In this document: piece by piece, positions 1-49,488 of the stretch
Position numbering within the stretch: position 1 is the stretch's first letter
Layout of the letters: each line of letters starts with the position of its first letter
Assembly (NCBI GenBank): GCA_035938215.1
Contig: DASZHC010000089.1
Location: 1-49,488 of the forward strand
DNA: 49,488 nt
DNA from: Chthoniobacterales bacterium
Lineage (GTDB): Bacteria > Verrucomicrobiota > Verrucomicrobiia > Chthoniobacterales > JAFAMB01
Direction of reading: 5' to 3'
Made by a program: the position numbers and the translations under genes
Notes under the pieces: generated by a model
The model's database searches: none
What the model was told of the DNA's origin: nothing
What the model saw: only the letters and a program-made list of their open reading frames with translations

Positions 1-944
1 TTGACACGCGACTCCTCTAATACTTCAGCAACGCTGTCTTTCGCAAATATTTCCGCATTCAAAAGCTGATGATTTTCCGACGCCAATGGATATGGAATCA
101 AAATCGCAGGAAGACTGAAATGGGAAAGCTCTGTTAGAGTCGCTGCCCCGGATCTTGCAATTGCCACATCCGCGACGCAGTAGACCTCTTCCATGCGATG
201 GTAAAAGGCGCTTATGAACGCTCGAATACCCACACTCCGATAACATCGAGAAACATTGTACTCATCTTCTTTTCCCGTCAGATGGATGAATTGAACTTGA
301 CATCCCTGAAATCGAGGAAGTGCAGCTATGACGGCTTCATTTATGCCGTGTGCTCCCTGGCTTCCACCCATCACCAAAACGGTTTTCAGATTCCCATCAA
401 GTCCAAGGACTCGCAGCGCATCCTTGCGATCGACAGGTGCCAGCAGACTGCTGCGAATCGGAGTTCCAGTAACTTCCAGAGCAGATCTCGGGAAATATCT
501 GCGGCATTCTGCAAATCCAATCAGAACTTTGTCGGACAGTTTTGCATTTAAGAGGTTCGCTTTGCCGGGGATTGCATTTGATTCGTGGATGAACGCTGGA
601 AGACCGGCCATGCGCCCCGCAAGTATAGGTGCTGTCGAGGTAAATCCACCCATCCCAAGAACCGCTCGCGGCCCAAAGGATCGATAAATTTTCCGGCAAG
701 CATTTAAACCTTTCAGAAATCTAGCAGCAAATGGTACAACTTGTGTCGACAGGAGCTTCGGCAAGCCGACAGCAGGAATTTTTTCGACTTTAAATTCCTT
801 TCGATCCCGCACGGCGGTAGCGTCTATCTGCTTTTCGGAAATGAGCAGAAGGATGTCGTGACCGCGGCTTATTAGAGCCTCGGCAACGGCTATTCCCGGG
901 AACAGGTGGCCGCCCGTTCCTCCGCATGCGATTGCCACATTCAT
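1..944 (-). CDS. murG: MurG (undecaprenyl-PP-MurNAc-pentapeptide GlcNAc transferase); C-terminal end runs off the window
   Basis: Not in the ORF track because it has no stop in the window. Reverse translation from ATG 944-942 gives MNVAIACGGTGGHLFPGIAVAEAL... (GGTGGH motif). It follows ftsW in the dcw order. Confidence 0.9.
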   Translation of the reverse strand, partial: MNVAIACGGTGGHLFPGIAVAEALISRGHDILLLISEKQIDATAVRDRKEFKVEKIPAVGLPKLLSTQVVPFAARFLKGLNACRKIYRSFGPRAVLGMGGFTSTAPILAGRMAGLPAFIHESNAIPGKANLLNAKLSDKVLIGFAECRRYFPRSALEVTGTPIRSSLLAPVDRKDALRVLGLDGNLKTVLVMGGSQGAHGINEAVIAALPRFQGCQVQFIHLTGKEDEYNVSRCYRSVGIRAFISAFYHRMEEVYCVADVAIARSGAATLTELSHFSLPAILIPYPLASENHQLLNAEIFAKDSVAEVLEESRV

Positions 945-957
945 TAAACGAAGGATT

Positions 958-2103
958 CTAAATTCGTGAAACGTGTCTCGCCCGCACCATCATTTGTATA
1001 CTAGCAGTCTGGTTATCGTCTTTGCCCTGCCGGTAGATGTTGATGAGGATACCCACGCAAACGAGACAGAAGAAAAGGTTCGATCCTCCATAACTTATAA
1101 ACGGCAAAGGAAGTCCTTTGTTTGGTAGAAGCGATGTAGTCACGCCTATATTGATCGCCGCCTGAAGACCGAGAGTGAAAGTGCACCCCATACCAAGAAG
1201 CATCCCAAACCTGTCCTTCGCGTGAAGCGCAATCAGGATGCCGCTAGTGATTATGAGCAAATAACAAAACACGACAACAAGAGTAACGCGCAATCCTAAT
1301 TCCTCGCCGATAACTGGAAATATGAAGTCAGTATGCGCGTAAGGGAGATAAAGCATCTTCTGACGTCCGTTACCCAGGCCAAGGCCTTCGGTACCTCCGG
1401 AACCGAAGGCGATCAATCCCATCCACTGCTGGTGCCCCTCCTTTTCCTGGTATTGTTCCGGGTGTAGAAACGCCAGTAAACGCCCTTGCCGCTCCGAAAT
1501 GTGCCAAGCAATCATCAGGATTGACGCTACGCCTGTAAGAACCAGCGGGCCCAGATATTTCGGATTTGCGCCCGCTATAAACATCATCACGAAAACAGTT
1601 CCGGCGATCAACAGCGTCGTTCCTAGATCCGTCTCGACGACAATCAACACAAGAAGCGTCATGGCCAGAGCGATTGGAACGGCCAATCCAATCAAAAGCC
1701 CTTTTGTCTTCGCCTCGAATTTTGTGAACCACCACGCTATAAAAATGACTGCAGCCAACTTTGCCAATTCTGACGGCTGAAAAGTCGCCGTTCCGAAATG
1801 AATCCAGCGCCATGAACCATTGATCCGCATTCCAATAGGCCTGACAAAACAGAGAGCCAGAAGACCAAGCGCGATTAAATAAAAAAGATACCAGAAACGT
1901 TCAAGCCAATGATAGTCCAGCAGAGCGAAGGCAATCGAGAATACGAATCCGACACCAAGCCAGAAACCCTGCTTCTTCAGAAAACTGAACTGATCTCCGT
2001 GACTGTCGGGAGCAAATGCGCCCGTACTGTAGAGCATTACCAATCCGATAGTTATCAAGCCCGCAACCGAAAGAACCAGGATATATGGACTTTGTTTATG
2101 CAT
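958..2103 (-). CDS. ftsW: FtsW/RodA/SpoVE-family peptidoglycan polymerase (FtsW by position)
   Basis: 381-aa polytopic membrane ORF with the C-terminal family signature NKGLPLPFISYGGSNL. Lies between murD and murG. Confidence 0.9.
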   Translation of the reverse strand: MHKQSPYILVLSVAGLITIGLVMLYSTGAFAPDSHGDQFSFLKKQGFWLGVGFVFSIAFALLDYHWLERFWYLFYLIALGLLALCFVRPIGMRINGSWRWIHFGTATFQPSELAKLAAVIFIAWWFTKFEAKTKGLLIGLAVPIALAMTLLVLIVVETDLGTTLLIAGTVFVMMFIAGANPKYLGPLVLTGVASILMIAWHISERQGRLLAFLHPEQYQEKEGHQQWMGLIAFGSGGTEGLGLGNGRQKMLYLPYAHTDFIFPVIGEELGLRVTLVVVFCYLLIITSGILIALHAKDRFGMLLGMGCTFTLGLQAAINIGVTTSLLPNKGLPLPFISYGGSNLFFCLVCVGILINIYRQGKDDNQTASIQMMVRARHVSRI

Positions 2104-2106
2104 CTT

Positions 2107-2664
2107 TCATGGAATAAACAATCTTTGGCCGATCTGCAGTTTTTTTGGATCTTCGATATTATTGGTTTTTAATAGCTCGGCGTAACTAACTTTAAATTTC
2201 TTTGCGATTCCAGCAGGGCTGTCCCCCTTTTGCACCACATAGGTCTTTCCACCCGCCCCGGCGGATTCAGATGCTCCACCGCCTTGGGGCTTTGTTACGT
2301 TGCCGGTCGTCAGGCGAGAGGCGTCTACAATCTTTTGTGCTTCCAACTTCGCTCCGGGTTTTTCCTGCGTCCCTGATTCCCGCATCGCAACTGGTTGAAC
2401 TGTTGCGCCTTTTCCGTTTTTGGGCTCCGTCTTTTCCGATTTGCCGGCCAGAGTACCCGTCTGCCGGTCTTTTAGCGCACTGAAAGCGAATATGCCGCCT
2501 ACCGCAACGACGTGAAGCAACAAAACGACAACAAATGCTCTCGATAGTCGAACATTCGGTTCCTCGGAATCGCCATCTTCTTCCGAGTACTTGGCAGTTC
2601 GCTGCGCGGCAGCGCGAAGCCTCCTTCTCGGCGTTGGTTTCACAGATTTTCTTAACACTTTCAC
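2107..2664 (-). CDS. Membrane-anchored LysM-domain protein
   Basis: 185 aa with a basic N-terminus and one TM helix (AFVVVLLLHVVAVGGIFAF). C-terminal LysM motif YVVQKGDSPAGIAKKFKVSYAELLKTNNI..LQIGQRLFIP. 4-nt overlap with the murD stop. Confidence 0.8.
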   Translation of the reverse strand: MKVLRKSVKPTPRRRLRAAAQRTAKYSEEDGDSEEPNVRLSRAFVVVLLLHVVAVGGIFAFSALKDRQTGTLAGKSEKTEPKNGKGATVQPVAMRESGTQEKPGAKLEAQKIVDASRLTTGNVTKPQGGGASESAGAGGKTYVVQKGDSPAGIAKKFKVSYAELLKTNNIEDPKKLQIGQRLFIP

Positions 2665-3977
2665 CTTTTTAACTCCTGAATGATTTCACGGAATTGGTTG
2701 CCGCGGTCGGCATAGTTCTTGAACATGTCGAACGAAGATGTCCCTGGTGAGAAAAGTACCACGTCTCCTCGTTTGCTACACCGGCGCGCCTCAATGACTG
2801 CATCCCTCAGCGAATTTGCAATGGAGCATGGCACTACCCTTGACCAACTCTTGAAAATCCGATCAGCCATTTCACCGATCAAAACAGCATGCGTGACTTT
2901 GGCACGAACGATTTCCTCGAGAGTATCGAACTCAAAACCCTTATCCTTGCCGCCGGCTAACAAAACAACCGGGTGAGACTGCGATTCAAGGGCCTTCGCC
3001 AAAGCATCCAGGTTCGTTGCCTTGGAGTCGTTGATAAATCTAACGCCATCTATTTCCCCGACCTGCTCGCAACGATGCGGGAGGACAGTATAGCCTACCG
3101 ATCCCTGCCTGGCCTTTTCCCAGGTCAGATTAAAAGCATACGCTGTCCCCAACGCCGCCATCAGGTTTTCGATGTTGTGGATACTGCTGAGATTTGTCTC
3201 TTCGACATTTAGAATTGATTTTCCCCTGAAGAGAATCGTGTTGCTCTTGAGGGTGATGTCGCAGTCTTTTGAATAGGCGCTGAATCGAATTTGCCGTGCG
3301 GCCAGAAGCGGCAAATCGTCGGCACGATTTGTGACCGCGTAGTCGCTCGCTTTCTGATTCTCAAAGATACGCAACTTGGCGGCACGATACTCTTCCATGC
3401 TGCGATAACGGTCCAGGTGGTCTGGGGTAAGATTCAACCAAACGGCCACGTTGGGCCGAAATGTCGATATTGTTTCAAGTTGGAAGGAACTGACTTCTAC
3501 CGCAAAGACATCAAATTTCTCCTGTCGTTGCACCGCCTCGGCGAAGGGCGTGCCGATGTTACCGCACGCCAGCGTCCGAAGCCCTCCCGCGTTCAACATC
3601 GCCGCAATCAGTTGGGTTGTTGTCGTCTTTCCGTTTGTCCCCGTAATCGCAACGATGGGTCGCCGGCAAAAGCGAGAAGACAATTCCAGCTCACCTGTGA
3701 ACGATGCGCCTTGCCGGAGAAAATTCTTGACGATAGGGGCGAAGGGACCGATGCCAGGACTCAATACCGCGAGGTCGTAATCGGCTTCGGCTACATCTGC
3801 CGAAGGGCCTGTGATCACAGAGATCCCGAGTTGCTGAAGGGAACGCACCTTCTCCGGGTCAGGCGTTCCGCTGTCGAGGACCGTGACCTGCGCCCCATAG
3901 GCACGGAGCAACCTGCCAGCGGCTTCACCACTGCTCCCAAGTCCAAGAACGGCTGCTCTTTTGCCATCAAAGTTCAT
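2661..3977 (-). CDS. murD: UDP-N-acetylmuramoylalanine--D-glutamate ligase
   Basis: 438 aa. N-terminal GLGSSG Rossmann loop and Mur-ligase P-loop ITGTNGKTTTT. ATGA overlap with mraY. Confidence 0.93.
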   Translation of the reverse strand: MNFDGKRAAVLGLGSSGEAAGRLLRAYGAQVTVLDSGTPDPEKVRSLQQLGISVITGPSADVAEADYDLAVLSPGIGPFAPIVKNFLRQGASFTGELELSSRFCRRPIVAITGTNGKTTTTQLIAAMLNAGGLRTLACGNIGTPFAEAVQRQEKFDVFAVEVSSFQLETISTFRPNVAVWLNLTPDHLDRYRSMEEYRAAKLRIFENQKASDYAVTNRADDLPLLAARQIRFSAYSKDCDITLKSNTILFRGKSILNVEETNLSSIHNIENLMAALGTAYAFNLTWEKARQGSVGYTVLPHRCEQVGEIDGVRFINDSKATNLDALAKALESQSHPVVLLAGGKDKGFEFDTLEEIVRAKVTHAVLIGEMADRIFKSWSRVVPCSIANSLRDAVIEARRCSKRGDVVLFSPGTSSFDMFKNYADRGNQFREIIQELKR

Positions 3978-5098
3978 CGCAGTTTAAGCGTGGCAAGACC
4001 AAGGAAAGCAAACATGAGCGACATGATCCAGAAGCGCACGATGACCGTGTTCTCTTTCCAACCCATCAACTCGAAATGATGATGTAAGGGCGACATCAGA
4101 AGAACCCGTTTGCCTGTGAGCTTGAAACTCGCCACTTGAAGAATCACTGATAGCGCCTCGATCACAAAAATTCCCCCAATAACGATGAGGAGCAGTTCCT
4201 GCTTGCAGCAAATCGCGACTACCCCAAGGGTCCCGCCGATCGAGAGGGACCCGGTGTCACCCATAAACACTTTGGCCGGATGGCAGTTAAACCAAAGAAA
4301 CCCGAGTCCGGCTCCCACGAGCGATGTGCAAATGATCGTAAGTTCTTCGCTCTGTCGATAGAAGGGCAGGTCAAGGTAGGTCGCGACTCCCACATTTCCT
4401 GCGGCATAAGCCAGGATTGCATAGGTCGAGGCCACCGTCACTGTACAGCCTGTCGCCAAACCATCGAGGCCATCCGTGAGATTCACCGCATTTGAGGCGC
4501 CGACGATGACAATCGCGAAAAACAGAAGCGTGAACCATCCAAGATTGGCGATGATCGGTTCCTTGAAAAATGGAATATAAAGTTCCCTTGCCTGCACTTC
4601 GAGCGAGGGATTAGACAGGAAGAACGCGGTAACAATCGCCGCAAGAAGAAACTGGCATACGAGTTTAACCCGCCCGGGAATGCCGTCGGATTTTTTCTTC
4701 GTTACCTTGAGGTAATCATCCACAAAGCCGAGACCGGCCGTAAAGATAATTGTGAAAAGGCACAGCCATACGAATCCATTGTCAGGACGCGCCCATATGA
4801 TTGAGGATACCACGACAGAGCCCATAAATAAGACTCCACCCATCGTCGGCGTTCCCTTTTTTGCGCCATGAAGTTCGTAAAGCCGATGAACTTCATCGGC
4901 CGTTCGGATTGGTTGACCGAACTTTAAGGAGGTTAGTTTGCGAATGACCCAGTTCCCAAAGACGATGCAAAACAGAAACGCCGTAATCGCTGAACAGACC
5001 GCTCGAAAGGAAACATACTGGAATACGTTAAATCCTCCGGCAAGAGCATTTGGCCCCTGGCTCAGGTAATAGAGATAAAACATCATCGCAACCTCCAT
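3974..5098 (-). CDS. mraY: Phospho-N-acetylmuramoyl-pentapeptide transferase
   Basis: 374-aa multi-TM ORF with MraY motifs DDYLKV and NAVNLTDGLDGLA. The true start may be one of the Met codons a few residues in. Confidence 0.95.
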   Translation of the reverse strand: MEVAMMFYLYYLSQGPNALAGGFNVFQYVSFRAVCSAITAFLFCIVFGNWVIRKLTSLKFGQPIRTADEVHRLYELHGAKKGTPTMGGVLFMGSVVVSSIIWARPDNGFVWLCLFTIIFTAGLGFVDDYLKVTKKKSDGIPGRVKLVCQFLLAAIVTAFFLSNPSLEVQARELYIPFFKEPIIANLGWFTLLFFAIVIVGASNAVNLTDGLDGLATGCTVTVASTYAILAYAAGNVGVATYLDLPFYRQSEELTIICTSLVGAGLGFLWFNCHPAKVFMGDTGSLSIGGTLGVVAICCKQELLLIVIGGIFVIEALSVILQVASFKLTGKRVLLMSPLHHHFELMGWKENTVIVRFWIMSLMFAFLGLATLKLR

Positions 5099-6471
5099 CT
5101 CCCATTGCCTTTTGCAGCTTCGAGTCCTCGGACCACACGATCCATGGCGGATGATAGGCTCCCCTTCACCAAAAGCAGATCGCCGGGCTCCAGATAGTCG
5201 AGCAGCACCTCAACGGCTTGCTCGTGCGAGCTTGCCTCGCGCGTCCGCTTCAGACCGGCACCGTTGGCCGCCTGCGCTATTAATTGAGCCTCCTCCCCGA
5301 CGGTGACCAGGTAGTCGAAAGCTAACTCTGCAACCGCTCGCCCGACTTGCCGATGACCGGCATCCGACTCCTTTCCCAGCTCACCCATTCGCCCAAGCGC
5401 TGCTACTCTGCGTCCTCGAACGGCAAAACTTGTCGCAGTCTTCAAGGCGGCAACCATTGATTCGGGATTCGCGTTATAGGCATCGTTAATCACGAGAACC
5501 GCTCCGAGTCTTTGCACCTTCAACCGATTTCCAGGAATTGTTGTGTTGGCCAGTCCACAGGCAATTTCTTCCAGAATCAGGCCGAAGCCGAGTCCGACGC
5601 CGGCGGCAAGGCAGGCGTTCATCACCATGTGCTCGCCGTGAACCGGCAGCTTGACCAATGTGCTTTCAGACCCATGGCTCAGGATGAAAACTTCCCCCTT
5701 CTCGGTGTGTTGGATTTCTCGGGCCTGCAGGTCCCCGCGATTGATTCCCGCGCGAATCACCCGAGCCTTTGTGCGTGCAGCAAGCCAGTCAGTAAAATCA
5801 TCGTTCGCGTTCAGCACAACACATCCCCCTGCCGAAACCGATTCAACAACAATAGATTTTTCCTTAGCAATCGCTTCGCGCGACCCGAGATATCCGATGT
5901 GGGCGATGCCGATATTCGTAATCACAGCGAAATCGGGACGCGCGATCTCGCAAAGCGGCGCCAGTTCCCCGGCGTGATTCATTCCCATCTCGAAGACGCC
6001 AACTTCGTCCTCAGCGCCTGTGCCAAGAACAGTAAGCGGCAGACCGATATGATTGTTATAGTTCCCAACCGTTTTGCTGACAGATAGCCGTTCACTGAGC
6101 ACAGAGGCGGTCATTTCTTTGGTACTTGTCTTTCCGTTGCTTCCCGTCACCGCGACCGCTTTAATGCGAAGCTCGCTACGATACGCTTTTGCCATTTGCT
6201 GCAACCCTCGCAGCGTGTCAGAAACTTCGATCTGACTCAGGACCGCCAAGTCAGGTCTAACCCGGCTCACCAGCGCCCCAGCCGCGCCCGCCTCCTGGAC
6301 TTCCCCTAGAAAGCTGTGTCCGTCAAACTGGTCTCCACGCAAGGCAACAAAGAAGTCACCGCTCTGAACTAAGCGTGAATCCGTCACGATACGGCTCACC
6401 GTCATGCCGCTTCTGCCATGGATCTTTCCACCGACCCAATCAGCAATCTGGCTTAGCGTTCTACGATCCAT
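5083..6471 (-). CDS. murF: UDP-MurNAc-tripeptide--D-Ala-D-Ala ligase
   Basis: Motifs DSRLVQSGDFFVALRGDQFDGHSF and P-loop VTGSNGKTSTKEM. Start moved from ORF-track 6528 to the in-frame ATG at 6471 (MDRRTLSQIADW), because the upstream extension overlaps murE. Confidence 0.9.
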   Translation of the reverse strand: MDRRTLSQIADWVGGKIHGRSGMTVSRIVTDSRLVQSGDFFVALRGDQFDGHSFLGEVQEAGAAGALVSRVRPDLAVLSQIEVSDTLRGLQQMAKAYRSELRIKAVAVTGSNGKTSTKEMTASVLSERLSVSKTVGNYNNHIGLPLTVLGTGAEDEVGVFEMGMNHAGELAPLCEIARPDFAVITNIGIAHIGYLGSREAIAKEKSIVVESVSAGGCVVLNANDDFTDWLAARTKARVIRAGINRGDLQAREIQHTEKGEVFILSHGSESTLVKLPVHGEHMVMNACLAAGVGLGFGLILEEIACGLANTTIPGNRLKVQRLGAVLVINDAYNANPESMVAALKTATSFAVRGRRVAALGRMGELGKESDAGHRQVGRAVAELAFDYLVTVGEEAQLIAQAANGAGLKRTREASSHEQAVEVLLDYLEPGDLLLVKGSLSSAMDRVVRGLEAAKGNGRWRLR

Positions 6472-7951
6472 TTTTCGACAGTTCCACGGGGTGTTCTTCC
6501 AAAGCGCGAACCGCGACCTCGACGTCATCGAAAGGAATAGTGTGATCGCTGAACTCCTGCGTTTTCTCGTGCCCTTTTCCGGCGATCAAAACGATGTCCC
6601 TTGGCTTAGCTAACTCTATCGCGCGCCCGATCGCCTTTTTGCGATCGACGATTTTTTCATAACTCTTGCGTTTGAACCCCCCTTCAATATCGCGAATAAT
6701 CGCTTCAGGATCCTCTTTGCGCGGGTTATCTGAAGTGATAACTGTGAAATCTGCCAGTTGGTCGGCTGCGCTTCCCATCAGTGGCCGTTTTGACCTGTCC
6801 CGATTACCTCCGCACCCAAATACAACAATTAAACGGTTTGGATTCAAGTCGCGGCAGGTCCTTAGCACGTTAAATAACGCGTCATCAGTGTGCGCATAAT
6901 CGACAAAGACCTGGAACTGGCGCTTCGCGGAGACCGCTTCAAGCCGACCCGGTATCTGAGGAGCCCTTGCAAGAGCGGTAACCAATGTCCGGATGTCTAC
7001 GCCCACCGCAAAAGCAGCAGCCAACGCCGCCAGCGAGTTATAGATGTTAAAGCGCCCGATTAAGGGAAGTCGCACGAGATAGCTTTTCTCTCTGGCGTCG
7101 AGCTGGTAGGAAGTCCCGCTCAGTTCCACTTTGAAATTGCTCGCGCGAAAGTCCGCACGTGCTCCCATTCCGTAGGTGATCATCGCTATATCCCTGCCGA
7201 ATCGGGCGACTAATTGCTGCCCGTACGGATCATCAACATTGATAACCGCTGTCCTCGATTTTTTCTCGCTCGCACGCAGATTCTCGAAGAGCCGTGTCTT
7301 CGCTTCAAAGTAGTCTTTCATCCCCGGATGAAAATCCAGGTGATCTCTTGTCAGATTGGTAAACACTCCGACATCAAAGGCGATTTCATCCGCGCGGTTC
7401 CGAATTAACGCATGCGAGGAAACCTCGATCACTACATTTCGGCAACCGGCCTCGACGCAGTGCCTCAGGAGTTCCTGCAAATCAAGAGACTCCGGCGTGG
7501 TTCGATGAGCCGGCAGTACGCGTCTGCCAATCTCGTATTGGACCGTACCGATCAGTCCGCTCGGACGATTCGCTTTTTCAAGTAAATGTTTAACCAGGAA
7601 AGTCGTCGTGGTTTTTCCGTTCGTTCCGGTAACCCCAATCATCGTCAGCTCCTTGGCAGGTTCTCGGTAAAATGCGGAGGCCAACCGGGCAAGAGCTTCC
7701 CGCGAATCCGGCACAACAATCATCGTAGCCCTATGAGAAAGACCGACATATTCTCCAACGACTGCCACGGCTCCCTTCTCGACCGCCTGTTCGATAAATG
7801 AATGACCATCGAATTGTTCTCCTCGTATTGCGACAAAGAGATCTCCAGGGCCGGCTCGTCGCGAATCATAGGAAATGCCTCCTATGTCGCGGTTCACCGG
7901 GCCATCGATCGCGATAGCCCCTATCCCTCGAATGAGATCTGCCAGTTGCAT
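6461..7951 (-). CDS. murE: UDP-MurNAc-L-Ala-D-Glu--2,6-diaminopimelate (or L-Lys) ligase
   Basis: Motifs DSRRAGPGDLFVAIRGEQFDGHSF, GVTGTNGKTTTT and ITSDNPRKEDP. Start set at ATG 7951 (MQLADLIRG), 10 nt after the ftsI stop; the ORF-track start 8194 overlaps ftsI. Confidence 0.9.
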   Translation of the reverse strand: MQLADLIRGIGAIAIDGPVNRDIGGISYDSRRAGPGDLFVAIRGEQFDGHSFIEQAVEKGAVAVVGEYVGLSHRATMIVVPDSREALARLASAFYREPAKELTMIGVTGTNGKTTTTFLVKHLLEKANRPSGLIGTVQYEIGRRVLPAHRTTPESLDLQELLRHCVEAGCRNVVIEVSSHALIRNRADEIAFDVGVFTNLTRDHLDFHPGMKDYFEAKTRLFENLRASEKKSRTAVINVDDPYGQQLVARFGRDIAMITYGMGARADFRASNFKVELSGTSYQLDAREKSYLVRLPLIGRFNIYNSLAALAAAFAVGVDIRTLVTALARAPQIPGRLEAVSAKRQFQVFVDYAHTDDALFNVLRTCRDLNPNRLIVVFGCGGNRDRSKRPLMGSAADQLADFTVITSDNPRKEDPEAIIRDIEGGFKRKSYEKIVDRKKAIGRAIELAKPRDIVLIAGKGHEKTQEFSDHTIPFDDVEVAVRALEEHPVELSKNGS

Positions 7952-7961
7952 GATAACTCGA

Positions 7962-9740
7962 CTAATCACGGCTGTACCGGGACAGCGCCACTCTTTTTTG
8001 GCCAAGAGCAACGCGCTGAGGCGGAATTTCTTCGGTAGGCTGAAGATCGAGATAACGTGCCATTCTTTCCGCCATCCTCGAGAATACGGGCCCCGCCACC
8101 GTACCCCCGAACGCTTCACCCTGCTTCGCGGACGGGTCGTCCAGCAACACCAGCAAGGTGAATCGGGGATCATCCGCCGGCATGAAGCCCACAAACGAGG
8201 TCACGTACCGGCCCGATAGGTATCCTCCGCGCGGATCCACCTTTTGCGCGGTGCCTGTTTTTCCCGCGACACGAAATCCAGGCACGGCCGCCTTGAGCGC
8301 CGTACCCTTTTTGCTCACAACATCCTTCAGCGCTGATGTAATCTTGCGTGCTGTGCCCGCGGAGACGACCTGGCGCACCATTTCAGGGGTGAACGTCGCC
8401 ACTTTGCGGCCCGTTTCATCCGTGATTTCTGAAACAATCATTGGCTTCATCAGTTTGCCGCCATTCGCGATACTGGACATCGCACTAACCATTTGCAATG
8501 GAGTTACAGCCACCGATTGGCCCATTGGAATTCGCGTGATGTCCAGTTTACTCCATCGATGAGGCGGATTAACCAAACCACTTATTTCGCCGCTTAAGGC
8601 GACCCCGGTCTTTTGACCGAAGCCATACCTGCGTATGTATTCGTACAATCTCGCTTCGCCCAATTGCAGAGCTAATTTGGCTACGCCGATGTTACTCGAC
8701 TTCATCAGCACTTGGTGGACCGTCAAAACGCCCATCGGATGCGCATCCCGCAAAACGCGGCCCGCGTACTGAAAATGGCCGTTTTCGCAATATACGGTGG
8801 TATCCGGCGTTACCAGCTTCTCCTCCAGGACAGCCGATGTCGTGACAATCTTGAAGGTCGAACCCGGTTCAACCATGTCTACTACCGAACGATTTTTCTC
8901 CTGGTCGGGAACGGCATCGCCAGGCTTATTCGGATCAAATGTCGGACGACTGGCCATCGCCAGGATTTCGCCCGTCTGCGGGCGCATCATGATTGCCGTG
9001 GCGTTCTTAGGCTTGAATTGCGCGCACGCCGCGTCAAGTTCAGTCTCCAGGATATTCTGCAGCCCAAGATCGACCGTGAGCTTTACGTTGCTTCCGTCTT
9101 TTGCCGCGTTCTCCTGGCCACGATAAGGGACGAGTTCCTTTCCTGTTCGATCAGTTTCAATATATCGAAACCCGTCCACTCCCTGCAGGAAATCTTGCAT
9201 CGTGCGCTCGATCCCCATGGTTCCTTTGTGCTCGTGATCGACGAAGCCGATGACTTGCGAGAGCATCCGGCCATTCGGATAAATCCGCACAAAATCCTGG
9301 TCAAAGTAGATTCCACGCAGATTCGCCACACGGAGCGACTCCTTTATCTTCTCAGCCTTCTGCTCCGGAACCTCGGACTTGAGAACAATATGCTTACTGC
9401 CTTTTCCGGTCTGGTTCAGCTTATCCGCGAGGTCGCGCGGATCCATTTCAAGCTGATTTGCGATTGCCGCTGCCAAAGCCACCGGATCCCGAATATGCGA
9501 CGCGTCTGCAACGACGGTCTTAACCGGGACGTTTTCGGCAAGAGCTTCGTCATGAGCATCTCGGATGATACCACGCCTGGCATAGATTATTTGTTTGTGA
9601 CTGTGTTTTTCTGCAGCAAGCGCGGTGAATTTCTCGTGTTCAATAATCTGGAGATCGATGAGTCGAACCGAGTAGACACTGAATACGCCGACCAATCCAA
9701 AGCAGACGGTGACGGCGCGCGCTTGTGCATTCCAATTCAT
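7962..9740 (-). CDS. ftsI: Class B penicillin-binding protein / division transpeptidase
   Basis: 592 aa with an N-terminal TM anchor and the SxxK (STFK), SxN (SSN), KTG (KTGT) triad. dcw position. Confidence 0.9.
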   Translation of the reverse strand: MNWNAQARAVTVCFGLVGVFSVYSVRLIDLQIIEHEKFTALAAEKHSHKQIIYARRGIIRDAHDEALAENVPVKTVVADASHIRDPVALAAAIANQLEMDPRDLADKLNQTGKGSKHIVLKSEVPEQKAEKIKESLRVANLRGIYFDQDFVRIYPNGRMLSQVIGFVDHEHKGTMGIERTMQDFLQGVDGFRYIETDRTGKELVPYRGQENAAKDGSNVKLTVDLGLQNILETELDAACAQFKPKNATAIMMRPQTGEILAMASRPTFDPNKPGDAVPDQEKNRSVVDMVEPGSTFKIVTTSAVLEEKLVTPDTTVYCENGHFQYAGRVLRDAHPMGVLTVHQVLMKSSNIGVAKLALQLGEARLYEYIRRYGFGQKTGVALSGEISGLVNPPHRWSKLDITRIPMGQSVAVTPLQMVSAMSSIANGGKLMKPMIVSEITDETGRKVATFTPEMVRQVVSAGTARKITSALKDVVSKKGTALKAAVPGFRVAGKTGTAQKVDPRGGYLSGRYVTSFVGFMPADDPRFTLLVLLDDPSAKQGEAFGGTVAGPVFSRMAERMARYLDLQPTEEIPPQRVALGQKRVALSRYSRD

Positions 9741-10102
9741 TGGTTAAAGCCGCGATTGGAGACGACTCTCAACTCATCCCCGACCCCATCGTGACGCTGG
9801 TTAAGGCGAACGATTTGATCACTCGCAATCGGCAAAAGCCCGAGCGAATTTTTAGCCAGCTTCTTTTCGAGGATGCCTCTCGAACTGAGCTGGGTGATTT
9901 GCGCACGAACAGCTTCATTAGCAGTTCGGATCTCAGTGAGTTCGTACTCCAATCGGCGTTGAATCTCTCCATACTGGTGGAGCTGATTCTTCAAATAAAC
10001 ATAAGACAATCCTGCAGTTGCCAGGATTGAAGTGCTAACAACTACCTTAAAGATAGAAGCAACCTTGATAGAATGTGTAATATTCCTGCGATTACGAGTC
10101 AT
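9737..10102 (-). CDS. ftsL: FtsL-like small bitopic division protein
   Basis: 121 aa with one TM helix (IFKVVVSTSILATAGLSYVYL) followed by a coiled-coil-like segment. 4-nt overlaps with both rsmH and ftsI. Called mainly by position. Confidence 0.6.
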   Translation of the reverse strand: MTRNRRNITHSIKVASIFKVVVSTSILATAGLSYVYLKNQLHQYGEIQRRLEYELTEIRTANEAVRAQITQLSSRGILEKKLAKNSLGLLPIASDQIVRLNQRHDGVGDELRVVSNRGFNQ

Positions 10103-11073
10103 TTGCTAATCCTTTCAATTACCCGGAGCTTCGCGCTCCGGGCGCGTGAGTTGTGACCTACTTCTTCCTCACCCGGCTTGATCGGCCGAGCCGTGACCAA
10201 ACGAAAGGCATACGCAGGATTTCTCCGCGGTGCCGACCACTCAGGCCTGTCTATCCACTCCTGACTAACCTCTCGAAAAAAACGCTTAACAATCCGATCT
10301 TCCAGCGAGTGAAACGTGATAACCGACATGCGGCCACCCGTTTTCACATAAGGAGCTAAGCCGCGAAGACCGCGCTCCACCGAGTCCAACTCGTTATTCA
10401 CCGCAACCCGAAGCGCCTGAAAAGCCTTCGTGGCCGGATGCCGCAGACCTCTTTTGGGAATGACTTTCTCAATCACTTCCACAAGATCGCGCGTCGTCCG
10501 GAGGGGCGTCTGGGACCGGGCCTTCACGATCCGCGATGCCAGACGCCTTGCCGCCGATTCCTCGCCAAATTCAAAAAATATTCTCGCAAGCTCTTCCTGT
10601 GACGCCTCATTGACGATGTCTGCTGCAGTCCGCCGGACATGCGGCCCCATCCGCATGTCCAGCGGTCCGTCCCCCAAAAAACTGAAACCTCGGGAAGGCG
10701 TATCGAGCTGATGAGATGAAACCCCCAGATCCAGCAAAATCCCGTCAAACGCATCCACGCCGTAACTTGGGAACGCCTCCGCCAGATCGGCAAAATTCGC
10801 TTCCACAAGCCTGATCCTGTCAGAAAAGCAGGCGACTCTGCGCGCAGTCTCCTGCAGCGCCTCGGGATCTTGATCGCACCCGATCACCGATGCCCCCGCT
10901 TCAAGCAAAGCAAGCGCATGTCCTCCGCCTCCAATCGTTCCGTCCAGAAACAGTTTGCCCGGACTCGGCCGAAGCGACGAGATCGTCTGCTGCAACAGAA
11001 CCGGCACATGAAAACTGCTTCCGGCGGGCTGTTGTTTTGCAGACATCTGTTCCTCGTCGATTAATGCGATCAT
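10099..11073 (-). CDS. rsmH: 16S rRNA (cytosine1402-N4)-methyltransferase
   Basis: HVPVLL motif and DGTIGGGGHA SAM loop. The true start may be the internal MSAKQQ (ATG near 11046). Confidence 0.92.
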   Translation of the reverse strand: MIALIDEEQMSAKQQPAGSSFHVPVLLQQTISSLRPSPGKLFLDGTIGGGGHALALLEAGASVIGCDQDPEALQETARRVACFSDRIRLVEANFADLAEAFPSYGVDAFDGILLDLGVSSHQLDTPSRGFSFLGDGPLDMRMGPHVRRTAADIVNEASQEELARIFFEFGEESAARRLASRIVKARSQTPLRTTRDLVEVIEKVIPKRGLRHPATKAFQALRVAVNNELDSVERGLRGLAPYVKTGGRMSVITFHSLEDRIVKRFFREVSQEWIDRPEWSAPRRNPAYAFRLVTARPIKPGEEEVGHNSRARSAKLRVIERISK

Positions 11074-11132
11074 TTTTCGCTTCCGATTGAACCGATTAGT
11101 TACTCTTCAAAATTCTCAATCTTCGCCTGTCG

Positions 11133-11588
11133 CTATATGCCAACTCTGTCCAACATGTATCTGTATGTAGGCGTCTCTTCGTTCACCGTTTCTTTCCAGT
11201 GCGCGGGGCTCCAAATCTCGAATCTCGAGTATGCTCCGACGAGAACGACGTCGCTCTGGAGGTTAAGCTGTTTGCACTGTTCGTCGGGCAAGACGATCCG
11301 ACCTTGTTTATCTCCCGTGATATGTTGTGCGCGGGATGAAAACTGGCGCAGGAACCTGCGGCGGTCCGACGGTTGCAGACTCTCATCTTTTTCCACTTTT
11401 TCGGCCAGACGCCTGAATTCTGAGGGGGGCATCACCATCAAAAACCCGCCTTCCGGATTTGGGATTGCGAAGAACTCGTCGATATCGCCTCTGCGCCATC
11501 GCGATGGGATTGTGACGCGGTTTTTTGCGTCCATCGCGTGCCGGAATTCTCCGGTGAAAATGGGCTGGTTATTCTGAGGCGACTCCAT
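11133..11588 (-). CDS. mraZ: Transcriptional regulator MraZ
   Basis: 151 aa with duplicated MraZ motifs DAKNRVTIPSRWR and DKQGRIVLP. First gene of the dcw cluster. Confidence 0.92.
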   Translation of the reverse strand: MESPQNNQPIFTGEFRHAMDAKNRVTIPSRWRRGDIDEFFAIPNPEGGFLMVMPPSEFRRLAEKVEKDESLQPSDRRRFLRQFSSRAQHITGDKQGRIVLPDEQCKQLNLQSDVVLVGAYSRFEIWSPAHWKETVNEETPTYRYMLDRVGI

Positions 11589-11607
11589 AGGTAATCCATG
11601 GTCGTTT

Positions 11608-11663
11608 GAACCACTTTAGTCCACAATGCCCCACTTCTACCCACCCAAAGCCAAAAACGTCAA
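11608..11663 (-). promoter_or_regulatory. Candidate Pmra promoter with a phased MraZ-operator-like GTGG array
   Basis: Plus-strand CCAC at 11611, 11621, 11631 and 11641 gives minus-strand GTGG x4 at exact 10-nt spacing, 22-50 nt upstream of the mraZ ATG. A possible -35 TTGACG (11663-11658) and -10 TAGAAG (11639-11634) have an 18-nt spacer. Confidence 0.55.
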
Positions 11664-11810
11664 TGAAATTCCGCTGAAATTTACTTTATTTTCTTGGCCG
11701 CCTCACTCCCAACCCGCCCAGGCGCAACGCAGAGTAATCCGATGGCTTACGTGTCAGCGCGGAGGAACGGGCTTCGTTGTACAGACCAGTTACATGGCCC
11801 GAATTCAGGC

Positions 11811-13076
11811 CTACGTCCGCGTTTGGCCTGTCCCTTCAACGAGATATTTGTAACTCGTCAGTTCTTCGAGACCCATCGGACCCCGGGCGTGAAGGCGGTC
11901 GGTGCTTATTCCAATTTCGGCGCCAAATCCGAATTCGCCGCCGTCATTGAATCTTGTGGATGCATTCCAAAATACAGCCGCCGAATCAACCTTCCGCAGA
12001 AACTGCTCGGCAGCCAGTCGATCATCCGTGACAATCGCGTCGCTGTGATGCGAGCCGTTCGCTTCGATATGCTCTATTGCTTCGTCCAGGTTTTTGACCG
12101 CCCTTACAGCCAGGACGAGGTCCAGAAATTCCGTTCGCCAATCCTCTTCGGTCGCTGTCTTGATTCTGGAACCGAGAATTTGTCGAACCGCGTCATCGCC
12201 GCGCAACTCGACACCTCGCTCCCACAAAGCATTCGCGCATTCCGGAAGAAATCGCGGCGCGATTTCTTCATGAACGAGTAACGTCTCTATCGCGTTGCAA
12301 ACACTCGGGCGCTGGCACTTCCCATTCACAACGAGATCCCGCGCCATTTCAATGTTTGCAGCCCGATCCACATAGACCGCGCAGATGCCATCATAATGCT
12401 TGATCACAGGCATCCTCGCCGCCCCGGTGACTGCCTCGATAAGGGACCGTCCTCCGCGGGGGATGATCAATTGAATGTAGCGCTCAAGCTGCGCCATCAA
12501 AGTGACGGCAGCGCGCTCCGTGCTCGGAACAAGCTGCGCCGAGAATTCCGGCAAGCCGGCATCTTTGCATCCGTCACCCACAGCGTTGGCCAGAGCAATA
12601 TTCGATCGGATCGATTCGGAGCCGCCCCTCAAAATCACTGCATTGCCCGATTTCAGGCAGAGCGACGCGGCGTCGCTAGTGACATTTGGGCGCGACTCAT
12701 AAATCATTCCGATGACCCCAATCGGCACGCGGACTTTTGAAATCTTCAAGCCGTTGGGTCGCGACCACTGCTTTAGGACCTTTCCGACCGGATCTTCCAA
12801 ATCGACCACGCTCCGAACGCTGCTTGCCATCGCCTCAATTCTTTTTGGAGTCAGGCGCGCGCGTTCGAGCAGAGCAAAACTCAAGCCCTTCTCCGCGCCG
12901 GCCTGCAGGTCTGCGTCATTCTCACTGAGGATCCGGTCGGCGCTTTGCTCAATGTGGCTCGCGATCGCTTCCAGCGCGAAGTTCTTCTCGGAGCCGGTTG
13001 CCCTAGCAAGAACGCGACTCGCCGACCGCGCTCGTTCTCCTATTTGTTCTATCGTGCGGGCCAGGTTCGTTGTCAT
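11811..13076 (-). CDS. proA: Gamma-glutamyl phosphate reductase
   Basis: 421-aa aldehyde-dehydrogenase-like ORF with ProA motifs AVILRGGSE and FWNASTRFNDGGEFG. ATGA overlap with proB. Confidence 0.95.
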   Translation of the reverse strand: MTTNLARTIEQIGERARSASRVLARATGSEKNFALEAIASHIEQSADRILSENDADLQAGAEKGLSFALLERARLTPKRIEAMASSVRSVVDLEDPVGKVLKQWSRPNGLKISKVRVPIGVIGMIYESRPNVTSDAASLCLKSGNAVILRGGSESIRSNIALANAVGDGCKDAGLPEFSAQLVPSTERAAVTLMAQLERYIQLIIPRGGRSLIEAVTGAARMPVIKHYDGICAVYVDRAANIEMARDLVVNGKCQRPSVCNAIETLLVHEEIAPRFLPECANALWERGVELRGDDAVRQILGSRIKTATEEDWRTEFLDLVLAVRAVKNLDEAIEHIEANGSHHSDAIVTDDRLAAEQFLRKVDSAAVFWNASTRFNDGGEFGFGAEIGISTDRLHARGPMGLEELTSYKYLVEGTGQTRT

Positions 13077-13840
13077 TCTTCGGTAGGAAAATGGGTTCCG
13101 GCTGGTTGGCCCGTTACGATCGCTTTGAGCACTCCTGGCTCCAATCCGCTCGCGATAAAGCCGGGTATTCCGGACTGAACCGCCATCTTGACTGCCTGCA
13201 GTTTCGTTATCATGCCTCCTGTGGAATAAGCGCCCGTCTCGCCATTTGCGAGATGGGAAATAGAATCGATATCCCTGACCGTTTCAATCAACCGCTCTTT
13301 CTCGTCCAGCAAGCCATTTACGCTGGTCAAAATGATGAGGAGATCTGCTTTGGCGAGTATAGCAACCTCTGCAGAGAGGCGATCATTGTCTCCAAAGCGA
13401 AGCTCCTCGACGGCCACTGAATCATTTTCGTTGATAATTGGTACGACGTTCCTGAAACGAAGCAACCGTTCCAGTGTGTTCCTCGCGTTCTGGTACCGAC
13501 TCCGGCTATCGATATCCTGATGGCTCAAAAGCAGCTGGGCCACGTGAAATCCATGTCGTTGAAACAATGATTCGTAGAGGCGCATCAATCGAGATTGGCC
13601 AACCGCCGCGCATGCCTGGACCGATGGAAGATCGGTTGGACGTACCTGTATCTTCAGCAGCATTAACCCGGCACCTACAGCCCCGCTGCTCACAAGCAGA
13701 CATTGATGTCCTTCCCGAACAAGTTCAGCCACTTCTGAGCTAAGCCTTCGGAATTGGCCATGATGCAGAGATGTCCCGGTCCTTCTGGTAAGCATTCCGG
13801 TCCCGAATTTGATGACGATCCTCTTCCTCTTGTCCGACAT
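13073..13840 (-). CDS. proB: Glutamate 5-kinase, short form without PUA domain
   Basis: Start set at ATG 13840 (MSDKRKRIVIKFGTGMLT); amino-acid-kinase fold motifs present. The 255-aa length leaves no room for a PUA domain. The ORF-track extension to 13993 overlaps the divergent gene. Confidence 0.9.
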   Translation of the reverse strand: MSDKRKRIVIKFGTGMLTRRTGTSLHHGQFRRLSSEVAELVREGHQCLLVSSGAVGAGLMLLKIQVRPTDLPSVQACAAVGQSRLMRLYESLFQRHGFHVAQLLLSHQDIDSRSRYQNARNTLERLLRFRNVVPIINENDSVAVEELRFGDNDRLSAEVAILAKADLLIILTSVNGLLDEKERLIETVRDIDSISHLANGETGAYSTGGMITKLQAVKMAVQSGIPGFIASGLEPGVLKAIVTGQPAGTHFPTEE

Positions 13841-13907
13841 GCTGAGGTTTAATATATCGCCAAGGGTTGACCGCAATGCCAGTGCGAGCTGATAAATTAG
13901 AAAGATT

Positions 13908-15272
13908 GTGGTGGACATCCTGACTCTCATACGCCGAACGGCTGAAAAGCAGCCCTCAAACATAGCCTTCTGTTCTGTGGAATCCGGAGACACGTTGACC
14001 TACCGGGAGCTCGTCCGAAACTCGGAAGGTATCGCTAATTGGCTCCGCCGGCGGGGCTGCCGCCCGGGTGAAAGATGCGGTCTGGTCGTGGCGGACGGAT
14101 CAGAATTCCTGCAATTCGCTCTGGGAATACTCTCGGCGGGCCTATGTGTCGCTCCGGTTGCCAAGTCGCTGCCAGCCAATGCGAAGGATCGTGTGGTCAG
14201 CGCGGGCGGGCTACACTGGTTGCTTCTGGAAAATGGACGCCTGTTGCGGTTACCGTTCTGGAGCCCGGTTGATCACCGAAACGATGAGGACTTTCGTGCA
14301 TCTGATCCGGCCTACATACGTTTTACGTCCGGGACAACCGGCGCGGGCAAGTGTGTCTTGCTGGGGCACAAGGCGATTATCGATCGCCTCGAAGCCGCCA
14401 ACGCAGTATTGCGAATCGAGCCAAATGACACGGTCTGGTTTGGTCTCACCATGGCCGACCACTTTGTCGTTTCGATTTTGCTCTATCTTTCACGCGGTGC
14501 GAGAGTTGTGACTGCGAATAGCGCCAAAAAATCGGAACTGCTTGCCGAAAAATATCGACCCACAGTTCTTTACGGCTCACCCGATTTTTACAGCTCGCTG
14601 GTTCGTTCCGGGATTTCCCGGCTCGAATCGGTGCGCCTCGCGATTTCCACAACAACGCCTCTCTCCGCAGAGATCGCTGAGAGATTTTGGCTCAAATTCA
14701 GGAGACACATCAATCCCGCTCTGGGAATCATTGAGGTCGGCCTCCTTACGCTAAACATGCGACCCGATAAAATCGGCTCGGTCGGATTTCCGATGCGCTC
14801 TTATACGGTCTCCCTTGTCGGCGAGACCGGCGAACCTGTTGAGAGAAACCAAGTAGGCGAATTGCATGTATCGGGTCCTGGCTTGCTGGATGCCTATCTT
14901 GCGCCTTGGCGTCCAATTCATCGTCTTCTGAATAATCATGGATTCCCAACCGGCGATTTCGCGAGACTTGACGGAGATGGATACCTGTTTCTGGCTGGAC
15001 GCGGAAAAAATCGTATCCGGATCAATGGAATCCAGTTTTTTTGCGAAGAGGTGGAGTCAATCCTAGATAGCCTGCCGGGAGTCCAGGAGAGCCGGGTATA
15101 CATTGATTCGAAATCGAATTTGCTTTCGGCTGAGATAGTCGGATCTCCCGGGACAACGGAACGACTCCCCGAATTGCTGCTCGGAAGAATTGATGAGCGG
15201 AAAGTTCCGAAGTCCTTTTTCCTAGTCGATGTCCTTCCTAGAACGGCAAATGGAAAGCTCCGCCGGGTGTAA
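13908..15272 (+). CDS. AMP-dependent synthetase/ligase (class I adenylate-forming enzyme), substrate unknown
   Basis: 454 aa with a GTG start, AMP-binding motif IRFTSGTTGAGK and C-terminal NGKLRR. Confidence 0.85.
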   Translation: MVDILTLIRRTAEKQPSNIAFCSVESGDTLTYRELVRNSEGIANWLRRRGCRPGERCGLVVADGSEFLQFALGILSAGLCVAPVAKSLPANAKDRVVSAGGLHWLLLENGRLLRLPFWSPVDHRNDEDFRASDPAYIRFTSGTTGAGKCVLLGHKAIIDRLEAANAVLRIEPNDTVWFGLTMADHFVVSILLYLSRGARVVTANSAKKSELLAEKYRPTVLYGSPDFYSSLVRSGISRLESVRLAISTTTPLSAEIAERFWLKFRRHINPALGIIEVGLLTLNMRPDKIGSVGFPMRSYTVSLVGETGEPVERNQVGELHVSGPGLLDAYLAPWRPIHRLLNNHGFPTGDFARLDGDGYLFLAGRGKNRIRINGIQFFCEEVESILDSLPGVQESRVYIDSKSNLLSAEIVGSPGTTERLPELLLGRIDERKVPKSFFLVDVLPRTANGKLRRV

Positions 15273-15347
15273 ACTCCAATCAAAAATGCCTAAAAAAAAT
15301 CAGGGGCAACCAGGATATATTCGGGAACCGAAATATAAAAAGCAAAA

Positions 15348-15394
15348 CCAGCTCGATCAGAGGGGGAACACGTTCTGGGAGCCAATCGAGCTGG
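15348..15394. other. Hairpin (10-bp perfect stem, 27-nt loop) downstream of the ligase gene
   Basis: CCAGCTCGAT (15348-15357) pairs with ATCGAGCTGG (15385-15394). No U-tract follows, so it is not a canonical intrinsic terminator. Confidence 0.3.
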
Positions 15395-15578
15395 TGCAGA
15401 GACGATATTCGCCGGTTGACTTTTCATCAACTGATTTTTTCGGGATTTTCAGTAAATCGCGGCCGTGAGAAAGCAATATCTAGTGCTCATAATCTTCAGA
15501 ATCTTTGTGTCTTGAGGATCATCCGAATTTGTGTTCCTCTGCTCTTGGCGCCGGTGCATCGTGAATAACACCGAAAGA

Positions 15579-16451
15579 ATGTTCCATCCCCAGAGTTTTC
15601 ACACCACTGTGGAACTCGCCGACCGTACCCTAAGAGACGTCTTCGGCGAATCGGCTTCGCACCTCACGCGCGGGCTTATAACCTTTGCCTTCGAACTTTT
15701 TCACGGAGGCAACCCGAGATTTCTTCCCTGCGACACTGCGTTTCATGATTTCGATCACACGATGCAGGCGACCGCGGCGGTCGTTGACTTACTTGCTGCG
15801 CATCGAAAAAATCCTGTTATCGCGGTGCTGAGCGAACGCGATTGGGAAATCGCCGCCGCGAGTGTCATCTTACATGACACCGGCTATCTGAAGCAACGGG
15901 ATGATCCGCGTGGGTCCGGCGCCAAGTATTCCGCAATTCATGTTGGGCGAAGCTGTTTTTTCGCCTGGGACTTGCTGCCAGCATTTGGATTTAACCGAGA
16001 CGAACTTCGCCAAGTTCAAAATGCAATCTGTGCCACCGCAATTTCGGTGAACATGGATGAGCTTCCGTTTCGTGAACCCCGCGAATGGCTGATAGGCGCA
16101 ATGGTAGGTACTGGAGACATGCTGGGCCAAATGGCTGCTGAGGACTACCCCGAACGATTGGCTGGATTGTATCTCGAATTCCGCGAAGGGACGCGATTTT
16201 CGCGGTTTGAGAAGACCAGTTTTGCCGTATATAAAAACCTTCTCGATCTGCTTCAAGGAACCGAAAGATTTTTCAACGGATATGTGATGCGCATGCTGGA
16301 AAAGGAATGGCGAAACGTTTACCGCGTTCTCGATGACTGGCGCGGCAACAACCTGTACATCGAGCGCATTCGAGCGAATATTTCGCGCGTTAATCTGATG
16401 GCCCGCTCGTTGTCAAGCTCGAAGCATGCCCCTGATAGGTTGACGCGTTAG
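15579..16451 (+). CDS. HD-domain metal-dependent phosphohydrolase
   Basis: H...HD...D pattern: FHDFDHT, ILHDTGYL, GTGDMLGQM. Start uncertain (ORF-track GTG 15531 or ATG 15579). Confidence 0.7.
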   Translation: MFHPQSFHTTVELADRTLRDVFGESASHLTRGLITFAFELFHGGNPRFLPCDTAFHDFDHTMQATAAVVDLLAAHRKNPVIAVLSERDWEIAAASVILHDTGYLKQRDDPRGSGAKYSAIHVGRSCFFAWDLLPAFGFNRDELRQVQNAICATAISVNMDELPFREPREWLIGAMVGTGDMLGQMAAEDYPERLAGLYLEFREGTRFSRFEKTSFAVYKNLLDLLQGTERFFNGYVMRMLEKEWRNVYRVLDDWRGNNLYIERIRANISRVNLMARSLSSSKHAPDRLTR

Positions 16452-16602
16452 TGGGCCATCTTCCCGGTGCCCCGTTCAGCGTTCGCCGTTCACAGCACAG
16501 TGGCGTCAATCGTACTCCTCCTCGTCGTCGAACTCGAATCCGTTATGCCACTACTGACGCCCATCATCTTTGATAACGCGAGATAGCGCCGCGATGGGCG
16601 GC

Positions 16603-16698
16603 GGTAGGGTCCGATCTCCGAGAGACCGTCAGCATTGGCCGTCCCGAAACTCATGACCTCACCGCAAAAACCGGTCGCCTCGGAGATGCGACCCTACC
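16603..16698. repeat. Family C hairpin element (~26-nt inverted arms, 43-nt loop)
   Basis: GGTAGGGTCCGATCTCCGAGAGACCG (16603-16628) against CGGTCGCCTCGGAGATGCGACCCTACC (16672-16698). A third half-site, CGGCCGCCTCGGAGATCCGGCCCT, lies at 37338-37361. Confidence 0.7.
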
Positions 16699-16770
16699 AG
16701 CCCGACCGAGCTGCAGGTCTAACTCTTTAAAAATTAGTGGCTTTCAACATTGGTTCCCGGAGATAATCGG

Positions 16771-17697
16771 TTACGGGCGCACGATCCAAATTTCCACGAC
16801 GCGGTTCTTTTCAAGGTGCATCTTGTCGAACAGGTCGGAGCCGCCCATTCCGACCGCACGCATCAAGTTTGCGATTTTGGTCTTTCGATGGAGCAACCGG
16901 ACTAGGTTCTCCGCCCGGCTCCGTGAGACTTCCAGATTACGCTCGTCCGATCCTTTGAGATCCGAGTAGCCCGCTAAAACCAAAACCACAGTGGGATCCT
17001 CAAAAATTTTTGCGATCTCCGGTTTTGAGAGATTTTCCAAAAGATAGTTCGCCTGAAATGAGTCAGGCCAAAGCTGGCCAAAACCATAGGGGATTATCGC
17101 AAGCTTTGTGAAGCCGCGGGCTCGTTCGACCTGCGAATAGAGGAAGTCTTTCTCCTTAGGAGTGAGTTCCCGGACCATATCGATCCTTTTGAGAACCTCC
17201 TTTCGCGTGGCGTCCTCCTCTTGGATGTTTGCAACTACGGCAGGCGGCGTAGCCTGACTTGTCGCGCTGGGAATCGGAACATCTGTTCCGCTGCTCGCCG
17301 ATCCGGCGGACGCCGGAGAAGAATCCTGAGTCGGCGAAGACTCCTCGGGAGTGGATTCCGAAGAAGCGGGCGATGACTCCGGCGCGGGGGTTGGAGACTC
17401 CAAAGGGGTGCCTGATGAAGCACTCTCAGCTACAGGCAAATTTTCAGGGCCGGGCGATCCAAGCGGCTGCAAAGGACTCGTTTGCGGTGCCGCCTGCAAC
17501 GTCTCAGGCGAGGCGGAGGAGACCGGGCGCACCATCGAAACGTCCCGGTCCTGAAACGATCTGGGCACAACGAAAACGATAACAAACATTGCGACCAGAA
17601 AGAACAAAGCAGTTAGTCCCAAAAGCACCCAGATGCGGCTGGAGCTCCTGGTCGGCTTTCCGGTTTCCTCCGGTTTCGGATTGGAATTGTCTGCCAT
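16771..17697 (-). CDS. Membrane-anchored protein with Pro/Ser-rich linker and degenerate OmpA/MotB-like C-terminal domain
   Basis: 308 aa with an N-terminal TM helix and a low-complexity P/S/A/E linker. C-terminus LVLAGYSDLKGSDERNLEVSRSRAENLV...LEKNRVVEIWIV. Paralog of the next gene. Confidence 0.7.
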   Translation of the reverse strand: MADNSNPKPEETGKPTRSSSRIWVLLGLTALFFLVAMFVIVFVVPRSFQDRDVSMVRPVSSASPETLQAAPQTSPLQPLGSPGPENLPVAESASSGTPLESPTPAPESSPASSESTPEESSPTQDSSPASAGSASSGTDVPIPSATSQATPPAVVANIQEEDATRKEVLKRIDMVRELTPKEKDFLYSQVERARGFTKLAIIPYGFGQLWPDSFQANYLLENLSKPEIAKIFEDPTVVLVLAGYSDLKGSDERNLEVSRSRAENLVRLLHRKTKIANLMRAVGMGGSDLFDKMHLEKNRVVEIWIVRP

Positions 17698-17730
17698 ATA
17701 AAGGATAAACGGATGAATTTGTCGATACTT

Positions 17731-18492
17731 TCACGGCTGAACCGCCCAAACTTCGACCAATCTGTTTTTTTCCGGATTCGTTTGATCAAAAAGATTCTGT
17801 CCCCCCATCCCCACCGAGTGCATAACGTTCACAACGTCCATCTTTTGTTTCAACGCTTTAAGGACGCTCTCAGCGCGCGCCCTTGAAACTTCCAGGTTTT
17901 TCGATTCCTCTCTCTGTTTATCGGCGAATCCAACCATAACAAGTAAGACAGTCGGATCGGCGATGAGCTTCTGCATTTCCGGCTCCTTGAAATGCTTAAC
18001 AAGAGCCTCGATTTGTGCAGGACTCGGGGTGGTCCCGCTTTTTGAGAAAGGAATGACTGCAATCTTCCGGAACCCCTTGGCTCGCTCGACTTGAGCATAA
18101 AGTTTGTCTTTGTCGCCTTGGGAAAGAGGTTTCATTAGATCGATCCGATTTAGCACTTCCTGCCGCATTGCGTCCTGCTCGACAAGATCGGCCACAATAG
18201 GCGGCGCGTTGTTCTCATCCCCATTCGCGGAAGTTGCATTTTCAATGCCAATGGTTGTTCCCGAAGGCGCTTCCGCCCTGCGATCGAGGCTGGAGGTTGT
18301 GGTCGTATTGGTCCCGCCATTCCTTCCGGCAATCGATTTCAAAGCAATAAAGATTCCCGTTGCCAGGCCAGCCGCTGCGAATAGCAACGCCATGCCAATA
18401 ATCAGCCAAACTCCGGCGGGGGTTTTGAGAGGTCCTCTGCGGCGTGAAGCGTATTCTTCTCTGCGTGAAGCTCTGGGTAAAGGCTTCGCCAT
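17731..18492 (-). CDS. Membrane-anchored OmpA/MotB-like protein (paralog of 16771..17697)
   Basis: 253 aa with a TM helix. C-terminus LVMVGFADKQREESKNLEVSRARAESVL...PEKNRLVEVWAV aligns by eye with its neighbour. Confidence 0.7.
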   Translation of the reverse strand: MAKPLPRASRREEYASRRRGPLKTPAGVWLIIGMALLFAAAGLATGIFIALKSIAGRNGGTNTTTTSSLDRRAEAPSGTTIGIENATSANGDENNAPPIVADLVEQDAMRQEVLNRIDLMKPLSQGDKDKLYAQVERAKGFRKIAVIPFSKSGTTPSPAQIEALVKHFKEPEMQKLIADPTVLLVMVGFADKQREESKNLEVSRARAESVLKALKQKMDVVNVMHSVGMGGQNLFDQTNPEKNRLVEVWAVQP

Positions 18493-18501
18493 CTCCGAAA
18501 T

Positions 18502-18576
18502 CTAGTCAGATATGGGCGCTTCGCTCGCGCCTTGACCTGCGGCGACATCACCACTATATGTGGGGCGGTGCACTAG
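18502..18576 (-). repeat. Family A repeat copy, CTAG-bounded, filling the glyQS/ompA-like spacer
   Basis: Minus-strand reading: CTAGTGCACCGCCCCACATATAGTGGTGATGTCGCCGC, then a truncated X module, then CTAG. CTAG 18573-18576 contains the glyQS TAG stop. Confidence 0.75.
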
Positions 18577-19937
18577 TAGATCCTATCAACGAGAAACGAT
18601 CTAAGTTCGCCGATCGGTACCCGTACCTGCTTCATCGAGTCTCTTTCTCTAATCGTGATGGTCCCCTGATTGGAGGGCCCATTCTCGCCGATGGTGTCGA
18701 AGTCCACCGTAACACCAAAGGGAGTTCCTACCTCGTCTTGACGGCGATAGCGTCGACCAATCGCGCCCGACTCGTCATAAAAAACCATCATATGCGGACG
18801 CAATGACTCGACGATCTCGCGAGCCCGCCTGACCAATCTTTCATTATTCTTCAGCAAAGGGAAAATGCCGCATTTGATTGGGGCCATGCGCGGATGGAAT
18901 TTAAGGACGGTTCTGGTTTCGGCTTTGCCTTCCTGATCGGCTATCGTTTCCTCACAAAACGCCGCACAAATCAATGCGAGCACGGTGCGATCCACGCCGG
19001 CACTGGGTTCGACTACGTGCGGTACGAAACGTTGGCCGGTCTCCTCGTCAAAATACTCAAGCGATTTGCCGCTCGCTTTTTGATGTTGCGAAAGATCATA
19101 GTCTGTTCGGTAAGCAACTCCTTCTAACTCCTGCACACCAAACGGGAAGTGAAATTCAATGTCATACGTGCCTTGGGAATAATGAGCGCGTTCTTCGGGA
19201 GGAATTTTATGAACATGCAGGAGATCGGAAGAAATTCCTATGTCTTGATAAAATTTCAGACGTTCCTTTAACCAGTATTCAAGAAGTTCGACTCCATCTT
19301 CCGGTCGACAAAAATATTCTAACTCCATCTGCTCAAATTCCCGCGAGCGAAATGTGAAATTGCGCGGATTGATCTCATTTCTGAACGCTTTTCCTATCTG
19401 TGCAATACCGAAAGGCACTTTTTTCCGCGAGACCTCGAGAACGTTTTTGAATTGAACAAATATCGCTTGGGCAGTCTCCGGGCGAAGATAGGTGATCGCT
19501 GACTCATCTTCAGTCGCACCTACATATGTTTTAAACATCAGGTTGAAGGCCCGAGCTTCCGTCAGATCAAAACTGCCGCAAACCGGGCAGTGTAGCTTGC
19601 CATCCTTTTCCGGCAATTGATCGGCGCGCAACCTGGATTTGCAACTTCGGCAGTCGACCATCGGATCGCTGAATGTCGCTTCATGCCCGCTCGCAACCCA
19701 AACCTGGCGATTCATCAGGATCGATCCGTCCATGCCGACAATATCGTCCTGTTCTCTGACCATGCGACGCCACCAGAAATCCTTGAGGTTGCGCTTCAAT
19801 TCCGTACCCAAGGGCCCGTAGTCCCAGCATCCGTTCAGCCCTCCATAAATCTCACTGGACTGCATAATAAAGCCGCGCCGCTTGCACAGGCTGACAATTT
19901 TCTCCATTCGTTCCGAAGCCGACTTATCTTGGGTCAT
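18573..19937 (-). CDS. glyQS: Glycine--tRNA ligase (alpha2 GlyQS type)
   Basis: 454 aa with class II motifs, including GKAFRNEINPRNFTFRSREFEQMELEYF, and an anticodon-binding C-terminus. Confidence 0.95.
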   Translation of the reverse strand: MTQDKSASERMEKIVSLCKRRGFIMQSSEIYGGLNGCWDYGPLGTELKRNLKDFWWRRMVREQDDIVGMDGSILMNRQVWVASGHEATFSDPMVDCRSCKSRLRADQLPEKDGKLHCPVCGSFDLTEARAFNLMFKTYVGATEDESAITYLRPETAQAIFVQFKNVLEVSRKKVPFGIAQIGKAFRNEINPRNFTFRSREFEQMELEYFCRPEDGVELLEYWLKERLKFYQDIGISSDLLHVHKIPPEERAHYSQGTYDIEFHFPFGVQELEGVAYRTDYDLSQHQKASGKSLEYFDEETGQRFVPHVVEPSAGVDRTVLALICAAFCEETIADQEGKAETRTVLKFHPRMAPIKCGIFPLLKNNERLVRRAREIVESLRPHMMVFYDESGAIGRRYRRQDEVGTPFGVTVDFDTIGENGPSNQGTITIRERDSMKQVRVPIGELRSFLVDRIY

Positions 19938-20066
19938 AGGCAGGTACCGAACGTCAACGAACCCGAGCCGACGTCAATCAAAATCGCCGATTGGGGCAAA
20001 CGGCCTCCCTCTAGAATGCTTCGCGTTGGATTCTATTTGGGTTCGTTGTATAGTCCGCCGTTTGTT

Positions 20067-21068
20067 ATGGCCCAATATTCAGAGAACGCGATCGCGGATA
20101 GCACCGCATCGCTAAGACGTTGGATACTTCCGGCGATCGCCCTGTCATTCCTGTTTCACACAGGACTTTATTACTATTTCAGTCACAAAAGCCTCGAGCG
20201 GTTTGCGGCGAATGACACTCCCCGGTTGGTTCCTAGAGTTTTCAATGTGAACCGGTTGCAAGTCGATCAGAAGCTGTTGCAATCCGATTCCAAGCCCGCC
20301 AGCACCCCGGGCAGGGCACAGGGTGACTCCAACACCCTGAAGAATATCACCCGGTTCGACGGATCGTTTGAAAAGGATATGCGCGACCTGCGGGCGACTC
20401 CGGAGGCGAATTCGCCTGAGGTCGCACAGCTCAAAGAGAAGCCTAGCGTCGATTCGCAGGCTGCCCAAGCGGCCGCCGCGAAAGCAAAAGCTGAAAGCGC
20501 CGCCGCTGTTGAGAAGGAGCTAAGCGAGGTGCGCCAACAGTTGCTTTCAGATAAACCCGATGTTCCCAATCGGCCTAAGCTCGCGGCCGGCAGGAAACCC
20601 CCTGGCAAACCCGACAGCGAAGATGATATCACTGCCGCTGCAGGCATCCCAGCGGGTTTCAGCAACCTGGATGAACTGCTGTCCGGTTCGGGTAAACTCG
20701 GGAGCGGAACCGCACCGATTATCATGCCAACAGATCTGTTATTTGACTACGATTCGGCGAATCTCCGGCCAGGAGCTACCGCCAGCCTCCAAAAATTGGG
20801 CCGGCTAGTTCAACGGAACCCTCAGTCCGTTTTCAAGGTGGAGGGGCATACCGACTCTTTTGGCAGCGATCCGTACAACCTTGACCTGAGCCAGAGGAGG
20901 GCTGAGACCGTAAAATCCTGGCTCGTAGAAAATATGAGCATCGATCCGGATCGCATTCAAACGCAGGGATACGGTAAGTCCCGTTTGCTCGTCCCTGGCG
21001 ATCGTTCCGTTGAGGAGCAACAGCTCAACCGCCGCGTCGAAATCGTTATCCGAACGAAGAAAGGCTAG
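20067..21068 (+). CDS. OmpA-family peptidoglycan-binding protein with N-terminal membrane anchor
   Basis: Start set at ATG 20067 (MAQYSEN; the ORF-track start 19617 is antisense to glyQS). TM helix WILPAIALSFLFHTGLYYYF. Canonical OmpA_C: FDYDSANL...VEGHTDSFGSDPYNLDLSQRRAETV...NRRVEIVI. Confidence 0.85.
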   Translation: MAQYSENAIADSTASLRRWILPAIALSFLFHTGLYYYFSHKSLERFAANDTPRLVPRVFNVNRLQVDQKLLQSDSKPASTPGRAQGDSNTLKNITRFDGSFEKDMRDLRATPEANSPEVAQLKEKPSVDSQAAQAAAAKAKAESAAAVEKELSEVRQQLLSDKPDVPNRPKLAAGRKPPGKPDSEDDITAAAGIPAGFSNLDELLSGSGKLGSGTAPIIMPTDLLFDYDSANLRPGATASLQKLGRLVQRNPQSVFKVEGHTDSFGSDPYNLDLSQRRAETVKSWLVENMSIDPDRIQTQGYGKSRLLVPGDRSVEEQQLNRRVEIVIRTKKG

Positions 21069-21124
21069 TGTGCCGTCTCGCGTATAATGGTGGTGTCGCC
21101 GCTATATGCGACACGGCACACTAG
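21065..21124. repeat. Family A minimal palindromic element; probable bidirectional terminator hairpin
   Basis: 60 bp: two 22-nt arms (CTAGTGTGCCGTCTCGCGTATA and its inverse, 2 mismatches) around the 16-nt core ATGGTGGTGTCGCCGC. The two terminal CTAGs provide the TAG stops of the convergent genes ending at 21068 (+) and 21121 (-). GTTTTT follows on the plus strand. Confidence 0.8.
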
Positions 21125-22299
21125 GTTTTTGGCATAACGCCGATATATCTCGCTCTGGGCCGGATAACCGTTTGGCTTGAATTCTGTTCGGCTGCGTGTC
21201 CGATCCAGCCCGCGAGTCTGCCAAGGGCGAATAAATGAAATCCGGCCTGGGACGGAAGTCCCAGGACGCTCCCTGCGGCCGCAAGCGCCATGTCGAGATT
21301 GGCAAAACGTTGAAGTGTGCGTTCCGACTGCGCGATGACGCGGCAGATCTTCGAATACCCGTCTGGATACTCTTCTTTCAGCAACTGGAAGATTAGCTTT
21401 GCCCGGGGGTCTCCTCCGGGATAGGCCGGATGCCCGAAACCCGATATCTCTTCGCCAGAGCGAAGAAGGCTATAGATCAGCTGGCGAACGCTTCCCCCAA
21501 GCAACTGCCGGAGCAGAAGTTCAGCCCTGGTTGAAGCTCGTCCATGACGGGAACCGGAAAAAGCGCACATCGCAGCGCTGACGATCTCGTAAATATTCGA
21601 GCCAGCGGAAGTCACCACACGCGCTGTAAATGAAGAAACATTCAATTCGTGATCCAGGGTCAAAATCAGAACGGCGTTCAGAATTCGTTGCGCGCCAGGG
21701 CGACTCCTGCACCAGCATTCCTGAAGCTCGCCGGCTGCCCGGCGGAGCTCGGGATTTTGCTTCCTCGTCAAAATCGCCAGGAACTGCCGCACGATAGCAG
21801 CTCCAGTTGAACCGAGTGCGGGAAATTGGAGGTGATATCCCGCGGGATCTGTGGACGAAAGGTCGCTGAGCCAGGATTTGAGGGTCTGGAAAGGATCTGA
21901 TCCGCTTTTGTGCCAGTGATGAACAGGGCCGGAAGCGACAAAGCAAGAATCCCAACTGCCGGTCCAAAACCAGCACGCTACCTCCCAGAAAGAGTGCGTA
22001 CGAGCGAGGTCGAGGGCGTTTGCACCTCTGTAGTAGAGATTTTCGTTTGCGATCAGCGTTAGGGCTGAATCCAGGATGGGAGCTCCCCAAAGCAACGTTG
22101 ACTGCACCTCGCTCTGCGGTCTGCTCCGAATTCGCTTTCTTGCCTTTAATTGATCAATATCGAGACGATTGTAGAGACGCGAACGGGAGTCTTTTCCTTG
22201 CAGTGAGCGGATCAAGCCTCGGCTGACGTACGCGTAAAGGGTCGGTTTAGATATATCAAGAATCGCTGCCGCCTCCTCGGCCGAGAGATAGACATCCAT
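21121..22299 (-). CDS. Citrate-synthase-family protein with N-terminal excisionase/MerR-type HTH
   Basis: 392 aa. N-terminus LSAEEAAAILDISKPTLYAYVSRGLI (HTH_17-like). The body carries citrate-synthase-like motifs: DHELNVSSF, SGSRHGRAS, GFGHPAYPGGDPRA, ANLDMA, GRLAGWIGHAAEQ...IRPRARYIG. Confidence 0.85.
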   Translation of the reverse strand: MDVYLSAEEAAAILDISKPTLYAYVSRGLIRSLQGKDSRSRLYNRLDIDQLKARKRIRSRPQSEVQSTLLWGAPILDSALTLIANENLYYRGANALDLARTHSFWEVACWFWTGSWDSCFVASGPVHHWHKSGSDPFQTLKSWLSDLSSTDPAGYHLQFPALGSTGAAIVRQFLAILTRKQNPELRRAAGELQECWCRSRPGAQRILNAVLILTLDHELNVSSFTARVVTSAGSNIYEIVSAAMCAFSGSRHGRASTRAELLLRQLLGGSVRQLIYSLLRSGEEISGFGHPAYPGGDPRAKLIFQLLKEEYPDGYSKICRVIAQSERTLQRFANLDMALAAAGSVLGLPSQAGFHLFALGRLAGWIGHAAEQNSSQTVIRPRARYIGVMPKT

Positions 22300-22315
22300 G
22301 GAATGATAGAAAGAT

Positions 22316-22337
22316 ATATTGATTTATGAATCAATAT
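22316..22337. promoter_or_regulatory. Perfect 9-4-9 palindrome in the divergent promoter region (candidate operator)
   Basis: ATATTGATT-TATG-AATCAATAT lies in the 72-nt spacer between the ATGs at 22299 (-) and 22372 (+). Confidence 0.55.
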
Positions 22338-22371
22338 TGAATTCTGCAAATGCCGTTGTTTAGTCCACGTA

Positions 22372-23667
22372 ATGAATGCGCCCCCTGAATCCCCAAACTA
22401 CTTCGCGCACCAGTTTCCAAAAGAAAGTTTTCCACAATACGGTTGGCTGTCCCGCCCTGACTCATTTCCAGCTGAGGTCTGGAGCACCGAAACGACACAT
22501 CGTGACGGCCAGCAAGGAGGCTTGCCCTTAAACACCCAACAAAGTCTTCGAATCTACGATCTCCTTTGCCGGTTTACCGGATCTTCAGGCGCAATCCGAC
22601 AGGCCGAATTCTTTGTGTATCGAAAGCAGGATCTCGATGCGTTTCGCGCCGTGCAGGAACGCTACGCCCAGGGAGCCCCAATCGAACCGACGACCTGGAT
22701 TCGGGCCGCGGCAAAAGATGTGAAATTGATCCAGTCGCTCGGAGTGCGCGAATCAGGTCTTCTCGCTTCAATCTCGGACTATCATGTGTTTCACAAATTT
22801 CATCCCGGTGGCCGTCTGCAGGCCGTCGAGATCTACCTGGATGCGGTTAGGATGGCACTCGACGCCGGCATTCGGCCGCGTCTCCATTTGGAAGACATAT
22901 CGCGAGCTGACATAGACTTCGTCCGTCGGTTCGTGCAATTGGTGCTCGAACGGGCATCGAACTATCCGGCGTCCCTCCGCCCGAAATTTCGAGTCTGCGA
23001 CACCTTGGGATTGGCGCTGCCGGATGAAGATGTGCCACTTCCGCGAGGAATACCGAAACTGATCAAAGCCCTTCGAGCCACGGGACTGGAATCGATTGAT
23101 CTTGAGTTTCATCCGCACAACGACACCGGCTTGATCGTAGCGAACTGTCTTTCTGCCATCCGACATGGATGCGCAGTCATCAACGGAACCTGCCTTGGGA
23201 AGGGAGAACGGACAGGGAATGCGCCCTTGGAACTCATTCTGTTTCACTTGATCGGAATGGGTTACTACGGGTCCTGCAAACCAAACTTCAAGGCGCTAAA
23301 TGAGCTCGCAAAAATGTACTCCGAGATGGGCCAACCCCTTGCCGATAAATATCCGATCTACGGGCGCGACGCTCATCGCACTCGTGCCGGGATTCACGCC
23401 GACGGCTTGAACAAATTCTGGTGGATGTACGCCCCGTTCGACGTTCCCAAATTGATTGGCAGGCCGCTCGAAGTGTCGCTTACCAAGGATTCCGGGCTCG
23501 CCGGTCTTATTTTTATTACGCGCCAACGCCTTCAAAAAGACTTCGACAAAAACAATTCAATGATCCAGCGAGCACACCAATGGATGCAACAACAATTTGA
23601 TGAAGGACGTCAGACAGCGGTTGAATGGGAAGAAATCGAAAAATTCTTCGCCAGCGGCGCGAGTTGA
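22372..23667 (+). CDS. HMGL-like (DRE-TIM) acyl-CoA:2-oxoacid condensing enzyme (homocitrate / isopropylmalate / Re-citrate-synthase family)
   Basis: 431 aa with motifs ETTHRDGQQ, HPHNDTGLIVAN and GKGERTGNAPLE. Substrate cannot be assigned by eye. Confidence 0.85.
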   Translation: MNAPPESPNYFAHQFPKESFPQYGWLSRPDSFPAEVWSTETTHRDGQQGGLPLNTQQSLRIYDLLCRFTGSSGAIRQAEFFVYRKQDLDAFRAVQERYAQGAPIEPTTWIRAAAKDVKLIQSLGVRESGLLASISDYHVFHKFHPGGRLQAVEIYLDAVRMALDAGIRPRLHLEDISRADIDFVRRFVQLVLERASNYPASLRPKFRVCDTLGLALPDEDVPLPRGIPKLIKALRATGLESIDLEFHPHNDTGLIVANCLSAIRHGCAVINGTCLGKGERTGNAPLELILFHLIGMGYYGSCKPNFKALNELAKMYSEMGQPLADKYPIYGRDAHRTRAGIHADGLNKFWWMYAPFDVPKLIGRPLEVSLTKDSGLAGLIFITRQRLQKDFDKNNSMIQRAHQWMQQQFDEGRQTAVEWEEIEKFFASGAS

Positions 23668-23676
23668 ACGCCGCCG

Positions 23677-24222
23677 TCACTGGTGGTATTTCACCGTCAT
23701 CCTTGCAACCGCAAGAGCATTCGCCTCAATCTGCTTGACGGCTTTTGCGGGAGCGGCATCCAGATTGGCGGGCAATTTTTCGACTTTGAGAGCGTAGAGA
23801 CTTACGACGTAACGATGCGCGGCACCAGGCGGGGGACAAGGTCCGCCATATCCGCGAGTCCCATAGTCGTTTACGCATCCCAACGCCCCGATCGGCGCCC
23901 GCCCGGATCCATCCGTCCCGGCGCCGGCCTCGAGTTTCGACACATTTCCCGGAATGTTAAACATTACCCAATGCGACCAGCCACCCGGCTTTGCGGCATC
24001 CAAATCAAGGATGGTGATTGCAAAGCTCCTTGAGCCCGAAGGAGCGCCTGACCAATCCAATTCCGGCGACACGTTGGATCCGTGACATCCCGATCGATTG
24101 TAAACGCTTTCCAAAGGGACACTCTCACCCTCCTGCCACGTTGTGCTTTTCAGGCGAAATCCCCCACCTGCGAACACGCTTGTACAGGGCGCAAAGCAAA
24201 CCAGAAAAATACACGCAAGCAT
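23677..24222 (-). CDS. Secreted YbhB/YbcL-family PEBP protein
   Basis: Start set at ATG 24222 (signal-like MLACIFLVCFAPCTSVFA). PEBP motif GYGGPCPPPGAAHRYVVSLYAL. The ORF-track extension to 24711 runs through repeat DNA. Confidence 0.85.
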   Translation of the reverse strand: MLACIFLVCFAPCTSVFAGGGFRLKSTTWQEGESVPLESVYNRSGCHGSNVSPELDWSGAPSGSRSFAITILDLDAAKPGGWSHWVMFNIPGNVSKLEAGAGTDGSGRAPIGALGCVNDYGTRGYGGPCPPPGAAHRYVVSLYALKVEKLPANLDAAPAKAVKQIEANALAVARMTVKYHQ

Positions 24223-24271
24223 CTTCACAGGCGCAACTATCAACCTCACAGGAGCCGCTATCAACCGAAGC

Positions 24272-24506
24272 CTGGTGCACCGTCTCCTAAATCCCTTGGG
24301 TTTCGCCGCAGGCCGGTTGGGGTTGCGTTGAAAAGGGGCGGCTGCTTTGTTGCTCGTCAGCACGTCCCGCCCCACTTTCACGCTGCCCAAGAGACCGAGA
24401 GTAGGAGGAATATAGAAAGTGGAGCGGGATGCTCCTTCCTCGCACCTCGCAGACGACCCATTTTGAACGCAACGAAGCCCAAGGGATTTAGGAGGCGGTG
24501 CACTAG
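24272..24506 (+). repeat. Family B long-hairpin element (24286..24492) nested between family A termini
   Basis: 18-nt TIRs CCTAAATCCCTTGGGTTT / AAGCCCAAGGGATTTAGG. Inner stem CGTCCCGCCCCACTTTC / GAAAGTGGAGCGGGATG. Flanked by CTGGTGCACCGTCTC (24272-24286) and GAGGCGGTGCACTAG (24492-24506). An inverted homolog lies at 39766..39954. Confidence 0.8.
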
Positions 24507-24566
24507 CCCGGTCACGCATGACCGGCAGCCTGGGAGAGCGAGGAGCCGTAGATCGATCCCTTTTTT

Positions 24567-25646
24567 TTATTCGAGAGGGTGGAACTCGCCTGTCTTTGAC
24601 AGCAGGATTGAGACCCATCGCGTCGAACGGAAGTTGGATAGAACGATTACCAAAATAACAGTCAGCGGAACGCAGAGAAATGCGCCGACGATGCCCCAAA
24701 GCGATCCCCAAACAATCAGCGCAATGATGACCGTTAGAGGACTCAAATTTAGAGTCTCTCCCATGACATTGGGCTCAACAATATTTCCCATGAGCTGCGC
24801 GATCGCCGTGATCCCGATGCCGATCACGAGGCATGGCCCGAGATTATCAAATTGCACGGCTGCTAATAAGGTCGGAAGGATCGTTGCAACAACAATTCCA
24901 ATCGTTGGGATAAAATGCAAAACGAATAGCAAGAGGGCCCAGAACTCCGCAAAATCGAGCCCGACTATCCGCATCAGAACATACGATAACGCCGCGCTCG
25001 CAAAACTGACTGCTGTCTTTACACCCAGATAGGTATGAATGTCGTGATCAATTCGACGAATGATTCGAATCGCATTTTTTCGACGTTCGATGTCCGGAAA
25101 TAGCGCCTGCACTTTGACCGGAACAAAACGCCGTTCAAGCATGATAAAAAGGCCATAAATTACAACGAGGGTAACGTCCTCCAAAACCCCGGCGACCGCT
25201 TTAGCAACGCTTGAGAAAACTAGCCGAAGATCAATTGCGGTCAGAAGCTGACGCAATTCGGGCGGTTCCTCAATTCCAACCCTGGCAAATGCCGCTGTTT
25301 CCAGTTGCTGCAGCCGCGTCTGGTATTTAGGGGCGGCTGCGGCTACGTGCAAGGCATTTTGTGCAACGATTTCCACCAAGGCAAATCCGAGGCCAAAGAT
25401 AATTCCAAAAGCCAAAATCACTGAAAAGACGTTGGGGAGCATCCTTCCCGCGATGCGGAATCTCCGAATTACGCGACTCACGACGTCAACGAGGTAAACG
25501 GCTATAACCGCCATTACCAACGGAACGAAAAAGTTCTCTCCTATACTCAGAATATAGAACGTGGAAATGACGATTCCGAGAGTCAGCGCAACGGAAACCA
25601 GCCGCCGTTGATAGCCGAAACGGGGGGCACTTTGGTCACTCATCAT
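24567..25646 (-). CDS. AI-2E family transporter (PerM/YhhT-like)
   Basis: 359-aa polytopic membrane ORF whose overall pattern is typical of the family, including the C-terminal GAFLCVPLTVILVIV helix. Family call is from recognition only. Confidence 0.8.
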   Translation of the reverse strand: MMSDQSAPRFGYQRRLVSVALTLGIVISTFYILSIGENFFVPLVMAVIAVYLVDVVSRVIRRFRIAGRMLPNVFSVILAFGIIFGLGFALVEIVAQNALHVAAAAPKYQTRLQQLETAAFARVGIEEPPELRQLLTAIDLRLVFSSVAKAVAGVLEDVTLVVIYGLFIMLERRFVPVKVQALFPDIERRKNAIRIIRRIDHDIHTYLGVKTAVSFASAALSYVLMRIVGLDFAEFWALLLFVLHFIPTIGIVVATILPTLLAAVQFDNLGPCLVIGIGITAIAQLMGNIVEPNVMGETLNLSPLTVIIALIVWGSLWGIVGAFLCVPLTVILVIVLSNFRSTRWVSILLSKTGEFHPLE

Positions 25647-25710
25647 TATTTTCGGTTTCTCAATCTACCGCCTCGGGAACAGCGTGCAAAGCTGACCGTC
25701 GGGTTTTCCC

Positions 25711-26553
25711 TTAGTGCGCGCGTTCTACCAAATTCTTTTGGTGCTTGTATATCTCTGTAATCAGACGCAGCGCTACAATCGAAAGAGGAACCGAAAATAA
25801 GTCACCTAGAATCGCAAAAATCGCCGCAAGCCACCATTGATCGTTCGTTGAACCATCAAGGGCAAGCTCCAGAGAAACCTGTGTGGCAACCGAATATAGT
25901 AGGAACAAAGCCCACCAGGTCCCAACTAGCCAGGATCCGCGACGCCGCATCCAGTTTTGGGGATCCTGACTCACACGCCAGATCTCGCTCATGACCTGGG
26001 CAGGACGAATCAAACTGAGGAAGGGAATAAAGTAGTATCCAACAGCCCAGCCCGGCGAGAAGCGCAAGCCTTCCGCGCCAAAGCCTTGAATATTCTTGTA
26101 AGCCCGGTAAACCCATCTGAGGAAGACAATACCGCTCACAAGACCAAGTCCCGCCTGCAGCAGCCCAACAACACCCTGCATTGGATCGTTGCTTGCCAAC
26201 TGGTCCGGAGTCAACTGACCGAGTTGCACACGAACAAGTTCTCCGAGGTCGACGATTAGCGCCAAACAGGCAACTACCACATTAGCGCAAAGCAGGGCTC
26301 GCAGAAATTTCGTTAAAGCCGTGGGGTCAACAACGAATTGATAACTCTCGGCCTCGAGCACAGGTTGAACCATCAAAGGTGCAGTCGGCGGCCGATCTCC
26401 GAGCCATTCCGTTACCGGTCTCCATTCGGACATCCCCTCTTGCCAGTAGATTGTGCCGCTAGGCATCAGCCCGCCGCTCCAGAGACGCCGGGTCTCTTCT
26501 TCGGATCTCTTCGTTCTCTGGCCGTCAGGATATCGGAGATAAATTGCGCCCAT
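25711..26553 (-). CDS. DUF4328 membrane protein with N-terminal GYF_2-like domain
   Basis: Start set at ATG 26553 (MGAIYLRYPDGQ...WQEGMSEWRPVTEWL). DUF4328 signature LRWVYRAYKNIQ...GWAVGYYFIPFLSLIRPAQVMSEIWRVS. Confidence 0.7.
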   Translation of the reverse strand: MGAIYLRYPDGQRTKRSEEETRRLWSGGLMPSGTIYWQEGMSEWRPVTEWLGDRPPTAPLMVQPVLEAESYQFVVDPTALTKFLRALLCANVVVACLALIVDLGELVRVQLGQLTPDQLASNDPMQGVVGLLQAGLGLVSGIVFLRWVYRAYKNIQGFGAEGLRFSPGWAVGYYFIPFLSLIRPAQVMSEIWRVSQDPQNWMRRRGSWLVGTWWALFLLYSVATQVSLELALDGSTNDQWWLAAIFAILGDLFSVPLSIVALRLITEIYKHQKNLVERAH

Positions 26554-26660
26554 TGGAAAGTGCCTTATAGAACTGTAGCGAGGCCGCGCTTCAGACCGGC
26601 GAGATCTCGGGATGGCATGGTCGGGTTCGGAGCGGCGTCGGTTGGGTGAAGCGGCCTCGG

Positions 26661-26756
26661 TAGAATCCTTGAAAAGCAAGGCCGTCTGATGGTTGATGCA
26701 CAGACACTGAAAAAACTTGGCTCATTTGCAATCGATTTTGCTTTTCAAGGATTCTA
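26661..26756 (-). repeat. Family D TIR element, copy 1
   Basis: 19-nt perfect TIRs TAGAATCCTTGAAAAGCAA / TTGCTTTTCAAGGATTCTA. The interior aligns, in reverse orientation, with the copy at 33693..33787. Confidence 0.8.
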
Positions 26757-26882
26757 GTCCCAGAGTGGCAAGTGACACAACCCTGGTTTGGGGACGGTGG
26801 CTCCGCGGGACCTGTAGGCGCCCTTGCGTTGGCCGAATTGCCACCCGATCGGGTGATTGAGGTCGGTTTGAGTCTGCCTAGG

Positions 26883-26923
26883 CTAGTGTGCCGTCTCGCA
26901 TATACACTAGTGTACCGTTTCGG
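26883..26923 (+). repeat. Family A partial copies (tandem left arms)
   Basis: CTAGTGTGCCGTCTCGCATATA followed directly by CACTAGTGTACCGTTTCGG, 8 nt before the kinase ATG. Confidence 0.65.
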
Positions 26924-26930
26924 AAATAGG

Positions 26931-29894
26931 ATGGATTTTGGATCTTTTAAACGACGCGTGCAGGATGCCATTGCAATTTCGAGCGGGCGGCGTATTACCC
27001 GAAACGATTGGAATCTGGCTGACAATCTTTCCGGTGACAGGCAAATTGTGGCCGGAAACGTTTATCACAACAGGTTTGAGGAAATGCCGGAATCGCTGGA
27101 ATTCGAGCATTATCAGGTTCTGACAAATGCAGACGGCTCTCTGATGGAGCTTGGGCGCGGAGCCATGGGAGTTACCTACAAGGCTTTCGATACCAATCTC
27201 CATTGTTATGTGGCTTTAAAGGTCATCAGCTCCGCTCTCTTGGATAGTGAGACTGCTGCCGATCGTTTCCTTCGAGAAGCGAGAGCTGCTGCACGGTTAC
27301 GGCATCGCAATGTTGCTTCGGTTTTCCATCTGGGTAAGCATGCCGACAGCTACTTCTATTCGATGGAGTTCATTGACGGGGAAACGCTGCTGCACCGAGT
27401 CAAGAGAGACGGACCGCTCGACTGCCTTTTTGCTCTCGACATCACCCAGCAAGTCGCCTGCGCCCTTATCGCTGCGGACGAACAGCAACTCGTTCACCGC
27501 GACATCAAACCCTCCAATGTGATGCTGGCTCGGGAAAGTGACGGGGAAATTCTTGCAAAGGTGATCGATTTCGGCCTCGTGAAGTCCGCCGTTGGAGATT
27601 CGAGTGCCGCCGGCGAACTCACGATGCGAGGTTTCGTTGGCACGCCCTATTTTGCAAGTCCCGAACAACTGGATCGTCAGCAGGAAGATATCCGATCCGA
27701 CATCTATTCTCTCGGCGTAACGCTTTGGTACATGCTAACCGGCAAACCCACGTTTGTGGGCTCGATGGCCAGCGTGATTGCGCAACACCTGGAAAAATCA
27801 CCACCGTTCGAGTCGCTGGCGATTCTGCCCGCACAGGTGGTTGGTGTTTTGCGGCGGATGCTCGAGAAGGAGAGGTCGCGCCGTATTCAGACCCCGTCGG
27901 AGCTCCGGACTGAATTGAAACACTGTATTGAAAACCTCGCAGCGGAAAGACTCGCGGAGAGGCCGTCGGCACCCCCGGCAGAAAGTTTCGAAACAATCGA
28001 GCTGACAAGCGCAGATCGGCCCCCGGTGTCCCGTCCTGAATCCGGCTCGCTCTTGAAGAATCGATATCGCTTGATCGAGGATGTTAATCCGGCAAATCCC
28101 GGTCATACCTTTCACGCGGAAGATCTTGTAACAAGCGCACGCATCACGGTTCGCGTTTTCATGGCGGCGCCTGATTTGCTCAATGAAATTGATCAGCGAG
28201 CGGCACTCCTGCCTTCTGTGCTGCACCCAAACTTCATTCATGTTTTTGCGGCCGAGCGGGAAAAAGGTTTCAGCTTTGTCGCCTTTGAATGGCTTGAAGG
28301 CTTCGCTCTTGTCGATCTCCTCCGTGCGCGCGGTGCGCTGACTTTGCGAGAATCGCTGTTTCTCTTGAAACAGATAGCGTCCGCAGTTGATGCAGCGCGC
28401 CAATGGAGAACGGAGCTTGAGATTAGCTTGCGCGATATTCTCGTTCATTTTCCGGACAGCCTTGTGGATCCTGCTGCTTCCAACGTCTTGCTTCGGTGCC
28501 CGTTGGATGAGTGGCCTACATTCGTGGTGAAACTGAGTCTCCTCGCCGAAATCAAGGAACTCGAAGCCGCCGCAGAGGGCTTCCAGGAACGTACGATGAT
28601 CTCCGATCTAAAGCCGCAACAGGATGTGGTGCAACTCGGAATTCTGGTTTACGAACTACTGGGTGGCAAGCCGGGCGGGTTCGCACCTCTCGCAAATGTA
28701 TCGGAAAGAGGAAACGAAATCCTCCGGAGATGCCTTACTCCTGGGCGAGGTTTTTCCACAGCAACGGAGTTTTATGATGCTCTCAACGGAGTTGCGGCGG
28801 CCAAGCCGTCAACGATTCCGGCCATTTTGAAAGTGTCAGAGCCGACTCAGGCTTCACAGACTCGCTTTGCTCCAACCCCGGCGGTGCCCCCCTCTCGAGA
28901 ATCTGCGCCTGCACCTGAATCCCCTCCTCAGCGTGCCATGCAAAAAACAGGAGCCTTGATCGCAGCTGTCGTAGTCGGCGGAACATTGGCAGCAGGAGGC
29001 GTTCTCTGGCTTTACTTGTCCGGAATCTCCAGCCCGGTCTCAAGCGCGAACCCGGATCTGTCAACGCCAAAACAGGCCTTGAGTTCGGCTTTTCATCCAT
29101 CGCCACCCCAACCGGGCAAAGCCTGGACGAATAGTCTTGAGATGCGGTTTGTTCCGCTCGGCGACATCTACATTTCCGTTTGGCAGACCCGCGTTCGTGA
29201 CTTTGACGCGTTCGTTGCGGCAACCGGCTACGACGCCATCGGAGGAATGTCCTCCGCTATCACGCAAAATGGGTTCAAGCTCAATCAGATGAGCTGGAAG
29301 GACCCTGGTTTTTCTCAGACGCCCGATCATCCCGTCGTCGGTGTAAGTTGGGAAGATGCAAACCAGTTCTGCGCTTGGCTCACAAAAAAGGAACGGAGTG
29401 AAGGAACACTGAGGAATTTTCAGAGCTATCGGTTGCCGACGGATCGGGAATGGAGCGAGGCAATCGGGCTGCAACATGAGGTGGGCGCAACGCCGGCGGA
29501 TCGGAGCGCAAAAATCAAAGGGGTTTATCCATGGGGCTCGGCATTCCCGCCGCCAGTCGACACACTAAACTATGCTGGAAGCGAATCTCGCGCTGGAGCA
29601 CCCGATACCTGGGCGGTAATCCCAGATTATCATGATGCATTTCCTCGAACGGCGCCAGTCACCGCTTTCAATCCTAACACACGCGGTCTCTGCTCCCTGG
29701 GCGGAAACGTTTGGGAATGGTGCATGGATAAATTTGAAACCGGACTGAGCTGGCGAACCCTCCGAGGCGGGTCTTGGGCTACCTCCCGACAGGAAGAGAT
29801 GCTTTCTTCGTACCGTCGCGGATATGGATCGCTTTTTCGCTCGGATGATATCGGCTTTCGCTGTGTGATAGCGTCCAATGGAGGCGACAAATGA
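26931..29894 (+). CDS. Transmembrane receptor Ser/Thr kinase: kinase + kinase-like (probably inactive) domain + TM + periplasmic FGE-sulfatase domain
   Basis: Start set at ATG 26931. Active kinase motifs GRGAMGVTY, VALKVI, HRDIKPSN, DFG, SPE. The second kinase-like repeat has degenerate motifs (ITVRVF, SLRDILV). TM helix GALIAAVVVGGTLAAGGVLWLYL. C-terminal FGE motifs HPVVGVSWEDA, GGNVWEWC, RGGSW, GFRCV. Confidence 0.9.
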   Translation: MDFGSFKRRVQDAIAISSGRRITRNDWNLADNLSGDRQIVAGNVYHNRFEEMPESLEFEHYQVLTNADGSLMELGRGAMGVTYKAFDTNLHCYVALKVISSALLDSETAADRFLREARAAARLRHRNVASVFHLGKHADSYFYSMEFIDGETLLHRVKRDGPLDCLFALDITQQVACALIAADEQQLVHRDIKPSNVMLARESDGEILAKVIDFGLVKSAVGDSSAAGELTMRGFVGTPYFASPEQLDRQQEDIRSDIYSLGVTLWYMLTGKPTFVGSMASVIAQHLEKSPPFESLAILPAQVVGVLRRMLEKERSRRIQTPSELRTELKHCIENLAAERLAERPSAPPAESFETIELTSADRPPVSRPESGSLLKNRYRLIEDVNPANPGHTFHAEDLVTSARITVRVFMAAPDLLNEIDQRAALLPSVLHPNFIHVFAAEREKGFSFVAFEWLEGFALVDLLRARGALTLRESLFLLKQIASAVDAARQWRTELEISLRDILVHFPDSLVDPAASNVLLRCPLDEWPTFVVKLSLLAEIKELEAAAEGFQERTMISDLKPQQDVVQLGILVYELLGGKPGGFAPLANVSERGNEILRRCLTPGRGFSTATEFYDALNGVAAAKPSTIPAILKVSEPTQASQTRFAPTPAVPPSRESAPAPESPPQRAMQKTGALIAAVVVGGTLAAGGVLWLYLSGISSPVSSANPDLSTPKQALSSAFHPSPPQPGKAWTNSLEMRFVPLGDIYISVWQTRVRDFDAFVAATGYDAIGGMSSAITQNGFKLNQMSWKDPGFSQTPDHPVVGVSWEDANQFCAWLTKKERSEGTLRNFQSYRLPTDREWSEAIGLQHEVGATPADRSAKIKGVYPWGSAFPPPVDTLNYAGSESRAGAPDTWAVIPDYHDAFPRTAPVTAFNPNTRGLCSLGGNVWEWCMDKFETGLSWRTLRGGSWATSRQEEMLSSYRRGYGSLFRSDDIGFRCVIASNGGDK

Positions 29895-30796
29895 GACTAC
29901 TCAAATTTAATCTTGTTTTGATTCCGTTTATCCTGCTCGCTTTTGGCGCGGTCGCCTACGTGGCACGCAAAACATTATTCGAAGCTGCCCGCCAGCAGGT
30001 AATCCAGAATGCACGCCTTATCATGGAGACAATGTTGTCGAGCCGCACTTATACGACCAAACAGGTCGCGCCGCTTCTTCAGCAGAAAAATTTCAAACTC
30101 CAGACGGCTATCGCAGAATTTCGAAAGACTCTCGAAGAGATTCCGAAAACGCCCGACACGGTTTTAAATAAGGATATTCGCGGAAATGCGAAGAAAACCT
30201 ATTTGCTAGGTCAGCAGCATGCCCTGAATGCGCAACAACAATTCCTTGAATCGGTCAAAGGCAGACCTGAAGAACTTCTCGATACAGAATTTCACCCCCA
30301 ATCGGTCCCGGCATTCGCGGCAACGGAGATCTTTAGCTATTTGCGCGAAAAATTTCCGGACTACTTCTACAAGGAGGCAACCTTGAACCCCACTAACCCG
30401 CGCGATCGCGCGACAGATTGGGAGAGCGATGTTGTCAATCAGTTCCGGGCGGGCGCAATTCAGAACGAATTCATCACATCACGTGAAGCCTCAACAGGAA
30501 CCGCTCTGGTGTTGGCCCGACCCATTAAGGTCAATAACGTGAGTTGCCTGGAATGCCACAGCACCCCTGACAAGGCGCCCACTGAAATGATAAAGCTTTA
30601 CGGCACTGCAAACGGATTCAATTGGAAAATGGACGATATTATCGGTGCCCAGGTTGTTTCAGTGCCTGTTTCTGTTCCGCTACGAACTGCTGAAGAAACT
30701 TTTAGAATGCTCTTGACATGGCTTGGAGGTGCCTTTGGATGTATTGTCATCGCCGCGAATCTCGGCGTAGCGATTGTTGCGCCGCCGAAGACCTAG
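29891..30796 (+). CDS. DUF3365 (Tll0287-like) c-type heme sensor-domain protein with N-terminal anchor
   Basis: 301 aa. N-terminal hydrophobic helix, single CxxCH (NNVSCLECHSTPDKAP) and a C-terminal hydrophobic helix. ATGA overlap with the kinase stop. Confidence 0.8.
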   Translation: MRLLKFNLVLIPFILLAFGAVAYVARKTLFEAARQQVIQNARLIMETMLSSRTYTTKQVAPLLQQKNFKLQTAIAEFRKTLEEIPKTPDTVLNKDIRGNAKKTYLLGQQHALNAQQQFLESVKGRPEELLDTEFHPQSVPAFAATEIFSYLREKFPDYFYKEATLNPTNPRDRATDWESDVVNQFRAGAIQNEFITSREASTGTALVLARPIKVNNVSCLECHSTPDKAPTEMIKLYGTANGFNWKMDDIIGAQVVSVPVSVPLRTAEETFRMLLTWLGGAFGCIVIAANLGVAIVAPPKT

Positions 30797-30966
30797 TGCA
30801 CCGTCTCGCATATAGTGGTGATGTCGCCGCTGGTCAGTTGGCTGTTTTTTCAAGGCGCGAGCGATGCGTACTGGCGTTTGCTCCCGAAACAATGTCCCCG
30901 AAATAACATGGCCTTTCGCTCCGATCAAAATGGGCCGCCGGCAAGGCGCCAGGAGGGCTCGGGCGG
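30793..30966 (+). repeat. Mosaic repeat block occupying the whole DUF3365/GNAT spacer
   Basis: Family A arm plus core (30793-30830; its CTAG holds the TAG stop of the upstream gene). Then an X module (TCAGTTGGCTGTTTTTTCAAGGCGCGAGCGA) and a Y module (TGTCCCCGAAATAACATGGCCTTTCGC). Last, a family B arm fragment (GATCAAAATGGGCCGCCGGCAAGGCG, compare 39774-39799). Confidence 0.75.
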
Positions 30967-31524
30967 ATGATGAATAACGAATACCGCTCCCTTGTGTTGG
31001 CAGCCGGCGAAAAATTCCGGCTGATACCTTACGACGTAAGCTTCAGCGAATCATTGTTTGAGGCGGTTGAGGAATCTCGAGATGAACTGCTTCGTTGGAC
31101 ATCCTGGTGCAGCGCAGAATACACGATGGAAGATAGCCGCCGCTGGCTGCAGTCAAGAGAACGGTACCGTTTTGAGAGCCGTGCCTACGATTTCGCGGTG
31201 ACCGACGCAAAAACAGGCGAATTAGTCGGCGGTTGTGGAATCGAATGTATCGAGCGCAAAAACCGAATCGGCAGGCTTTACTATTGGGTCAGGAATTCTC
31301 GCAGAAGGGAGGGAGCGGCTTCAGAGGCAGCTCAGGCGGTAGCCGCATTCGGTCTCAACAATCTTCAGTTGATTCGCTTGGAGGCCATCGTCTCCGAAAA
31401 CAATTTTGTCGGCCAGAGAGTCGCAGAGAAAATCGGCGCCTCACGTGAAATTCGGTTGCGCAACAGAGTCATTTTAAGCGGAAAGATTCACCACGCTTAT
31501 CTATTTGCCTTGTTCCCTGAATGA
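30967..31524 (+). CDS. GNAT N-acetyltransferase (RimJ/RimL-like)
   Basis: 185 aa with a GNAT core: GRLYYWVRNSRRREGAASEAAQAVAAFGL...LEAIVSENNFVGQRVAEKIGA. Confidence 0.8.
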   Translation: MMNNEYRSLVLAAGEKFRLIPYDVSFSESLFEAVEESRDELLRWTSWCSAEYTMEDSRRWLQSRERYRFESRAYDFAVTDAKTGELVGGCGIECIERKNRIGRLYYWVRNSRRREGAASEAAQAVAAFGLNNLQLIRLEAIVSENNFVGQRVAEKIGASREIRLRNRVILSGKIHHAYLFALFPE

Positions 31525-32381
31525 AGACGGTTTCCATCGTTGCGCTCATTCATGGTCCTGATCGACCCGGGCTGGTCGCCAAGGTTGCAGGATGGATCTA
31601 TAAGGCGGGAGGAAATATACTTCACGCCGACCAGCACAGAGATGCTGAAGAGAATGTTTTCTTCCAACGCATCGAATGGACTCAACCGGGAGACGAAGAG
31701 ACAATCCACAAAGTAGCAAAATCGTTTTCGATTATGGCGACGCAAGAACTCGGTATGTCGTGCCGGACTGCTGTCTCTAACGAACGAGCTCGCGTTGGTG
31801 TTCTGGTTTCAAAAATCCCTCACTGTCTGCACGATCTTGCGTTCAGATTTAGACGCGGCGAAATGCGCGGAGACATTGTGTGCGTGATTTCCAATCACGA
31901 GACTCTTGGCGACTTCTGCGAGTCGATACAGATCCCGTTTTATCGAGTTGAAGTACCGCCTGACGGCAAAGAAAGCGCGGAACGATTGGAGTTGGACATT
32001 CTTCGAAAATACCAAGTCGATCTGATTATTCTGGCGCGCTACATGCAGATCCTGAGCGCTCGATTTCTAAGCGAGGCTGGAATTCCTGTGATAAATATTC
32101 ACCATAGCTTCCTCCCGGCGTTCGCCGGAGGTCGCCCCTATCACCAGGCGTACGCACGCGGCGTGAAGATCATCGGCGCGACTGCTCACTACGCGACTGC
32201 AGACCTTGACCAGGGGCCCATCATAGCTCAAGACATCGCCCGGATCAGTCACAGACACACAGTCGAAGAACTCATCCGCAAGGGTCAGGACCTGGAGCAA
32301 ACCGTGTCAGCCCAGGCAATTCGCTGGCACTTGGAACATCGCGTACTTGTGTACAAAAATAAGACCGTCGTGTTCGATTGA
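31521..32381 (+). CDS. purU: Formyltetrahydrofolate deformylase
   Basis: 286 aa. N-terminal ACT-like domain (GPDRPGLVAKVAGWI) and formyltransferase motif HHSFLPAFAGGRPYHQAYARGVKIIGATAHYAT..LDQGPII. ATGA overlap with the GNAT stop. Confidence 0.95.
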   Translation: MKTVSIVALIHGPDRPGLVAKVAGWIYKAGGNILHADQHRDAEENVFFQRIEWTQPGDEETIHKVAKSFSIMATQELGMSCRTAVSNERARVGVLVSKIPHCLHDLAFRFRRGEMRGDIVCVISNHETLGDFCESIQIPFYRVEVPPDGKESAERLELDILRKYQVDLIILARYMQILSARFLSEAGIPVINIHHSFLPAFAGGRPYHQAYARGVKIIGATAHYATADLDQGPIIAQDIARISHRHTVEELIRKGQDLEQTVSAQAIRWHLEHRVLVYKNKTVVFD

Positions 32382-32401
32382 GATTTGCCGCGTAGGCACA
32401 C

Positions 32402-32426
32402 AAAAAACCCTCCGTTCACGAGGGCG
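32402..32426 (-). terminator. Weak intrinsic terminator candidate for the minus-strand small ORFs
   Basis: Minus strand reads CGCCCTCGTGAACGGAGGGTTTTTT: a 5-bp GC stem and 7-nt loop followed by T6. Confidence 0.35.
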
Positions 32427-32518
32427 AATACGAAAGGGGCGATGGGTGCTTTGAGTGATTTAAAAAGAGGTTGTCTGGGGGGAATCTTGGTTATTCAGTG
32501 AGCTCATAGGTCGACAGT

Positions 32519-32710
32519 TTAAGATGCGACCTGAGCCGCAAGAGTAGGAGACCGGTCAGACGGACGGTTCGAAGAATTGTTCGTGGCGTTATAGACCTGT
32601 GCCAGCGCTCGAGCATCGAACGGCTGGAAGTTGTCCGGCTCAGGAACAAAACTTTCCTCCTGTTTGTACCCATTGCGAAAAGCAATCAGTGCGAATACTA
32701 GTGCTTCCAT
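32519..32710 (-). CDS. Small hypothetical protein (63 aa)
   Basis: ATG preceded by AAAGGAT at about -8. Hydrophobic N-terminus MEALVFALIAF, then a polar tail. No recognisable family. Confidence 0.35.
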   Translation of the reverse strand: MEALVFALIAFRNGYKQEESFVPEPDNFQPFDARALAQVYNATNNSSNRPSDRSPTLAAQVAS

Positions 32711-32793
32711 ATTTAGTTTATCCTTTGTTTAGGTGTTGGATTGGCTGGTGCTGACCCAGAGGATCGTTCCTGCGGTGATCAGCAGCAGTTTGG

Positions 32794-32904
32794 TTATTCG
32801 CCCGCGCTAAGGGACGACAGAACGGCGGTCACACGAGGCGCCAAAGCGATTCCGATAAGGATCAGGGTGAAACCCAGATCCGACACAAGTTTGCCGATTT
32901 CCAT
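32794..32904 (-). CDS. Small hydrophobic peptide (36 aa), below the ORF-track cutoff
   Basis: Hand translation gives MEIGKLVSDLGFTLILIGIALAPRVTAVLSSLSAGE. GAAAGG lies 7 nt upstream of the ATG. Sits 84 nt upstream of the 63-aa ORF on the same strand. Confidence 0.3.
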   Translation of the reverse strand: MEIGKLVSDLGFTLILIGIALAPRVTAVLSSLSAGE

Positions 32905-33269
32905 ATATCTACCTTTCTCAAGTTATTGTTTACCTTTGAGAGATAGACCGGGAAACTCCTTGCGAAGCTTCCCGCTCGTTTTTCTCTCAGCATCCTGGAT
33001 CGGCAACCCCTAGCGAGGTGCTTTCCGGAATGCCCAGAGAAATGCTGTAGAAATCTGCGCCATGATAACACCGTTAACCGGCCAGTCAACTTAGAATTGC
33101 AAACCTCTTTTTCAATGAATCTTCGCTATCCCAACCCATTTTCTTCGCCCAATCACCACAGGATTATTTGGACAGAACATGCAATTATTGATAGAACTCC
33201 GCCCATGTCCGGCTCCCACTTGCCAAAATCGTCTAAGTCACTCAGAAGGAGGAGGTTTCCGATCGCCTC

Positions 33270-33695
33270 ATGAGATGGTGGACCCTGATCCTGCTCGTTG
33301 GACTCGCCGGCTCGGGCTTTGCTCGATTGGGAGATACCGAAAGCCAGCTCATCAAACGTTATGGAAAGCCGACCTCCGTTCGTCCGGGCGGTAAGTACGA
33401 CCCTTACTTCGAGAAACTGATCGATTTTGAAAAAGAAGGCATTGCGATCTCCTGCGGCCTCCATGCCGGTAAGTGCGTGACCATCGAGTACAAGAGAGAG
33501 AGAGGATTCAATTCGTTGGAGTTCGAAGGCTTTAAAGGCTTGAATCATGCCCCATCAGGCGTCGTCGTAGAACGCGGCGCTACGGCGCTGAAATTCACCT
33601 CGAAAAAGGATTATCAGGCGATTATCGCTGGCTCCGAGACAGGCATCAGGAGGATGCGCAAGAAGTCAGAGGCCCTTGAAAGAGGAAACCATTAG
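33270..33695 (+). CDS. Hypothetical secreted protein
   Basis: 141 aa with AGGAGG upstream and a signal-like MRWWTLILLVGLAGSGFA. Its TAG stop is the first 3 nt of the family D repeat. Confidence 0.55.
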   Translation: MRWWTLILLVGLAGSGFARLGDTESQLIKRYGKPTSVRPGGKYDPYFEKLIDFEKEGIAISCGLHAGKCVTIEYKRERGFNSLEFEGFKGLNHAPSGVVVERGATALKFTSKKDYQAIIAGSETGIRRMRKKSEALERGNH

Positions 33696-33787
33696 AATTC
33701 TTGAAAAGCAAAACCGGTTGTAGATGAGCCAAGTTTTTTCCGCATGTATGCATCGATCCCCGGGTGGTTTTGCTTTTCAAGAATTCT
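33693..33787 (+). repeat. Family D TIR element, copy 2
   Basis: 22-nt perfect TIRs AGAATTCTTGAAAAGCAAAACC / GGTTTTGCTTTTCAAGAATTCT. Ends 19 nt before the SDR ATG. Confidence 0.8.
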
Positions 33788-33805
33788 CAGTGGATACGTC
33801 GTCGT

Positions 33806-34579
33806 ATGCAGTTCACGGATCTACGCGGCAAAGTAGCAATTGTCACGGGAGCTAGCCGCTTAAGGGGAATAGGCGCAGCGATTTGCCGAGCCCTCGCTGC
33901 ACAAGGTTGTGCCATCTTCTTTACCGGCTACTCCAAATACGACGCGCTCGCGTTTCCCAAAGTGTCGACTACCAAGGATTCGGAGCATCTCGCTGCAGAA
34001 CTCCGCGGCATGGGGGTGCCTGTTGCGTTCATGGAGGTCGACTTGGCGCAACCAGATTGCGCTGTACGTATCTTGGAAACAGCTGAGCGTCTTCTCGGAG
34101 CGCCGTCTATCCTTGTAAACAACGCTGCCCATAGCGCGAAAGATGGATTCGAGAGGCTCGACGCTTCAGGTCTCGATGCGCACTACGCGGTAAACGTTCG
34201 TGGCGCGGCGCTCCTGTCTGTGGAATTCGCACGGCGATTTCCTTATGGGCGCGGAGGCCGGATTATCAATCTGACTTCGGGTCAGGAATGTGAGCCGTTG
34301 GCCGGCGAACTGGCGTATGCAGCCACAAAAGGGGCCATTTCCGCCTTTACTCGTTCCTTAGCCAAGGAAGTGGCGTGCAAAGGCATCAGTGTAAACGCGG
34401 TCGATCCAGGGCCAACCGATACTGGCTGGATGTCTGATGAATTTAAAAGCCGATTGATCGGCTCCAATGCGAACGGTCGGGTCGGACTGCCGGAGGACGC
34501 AGCCCGACTAGTCGTATTCCTCGCCAGTGAAGCCGCAGATCAGCTGAGCGGCGAGGTAATTCACGCTCGAGGAATCTGA
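33806..34579 (+). CDS. Short-chain dehydrogenase/reductase
   Basis: Start at ATG 33806 (MQFTDLRGKVAIVTGAS). Motifs TGASRLRGIG, NNAA and YAATKGA. Confidence 0.9.
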   Translation: MQFTDLRGKVAIVTGASRLRGIGAAICRALAAQGCAIFFTGYSKYDALAFPKVSTTKDSEHLAAELRGMGVPVAFMEVDLAQPDCAVRILETAERLLGAPSILVNNAAHSAKDGFERLDASGLDAHYAVNVRGAALLSVEFARRFPYGRGGRIINLTSGQECEPLAGELAYAATKGAISAFTRSLAKEVACKGISVNAVDPGPTDTGWMSDEFKSRLIGSNANGRVGLPEDAARLVVFLASEAADQLSGEVIHARGI

Positions 34580-34654
34580 CAAACGCTCGATAGCCGATTT
34601 GTCATTCGCGTCGGAATCGATATTAATTCTAGCTTTCCCTATCGGAGCGAAAAA

Positions 34655-35149
34655 ATGACCAATTTTATGACTAAAGCGCTTCTCTTTCTTCTCGCCACGG
34701 TTCTGCTTACCGATCTTCCGGCAGCCACACCGTCGCTGCCCGCGGCTCCCTCGAAATATGTAACAGACTACGCTGGTGTGCTGAGGGCAGGCACCGCGGA
34801 TCGGCTGAGCAGCCAACTTGCCGACTTCGATCATCGAACTGGCGAGGAGTTGATCATCGTTATCTATCCGAATATTCCGAAAGGAGTTTCCATAGGTGAC
34901 TATGCGCAGCAATTGTACGAGGCATGGAAGATTGGCAAGCGCGGCAAAGATACCGGTGCCCTCCTTCTGATCGCCACGCAGGAGCACCAGGGTCGTATTC
35001 ATTCAGGTCGGGGACTTCAGGCAAAACTCACCGAAGACGCTTGTAATAGAATCTTTACCAACAGAGTTGCGCCTCACCTTGATGCGAACGACTACGACGG
35101 AGCCTGCAGGGCTGCCGCGAACGCTCTGATTGAGGCTGCGTCGCGGTAG
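34655..35149 (+). CDS. TPM-domain (YgcG-like) secreted protein
   Basis: 164 aa with a signal peptide MTNFMTKALLFLLATVLL. TPM-like core YVTDYAGVL...ELIIVIYPNIP...GALLLIATQEHQGRI. Confidence 0.75.
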   Translation: MTNFMTKALLFLLATVLLTDLPAATPSLPAAPSKYVTDYAGVLRAGTADRLSSQLADFDHRTGEELIIVIYPNIPKGVSIGDYAQQLYEAWKIGKRGKDTGALLLIATQEHQGRIHSGRGLQAKLTEDACNRIFTNRVAPHLDANDYDGACRAAANALIEAASR

Positions 35150-35151
35150 CC

Positions 35152-35200
35152 GGCTAGCGTTTACAAATACCTGCAAATCTGTGACTTGTGCAAGGAACTT
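35152..35200 (+). repeat. Family E direct repeat, copy 1
   Basis: GGCTAGCGTTTACAAATACCTGCAAATCTGTGACTTGTGCAAGGAACTT. The 36-nt core (35165-35200) matches 39480-39515 at 30 of 36 positions by hand alignment. Confidence 0.7.
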
Positions 35201-35256
35201 CGGATCGGCCGGTGTACAAGCGCGCTAGGGGCAGATCTCCATAAGGATTAACTTAA

Positions 35257-35293
35257 GCGATGCAGAGTGCACAACTGCGCTGCTATGCATCGC
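35257..35293 (-). terminator. Hairpin immediately downstream of the S10 peptidase stop
   Basis: GCGATGCA (35257-35264) pairs with TGCATCGC (35286-35293), starting 3 nt after the stop. On the minus strand it is followed by the A/T-rich TTAAGTTAAT. Confidence 0.4.
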
Positions 35294-35296
35294 AGT

Positions 35297-37021
35297 TCAG
35301 CGCTCAGCGTCGTTGATCGGAGTCGCGCTGAGCGTGCGGTCTAAGAAGGCGTCAAAGTCTCCCTTGAATTTCTCACGCGAGCTTTTGTCGATGTAAACCA
35401 TGTGCCCACTCTCGTAAAAAGTGAGTTCAATATTGTCGCGGACAGCAGGATCCAAGTTCATTCCATGGACAACACTCTCCGCGGCGAAGTAGGGAGTTGC
35501 GAGGTCAAAATAACTGCAGCAAACCCAAACTTTGAGATACCGGTTTCTACTCATTGCCTCCTTCAAATTAGCAGCCACGTCGAGGTATTTATTCTCCGCC
35601 AGCGTCCATGGATTAACTTCCGCAATCGTTTCATATGGGAGATCAGTTTCAAACTTCAGTTCCCGTCTTACATAGTCGTTGAACGCCGAAGTAAAAGGCC
35701 CGTTTACCGCCTGACCGCTCGGATCAAACTCTTGACGGTCTGTGCCAGGATATAGACGAATTCCGGTGAATCGGCTGTCAAATCGTCCGATCGAACGGCT
35801 TTGATCCTTCAAAAGATCATTGACAAACCGGCCATCTGTCTCTCGCAACGCCAATTGTTTGAGATAGTTCGCACTGAGACCGGTTAATCGCGCCAACTCG
35901 TTGGCGACACGATCCTGGTCTGGCTGAGGAAGCGCGTCTCCGCGGGAGAGAGCGAGAAGGTAGTCGTTCCTGGCGAACGATTCTGCCTTGTTCAACACTT
36001 CCCTCAGCGGCATACTCAGCAGATCCGAAGAGAGCTTATTGTGGTACCACGCGCTTGCGGTATAGGTAGGCAAATAGAGTGCATAAGGAACATCATTTCC
36101 CGAGGCAAAATCGATCGTTTGAAAATTCAGTACGGAACTGATCAAAACAATCCCGTTTACATATAATCCATAGCGATCCTGCAGATAATCGCTCAGACCC
36201 GCCGCGCGCGTTGCTCCATAGCTTTCGCCGGCAATTATTTTCGGCGATGACCATCGCTCGTACCGGGTCGTCCAGAGCCGAATAAAATCACCCACATTCG
36301 CAACGTCCTGCTTATATCCATGGAACTGTTTTGCATCTTCCCCGGGCGCAGGCCGGCTGTAGCCGGTCGACACAGGGTCGATGAAAACAAGATCGGTCTT
36401 GTCGAGCCAAGTTGATTCATTATCGACAAATTTGACGGGCGGGGGAAGCGTCTCACCGCGGTCCGACAATAAAACACGCCGGGGACCCAGTCCCCCCATG
36501 TGGAGCCAAACAGAGGAGGAGCCGGGACCACCATTGAAAGCAAATGTCACAGGCCTCATCGAGGCGTCCGCAACTCCATTCAAGAGGTAGGCTACAAAGA
36601 ATATCGCTGCCTTTGGTTTTCCTTTGGCGAGATCCAGCTGGGAACGAGCGTTCTGCTTGCCGGAATCCTTCTCGCTTTCTGCGGCACCGCGCGCGTCCTC
36701 TTTCGTATCACGTAGAAGGAGATAACCGGTAATCGTCTTGTAACTAAGCGTTTTGCCGCCCGGCAAGGTAACCGCATGTTCCGTAGTGACCGGCAGCGGC
36801 GGCTGCAAATCCCCTTTTTCAACTTTTTCGGTTTCTTCCTTTTTTGCCTCTTTTCCTCCCTTGTCGTCTCTCTCCGCTTTGTTTTCCTGTGGAGTCGGAC
36901 TCTCTCTCACCTCTTCATCCGATGCTTTCAAATCGGGAGACGCTCCGAACGCAAATTTCGCAACCAGGGCTAACAACAAAAAAATGAAGGGCCTGCGGAG
37001 AAACAATGAATCAATCGTCAT
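35297..37021 (-). CDS. Peptidase S10 (serine carboxypeptidase) family, secreted
   Basis: 574 aa with a signal peptide and a Lys/Glu-rich low-complexity segment. Motifs FNGGPGSSS and the catalytic IAGESYG. Confidence 0.85.
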   Translation of the reverse strand: MTIDSLFLRRPFIFLLLALVAKFAFGASPDLKASDEEVRESPTPQENKAERDDKGGKEAKKEETEKVEKGDLQPPLPVTTEHAVTLPGGKTLSYKTITGYLLLRDTKEDARGAAESEKDSGKQNARSQLDLAKGKPKAAIFFVAYLLNGVADASMRPVTFAFNGGPGSSSVWLHMGGLGPRRVLLSDRGETLPPPVKFVDNESTWLDKTDLVFIDPVSTGYSRPAPGEDAKQFHGYKQDVANVGDFIRLWTTRYERWSSPKIIAGESYGATRAAGLSDYLQDRYGLYVNGIVLISSVLNFQTIDFASGNDVPYALYLPTYTASAWYHNKLSSDLLSMPLREVLNKAESFARNDYLLALSRGDALPQPDQDRVANELARLTGLSANYLKQLALRETDGRFVNDLLKDQSRSIGRFDSRFTGIRLYPGTDRQEFDPSGQAVNGPFTSAFNDYVRRELKFETDLPYETIAEVNPWTLAENKYLDVAANLKEAMSRNRYLKVWVCCSYFDLATPYFAAESVVHGMNLDPAVRDNIELTFYESGHMVYIDKSSREKFKGDFDAFLDRTLSATPINDAER

Positions 37022-37169
37022 AGATAGGTTGTGTCAGAGAGAAAGCTACATTCCCGTCAAAGATAAAGGAGCGCGAAACTCTCCGCTCTCCAAGCACAAT
37101 GTAGTCGTTTCTCGGCTCTGAATCGATACGTAAGGAGAAGCTTCTACGGAGATGCAGATCGATTTAGAT

Positions 37170-37240
37170 ATGCTCGTCGCTCGCGCCTTGAAAAACAGCC
37201 AACTGACCCGCGGCGAAAGACATGCTATTTCGGGGACAGG
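37170..37240 (-). repeat. Degenerate family A-related X + Y modules
   Basis: TCGCTCGCGCCTTGAAAAACAGCCAACTGACC (37177-37208) is the reverse complement of the 30834-30866 module. GCGAAAGACATGCTATTTCGGGGACA (37213-37238) matches 30892-30918 in reverse. Confidence 0.65.
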
Positions 37241-37362
37241 ACACCAGGGCCAAAGCGCGGCTTTGATGCCAGCTCGGCTTTGACATCCAGACAGCAGAAA
37301 AGCGGCGAACTAAAGTGTGCAAACAGACGAATCAGAACGGCCGCCTCGGAGATCCGGCCCTC

Positions 37363-38058
37363 ATGACAATTCCTCCTCCTCCGTCCTTCCCACTCGCAAA
37401 AGACCGCTTGTCGCAGCCTTTGCAGCTTGAGCTTGACTTGACGCTAAGTGAAAAGATTTATTCAGACATCGATCTTTCAACGCAAAACTTTCAGGAATTC
37501 TGCGCGATCTTGGGCGAGTTCGCTCTGCCTAGAGCAATCGTGGATTTCGAGCGAAGCGCCTTTGTGGCTTGGAATCCGAGATTTCTTGAGCGAACGGGAT
37601 CTGCCGAAGATGAAATCAAATCGGCTAAGCCGTTGGAGTTGCTAGCATTTGACGAGCCTTGGCTTCCACTTTCTGACGAGAATGATGTGGGGAAGGCGGA
37701 ATTCATCTCCTGCTCTGTCCGGCGCCCTTTTGGCGCCGACCCGGTACCGGGGTATATCGTCAGATCGCAGACCAGGATCGGTTATGTGATGCTGGACGCT
37801 TTCGCTTCGCCATCGGGTCAATTCGATCAGGGGCGGATTGTGGGCCGGGAGGAAGAACGAAACCGAATTATTAAAGCCTATCATGAGGAGGTTTCTTCTT
37901 CGATGATAGCAGCTTTGTTCCTGGTCGAAACGGCGAAGAGCGAACTGGAAGAGGCGGGATTACCGCAAGTCGAGGCCGTTTCTAAAGCTTCAGAAAAGCT
38001 CACAGAAACGGCGCAGAAAATAGCTGACGTACTGACAAGTCCGGAGGGAAACGAGTGA
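37363..38058 (+). CDS. PAS-like + HisKA_3 (DHp) protein lacking an HATPase domain
   Basis: Start set at ATG 37363, because the ORF-track GTG 37315 lies in repeat C DNA. PAS-like LPRAIVDFERSAFVAWNPRFLERTG. H-box EERNRIIKAYHEEVSSSM. The protein ends ~65 aa after the His. Confidence 0.7.
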   Translation: MTIPPPPSFPLAKDRLSQPLQLELDLTLSEKIYSDIDLSTQNFQEFCAILGEFALPRAIVDFERSAFVAWNPRFLERTGSAEDEIKSAKPLELLAFDEPWLPLSDENDVGKAEFISCSVRRPFGADPVPGYIVRSQTRIGYVMLDAFASPSGQFDQGRIVGREEERNRIIKAYHEEVSSSMIAALFLVETAKSELEEAGLPQVEAVSKASEKLTETAQKIADVLTSPEGNE

Positions 38059-38122
38059 GCTCGAAGCCCCCTCTTCTCCAGGAACTGGTGGGTGGATGCT
38101 CTTGAGCCGCTGGAGAGGCATG

Positions 38123-38524
38123 TTATTTTTCGACCACTTTTAAGATAGTCTCTACTAGCTCGGCTGGACCGAACGGCTTCGGCAAGCACGCCTGGAAACC
38201 GGCATGAAGTACGCGCGCGCGATCTGCGCGAGTCACCAACGCGGTCATAGCGATAACTGGTACGTCGCCTCCGGCATCAGGTCCAAGGCTTCGGATGTCG
38301 CCTAGCAAGCCGAACCCATCTTGTCCTGGCATCACAATATCAGACAACACAATATTTGGGCGATAAGTCTTGACGGCCTCGAGGCCTTCCAACGCATTCC
38401 TTGCCGCAACGACTTTTGCACCCAAGCGACTCAAGAAGGCACCCAAATACCCTCGTATCTCGTCGTGATCTTCCACAACAACGATCATAAGATTGCTGAA
38501 ACGATTGGGCGACATAAAGGCCAT
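38123..38524 (-). CDS. Single-domain response-regulator receiver
   Basis: 133 aa with VVVEDHDE, LSDIVMPGQDG, IAMTA and LPKPF. Confidence 0.9.
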   Translation of the reverse strand: MAFMSPNRFSNLMIVVVEDHDEIRGYLGAFLSRLGAKVVAARNALEGLEAVKTYRPNIVLSDIVMPGQDGFGLLGDIRSLGPDAGGDVPVIAMTALVTRADRARVLHAGFQACLPKPFGPAELVETILKVVEK

Positions 38525-38804
38525 CCTACGATGACATGCGATCGTCTAGTTCGCATGCATCGCCCTTATCGGCCTTCAGGCAAGCTTCGAAATGGCAAAA
38601 GAAGATCCAATAACGGCTGAGACAGCAATTTTTCTCAATTTTTTTGCAATTATTGTCTGCGCCTGGGGTTCGCCTGCACACAGGTGGCGCGATGGCTTCA
38701 GCAATTAAAGCGCTGTTGAGCCCTCGGGCAGCGTCGCCCTCTCCGCCGCCGACAAGGCGTACTCGGGTTGAGTCTTCAACCACTTTTCCCAGGTCGTCGC
38801 GCGC

Positions 38805-39311
38805 TCATTTCCTCGCATCGAAGGTTCGGCGCCACATTCCGGCCAGTGTATTGAAGGTCTTTAAAACGACCTTGTCGACGGCAGATCTTCGGTGGCTTGC
38901 CAGCCGTACCGAGTACGTTCGGTGTCTTCGAATTGTATTCGTCGTTTTTACCTTAGCGATTGGCGGTCCCTCCGTAGCCTTACGACTTAGTGGCTGTTGA
39001 ATCGGCGGGCTAAGAGCCTCGATTGAAGATGTAGTGGATTCAGAGTGAGTCTCCGGCAGGGCAACAGCCGTTACGGACTGAGGGCGTACTTCTGGAGCCG
39101 ATTCAGCCCGAGGTTCCAAGCCGGCGGTCGGAGTGGTGGCGAGCACAGGGGCATGTGTCTCATTCGCCAGGAGTTGATTTGCACTTCTACCGAAAAGAAC
39201 AATGGAGAAGCAAATTGAGGCTAGCAAAATCAAGAAGCCAAAAACCCAAAGCCAGTCGCTTGACGCGAATTTTCCCTGACTTGCGTTTTCCAGACTTGAA
39301 CTCATGTCCAC
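38805..39311 (-). CDS. Hypothetical single-pass membrane protein
   Basis: 168 aa. TM helix WLWVFGFLILLASICFSIVLF, a Thr/Ser/Pro-rich middle and a basic C-terminus. No family recognised. Confidence 0.5.
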   Translation of the reverse strand: MDMSSSLENASQGKFASSDWLWVFGFLILLASICFSIVLFGRSANQLLANETHAPVLATTPTAGLEPRAESAPEVRPQSVTAVALPETHSESTTSSIEALSPPIQQPLSRKATEGPPIAKVKTTNTIRRHRTYSVRLASHRRSAVDKVVLKTFNTLAGMWRRTFDARK

Positions 39312-39465
39312 TCCGATTTATCAGGGCATCATCAAATCACAGATTCTCAATTTTCGAAATCAGGCTTTGCCCTGAGCATCTCGCGCAATCCGGCGGAGGC
39401 CCCAGTAAACCTCGCAGGCCCCCGCGCGAGCACGCCCTGTGCGGCTGAACGAACCAACAAGGCCT

Positions 39466-39515
39466 GGCTAGTGCTTCAAAAATACCTGTGGTTATGTTAC
39501 TTGTGCAAGGAACTT
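39466..39515 (+). repeat. Family E direct repeat, copy 2
   Basis: GGCTAGTGCTTCAAAAATACCTGTGGTTATGTTACTTGTGCAAGGAACTT. It abuts the point where receiver-domain homology ends. Confidence 0.7.
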
Positions 39516-39522
39516 GAAAATG

Positions 39523-39651
39523 GAGCTGCAGGTCGGTCAACAGCAGATCGAATGGCTTTTCCGCGTTGGTAGCCAAGGCAAGTGCCTCTTGGACATTCCG
39601 GGCCGAGTCAGTCCGATGACCGAGACCGCGGAGAAATAGTTCCAGCATCGG
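39523..39651 (-). pseudogene. Receiver-domain remnant (N-terminal half only)
   Basis: PMLELFLRGLGHRTDSARNVQEALALATNAEKPFDLLLTDLQL resembles REC beta1-beta3 up to the phospho-Asp. The expected PxxxG continuation is replaced by repeat E sequence. Stops and frame changes lie upstream. Confidence 0.5.
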
Positions 39652-39765
39652 CAGAGAGGGTAGGCGCATCGGCCAAGCTTACAATCATGTTGCAAGCAAA
39701 GGAAAGAAATTTGGGCTGTGGACGCAATGAGCAAATTCGGCTTCAATGTCGAAATAGCAATATCT

Positions 39766-39954
39766 TTCGTTGCGATCAAAATGGGCCGCCGGCAAGGCGG
39801 TCCGAGCCGGACTGGCGTTAGAGGGCGCATCCCGCTCCACTTTCTAATAATCCTGGTACTCTCGCTCTCTGGGGCGGCATGAAAGTGGGGCGGGACGTAA
39901 CCGAGGAGCAACGCAGCCGCCGGCCCATTTTCATCGCAACCCTATGGGCCGCGG
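39766..39954 (-). repeat. Family B long-hairpin element, copy 2 (inverted relative to 24286..24492; outer TIRs missing)
   Basis: GCATCCCGCTCCACTTTCTAATAATCC...GAAAGTGGGGCGGGACGT plus the arms GATCAAAATGGGCCGCCGGCAAGG / GCCGCCGGCCCATTTTCATC. It aligns along its length with the reverse complement of copy 1, and an X-like module follows (39955-39986). Confidence 0.8.
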
Positions 39955-40358
39955 CCAGTTGGCTGTTTTTCCGCGAGGCTCGGGCGCCCCTCGCTCGGTC
40001 GACGAAGGCGCCGACACGATCACGTCTCGCCATGAAATACCCAAGGTGGGAGCCCGTGCGTGAATCATGCGCGCCAGGGATCTGTGGCGGGGGGTTGCCC
40101 GGTGATGGGTATTCAAACGGCAGATTATCGCGATGGAGGCAATCACCGATTCAAAACCGCCAAAGAGAGAGAAGGAATGACAGCGCACTACAATGTATTT
40201 TCAGATGCAGCCTCGACAAACGGCAACTCTTTCTGCTACGTCCAGAAGGCACGTTCAAAACGATCTTCTGCAAAGCTGGGTCCACACCAAATCCCTGCCT
40301 AGCCCCGCGGCCCGCCGGGAGCGACTTGAATGGTGAAGCTCAGACTTTTGTAAGGCTC

Positions 40359-40748
40359 ATGAAAGGTGATTCAGGCGTGGTTCTTGCCGGGCGACTCCTG
40401 GCCAAAGCGGCACCTTCCTTTTATAGATCGACACGCGTCCCAAAACAGGAGCTCGCCCGAACTCTTAGCGCAATCTCCATTTATCTCGCCGAAATCGCGG
40501 AAGCTTTGCGGTTCGGGGGTTCTCCGGTTCCATCCTCGGCGCAGCTTCGGGCGAAAACCATCACCTTGATCATTGTTGCGCGTGAAGCAGTGCCCGAGGA
40601 GGTTGTCCGGGAAATCGCTCGTCAGTTAGTCTACTGCTCAAGATTTCTGGTTCTGTTTGACGACGGTCATCCGTCAGTTGACGCAGCATCCGAGTACGAG
40701 GCCGTGTCGAAGATATTCAAAAATGTTTCGGAACGGCTAGCCAGTTAA
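40359..40748 (+). CDS. Hypothetical protein
   Basis: In-frame ATG inside ORF 39879..40748, whose upstream part is repeat DNA. 129 aa, no recognisable motif. Confidence 0.35.
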   Translation: MKGDSGVVLAGRLLAKAAPSFYRSTRVPKQELARTLSAISIYLAEIAEALRFGGSPVPSSAQLRAKTITLIIVAREAVPEEVVREIARQLVYCSRFLVLFDDGHPSVDAASEYEAVSKIFKNVSERLAS

Positions 40749-40973
40749 GGCAGGCCAACAAAACATGAAGCAGCATAAAGCCGCACCAGCGCCTTTAATG
40801 GTTTTCACTTAGCTAACCTTCGCAGATTTGCGAAAGTCGAGTTAGGACAGACACGCTTGGAGTCGCTAGTAAATAGTTTCCCCAAAAAGCGGGCTAAATG
40901 TTTCGCAGAAGCGTCATCTGGAGGCACTGCGGGTAAGCTGCCGTCGTTTTTCTGGCCCCGGCGGAGGTCGTCA

Positions 40974-41366
40974 TTACCCCCGATAGAGAAGCACTTCGCA
41001 GCCGCCCACTCGATGGTGCTCCAGCGGTGTCCCTGCTTGTCGGAAAGCTTCTTCGCTGATGGGCCAGATACTTGAGTGACTTACCTTCCGATGGGGGCCT
41101 GGGTTAAGGATAAAGAGGACATCGTCTCCAGCTTGTAGTTCAAGTTCCAGGTTGCGCAGGCGTTTACCCCCCTCATCGACGCTTTTCATTTTGATGATGC
41201 AGTGCACAGGCTCGCCTGCGGATTCGTCGTGTGCCGTATTGGTGATCATTGCCTGATATTCAAAGAAAGAGTAATGGCTCATCAGTTTTTTTGACGCAGC
41301 GGACTTACTCATAATTCGATCGATGCGGAGCTTTATGCTCTTTTGAATTTGTTCTGTCTCAGCCAA
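40974..41366 (-). CDS. Hypothetical protein
   Basis: 130-aa ORF with a TTG start; internal ATGs are possible. No recognisable motif. Confidence 0.35.
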   Translation of the reverse strand: MAETEQIQKSIKLRIDRIMSKSAASKKLMSHYSFFEYQAMITNTAHDESAGEPVHCIIKMKSVDEGGKRLRNLELELQAGDDVLFILNPGPHRKVSHSSIWPISEEAFRQAGTPLEHHRVGGCEVLLYRG

Positions 41367-41484
41367 TGGCAGGCGGCTATAAGGACTATAACTGGTGGAA
41401 AATTACCCTGAAGACCTTTTTATGATGGGGATCACTGATTAGCGCACTTTTGGTAGGTCTCGGAGCTCCTCTGGTAGCCTCAGG

Positions 41485-41655
41485 GTGTTGGCGGAGCCGT
41501 TTCTCGTGGGTTTCACCGATTTTCAGATGCCTTCGGAAATCCTAGGTTGTGTCATGAGGCAACGTCGCATTTCGCTGGGAACGGTAAAGACCCGACTTCA
41601 TTTAGCTCAGCGCAAACTGCATAAATTTCTTCTGCCGATTCACCACAAGATATGA
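41485..41655 (+). pseudogene. ECF sigma-70 region-4 fragment
   Basis: Hand translation gives VLAEPFLVGFTDFQMPSEILGCVMRQRRISLGTVKTRLHLAQRKLHKFL, which resembles the region-4 HTH (GTVKSRLHRAR consensus). No region 2 is found upstream. Below the ORF-track cutoff. Confidence 0.5.
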
Positions 41656-41672
41656 TTGTGTTATGGGAAAGA

Positions 41673-42359
41673 TCACTCCTGCTGCGAGACCCAATCGATC
41701 GCAAAGCGCACCATGTCTTCCGAATCGGGAAATCCTAACTTCTCCTTAATGTGAGCACGGTGGGTCTCAATCGTTTTGACACTCAAATGGAGCGTATCCG
41801 CGATTGACCTCGTAGAATGACCCTTGCCGAGAAGCTGGAGTACCTCCAGTTCCCTGTCTGAAAGCATGTCGACCGGCGACCCCGTACCCAATTCAACCGA
41901 CTGTATCGCTTTAAAAATGAGCTTATCGCTAAAGTTCGGACTTACGTAGATCTTGCCCCGGAGCACTTTGGTAATAGCCTCTGCAACTTGAGCCATCGCC
42001 TCTGCTTTCATCACGTAGCCCATCGCTCCGGCTTTCAGGGCCCTCAGACCGAAGACGGCCTCGTCATGCATCGAAACAACAAGAATAGGCAGATGAGGCT
42101 GCTCCGCTTTCATCAACTTGATCAACTCAATACCGTTCGTTCCGCGTAACGACAGATCGAGCAGAACGAGGTCCGGCTGGAACTTCCTCATCGCCTCGAG
42201 AGCCAGCGGTGCAGACTCTGCATGGCCACAAACTTCGAGATGAGGTTGTTCTGAAATCAAACCAGCCAAACCAAGGCGAAATATCGGATGATCATCAACA
42301 ATCAGAACCCGCTTCTTCGGATTCTGAACCTGATTGGTGCCTTCATCTTGGGTGTCCAT
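41673..42359 (-). CDS. NarL/FixJ-family response regulator (REC + LuxR HTH)
   Basis: 228 aa with VLIVDDHPIF, LVLLDLSLRGTNG and MGYVMKAE. HTH region LSDRELEVLQLLGKGHSTRSIADTLHLSVKTIETHRAHI. Confidence 0.92.
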   Translation of the reverse strand: MDTQDEGTNQVQNPKKRVLIVDDHPIFRLGLAGLISEQPHLEVCGHAESAPLALEAMRKFQPDLVLLDLSLRGTNGIELIKLMKAEQPHLPILVVSMHDEAVFGLRALKAGAMGYVMKAEAMAQVAEAITKVLRGKIYVSPNFSDKLIFKAIQSVELGTGSPVDMLSDRELEVLQLLGKGHSTRSIADTLHLSVKTIETHRAHIKEKLGFPDSEDMVRFAIDWVSQQE

Positions 42360-42469
42360 AGCTTCCAGACGAGCACTCCGTCATTTCCATTGCACCACCG
42401 AAGAAGTTGGCCTTTCTGACAATGTCCGCCTCAGACGCTGGTGTACCCGTTAAATATATACCATATAGA

Positions 42470-43132
42470 TTAATCGTAATCTGCGGTGCGCCGAGTAAGA
42501 TTTTGAAGGTCTATGACCGCTGTATTCAACAACTCAGCAAGATCGGAAGCCTGCTGTGCGAAACCATCATCGAGTCCCCGGACCTTTCCAGCGAGCACCT
42601 TGCATCCAAACGCCGCCCCGAGAAGTTTCTGCGAAACGTTCTTATGAAGTTCGTCGCGAATCCTGGATCGCTCCATCGCCCGGCCCCTAGAAAATCCCGG
42701 CTGATCGCTCGTCCGAGGATCCGCCGCTGACGAAGGAATAAAAACACATGCGATCAGCGGATCGACCGTCTCCTGCTGGATTCTTCCCGCACTCCGCATC
42801 TCAAAATTTCTTTTCCGACCGCGCCTCAAACTCAACCGCACGCGCGCTTTGGCGGGCTCAAATCTGGCAGCCGCGGCGACCCAGTCCGCCCTTTCGTCCT
42901 TGTTCATAGAGGGCAAAATGCCATCGACAAACCAGAGGCGATAATCAGCGATTCCTGTCGAGACGATAAGGTCCGCAAAGAGACGATTGAACGCCGTGAC
43001 CTCCATCGTTTCCGGAGAGATACGAAGAGCTGGCAAGCCTATATGCTGCATCAGACGGCATATCCAGTCGGACGACGTCCCCGAATTCGTCTCTTCACAC
43101 GAATTCCTCTCTTCTTGTCTCAATTGTTTCAT
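42470..43132 (-). CDS. PAS-like + HisKA_3 (DHp) protein lacking an HATPase domain
   Basis: ATG 43132-43130 overlaps the upstream receiver's TGA (TGATG). H-box ERSRIRDELHKNVSQKL. The protein ends ~65 aa after the His, and a 110-nt non-coding spacer follows. Confidence 0.75.
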   Translation of the reverse strand: MKQLRQEERNSCEETNSGTSSDWICRLMQHIGLPALRISPETMEVTAFNRLFADLIVSTGIADYRLWFVDGILPSMNKDERADWVAAAARFEPAKARVRLSLRRGRKRNFEMRSAGRIQQETVDPLIACVFIPSSAADPRTSDQPGFSRGRAMERSRIRDELHKNVSQKLLGAAFGCKVLAGKVRGLDDGFAQQASDLAELLNTAVIDLQNLTRRTADYD

Positions 43133-43581
43133 CAGCAAACTTTGCAGTCCTTTTTACTTGATCCACTCCGGTACTCCCCTTTTGAAGCGTCTTGCTCGCG
43201 ACCGCTTTCTTGATTCTCGACAACCGTTCCGGCTTTCTCCAAAAGCGCAACAAGATCGCCAGGTGTAAACGGCTTTACCAGATGATGGTCATAGCCCACA
43301 GAGCGACTTCTGAGCAAGACCTCTTCGCTTCCGTACCCGCTCATCGAAATAGTAAGACCGGGTCGCTTGCTTTTAATTCTTTCCATAATTTCCCAACCAT
43401 CCCCATCCGGAAGGGCAATGTCACTGATCAGTACGTCGCAAGTCGGTCCCGGAAACAGCTTCAATGCCGTCGCCATATCCTCCGCCGTAGTCACCTCGTG
43501 CCCAAGCTGCTCCAGGTATAGACGGATATACTTTACGGAATCCTGATGATTTTCGACCAAAAACACTCGCAGACCACGCAT
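43132..43581 (-). CDS. Single-domain response-regulator receiver with a polar C-terminal tail
   Basis: 149 aa with FLVENHQD, LISDIALPDGDG, ISMSGY and LVKPF. GGGAGG lies 5 nt upstream of the ATG. Confidence 0.9.
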   Translation of the reverse strand: MRGLRVFLVENHQDSVKYIRLYLEQLGHEVTTAEDMATALKLFPGPTCDVLISDIALPDGDGWEIMERIKSKRPGLTISMSGYGSEEVLLRSRSVGYDHHLVKPFTPGDLVALLEKAGTVVENQESGREQDASKGEYRSGSSKKDCKVC

Positions 43582-43891
43582 ACCAGCCTCCCGTTCGGAA
43601 CATCAACCACTATAGCAATTTCCACTAAATGCCAGTAAACTTACGAGTTTTAGAACCTGAGAAATGCGCGGCGCCCAGGTTTCGCCGCTTATTCTCCGTG
43701 GACAATTCAGCCCGAAGGGTTCAACAGAAGGTAGCAAAGGTAACTGAGGTTTTCTCCGGTTTAAGCTCCAGGCCGCAGAGCAGGTTGCATCCTCGGCAGC
43801 TCGTTCAGCCAAGCGTCTCATTTCCGGTTCTCTGTTGCCTTCGTTTTCTTCTGTTCACAAACACGATCAACAACCGTTCATAAAATTGGCA

Positions 43892-43924
43892 AGAGGCGCA
43901 GATGCATGCAGCGTCTGCGCCTCT
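43892..43924 (-). terminator. Strong hairpin downstream of the 69-aa ORF
   Basis: AGAGGCGCAGA / TCTGCGCCTCT: an 11-bp perfect stem with an 11-nt loop. On the minus strand it is followed by TGCCAATTTTA, a weak U-tract. Confidence 0.5.
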
Positions 43925-43968
43925 GTTAATTCCCTCACTTTCAGCCGGGAGCTATGACCGGCATTTGT

Positions 43969-44178
43969 CTAGTCTTTTTCCCTTTCCACTTTCACTTTCT
44001 GGCCCGTCTGGCGATCATAGTAGATTTCTTTCCTGCCCTTCTTTTCGACCAGCAGATACCGGGGTAGATTCTGTTGAATTTGGCTATACGTTACCACCCC
44101 TTCTTCTGCAGGCTGTTGGAAGGTAGTCGTTGTCGTGGTGCTCGAGGGAGCCTGCACGATCGCACCTTCGGGATTCAC
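43969..44178 (-). CDS. Small hypothetical protein (69 aa, GTG start)
   Basis: Thr-run and Lys/Glu-rich C-terminus (LLVEKKGRKEIYYDRQTGQKVKVEREKD). Downstream of the Lpt permease and followed by the hairpin. Confidence 0.4.
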   Translation of the reverse strand: MNPEGAIVQAPSSTTTTTTFQQPAEEGVVTYSQIQQNLPRYLLVEKKGRKEIYYDRQTGQKVKVEREKD

Positions 44179-44322
44179 ATAGACAACCTGCTCTCCGCTT
44201 TCACTCCGAACCGTGACTGCGTAGATGCCGCCGTCGGAACGGTCTCAGGGAGTTCCCTGAGATAGCGATAAGGCTGGTGTCGGTCGCGTCGGGAGCAGCG
44301 CCGGTTGAGCCAAGCGGCCCCG

Positions 44323-45441
44323 CTATCCCGTAAACGGAATTGGCCGATTCGTTGACCGCAGGTAAAGCAGCACAAGTCCAAGCAGCAGAAAAGAGATTGC
44401 CGGCGTCCATGCCGCCACAACCGGAGATATTCTTGACCCCTGGCCAAGAGCGAGAAACACGTTGCTCGACGAGAACAACCCAACAAAAAGGAAAAGCCCA
44501 CCAGCTACCCCACCCAGAGTCCCTCGGCGGGAAAACGCAACACTGAGGGGGCTCGCTACTAATACGACTACGAGCACATTCCACGGCAATGCGAACCGAT
44601 ACCACATCTGCGTCTTGAATTCGGCCAGATTCGCCTCAGGAAAATCACCGTTTTCAGCAAGATAATGCTTTAGTTGCGGGACCGTCATGTATTTGCCCTT
44701 CATGGAGGAACTCGCAAGCCGCCATGGCGTCTCACTCCAACTTCCGATCTCTTTTTGCGAAAAGAATTCCTCCCCTGTAACGTTCCCGGCCGGATCCATA
44801 TGAGCAATTTTTCCGTTGTAAAAGATCCATAGTTTCCGCGCTCCGTCGTAAGTCGCGTCCAGCCCATAAATCTTCGATTGAATCACTCCCTCGGCATCCA
44901 GCTGGATCACCTGGACATTTCGAAGTTGTTCGTTTTTCGCGTCAAGCAATTGAATGAACCAGATGCGATGATCGGAACGATTGGGAAAGACGTGAGCATC
45001 AAGGCGCGCATTTTTGACTTTGCCTTTGACGATTTCATCCAGCATGTAGGCACTCGCCCAAAGCCCCTTGGGCCCAAGCTCGTAGTTTAACAAGGTACAA
45101 GCACCCGTGAGGAGCAAGCCAACCAGCATCAGGGGAAGCAAGACCCGGGGAACACTGACGCCGGCGCCCAACATCGACACGATTTCATTGCGACGCGACA
45201 TGCGTGTCAGGACATAGAGGAGTCCGAGCAGCACGCACAAGGGCATCCAGGTAACAACAACAAAAGGAATCTGCGTGAGGTAAAATCGGCTAATTGACTC
45301 AAACGACAAATGGGCCTCTTGAAAATCATTCGCATGCTCACCGAGATCGTAGACCAGCCAGACAGCGACCATCCCGAACAAGGAATAGAAGAACGGGACC
45401 AGAAAATTCTTGATGAGGTAACGGTCAAAAATCCGGACCAC
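44323..45441 (-). CDS. LptF/LptG-family (YjgP/YjgQ) LPS export permease
   Basis: 372 aa: three N-terminal TM helices, a large periplasmic beta-jellyroll-like insert and three C-terminal TM helices. N-terminus IFDRYLIKNFLVPFF is typical of the family. Confidence 0.85.
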   Translation of the reverse strand: MVRIFDRYLIKNFLVPFFYSLFGMVAVWLVYDLGEHANDFQEAHLSFESISRFYLTQIPFVVVTWMPLCVLLGLLYVLTRMSRRNEIVSMLGAGVSVPRVLLPLMLVGLLLTGACTLLNYELGPKGLWASAYMLDEIVKGKVKNARLDAHVFPNRSDHRIWFIQLLDAKNEQLRNVQVIQLDAEGVIQSKIYGLDATYDGARKLWIFYNGKIAHMDPAGNVTGEEFFSQKEIGSWSETPWRLASSSMKGKYMTVPQLKHYLAENGDFPEANLAEFKTQMWYRFALPWNVLVVVLVASPLSVAFSRRGTLGGVAGGLFLFVGLFSSSNVFLALGQGSRISPVVAAWTPAISFLLLGLVLLYLRSTNRPIPFTG

Positions 45442-45670
45442 GGTCTCTAATTTCTAAGCGTTTTAAAAATTGATCTGTCCTGGGTCATCGCTTCACAGGG
45501 CGCTAGAGCCGGCCTCAACTCTGTCTCGCGACCGACAATATCCCGGAAAGGGTCGTATCCGATTTTGCAAAAGCATCCTCCGCAATACTTGCGTTGGAGC
45601 GTTACGTTGATCATCATACTTGGCTCCGGCAACGGGAAATCCGTACCACGACTTCGAGTAAAGGACAACG

Positions 45671-47650
45671 GTGATTGCGCTTCGTGAAGATTTCGAGAGC
45701 GAGTTTCCCAGAAGGATTCGGGAAATGTTTGGCAAGGATGGGTTATTGTCCGGCGCAAAAAGCTTCGAATTCCGTGCCGAACAGCAGCGGATGGCGAGCG
45801 CTGTTGCCGAAGCATTGGCCGAAAATCTTCATCTCGTAGTCGAAGCTGGAACCGGGGTAGGCAAGTCCCTGGCGTATCTTGTGCCCGCCGTCCTCTATGC
45901 TCTGCGAGAGAAACGCAAAGCGATCATCTCAACGCACACAATCAATCTCCAGGAGCAGCTGCTCAACAAAGATATACCGATCGTTCGCGGATTGTTGGAC
46001 CAACCCTTCGAGGCTGCGTTGCTCAAAGGAAGACAAAATTATTTGTGTCCAAACCGGTTGGATCGCGCGTTGCAGTCGCAGAACGACCTCTTTACCGGTT
46101 CACAGCAACAGGAATTGCTTAGAATCAAGGCCTGGAGCCAAAAAACCGTGACCGGCACTCTGAGCGATTTCGACGTAGAACCCGACCCGGTCGTATGGGC
46201 GCAAATCTGCAGCGAAGCCCATATATGCACACCGAAAACCTGCGGGACGACAAACCGCTGCTTCTACCAAAGCGCCAGGAAAAAGCTCCTCACCGCCGAC
46301 CTGATCGTCGTAAACCACACCCTTTTCTTTCTTGCGCTGGAGAGCATAGGAGATCTGGAAAATCGGTCGTCGGGCTATCTCTTTCCCAACGACTTTATCA
46401 TCTTTGACGAGGCGCACACGATTGAATCCGTCGCCGCGCGCCAGATCGGTTTGGGCATTTCGCAGTACGGTCTCAAACAAACCCTGCACCGCCTGTACAA
46501 TCCCAAAACTCAAAAGGGATTGTTCACGCTTCTGCGTGAAACCGAATCGGTTAGGGAAACCGCGGAAACGTGCGACGCCGTCGACCATTTTTTTGAGGCT
46601 GTCGAGGACGCAGCGAAGTTCGGTAAACGCCGCGAGTATCGCGTCCGAAATCCGGAAATCGTTCCCGACACCGTATCAACTGCACTGGCCCGGCTGCAGG
46701 CCGCAGTGATTCACGCCGTCAAGGGCGCCGAAGACGAAAAGCTGAAGAGCGAACTTCAAGATCTCGGCCGGCGGATCCGGGAGGTTCGCTATGGCATCGT
46801 CGATTTCCTGAATCAGACTCCCCAAAACCACGTTTACTGGATCGAGCGTGCCGGGAAGATATCTCAGTATTTGTCCCTCAATGCGGCCCCGATTGATATC
46901 TCTTCGGTGCTGAACCGGATGCTCTTTCCCGAAGGTCGCACCTGCATCATGACAAGCGCGACGCTGTCTGTCGGTCGAGATGATCTTGCCTATTTTCGGA
47001 ACCGAGTCGGCGCGTTCGATTCCGAAGCTCTCAAGATTGGTAGCCCGTTCGACTACGAACGACAAATGCGCCTGTATGTCGTCAGGAAGATGCCCGATCC
47101 GCGTGATTCGGATTACGAAACCGCGCTCGAAAAATGGATCACCTACTTTCTCGCAAAAACAAAGGGATGCGCCTTCGTTCTATTCACAAACTATAAGACC
47201 ATGACCAGCGTGGCGCAGCGCATGGAAGCGACGTTGGAGCGGGACTATACATTCATGATGCAAGGAAACCGGGAGTCGCGAACCCGGATGCTTGACCGAT
47301 TCAAGAAATCAGAGAGTGGCGTGCTATTCGGCACAGACAGTTTTTGGACTGGAGTCGACGTTCCCGGGGAAGCTCTGGCAAACGTGATTATTACCAGACT
47401 ACCATTTGCGGTTCCCGATCATCCGCTGATCGAGGCACGGCTCGAGCACATTGAGGAAAACGGGGGGGATCCGTTCACCGAATATTCGCTTCCGGAGGCG
47501 ATCCTCAAGCTGCGGCAGGGCGTAGGCCGCTTGATTCGAACGAAGACGGACGAGGGAATCATTGTTATTCTTGACAATCGGATACTCAGCAAGGCGTACG
47601 GCAAAGCTTTTCTGGAAGCGTTGCCGCACTGCCCTATGGAGGTGCTGTGA
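45671..47650 (+). CDS. dinG: DinG/Rad3-family ATP-dependent DNA helicase
   Basis: 659 aa with a GTG start. Walker A EAGTGVGKSLAYL and DEAH box IIFDEAHTIE. Cys cluster CPNR...CSEAHICTPKTCGTTNRC (Fe-S type). C-terminal QGVGRLIR. Confidence 0.9.
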   Translation: MIALREDFESEFPRRIREMFGKDGLLSGAKSFEFRAEQQRMASAVAEALAENLHLVVEAGTGVGKSLAYLVPAVLYALREKRKAIISTHTINLQEQLLNKDIPIVRGLLDQPFEAALLKGRQNYLCPNRLDRALQSQNDLFTGSQQQELLRIKAWSQKTVTGTLSDFDVEPDPVVWAQICSEAHICTPKTCGTTNRCFYQSARKKLLTADLIVVNHTLFFLALESIGDLENRSSGYLFPNDFIIFDEAHTIESVAARQIGLGISQYGLKQTLHRLYNPKTQKGLFTLLRETESVRETAETCDAVDHFFEAVEDAAKFGKRREYRVRNPEIVPDTVSTALARLQAAVIHAVKGAEDEKLKSELQDLGRRIREVRYGIVDFLNQTPQNHVYWIERAGKISQYLSLNAAPIDISSVLNRMLFPEGRTCIMTSATLSVGRDDLAYFRNRVGAFDSEALKIGSPFDYERQMRLYVVRKMPDPRDSDYETALEKWITYFLAKTKGCAFVLFTNYKTMTSVAQRMEATLERDYTFMMQGNRESRTRMLDRFKKSESGVLFGTDSFWTGVDVPGEALANVIITRLPFAVPDHPLIEARLEHIEENGGDPFTEYSLPEAILKLRQGVGRLIRTKTDEGIIVILDNRILSKAYGKAFLEALPHCPMEVL

Positions 47651-47773
47651 ATAGAAAGATCATAGCAACCTCTTGCGGTCCCGTTGAGCCGTGTTGACAT
47701 TTGATGCTCTTAGGGATTGGCTCAGGAAATCCAGTGTCTTTCTGGGTATTGAATCGATGGACCAATACTACGG

Positions 47774-49060
47774 CTACTCCGGTCTTATGTTCTGGTTAAC
47801 GTGGAAAAAGTTATTTGGATCGTACTTCTTCTTAACTTCCGTCAGTCGATCGTAGTTGTCGCGGTAGGTCGCTTTGATCCGGTCGAGTCCTTCATCCATC
47901 ATAAAGTTTACGTAGGCGCCTCCCAGCGTGTAGGGATGAACGGCTTCCCAGTATCCCTTGGCCCATGTAGTGAGCGCGGTCGCCTTGGCGGGGTCTGGAT
48001 CGATGCCGGCGATGACCATAGACCAAGTCGCGTCCCGGAAGCCCCAGGCTGTCTCACTTTGCTCCACGCGGTGGACGGCGCCGTCGATGGGATAGAGATG
48101 CATCAACGAGAGCTCGCTCGGAGCCTTGACGGCCCACTCCAAATGCGCGTCGATGGCTTTGTCGGAAAGCTCTTTGACAAAGTCACCTTTCCAGTACCAC
48201 TGAAAGCCCGAGGGCAGCAGGGGGTCGAACAGGCTCTGCAGAGCTGGGAAAGGCATAGGCCCCATCCAGTCAATGATTGGCGGCGGAAGCTCTTGGCGAA
48301 TCGGCTTGATTGTTTCTTCCGCCTGCACCTGTGGTCCGCTGTAGCAGGAGATCAAGGCACAGATTTTCTTTCCCAAAAGTTCCTTGGGAAAGGGGTTCTT
48401 CGAGGGTGCCGTCTTCAGCCCCAGAAACGGGCAAAGCTCCAAAGGCGCCTGGGGCAGGAACTCTCGGTACCACTGCATCACCCGGCGTGCGTCCTTTACG
48501 TCCCAAAAAATCGGCCCGGCGTAAACCGTGCTCACGGGATGAGCTTGAAAAACGAAACTCGTCACGACGCCAAAATTTCCTCCGCCGCCGCGCAAGGCCC
48601 AGAAGAGATCCTCACTGCGCGACGCATTGACAGTCGCAAAGCTCCCGTCGGCAAGCACGACATCAGCCTCGGTAAGGTTGTCAATGGTCAGACCGAATTT
48701 CCGAGTAAGATAGCCCGTCCCGCCACCCAATGTGAGACCTGCGATGCCGGTCGTCGAGACAATACCGGCTGGCACAGCCAATCCAAACGCATGACTGGCG
48801 TGATCGACGTCGCCCTGTGTGCAACCGGGTCCCACCCGCACGGTGCGGTTCGCGGGATCGACTCGGACCCCTTTCATTGGCGAAAGGTCAATCACGAGTC
48901 CTTGATCACAAACGGCCAACCCTGCACCGTTGTGGCCTCCGCCGCGAATTGCGACCGTGAGACCGTCTTGGCGCGCAAAATTCACTGCTGCCGTCACGTC
49001 CGCCACGTCCACGCAACGGACGATAGCGGCGGGACGACGATCGATCATTCCATTGTACAA
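47774..49060 (-). CDS. FAD-linked oxidase (FAD_binding_4 + BBE); N-terminal ~30 codons lie in another frame (49149..49045)
   Basis: Motifs RPAAIVRC, IRGGGHNGAG, GAYVNFMMDEG and YDPNNFFHVNQNI. The upstream frame encodes MLEKQFSKLSENIRGSVITPGCGEYEIARN, the expected family N-terminus. Confidence 0.85.
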   Translation of the reverse strand: MYNGMIDRRPAAIVRCVDVADVTAAVNFARQDGLTVAIRGGGHNGAGLAVCDQGLVIDLSPMKGVRVDPANRTVRVGPGCTQGDVDHASHAFGLAVPAGIVSTTGIAGLTLGGGTGYLTRKFGLTIDNLTEADVVLADGSFATVNASRSEDLFWALRGGGGNFGVVTSFVFQAHPVSTVYAGPIFWDVKDARRVMQWYREFLPQAPLELCPFLGLKTAPSKNPFPKELLGKKICALISCYSGPQVQAEETIKPIRQELPPPIIDWMGPMPFPALQSLFDPLLPSGFQWYWKGDFVKELSDKAIDAHLEWAVKAPSELSLMHLYPIDGAVHRVEQSETAWGFRDATWSMVIAGIDPDPAKATALTTWAKGYWEAVHPYTLGGAYVNFMMDEGLDRIKATYRDNYDRLTEVKKKYDPNNFFHVNQNIRPE

Positions 49061-49394
49061 TTTCGAGCGATTTCATATTCACCGCAGCCGGGAGTAATCA
49101 CGCTCCCCCGGATGTTTTCGCTCAGCTTGCTGAACTGTTTTTCTAGCATACGGCTTCCTATTCGTTGTTTGAGGCAGAGAATCGAGCCGATTGGAAACTA
49201 GCTTTCCACCACTATCTGGCCGTCGCCCACCTCGTTTGTTGCGTTTCCCCGGTCTCCATGACACCCGTCGAATTCTTTGATTGTGAAACCTTCGGACCTC
49301 ATCGAGTCTGCATTCCTTGCGCGCCATCGCCCAGACCGTGACTATATCTAACTTAACTTCCTTCCGGCTTAAACTGATTCCCCTCGTAAGGGGG

Positions 49395-49421
49395 TGTGTA
49401 GCCCGAGATTTTCGGGCTACA
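49395..49421. other. Hairpin (10-bp stem, 7-nt loop) near the window end
   Basis: GTGTAGCCCG-AGATTTT-CGGGCTACAC, preceded by a second small hairpin CCCCTCGTAAGGGGG. Function unknown. Confidence 0.3.
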
Positions 49422-49488
49422 CCTCAGCCCAGGCAGGCGGTTGGGTGAATAAAGGAAGCAGACCGAGCCGGGCGAGCAGAACGTTGAG

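What the first reader, a model, noticed from the sequence alone, without database searches (positions are those of the whole stretch)
21121..23667. HTH-fused citrate-synthase-like protein divergent from an HMGL-type condensing enzyme, with a perfect palindrome between them
The minus-strand gene fuses an excisionase/MerR-type HTH to a full citrate-synthase fold. That fold keeps motifs corresponding to the catalytic His/His/Asp (SRHGRAS, GFGHPAY, ANLDMA).

The divergent gene, 72 nt away, is a DRE-TIM/HMGL enzyme. This family includes homocitrate, isopropylmalate and Re-face citrate synthases.

The spacer contains ATATTGATT-TATG-AATCAATAT (22316..22337), a perfect 9-4-9 inverted repeat of the kind bound by dimeric HTH proteins.

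Hypothesis: the citrate-synthase fold acts as a ligand sensor for an oxaloacetate, acyl-CoA or citrate-like metabolite, possibly still with catalytic activity. It would control a second, unrelated Claisen-condensing enzyme. To my knowledge, the function of HTH-citrate-synthase fusions has not been established.
Basis: partly seen in the sequence, partly recalled or inferred. Interest (0 to 1): 0.6.

Follow-up and report, generated by a model that had tools for sequence, protein, structure and literature searches.

The report
Citrate-synthase-derived regulator controlling a Re-citrate-synthase-like gene
A DNA-binding domain fused to a complete citrate-synthase body sits back-to-back with a Re-citrate-synthase-like gene. 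The pair and the DNA site between them are nearly unchanged across distant bacterial phyla, which points to an unstudied family of enzyme-derived gene switches for citrate-type synthesis.

Summary

- **Conserved module.** The two genes are adjacent and divergent in every related genome that has both. The same pair recurs in Chloroflexota and other phyla (44 of about 63 usable loci). The fusion is the only conserved neighbour.
- **Conserved site.** ATATTGATT-N4-AATCAAnATTGAC is kept almost letter for letter wherever the fusion is present, although the regulators are only 37-62% identical. It is missing where the fusion is missing. It abuts the -35 box (TTGACA) of the target promoter and lies about 17-25 nt from the regulator's start codon in most loci.
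- **Intact pocket.** The catalytic His/His/Asp and all oxaloacetate-binding residues are conserved, but about 20 positions invariant in working citrate synthases are relaxed.
- **The HMGL gene.** It belongs to a tight, distinct clade whose nearest relatives carry the motifs of Clostridium kluyveri-type Re-citrate synthase.
- **Alternative targets.** In other Chloroflexota the same regulator family and the same site precede an ordinary Si-type citrate synthase gene.

Earlier agents of this scan found the Si-type version on other DNA. I found no paper on this family.

Most likely this is a dimeric, autoregulated, metabolite-sensing regulator, probably a repressor. Ligand, sign and enzyme product are inferred, not shown.

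The parts
21121..22299 (-). Gene for the 392-aa HTH-citrate-synthase fusion, the proposed regulator
   Evidence: ORF and translation. Pfam finds HTH_17 plus Citrate_synt. The AlphaFold2 model has mean pLDDT 89. Foldseek top hits are dimeric type-II citrate and methylcitrate synthases.
22135..22290 (-). HTH_17 / MerR-like DNA-binding domain (residues 4-55)
   Evidence: PF12728 scores 39.2 bits against a cut-off of 27. L14, T20, Y22, Y24, V25, S26, R27, R31, R41 and Y43 are at least 95% conserved across 38 fusions from several phyla. The model shows a low-confidence linker at residues 64-74.
21154..22092 (-). Complete citrate-synthase-fold domain (residues 70-382), the proposed ligand sensor
   Evidence: PF00285 matches model positions 2-357 of 357. 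H252, H290 and D336 are kept in 36-37 of 38 family members. D216 (38/38), H217, N220 (37/38), R299, R361 (38/38) and R380 (37/38) are kept too. The score is 128.6 bits against a 421.3 cut-off for TIGR01800.
22316..22337 (.). Perfect 9-4-9 palindrome ATATTGATT-TATG-AATCAATAT, the proposed operator. The TTGAT/ATCAA cores are 11 bp apart.
   Evidence: Read directly. Conserved in all orthologous loci and across phyla. It is the only exact site in the 3.2-Mb assembly.
22337..22365 (+). Promoter-like element of the HMGL gene: TTGAAT (22337-22342), a 17-nt spacer, then TTAGTC (22360-22365). The ATG at 22372 follows, so the mRNA is probably leaderless.
   Evidence: TTGAC(A) directly after the palindrome is conserved in nearly all loci. 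In Chloroflexota it is followed after about 17 nt by TATGAT, TATGCT or TACTCT. This reading is inferred. No transcription start site has been mapped.
22303..22330 (-). Promoter-like element of the regulator gene: TTCATA, 16 nt, TATCAT. It overlaps the palindrome and ends 4 nt before the ATG, so this mRNA is probably leaderless too.
   Evidence: Consensus scan: 1 site found against 0.4 expected from shuffles. Weak evidence, inferred.
22372..23667 (+). Gene for a 431-aa DRE-TIM/HMGL enzyme of a distinct Re-citrate-synthase-like clade (motifs TETTHRDGQQ, FHPHNDT, LNKFWWM), the proposed regulated target
   Evidence: Pfam and NCBIfam results. Homologues are 63-79% identical across phyla. The nearest other relatives, at 37-42% identity, carry TDTTFRDGQQ and WHGHNDF as in the C. 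kluyveri and S. aciditrophicus Re-citrate synthases. The clade has 100/100 support in the tree.

Best explanation
The fusion protein is a one-component transcription factor built from a citrate synthase.

**Proposed mechanism**
- The citrate-synthase body forms the usual dimer. This places two N-terminal HTH_17 domains on the two TTGAT/ATCAA half-sites, which are 11 bp apart.
- The site touches the -35 box of the divergent Re-citrate-synthase-like gene and overlaps the regulator's own promoter. Bound protein therefore controls both genes.
- I consider repression with autorepression more likely than activation.
- The intact oxaloacetate/citrate pocket senses oxaloacetate, an acyl-CoA or citrate. 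The known open-to-closed domain movement of the fold would change how the two HTH domains sit on DNA.
- The target enzyme most likely condenses acetyl-CoA with oxaloacetate or a close analogue. That would make it an auxiliary citrate synthase of the Re type.

**Shown:** domain architecture, conservation of the pair, conservation and co-occurrence of the site, residue conservation, kinship of the target.

**Inferred:** DNA binding, sign of regulation, ligand, enzyme product.
For: 1. **Architecture.** HTH_17 plus a full citrate-synthase fold.
2. **Pair in related genomes.** In 61 related genomes the HMGL gene matched in 23 and the fusion in 21. Both were found only in the window's own family, and they are adjacent and divergent wherever both were found.
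3. **Pair in other phyla.** Among 80 named loci from Verrucomicrobiota, Chloroflexota (including cultured Thermosporothrix hazakensis) and others, the fusion is the divergent neighbour in 44. It is the only neighbour family shared by more than 8 loci.
4. **Site conservation.** The site matches ATTGATT-N4-AATCAAT with at most 2 mismatches in 36 of 41 loci with the fusion. It is absent (4 or more mismatches) in 27 of 32 loci without it. Three of the four apparent exceptions are fusions cut by contig ends. Flanking intergenic DNA is not conserved, even between genera.
5. **HTH conservation.** HTH residues are nearly invariant across the family, matching the invariant site.
6. **Position.** The site abuts TTGAC(A) with a canonical 17-nt spacer and -10 box in Chloroflexota. 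It lies about 17-25 nt from the regulator's start in most loci.
7. **Regulon size.** There is a single exact site in the genome. The one near-match lies inside a >1000-aa ORF. This fits a dedicated local regulator.
8. **Sensor pocket.** The catalytic triad and oxaloacetate-binding residues are conserved.
9. **Alternative targets.** In a sample of 200 Chloroflexota genomes, fusions 37-42% identical carry the same site in front of a Si-type citrate synthase that passes NF009005 (351.7 bits against 332). These regulators are interleaved with the Re-type-paired ones in the tree.
Against: - No experiment exists, and DNA binding is inferred from co-occurrence only. Related genomes are not independent samples.
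- The sign of regulation is unknown. A site centred roughly 10 bp upstream of -35 could also serve an activator.
- The Verrucomicrobial -10 boxes are poor matches to consensus, which could mean the promoter needs activation.
- Retention of the complete catalytic triad is just as well explained by a working enzyme.
- One locus (L086) has the site but no fusion within 4 kb.
- The target differs from characterised Re-citrate synthases at pocket and metal-site positions (His for Phe, HPHND for HGHND). It also occurs in organisms that, from general knowledge rather than any test here, are aerobes, whereas known Re-citrate synthases are oxygen-sensitive (PMC12016533).
- This genome already has three canonical citrate synthases.
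Confidence: 0.72

Rival explanations
1. The fusion is a trigger enzyme: a catalytically active citrate or 2-methylcitrate synthase that also binds DNA, in the manner of BirA or PutA. Turnover, or a bound reaction intermediate such as citryl-CoA, would set its DNA affinity. This overlaps with the best explanation and differs only in that the domain still catalyses the reaction.
For: - H252, H290 and D336, plus all oxaloacetate-binding Arg and His residues, are kept in 36-38 of 38 members across phyla.
- The full fold is predicted with pLDDT 89.
Against: - About 20 positions invariant in 14 working citrate synthases are relaxed or replaced in the fusion clade. Examples: GPLHGGA becomes G-x-K/R-HGG-x, MGFGHRVY becomes PGFGH-x-LY, and a conserved C-terminal Arg is lost.
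- The fusion clade sits on a long separate stem.
- It scores 128.6 bits against a 421.3 cut-off for the citrate synthase II subfamily, and 176 bits on the Pfam model against 425-447 for the genome's three canonical enzymes.
Confidence: 0.3
2. The fusion is an activator rather than a repressor. When bound just upstream of -35 it recruits RNA polymerase to a weak promoter.
For: - In the Verrucomicrobial loci the -10 region is far from consensus (TTAGTC, TGTTTC, TTCGCT).
- The site does not cover the -10 box or the start site of the target promoter.
Against: - In Chloroflexota the promoter is near-consensus (TTGACA, 17 nt, TATGAT/TATAGT), which normally needs no activator.
- Extra TTGAT/ATCAA half-sites occur in the spacer or after the -10 box there.
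- The site overlaps the regulator's own promoter-like element.
Confidence: 0.3
3. The HMGL enzyme is not a citrate synthase. It condenses acetyl-CoA with a different 2-oxo acid, for example a phosphonate or phosphinate analogue as PMMS/FrbC do, or another dicarboxylic oxo acid. The regulator would then sense that pathway's metabolite.
For: - It forms a distinct clade on a long stem.
- His replaces Phe in the TTxRDGQQ pocket motif, and HPHND replaces HGHND.
- JGI labels some homologues 2-phosphinomethylmalic acid synthase.
- The genome already has three canonical citrate synthases.
Against: - No biosynthetic neighbours are conserved. Only the regulator recurs.
- The same regulator family and site control bona fide Si-type citrate synthase genes elsewhere, which argues that the targets are functionally equivalent.
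- The regulator's pocket keeps the oxaloacetate-binding residues.
Confidence: 0.3
4. The palindrome is bound by some other factor, or is only a promoter element, and the fusion is merely a neighbouring gene.
For: - On its own the core is not statistically unusual in the window.
- One locus has the site without the fusion nearby (L086).
Against: - Presence and absence of the site track the fusion almost perfectly across phyla.
- The site follows the fusion to different target genes: Si-type citrate synthase, an MFS transporter, a CMD-family gene.
- Loci without the fusion use other regulators (GntR, a stand-alone HTH_17) and lack the site.
Confidence: 0.05

Closest known systems
Enzyme-derived one-component regulators: MocR/GabR/PdxR (winged HTH + aminotransferase fold) and BzdR (HTH + shikimate-kinase-like domain; PMC3602430, seen)
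   Same: An N-terminal DNA-binding domain is fused to a complete enzyme fold that serves as the effector-binding and dimerising module. They act as local regulators, often divergent from their target.
   Different: The sensor fold here is citrate synthase and the DNA-binding domain is HTH_17/MerR-like. I found no published member with this architecture in five literature searches.
Trigger enzymes BirA and PutA (general knowledge), and Caulobacter CitA moonlighting (PMC7083601)
   Same: A metabolic enzyme, or its fold, is coupled to control of gene expression or the cell cycle. The catalytic residues are retained.
   Different: BirA and PutA are proven active enzymes, and Caulobacter CitA has no DNA-binding domain. 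Here several residues invariant in working citrate synthases are lost and activity is untested.
Bacillus subtilis CcpC and CitR, LysR-type regulators of citrate synthase genes
   Same: A dedicated regulator of a citrate synthase gene that responds to a TCA-cycle metabolite. CitR is divergent from the minor citrate synthase gene citA.
   Different: A completely different protein family and effector domain.
Re-citrate synthase of Clostridium kluyveri (CKL_0973) and Syntrophus aciditrophicus (SYN_02536); Li et al. 2007, cited in PMC12016533
   Same: For the HMGL gene, the shared features are:
- the DRE-TIM fold;
- an N-terminal extension;
- shared motif blocks, Re-CS versus this protein: SGIIKQTEFFLY / SGAIRQAEFFVY, SDYHIF / SDYHVF, GIRPRCHLEDITRAD / GIRPRLHLEDISRAD, TRAGIHADG in both, and a C-terminal GRxT block.

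The nearest non-orthologous relatives carry the Re-CS motifs.
   Different: - It is a separate, tight clade (100/100 support, stem length 0.87) only 37-42% identical to those relatives.
- TETTHRDGQQ replaces TDTTFRDGQQ, and FHPHNDT replaces WHGHNDF.
- It is found in Chthoniobacterales, Ktedonobacteria and Meiothermus rather than in strict anaerobes.
- No activity data exist.
MerR-family regulators and BldC (PMC5859096, PMC8113463; seen)
   Same: An N-terminal MerR-like/HTH_17 helix-turn-helix with an AT-rich repeat site.
   Different: The site lies upstream of -35 at a promoter with a normal 17-nt spacer, not between -35 and -10 of a 19-20-nt spacer promoter. Dimerisation would come from the citrate-synthase body rather than a coiled coil.

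Membership tests
Si-type citrate synthase (working enzyme, PF00285) | Complete citrate-synthase fold (large and small domains) | tested here: met
   PF00285 covers model positions 2-357 of 357. Foldseek aligns 350-377 columns to type-II citrate and methylcitrate synthases, with TM 0.64-0.73.
Si-type citrate synthase (working enzyme, PF00285) | Catalytic His/His/Asp and the oxaloacetate-binding His/Asn/Arg residues | tested here: met
   H252, H290 and D336, and H217, N220, R299, R361 and R380, are present here and in 36-38 of 38 family members.
Si-type citrate synthase (working enzyme, PF00285) | Scores above curated cut-offs and keeps the other positions invariant in working enzymes | tested here: not met
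   The best NCBIfam hit, TIGR01800, scores 128.6 bits against a cut-off of 421.3. About 20 positions that are at least 90% invariant in 14 catalytic citrate synthases differ in the fusion clade. The clade sits on a long separate stem.
Si-type citrate synthase (working enzyme, PF00285) | Citrate synthase activity | not testable with these tools
   Needs an enzyme assay.
MerR-family transcription regulators | N-terminal MerR-type HTH | tested here: inconclusive
   HTH_17 is above its cut-off (39.2 against 27). MerR_1 is just below (21.1 against 21.6), and MerR scores 21.7 against 28.2. No solved-structure relative was found by sequence.
MerR-family transcription regulators | Operator between -35 and -10 of a promoter with a 19-20-nt spacer | tested here: not met
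   The site lies directly upstream of TTGAC(A). Spacers to the -10 box are about 17 nt.
Re-citrate synthase (C. kluyveri type), for the HMGL gene | DRE-TIM/HMGL catalytic domain with metal ligands (RDG Asp, HxH) | tested here: met
   PF00682 E 1.7e-27. R44, D45 and H247-P-H249-N-D are invariant in 16 homologues.
Re-citrate synthase (C. kluyveri type), for the HMGL gene | Family signature motifs TDTTFRDGQQ and WHGHNDF, and clade membership | tested here: inconclusive
   Many motif blocks are shared with CKL_0973 and SYN_02536. However, this protein has His for Phe and HPHND for HGHND and falls in a separate 100/100 clade. A full alignment to the published sequences could not be run, because they have no reference usable in the tools.
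Re-citrate synthase (C. kluyveri type), for the HMGL gene | Re-face stereochemistry and citrate as product | not testable with these tools
   Needs an enzyme assay with a stereochemical read-out.
HTH-citrate-synthase regulator family (unpublished; noted by earlier agents of this scan) | HTH_17 + citrate-synthase fusion, next to a TTGAT-N6-ATCAA site followed by TTGAC, in front of a target gene | tested here: met
   True in this window. The same site and the same family lie in front of Si-type citrate synthase genes in Chloroflexota. All fusions form one clade (97% support).

The most novel reading that the evidence does not exclude
Citrate-synthase-derived regulators form a widespread, unrecognised family of transcription factors. 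They sense oxaloacetate, acetyl-CoA or citrate through a retooled active site, and one near-invariant operator is used across phyla. Their targets have been swapped between two unrelated enzyme folds that make the same product. If so, the TETTHRDGQQ clade would be a new Re-type citrate synthase that works in aerobic bacteria, where only oxygen-sensitive Re-citrate synthases of anaerobes are known.
Probability: 0.35. Interest if true: 0.8.

Novelty: new variant of a known kind. Interest (0 to 1): 0.66.

Why it matters
- **Annotation.** Thousands of proteins named "citrate synthase" in databases may be gene regulators. That distorts metabolic reconstructions which count citrate synthase genes.
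- **A clean test case.** The module has two genes, one 26-nt site, and is present in a cultured organism (Thermosporothrix hazakensis). It is well suited to studying how an enzyme fold becomes an allosteric DNA-binding switch.
- **A clue to an unknown enzyme.** The regulatory link gives a functional hint for an uncharacterised, highly conserved Re-citrate-synthase-like clade (63-79% identity across phyla). It suggests that Si-type and Re-type enzymes can replace each other under one control circuit.
- **Possible tool.** The operator/regulator pair could serve as a biosensor for TCA-cycle entry metabolites.

Tried and rejected
- Gene context was taken from the search for related loci and the genome search instead.
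- **MerR-type geometry.** An operator inside a long spacer was considered and rejected from the promoter layout.
- **Larger regulon.** Rejected. There is only one exact site in the genome, and the single 1-mismatch site lies inside a >1000-aa ORF.
- **Biosynthetic cluster (phosphinothricin-like PMMS).** Rejected, because no neighbour other than the regulator is conserved.
- **Phylum-wide distribution in Verrucomicrobiota.** Not found in 300 other genomes, nor in the 24 genomes of other families of the same order. The module is patchy and probably moved horizontally.
- **HTH domain against solved structures.** A sequence search returned nothing meaningful.
- **Protein atlas.** It gave only generic HMGL names.
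- **Literature.** Five searches found no description of the fusion. The "citrate synthase-like" SCO5831 mention is unrelated to regulation.
- **Alignment to published Re-citrate synthases.** A formal alignment and percent identity could not be computed, because the sequences exist only as supplement text. I compared short motifs by eye and used motif-bearing database representatives instead.
Full report
**1. Observation**

The window holds ORF 21121-22299 (-), 392 aa, and ORF 22372-23667 (+), 431 aa, separated by 72 nt.
- Pfam assigns HTH_17 to residues 4-55 of the first protein (39.2 bits, cut-off 27). It assigns Citrate_synt to residues 70-382, spanning the whole model (181.7 bits). The second protein is HMGL-like (E 1.7e-27).
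- The palindrome ATATTGATT-TATG-AATCAATAT lies exactly at 22316-22337.
- The core of the palindrome is not statistically remarkable within the window. What follows rests on comparative evidence.

**2. Genome setting**

Names of close homologues and of the fetched records place the window in Chthoniobacterales, Verrucomicrobiota.
- The assembly (3.2 Mb, 285 contigs, 88% complete) has three canonical citrate synthases scoring 425-447 bits on the Pfam model. The fusion scores 176 bits.
- It also has two canonical HMGL-family synthases besides the one here.
- The flanking genes are unrelated and convergent on both sides: an OmpA-domain protein, glycyl-tRNA-synthetase-like, PEBP and an AI-2E transporter. 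The module is therefore two genes.

**3. The pair is conserved**

- In 61 related genomes the HMGL gene matched in 23 and the fusion in 21. Both were found only in the window's own family, and they are adjacent and divergent wherever both were found.
- Neither was found in 24 genomes of other families of the order. The fusion was not found in 300 further genomes of the phylum.
- A scan of one genome per species found 294 relatives of the HMGL protein. The best 80 loci are 63-79% identical. They come from Verrucomicrobiota, many Chloroflexota (Anaerolineae, Aggregatilineales, Ktedonobacteria including Thermosporothrix hazakensis and Dictyobacter), Meiothermus and others.
- The fusion is the divergent neighbour in 44 of about 63 loci with enough flank. 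It is the only neighbour family that recurs in more than 8 loci.
- The enzyme is more conserved (65-79% identity) than the regulator (41-62%) within the family.

**4. The site is conserved and tracks the fusion**

- In all 19 orthologous loci of related genomes the intergenic DNA is unalignable except for ATTGATT-N4-AATCAAyATTGAC.
- Across the 80 named loci, a match with at most 2 mismatches lies upstream of the HMGL gene in 36 of 41 loci with the fusion (4 weak, 1 none). It is absent in 27 of 32 loci without the fusion.
- Three of the four "motif without fusion" cases are fusions truncated by a contig end. Only L086 is a real exception.
- Loci without the fusion have other arrangements: a GntR gene in Meiothermus, HlyD-MFS genes upstream, or a stand-alone 98-143-aa HTH_17 protein in some Ktedonobacteria.
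- The HTH residues are nearly invariant across 38 fusions, which fits an invariant site.
- The genome holds one exact site. The only 1-mismatch site lies inside a long ORF.

**5. Promoter layout**

- The right arm is followed after one base by TTGAC(A). In Chloroflexota a 17-nt spacer and TATGAT, TATGCT, TACTCT or TATAGT follow, which makes a near-consensus sigma-70 promoter. Extra TTGAT/ATCAA half-sites often lie in the spacer or after the -10 box.
- In the Verrucomicrobial loci the ATG follows TTGAC by 33-37 nt. This suggests leaderless mRNA, and the -10 box is poor.
- The regulator's start codon is about 17-25 nt from the site in most loci. A promoter-like element for it overlaps the palindrome.
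- This is not the MerR layout. I favour repression with autorepression, but an activator cannot be excluded.

**6. The sensor domain**

- The AlphaFold2 model (pLDDT 89) shows a small N-terminal winged-helix-like unit, a low-confidence linker (residues 64-74) and a full citrate-synthase fold. Its best structural matches are M. tuberculosis methylcitrate synthase and CitA, and PrpC.
- Across 38 fusions, H252, H290 and D336 are kept in 36-37 members. H217, N220, R299, R361 and R380 are kept in 37-38.
- Compared with 14 working citrate synthases, about 20 positions invariant in the enzymes are relaxed. These include residues flanking both catalytic histidines and a C-terminal Arg.
- The fusions form one clade on a long stem.
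- I conclude that the oxaloacetate/citrate pocket is preserved. Whether catalysis survives is open.

**7. The target enzyme**

- The NCBIfam best hit is NifV homocitrate synthase at 146 bits against a cut-off of 463. The closest solved structures are homocitrate and citramalate synthases.
- JGI labels some homologues "citrate (Re)-synthase" or "2-phosphinomethylmalic acid synthase".
- Table S1 of PMC12016533 prints the C. kluyveri and S. aciditrophicus Re-citrate synthases. They share the N-terminal extension and many motif blocks with this protein.
- In a search of 1.8 billion representatives the orthogroup collapses to one representative at 67% identity. The next full-length relatives (37-42%) carry TDTTFRDGQQ and WHGHNDF, the Re-citrate-synthase signature.
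- In the tree the TETTHRDGQQ group is a 100/100 clade on a long stem, and its Verrucomicrobial members are monophyletic.
- It is therefore Re-citrate-synthase-like but a distinct subfamily, with His for Phe in the pocket motif and HPHND for HGHND.

**8. Link to the rest of the fusion family**

Earlier agents of this scan reported the same kind of fusion, beside Si-type citrate synthase genes with a near-identical site, on other DNA. I tested this.
- Fifteen of 201 sampled Chloroflexota genomes carry fusions 30-43% identical to this one (37-43% for all but one).
- In six of the fetched loci (L121-L126) the fusion is divergent from a Si-type citrate synthase that passes NF009005 (351.7 bits against 332). 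ATATTGATTCATCAATCAACATTGACA lies between them.
- In two more the site precedes a convergent citrate synthase gene.
- Three are paired with the HMGL gene.
- Paralogues in Thermosporothrix and Dictyobacter sit beside an MFS transporter and a CMD-family gene, with similar sites.
- In the regulator tree, the Si-paired and Re-paired members are interleaved.

The same switch therefore drives two unrelated enzyme folds. This is the best available argument that the HMGL enzyme makes citrate or something very close to it.

**9. Verdict**

The most likely mechanism is a dimeric, autoregulated, metabolite-sensing regulator derived from citrate synthase that controls an auxiliary Re-type citrate-synthase-like gene.

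I found no publication on this family in five searches. Within this scan the family has been seen before.

DNA binding, ligand, sign of regulation and enzyme product all need experiments.

Noticed in passing
window 21060-21129: An imperfect inverted repeat (27-nt arms, 85% complementary, 16 nt apart) fills the gap between the convergent OmpA-domain gene and the fusion gene. Its CTAG ends supply both TAG stop codons.
   Followed up: partly
L030 (G033), L032 (G028), L031 (G025): In three assemblies of the same family with few (20-40) contigs, the fusion gene is split into two or three frames, and one HMGL copy has an internal TGA. These are either assembly indel errors or decaying copies.
   Followed up: no
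L063, L072, L079, L081, L097, L099: In some Ktedonobacteria and other Chloroflexota (MAGs) the gene next to the HMGL gene, divergent in most of these loci, encodes a stand-alone 98-143-aa HTH_17 protein homologous to the N-terminus of the fusion. In L097 a weak patatin-like gene follows it. The usual site is absent there.
   Followed up: partly
L041, L077, L085, L091: In several loci without the fusion, the HMGL gene lies directly downstream of HlyD-like and MFS transporter genes on the same strand. This hints at export of the product or a link to efflux.
   Followed up: no
L119 (Thermosporothrix, 4550-7839) and L120 (Dictyobacter, 4015-5990): Paralogous HTH-citrate-synthase fusions sit divergent from an MFS transporter plus isochorismatase, and from a CMD-family gene. 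GTTGATT-N4-AATCAAC-type sites lie between them, so the family's targets are not limited to citrate synthases.
   Followed up: partly
window 26772-29894: A 1040-aa protein combines a Ser/Thr protein kinase domain with a C-terminal FGE-sulfatase (formylglycine-generating-enzyme-like) domain.
   Followed up: no
window 16771-21068: Three genes with OmpA-family C-terminal domains cluster around the glycyl-tRNA-synthetase-like gene. Two of them are weak matches, below the Pfam cut-off.
   Followed up: no
L119 2348-4135: A ResT/TelK-type telomere resolvase domain protein lies next to the Thermosporothrix paralogous module.
   Followed up: no

Follow-up and report, generated by a model that had tools for sequence, protein, structure and literature searches.

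In the Spo0F-Spo0B-Spo0A relay of Bacillus subtilis, a single-domain receiver, a dimeric DHp-type histidine protein without kinase activity and a DNA-binding regulator work with a kinase that is a separate protein. Spo0B counts as a degenerate kinase and, like the degenerate kinases ChpT and PhyT, acts as a phosphotransferase (PMC5898713). It keeps a C-terminal alpha/beta domain resembling the CA (ATPase) domain of kinases and has no sensor. ChpT (CckA-ChpT-CtrA/CpdR, Alphaproteobacteria) is dimeric as well and moves phosphate from receiver to receiver by means of a kinase-like DHp; it retains a pseudo-CA domain, lacks a sensor, and its upstream receiver is fused to a hybrid kinase. In PhyT/SdrG of the Sphingomonas general stress response and MrrA-LovK/PhyK of Caulobacter, a sensor-bearing degenerate kinase accepts phosphate from a single-domain receiver and hands it on to the output regulator, and it may also act negatively (PMC5898713, PMC5964349). 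PhyT is membrane-bound, belongs to the HWE/HisKA_2 class and retains an ATPase domain in degenerate form. The output of PhyT is PhyR, an anti-anti-sigma protein, and not a NarL-type DNA binder. DHp domains of the HisKA_3 class normally pair with NarL regulators, as in DesK/DesR and NarX/NarL. One CA-less HisKA_3 kinase, the laboratory-evolved and membrane-bound ChrS_CA-fs of Corynebacterium glutamicum, is still important for signaling through a NarL-type regulator, independently of its own His (PMC9491836). We found no described HisKA_3 DHp-only phosphotransferase in the literature.

The window (the whole stretch of DNA analyzed here, 49,488 nucleotides from a soil bacterium of the Chthoniobacterales) contains a conserved module of three genes, REC1, MID and a NarL-type regulator (Table 1), which, judging from its sequence, would most likely work as a bacterial phosphorelay of a new, minimal kind. 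An ORF check found all three genes intact on the minus strand, and the positions, the 110-nt spacer and the TGATG coupling given by an earlier sequence-only reading of this DNA were confirmed, the stop codon of REC1 and the start codon of MID having one base in common. As in the Spo0 relay, a single-domain receiver and a DHp-type histidine protein accompany a DNA-binding regulator, and the kinase would be a separate protein. Unlike in the Spo0 relay, the DHp is of the HisKA_3 class, the regulator is NarL-type and REC1 has Glu-Asn instead of Asp-Asp. MID itself ends at the DHp hairpin and carries a PAS fold, in contrast to both Spo0B and ChpT, the latter of which also has a different DHp family. 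An Rfam scan of 36500..45000, including the spacer between MID and the regulator, gave no match, and a scan for promoter and terminator consensus sequences gave counts not above those of shuffled sequence and has no bearing on operon structure.

Table 1. Features of the REC1-MID-regulator module and its surroundings in the window.
Feature	Coordinates	Strand	Basis
REC1, single-domain receiver, 149 aa	43132..43581	-	ORF + Pfam Response_reg
MID, 220 aa from ATG, PAS fold + HisKA_3 DHp-only, without CA domain	42470..43132	-	
PAS-like sensor fold of MID, residues 23-133	42734..43066	-	AlphaFold2 topology + Foldseek
DHp two-helix hairpin of MID, residues 144-218	42479..42703	-	
His163 codon of MID	42644..42646	-	
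Spacer between MID and regulator, 110 nt	42360..42469	-	
NarL/FixJ-type response regulator, 228 aa, REC + GerE HTH	41673..42359	-	
ECF sigma-70 gene remnant	41485..41655	+	
MID2, PAS-like + DHp-only	37315..38058	+	
REC2, canonical single-domain receiver	38123..38524	-	

MID contains ERSRIRDELHKNVSQKL with His163, and its H-box reads ERSRIRDELH163KNVSQ168KLLGAAF175GCK. The DHp class, the register E-R-x-R-I-x-x-x-L-H-x-x-x-x-Q, the hydrophobic anchor at H+12 and the regulator family are shared with DesK/DesR, NarX/NarL and a full-length kinase locus of Terrimicrobiaceae (L023); MID differs from all of these in having no CA domain, in Lys, Arg, Gln or Ala in place of Asp at H+1, and in the extra receiver gene upstream. 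The H-box proposed earlier is present; the protein stops 57 residues past His163 and not about 65. The expected match to PF07730 (HisKA_3) was found only below the Pfam gathering score (E 3.8e-4, 21.4 against 24 bits), whereas PF02518 (HATPase_c) was absent as predicted. Most MID homologues have a precomputed PF07730 match, one distant member (P0135) scores 27.1 bits, and the MID family profile recovers full-length HisKA_3 kinases from E 1.7e-10 onward. The suggestion that the N-terminal half is PAS-like is supported by the AlphaFold2 model (pLDDT 77.6), which has a beta2-alpha3-beta3 fold at residues 23-133, in keeping with the five-stranded antiparallel sheet and flanking helices of PAS domains, followed by a two-helix hairpin (144-184/189-218) and nothing after it. 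In Foldseek, this model matched LOV/PAS proteins best, together with kinases that carry PAS domains, 4gcz among them (E 7.5e-6 to 1e-4, probability 1.00); no Pfam PAS model matches the MID N-terminus, and the LOV Cys motif is absent. Cys25, Cys129 and Cys177 of MID are conserved. Unlike the four-helix bundle of a monomeric HPt domain, the hairpin would need to dimerise. HPt (PF01627) and the Spo0B families of Pfam and NCBIfam gave no match to MID at E <= 1, so that no sequence relationship to Spo0B is detectable; the ChpT/HPTransfase profile did not match either, and MID has no pseudo-CA domain. When run against solved structures, the family profile matched one irrelevant designed protein and nothing else.

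MID lacks the HATPase_c domain with its N, G1, F and G2 boxes that characterizes a sensor kinase. The claim that no such domain is encoded anywhere in the window also held: two CA-domain HMMs, trained on related kinases, recovered their positive controls at 1e-51 to 1e-58 and gave a best E of 0.65 on the six-frame translation of the window. No CA remnant was found in the spacer, whose 110 nt could not hold a CA domain, nor was a stand-alone CA-domain gene seen in any locus examined. A truncated kinase decaying into a pseudogene would fit with the MID Pfam score under the cut-off and with two degraded neighbors in this genome, the ECF sigma gene and an upstream 154-aa gene. This reading is refuted. 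More than 130 clusters of MID homologues, with identity down to 37%, are every one 172-242 aa long; the next gene lies only 110 nt away with no CA remnant between; and dN/dS of MID is 0.2-0.28 overall (0.24-0.29 for the PAS-like fold and 0.09-0.13 for the DHp). All members are short and the gene is under purifying selection: MID is functional and not a pseudogene. Neither of the two results that the sequence-only reading had named as its own refutation, a cryptic ATPase domain and a truncated pseudogene, was thus found. Four proteins considered as signs of wider CA loss (P0157, P0183, P0173 and P0203) were rejected, as they end mid-motif (…RGLHPV) and were read as contig-end fragments.

The phospho-acceptor His is kept in all 126 MID family members and Gln168 (H+5) in 125 of them. 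The residue after the His, Lys164 here, is Lys in 56 members, Arg in 34, Gln in 19, Ala in 10 and another residue in 7, with Asp and Glu occurring once each; the earlier observation of HKxxxQ instead of HDxxxQ extends to a non-acidic H+1 in 124/126 members, and MID departs from the DxxxQ motif of HisKA_3 (Asp at H+1, Gln at H+5) at H+1. In the related full-length kinases (P0147, P0150, P0168 and L023), H+1 is acidic (HD) throughout. The His is dispensable for the phosphatase activity of HisKA_3 proteins and cannot be bypassed for phosphotransfer (PMC12632262, PMC5231405). MID has no means of phosphorylating itself, yet its His is invariant, which argues for a phosphorelay running from a kinase through REC1 and the His of MID to the NarL-type regulator, the reading to which we incline with slightly better than even confidence. 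Alternatively, the sole task of MID may be to act on the regulator as a phosphatase or anti-activator under control of the PAS fold. The regulator would then be phosphorylated by other kinases or acetyl phosphate, and REC1, as a pseudo-receiver, would either regulate MID or compete for it. The Gln at H+5, a residue that positions the catalytic water in HisKA_3 phosphatases (PMC5231405), is consistent with such a role. We nevertheless regard it as unlikely, because the His would be dispensable for this activity (PMC12632262), because the Asp at H+1, which forms a phosphatase-state-specific salt bridge in DesK:DesR (PMC5231405), is gone in nearly all members, and because ChrS, once its CA domain was removed, apparently no longer worked as a phosphatase in vivo (PMC9491836).

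REC1 matched Pfam Response_reg (PF00072) with E 1.8e-19. Its Asp54, Ser and Lys are intact, as reported earlier, and D, S and K are invariant across the aligned orthologues; what had been missed is that the acidic metal-binding pair is Glu10-Asn11. The second metal-binding residue (DD2) is a direct Mg2+ ligand in receivers, and it is Asn in all 16 REC1 orthologues aligned, one of which reads Glu-Asn-Asp. With Asn at DD2, REC1 does not have the full active-site quintet and is formally a pseudo-receiver by a published definition. A metal site of the Glu-Asn type is currently taken to mark non-phosphorylatable pseudo-receivers; substitutions at the DD positions do not necessarily abolish receiver phosphorylation (PMC12632262). 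The Asn counts against the relay and in favor of a phosphatase role for MID (PMC12632262). REC1 also resembles intermediary receivers in the 'MSGYG' motif after beta4 and the switch position without Tyr/Phe, which is occupied by His. An SGY ('FATGUY'-like) motif is likewise present in Rec_inter, the partner of ChpT (PMC9981736, PMC3433190), and TorS and ArcB receivers are among the best NCBIfam matches of REC1.

The sequence-only reading had proposed looking for the same gene order in relatives, and it recurs. Wherever a locus extends far enough upstream of MID (53/53), REC1 lies directly before it, frequently with a stop codon that overlaps the start of MID, and the NarL-type regulator directly follows MID in 32 of the 53. 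Two loci that carry the module, L016 and L021, are on long MAG contigs of 5.0 Mb and 3.0 Mb. Moreover, a complete GAF/PAS-HisKA-HATPase_c kinase gene adjoins the module in 21/62 loci (11/25 among loci of at least 6 kb), examples being the GAF-PAS-HisKA proteins of L002 and L044. Such a gene either precedes REC1 by 3-45 nt, often by 3 nt, or lies just downstream in convergent orientation. No adjacent kinase was found in the window and its closest relatives, which counts against the relay and suits a phosphatase; the frequent coupling of a complete kinase gene to REC1 would be left unexplained by the latter. Two distant MID homologues (L025 and L026) have regulator and ECF sigma genes and no receiver directly upstream, again pointing away from the relay and toward a phosphatase acting on the regulator. 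In favor of the relay, another distant homologue (P0129) has the regulator downstream and, upstream, a receiver whose active site is canonical throughout.

The neighboring kinases bear on a further reading, in which MID is half of a split kinase and its His receives phosphate in trans, the ATPase domain belonging to a heterodimer partner or a neighboring HisKA kinase and REC1 being a phosphate sink or modulator. A conserved His without an ATPase domain of its own and the frequent adjacency of kinases agree with this. However, these kinases have HisKA-class DHp domains and MID a HisKA_3-class one, making mixed dimers unlikely; the acidic H+1 residue that is universal in related full-length kinases is lost in 124/126 members; and no stand-alone CA gene accompanies MID in any locus. 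We thus consider a split kinase very unlikely. It is only a little less improbable that MID is a His-independent pseudokinase or scaffold, which would tune a full-length HisKA_3 kinase encoded elsewhere by forming heterodimers with it or by recruiting the regulator to it. CA-less ChrS helps a paralogous kinase to cross-phosphorylate the ChrS regulator and does not need its own His for this (PMC9491836), and full-length kinases sharing the LLGAAF DHp signature are present in the phylum. But a His-independent role does not require the conserved His and H+5 Gln, the strict coupling to REC1 would have no explanation, and no full-length HisKA_3 kinase was found at or near MID loci apart from unrelated ones several kb away. 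MID also differs from ChrS_CA-fs in being natural and conserved, in the invariance of its His and in having a receiver partner of its own.

In the relay, MID would be a dimeric, sensor-gated histidine phosphotransferase derived from a PAS-HisKA_3-HATPase_c kinase by loss of the ATPase domain. The L023 locus looks like the ancestral state, as a regulator orthologue 64% identical to ours lies there beside a full-length PAS-HisKA_3-HATPase_c kinase, and the DHp of this kinase shares 39% identity with MID. The DHp classes also fit the relay, the adjacent kinases being HisKA-type and MID belonging to the HisKA_3 class that usually goes with NarL regulators. A GAF/PAS-HisKA-HATPase_c kinase, whose gene is adjacent in many relatives and at another place in this genome, would autophosphorylate and pass its phosphoryl group to Asp54 of REC1; REC1~P would phosphorylate His163 of MID, and MID~P would phosphorylate the NarL-type regulator, which would then bind DNA. 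The PAS fold could gate or reverse the transfer step of MID, and Gln168 would permit dephosphorylation of the regulator. We infer each of the phosphotransfer steps, as well as the dimeric state of MID and the role of its PAS fold. The kinase-less HisKA_3 relay or phosphatase suggested by the sequence-only reading is supported overall, with the HisKA kinases adjoining REC1 in many relatives and the intermediary features of REC1 as new support for the relay. On the other hand, in DesK:DesR, the sole HisKA_3 system studied structurally, transfer is unidirectional and back-transfer from Asp to His is disfavored (PMC5231405), so MID could accept phosphate from REC1~P only in another geometry. In known relays the His-Asp distance is about 5-6 Å (PMC5231405). 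REC1 and the regulator also differ in their alpha1 surfaces, though both would have to dock on the same DHp.

The regulator matched Response_reg (E 4.4e-25) and GerE (E 6.9e-16), and has all residues of a canonical active site (DD, D, S, Y and K). With the full quintet and a GerE/LuxR HTH, it is a NarL/FixJ-type regulator; its best NCBIfam match is MctR (6.5e-47, below the MctR cut-off). Between loci whose MID proteins share only 37-90% identity, the regulators share 77-98%, and dN/dS of the regulator is 0.03-0.07. Receiver docking in MID looks preserved, because the invariant Phe175 (H+12) corresponds in position to DesK Leu200, which inserts as an anchor into the DesR alpha1 pocket (PMC5231405). 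DesK Asp189 pairs with DesR Arg84. A charge swap between Lys164 of MID and an acidic T+4 residue of the regulator was considered and rejected, as SMH[DNS]E also occurs beside the full-length HD kinase of L023.

A second pair of this kind, MID2/REC2, lies about 4 kb from the MID module as two convergent genes (37315..38524). MID2, whose H-box is GREEERNRIIKAYHEEVSSS and whose true start is probably near 37465, is a remote paralogue of MID. Its family is larger than that of MID (>450 homologues), and the MID2-REC2 pairing is conserved in unrelated genomic contexts. Asp replaces His in 6 of about 107 MID2 members, a tolerance that favors a scaffold role. We hold it quite possible, if somewhat short of probable, that Chthoniobacterales-type Verrucomicrobia have undescribed minimal sensor-gated phosphotransferases made of a PAS fold and a DHp hairpin only, the MID and MID2 families, each with its own single-domain receiver, rewiring HisKA kinases onto a NarL-class regulator, and that REC1 works with its Glu-Asn site. 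If this is true, a bare DHp hairpin without any CA-like domain suffices for a bacterial His phosphotransferase, a two-component pair can turn into a four-step relay through domain loss and receiver recruitment, and the PAS fold puts a sensor on the phosphotransfer step in mid-relay. REC1 is a natural test case for whether a receiver still carries phosphate when its second metal-binding residue is Asn, which bears on the classing of ~2% of annotated receivers (PMC12632262). For annotation, 'incomplete histidine kinases' of the MID type should not be dropped as fragments or pseudogenes.

PhyT/SdrG loci are associated with an ECF sigma factor and stress genes, and the loci related to ours likewise with an ECF sigma gene and csbD. 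The ECF sigma-70 gene is convergent to the regulator gene in relatives and is full-length in L005-L010 and L032. In the window, an in-frame internal deletion of ~493 bp has left ~10 N-terminal and 34 C-terminal residues, and the same remnant is found in L040. ECF-type promoter patterns gave no match upstream of csbD in the related loci. A different conserved leader is present upstream of csbD in these loci.

The sequence-only reading had described three minus-strand genes, coding for a single-domain receiver (REC1), a protein (MID) joining a PAS fold to a His-bearing two-helix hairpin (DHp), and a NarL-type regulator, with no kinase ATPase domain. ORF coordinates, domain content and a six-frame ATPase search confirm this arrangement. 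The regulator resembles MctR/NarL/UvrY-type regulators, with a score under every equivalog cut-off.

Modules in the window
Feature	Position	Strand	Remarks
REC1	43132..43581	-	149 aa; Pfam receiver, E 1.8e-19
MID	ends at 42470; ATG start overlaps REC1 TGA stop (TGATG, shared A)	-	220 aa
MID/regulator spacer			110 nt
Regulator	41673..42359	-	228 aa, REC+GerE
MID2	37315..38058	+	remote paralogue of MID (hhalign probability 93%, E 2.8e-7), about 4 kb away
REC2	38123..38524	-	canonical single-domain receiver, convergent with MID2

Pfam found neither PAS nor HATPase_c in MID; the expected HisKA_3 domain was present only below threshold (21.4 bits against a 24-bit cut-off). Two HMMs from related kinases' ATPase domains, which recovered positive controls at 1e-51 to 1e-58, detected no ATPase domain when run against all six reading frames of the window (best E 0.65). 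MID, the spacer and the window are thus free of HATPase_c, as had been claimed, and MID is predicted from its sequence to have no capacity for self-phosphorylation. Its AlphaFold2 model (30 homologues as input; pLDDT 77.6) begins with 20 disordered residues, continues with a PAS-type beta2-alpha3-beta3 fold (residues 23-133) and ends in a two-helix hairpin (144-184 and 189-218). His163 lies in the H-box ERSRIRDELHKNVSQKL, with 57 residues to the C-terminus. Foldseek matches the model best to LOV/PAS proteins and to kinases linked to PAS domains, for example YF1 (4gcz).

A word-indexed search gave 131 MID clusters from soil metagenomes and Verrucomicrobia MAGs, every one 172-242 aa long, with identity down to 37%; genome matches were exclusively Chthoniobacterales/Verrucomicrobiae MAGs. 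When 1.8 billion representatives were searched exhaustively with the family profile, only 27 matched at E <= 1e-10, all of them short. Past a score gap below them came ordinary full-length HisKA_3 kinases, which align to MID across PAS and DHp and then run on into the ATPase domain; they share the LLGAAF signature with MID, and have His-Asp. Among 126 MID family members the phospho-acceptor His is invariant and Gln stands five residues after it (H+5, Gln168) in 125, while H+1 is Lys, Arg, Gln or Ala and acidic in only 2. Phe175 (H+12) is likewise invariant; the equivalent position in DesK is Leu200, a hydrophobic anchor for the receiver alpha1 helix (PMC5231405). Compared with three orthologues, dN/dS of MID was 0.20-0.28 overall; by region, the values are 0.09-0.13 for the DHp, 0.24-0.29 for the PAS fold and ~1 for the N-terminal 22 codons. 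A truncated pseudogene, which the sequence-only reading had considered, is excluded by the 131 uniformly short clusters, the His/Gln conservation and the overall dN/dS, which places the gene under selection. It is also improbable that MID is a His-independent scaffold or pseudokinase like evolved ChrS, as this would leave unexplained both the His/Gln conservation and the coupling to REC1.

This coupling was examined in 62 non-identical MID loci, gathered by exact-protein look-ups and from GTDB genomes and JGI metagenomes, with kinases annotated by Pfam. REC1 directly precedes MID in 53/53 loci with room upstream, in many cases with its stop codon overlapping the MID start, and a NarL-type regulator directly follows MID in 32/53, so that the gene order recurs in relatives. 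A divergent subgroup (MID 36-40% identical) has csbD and a convergent PAS-GAF-HisKA-HATPase_c kinase instead of the regulator. A GAF-PAS-HisKA-HATPase_c kinase lies directly 5' of REC1 in 11 loci (with a gap of 3 nt in L002), and a convergent HisKA kinase lies downstream of the module in 11; together, these arrangements give an adjoining kinase in 21/62 loci, and in 11/25 among loci of at least 6 kb. By identity across loci, the regulator (77-98%) is far more conserved than REC1 (about 55-95%) or MID (36-90%). ECF sigma genes often lie next to the module. At one locus (L011, 7190..7640) the upstream kinase gene is apparently reduced to a C-terminal remnant before REC1; at another (L022, 7599..9367) the REC1 and regulator genes carry frameshifts and MID has diverged strongly, due to either decay or long-read assembly error.

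In a Terrimicrobiaceae MAG (L023, 6519..9281), a 692-aa PAS-PAS-PAS-HisKA_3-HATPase_c kinase lies before the regulator orthologue (64% identical) and a convergent ECF sigma gene after it. The DHp of this kinase, ELHDHLAQQLLGAAFG, shares 39% identity with MID. The locus is a canonical two-component version of the module and looks like the ancestral state.

The most economical reading, which we hold to be somewhat more probable than not, is a four-step relay from a HisKA kinase through REC1 and His163 of MID to the regulator. It is suggested because MID, without self-phosphorylation, has an invariant His and a putative receiver-docking surface between REC1 on its 5' side and the regulator on its 3' side, and because a complete kinase of another DHp class adjoins REC1 in many relatives. 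The HisKA-class kinase would supply the phosphoryl group to REC1, which would pass it to His163 and thence to the regulator; the PAS fold could gate the direction of transfer. MID may also dephosphorylate the regulator, because Gln168 is virtually invariant. Phosphorylation of MID in trans by another protein's ATPase domain is very unlikely, given the loss of the acidic H+1 residue and the different DHp class of the adjoining kinases. The relay would parallel Spo0F-Spo0B-Spo0A, CckA-ChpT-CtrA and Pak-SdrG-PhyT-PhyR (PMC5898713). By its proposed function the module would operate similarly to a Spo0-type relay. Sequence and architecture place MID outside the families of Spo0B, ChpT and HPt: these keep a CA-like (ATP-binding) domain or are monomeric bundles, whereas MID combines a hairpin derived from HisKA_3 with a sensor fold. 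Full-text literature searches found no description of a protein of this type.

The metal-binding site of REC1 counts against the relay. The intact D, S/T and K of the first description (Asp54, the Ser after beta4, the Lys) show no variation among orthologues, but the metal-binding acidic pair reads Glu-Asn in all of them. The second position of this pair (DD2) is a direct metal ligand; in domains classed as receivers it is always acidic (100%), in pseudo-receivers it is commonly Asn, although DD substitutions do not necessarily abolish phosphorylation (PMC12632262). In favour of the relay, REC1 has 'MSGYG' after beta4 and His, not Tyr/Phe, at the switch position; intermediary receivers (CckA-Rec, MrrA, SdrG, CpdR) have an FxSGY/'FATGUY' motif and have lost the aromatic switch residue (PMC9981736). 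TorS and ArcB hybrid-kinase receivers are among its best NCBIfam matches. Also against the relay, DesK:DesR chemistry is unidirectional, His to Asp (PMC5231405), and two distant MID homologues (L025, L026) have regulator and ECF sigma genes without an adjacent receiver, although a third (L024) does have a fully canonical receiver before it. At 3 kb from the L025 homologue (8899..10600), a single-domain receiver of NarL-like type occurs together with a 1221-aa hybrid protein, CheB-CheR-PAS-HisKA_3-HATPase_c. The unusual REC1 and the Gln at H+5 would fit a dedicated phosphatase, which we consider unlikely: the His is dispensable in HisKA_3 phosphatases (PMC12632262, PMC5231405) yet invariant in MID, the family has lost the H+1 Asp, a residue specific to the phosphatase state, and ChrS without its CA domain apparently no longer functioned as a phosphatase in vivo (PMC9491836).

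The three module genes are intact and under selection despite neighbouring decay. The ECF sigma-70 gene convergent to the regulator gene in relatives is a remnant here (41485..41655, plus strand), where about 493 bp have been cleanly deleted in frame (junction at 41556/41557), leaving a 56-aa ORF; the remnant is shared with a close relative (L040), while L005 (intact protein 207 aa) and L032 have the full gene. A gene for a 154-aa secreted-looking Thr-rich protein upstream of REC1 in L005-L008 is matched at 43890..44242 over residues 56-154 only (ORF 43969..44178, minus strand), with the N-terminal third and signal-peptide end missing, and is probably truncated. The region 40745..41479 spans about 740 bp compared with about 240 bp in L005, the extra DNA holding a 130-aa ORF (40974..41366, minus strand) with no Pfam match. 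At 40356..40745 (plus strand) is a conserved 130-138-aa protein, also with no Pfam match and 75% identical to L005 6285..6701; it may be a sigma-factor partner, because in relatives the ECF sigma gene closely follows the gene for this protein in the same orientation. Where csbD lies 3' of the module in related loci, a conserved leader about 60 nt 5' of it, CCTGAGC-N-CCTAAG-N-AGGGCC-N-CAGC(T/C)GCGTCTAAC (for example L001 8035..8094, L044 6750..6807, L049 8425..8483, L053 2155..2213; a variant in the csbD/kinase subgroup), could be a promoter, a regulator site or a 5'-UTR structure.

MID2 combines a PAS-like region with the H-box GREEERNRIIKAYHEEVSSS (AYHEEVSSS), ends 58 residues past the His and is matched by no Pfam model. 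Its model has the topology of MID at lower confidence (pLDDT 56.8, hairpin 78-88). It has >455 homologues of about 198 aa, and is always convergent with a REC2-type receiver, also in unrelated genomic contexts (L027-L029). Counting MID/REC1, the lineage therefore possesses two kinase-less PAS-DHp families, each with its own receiver. Asp replaces the His in 6 of ~107 MID2 members.
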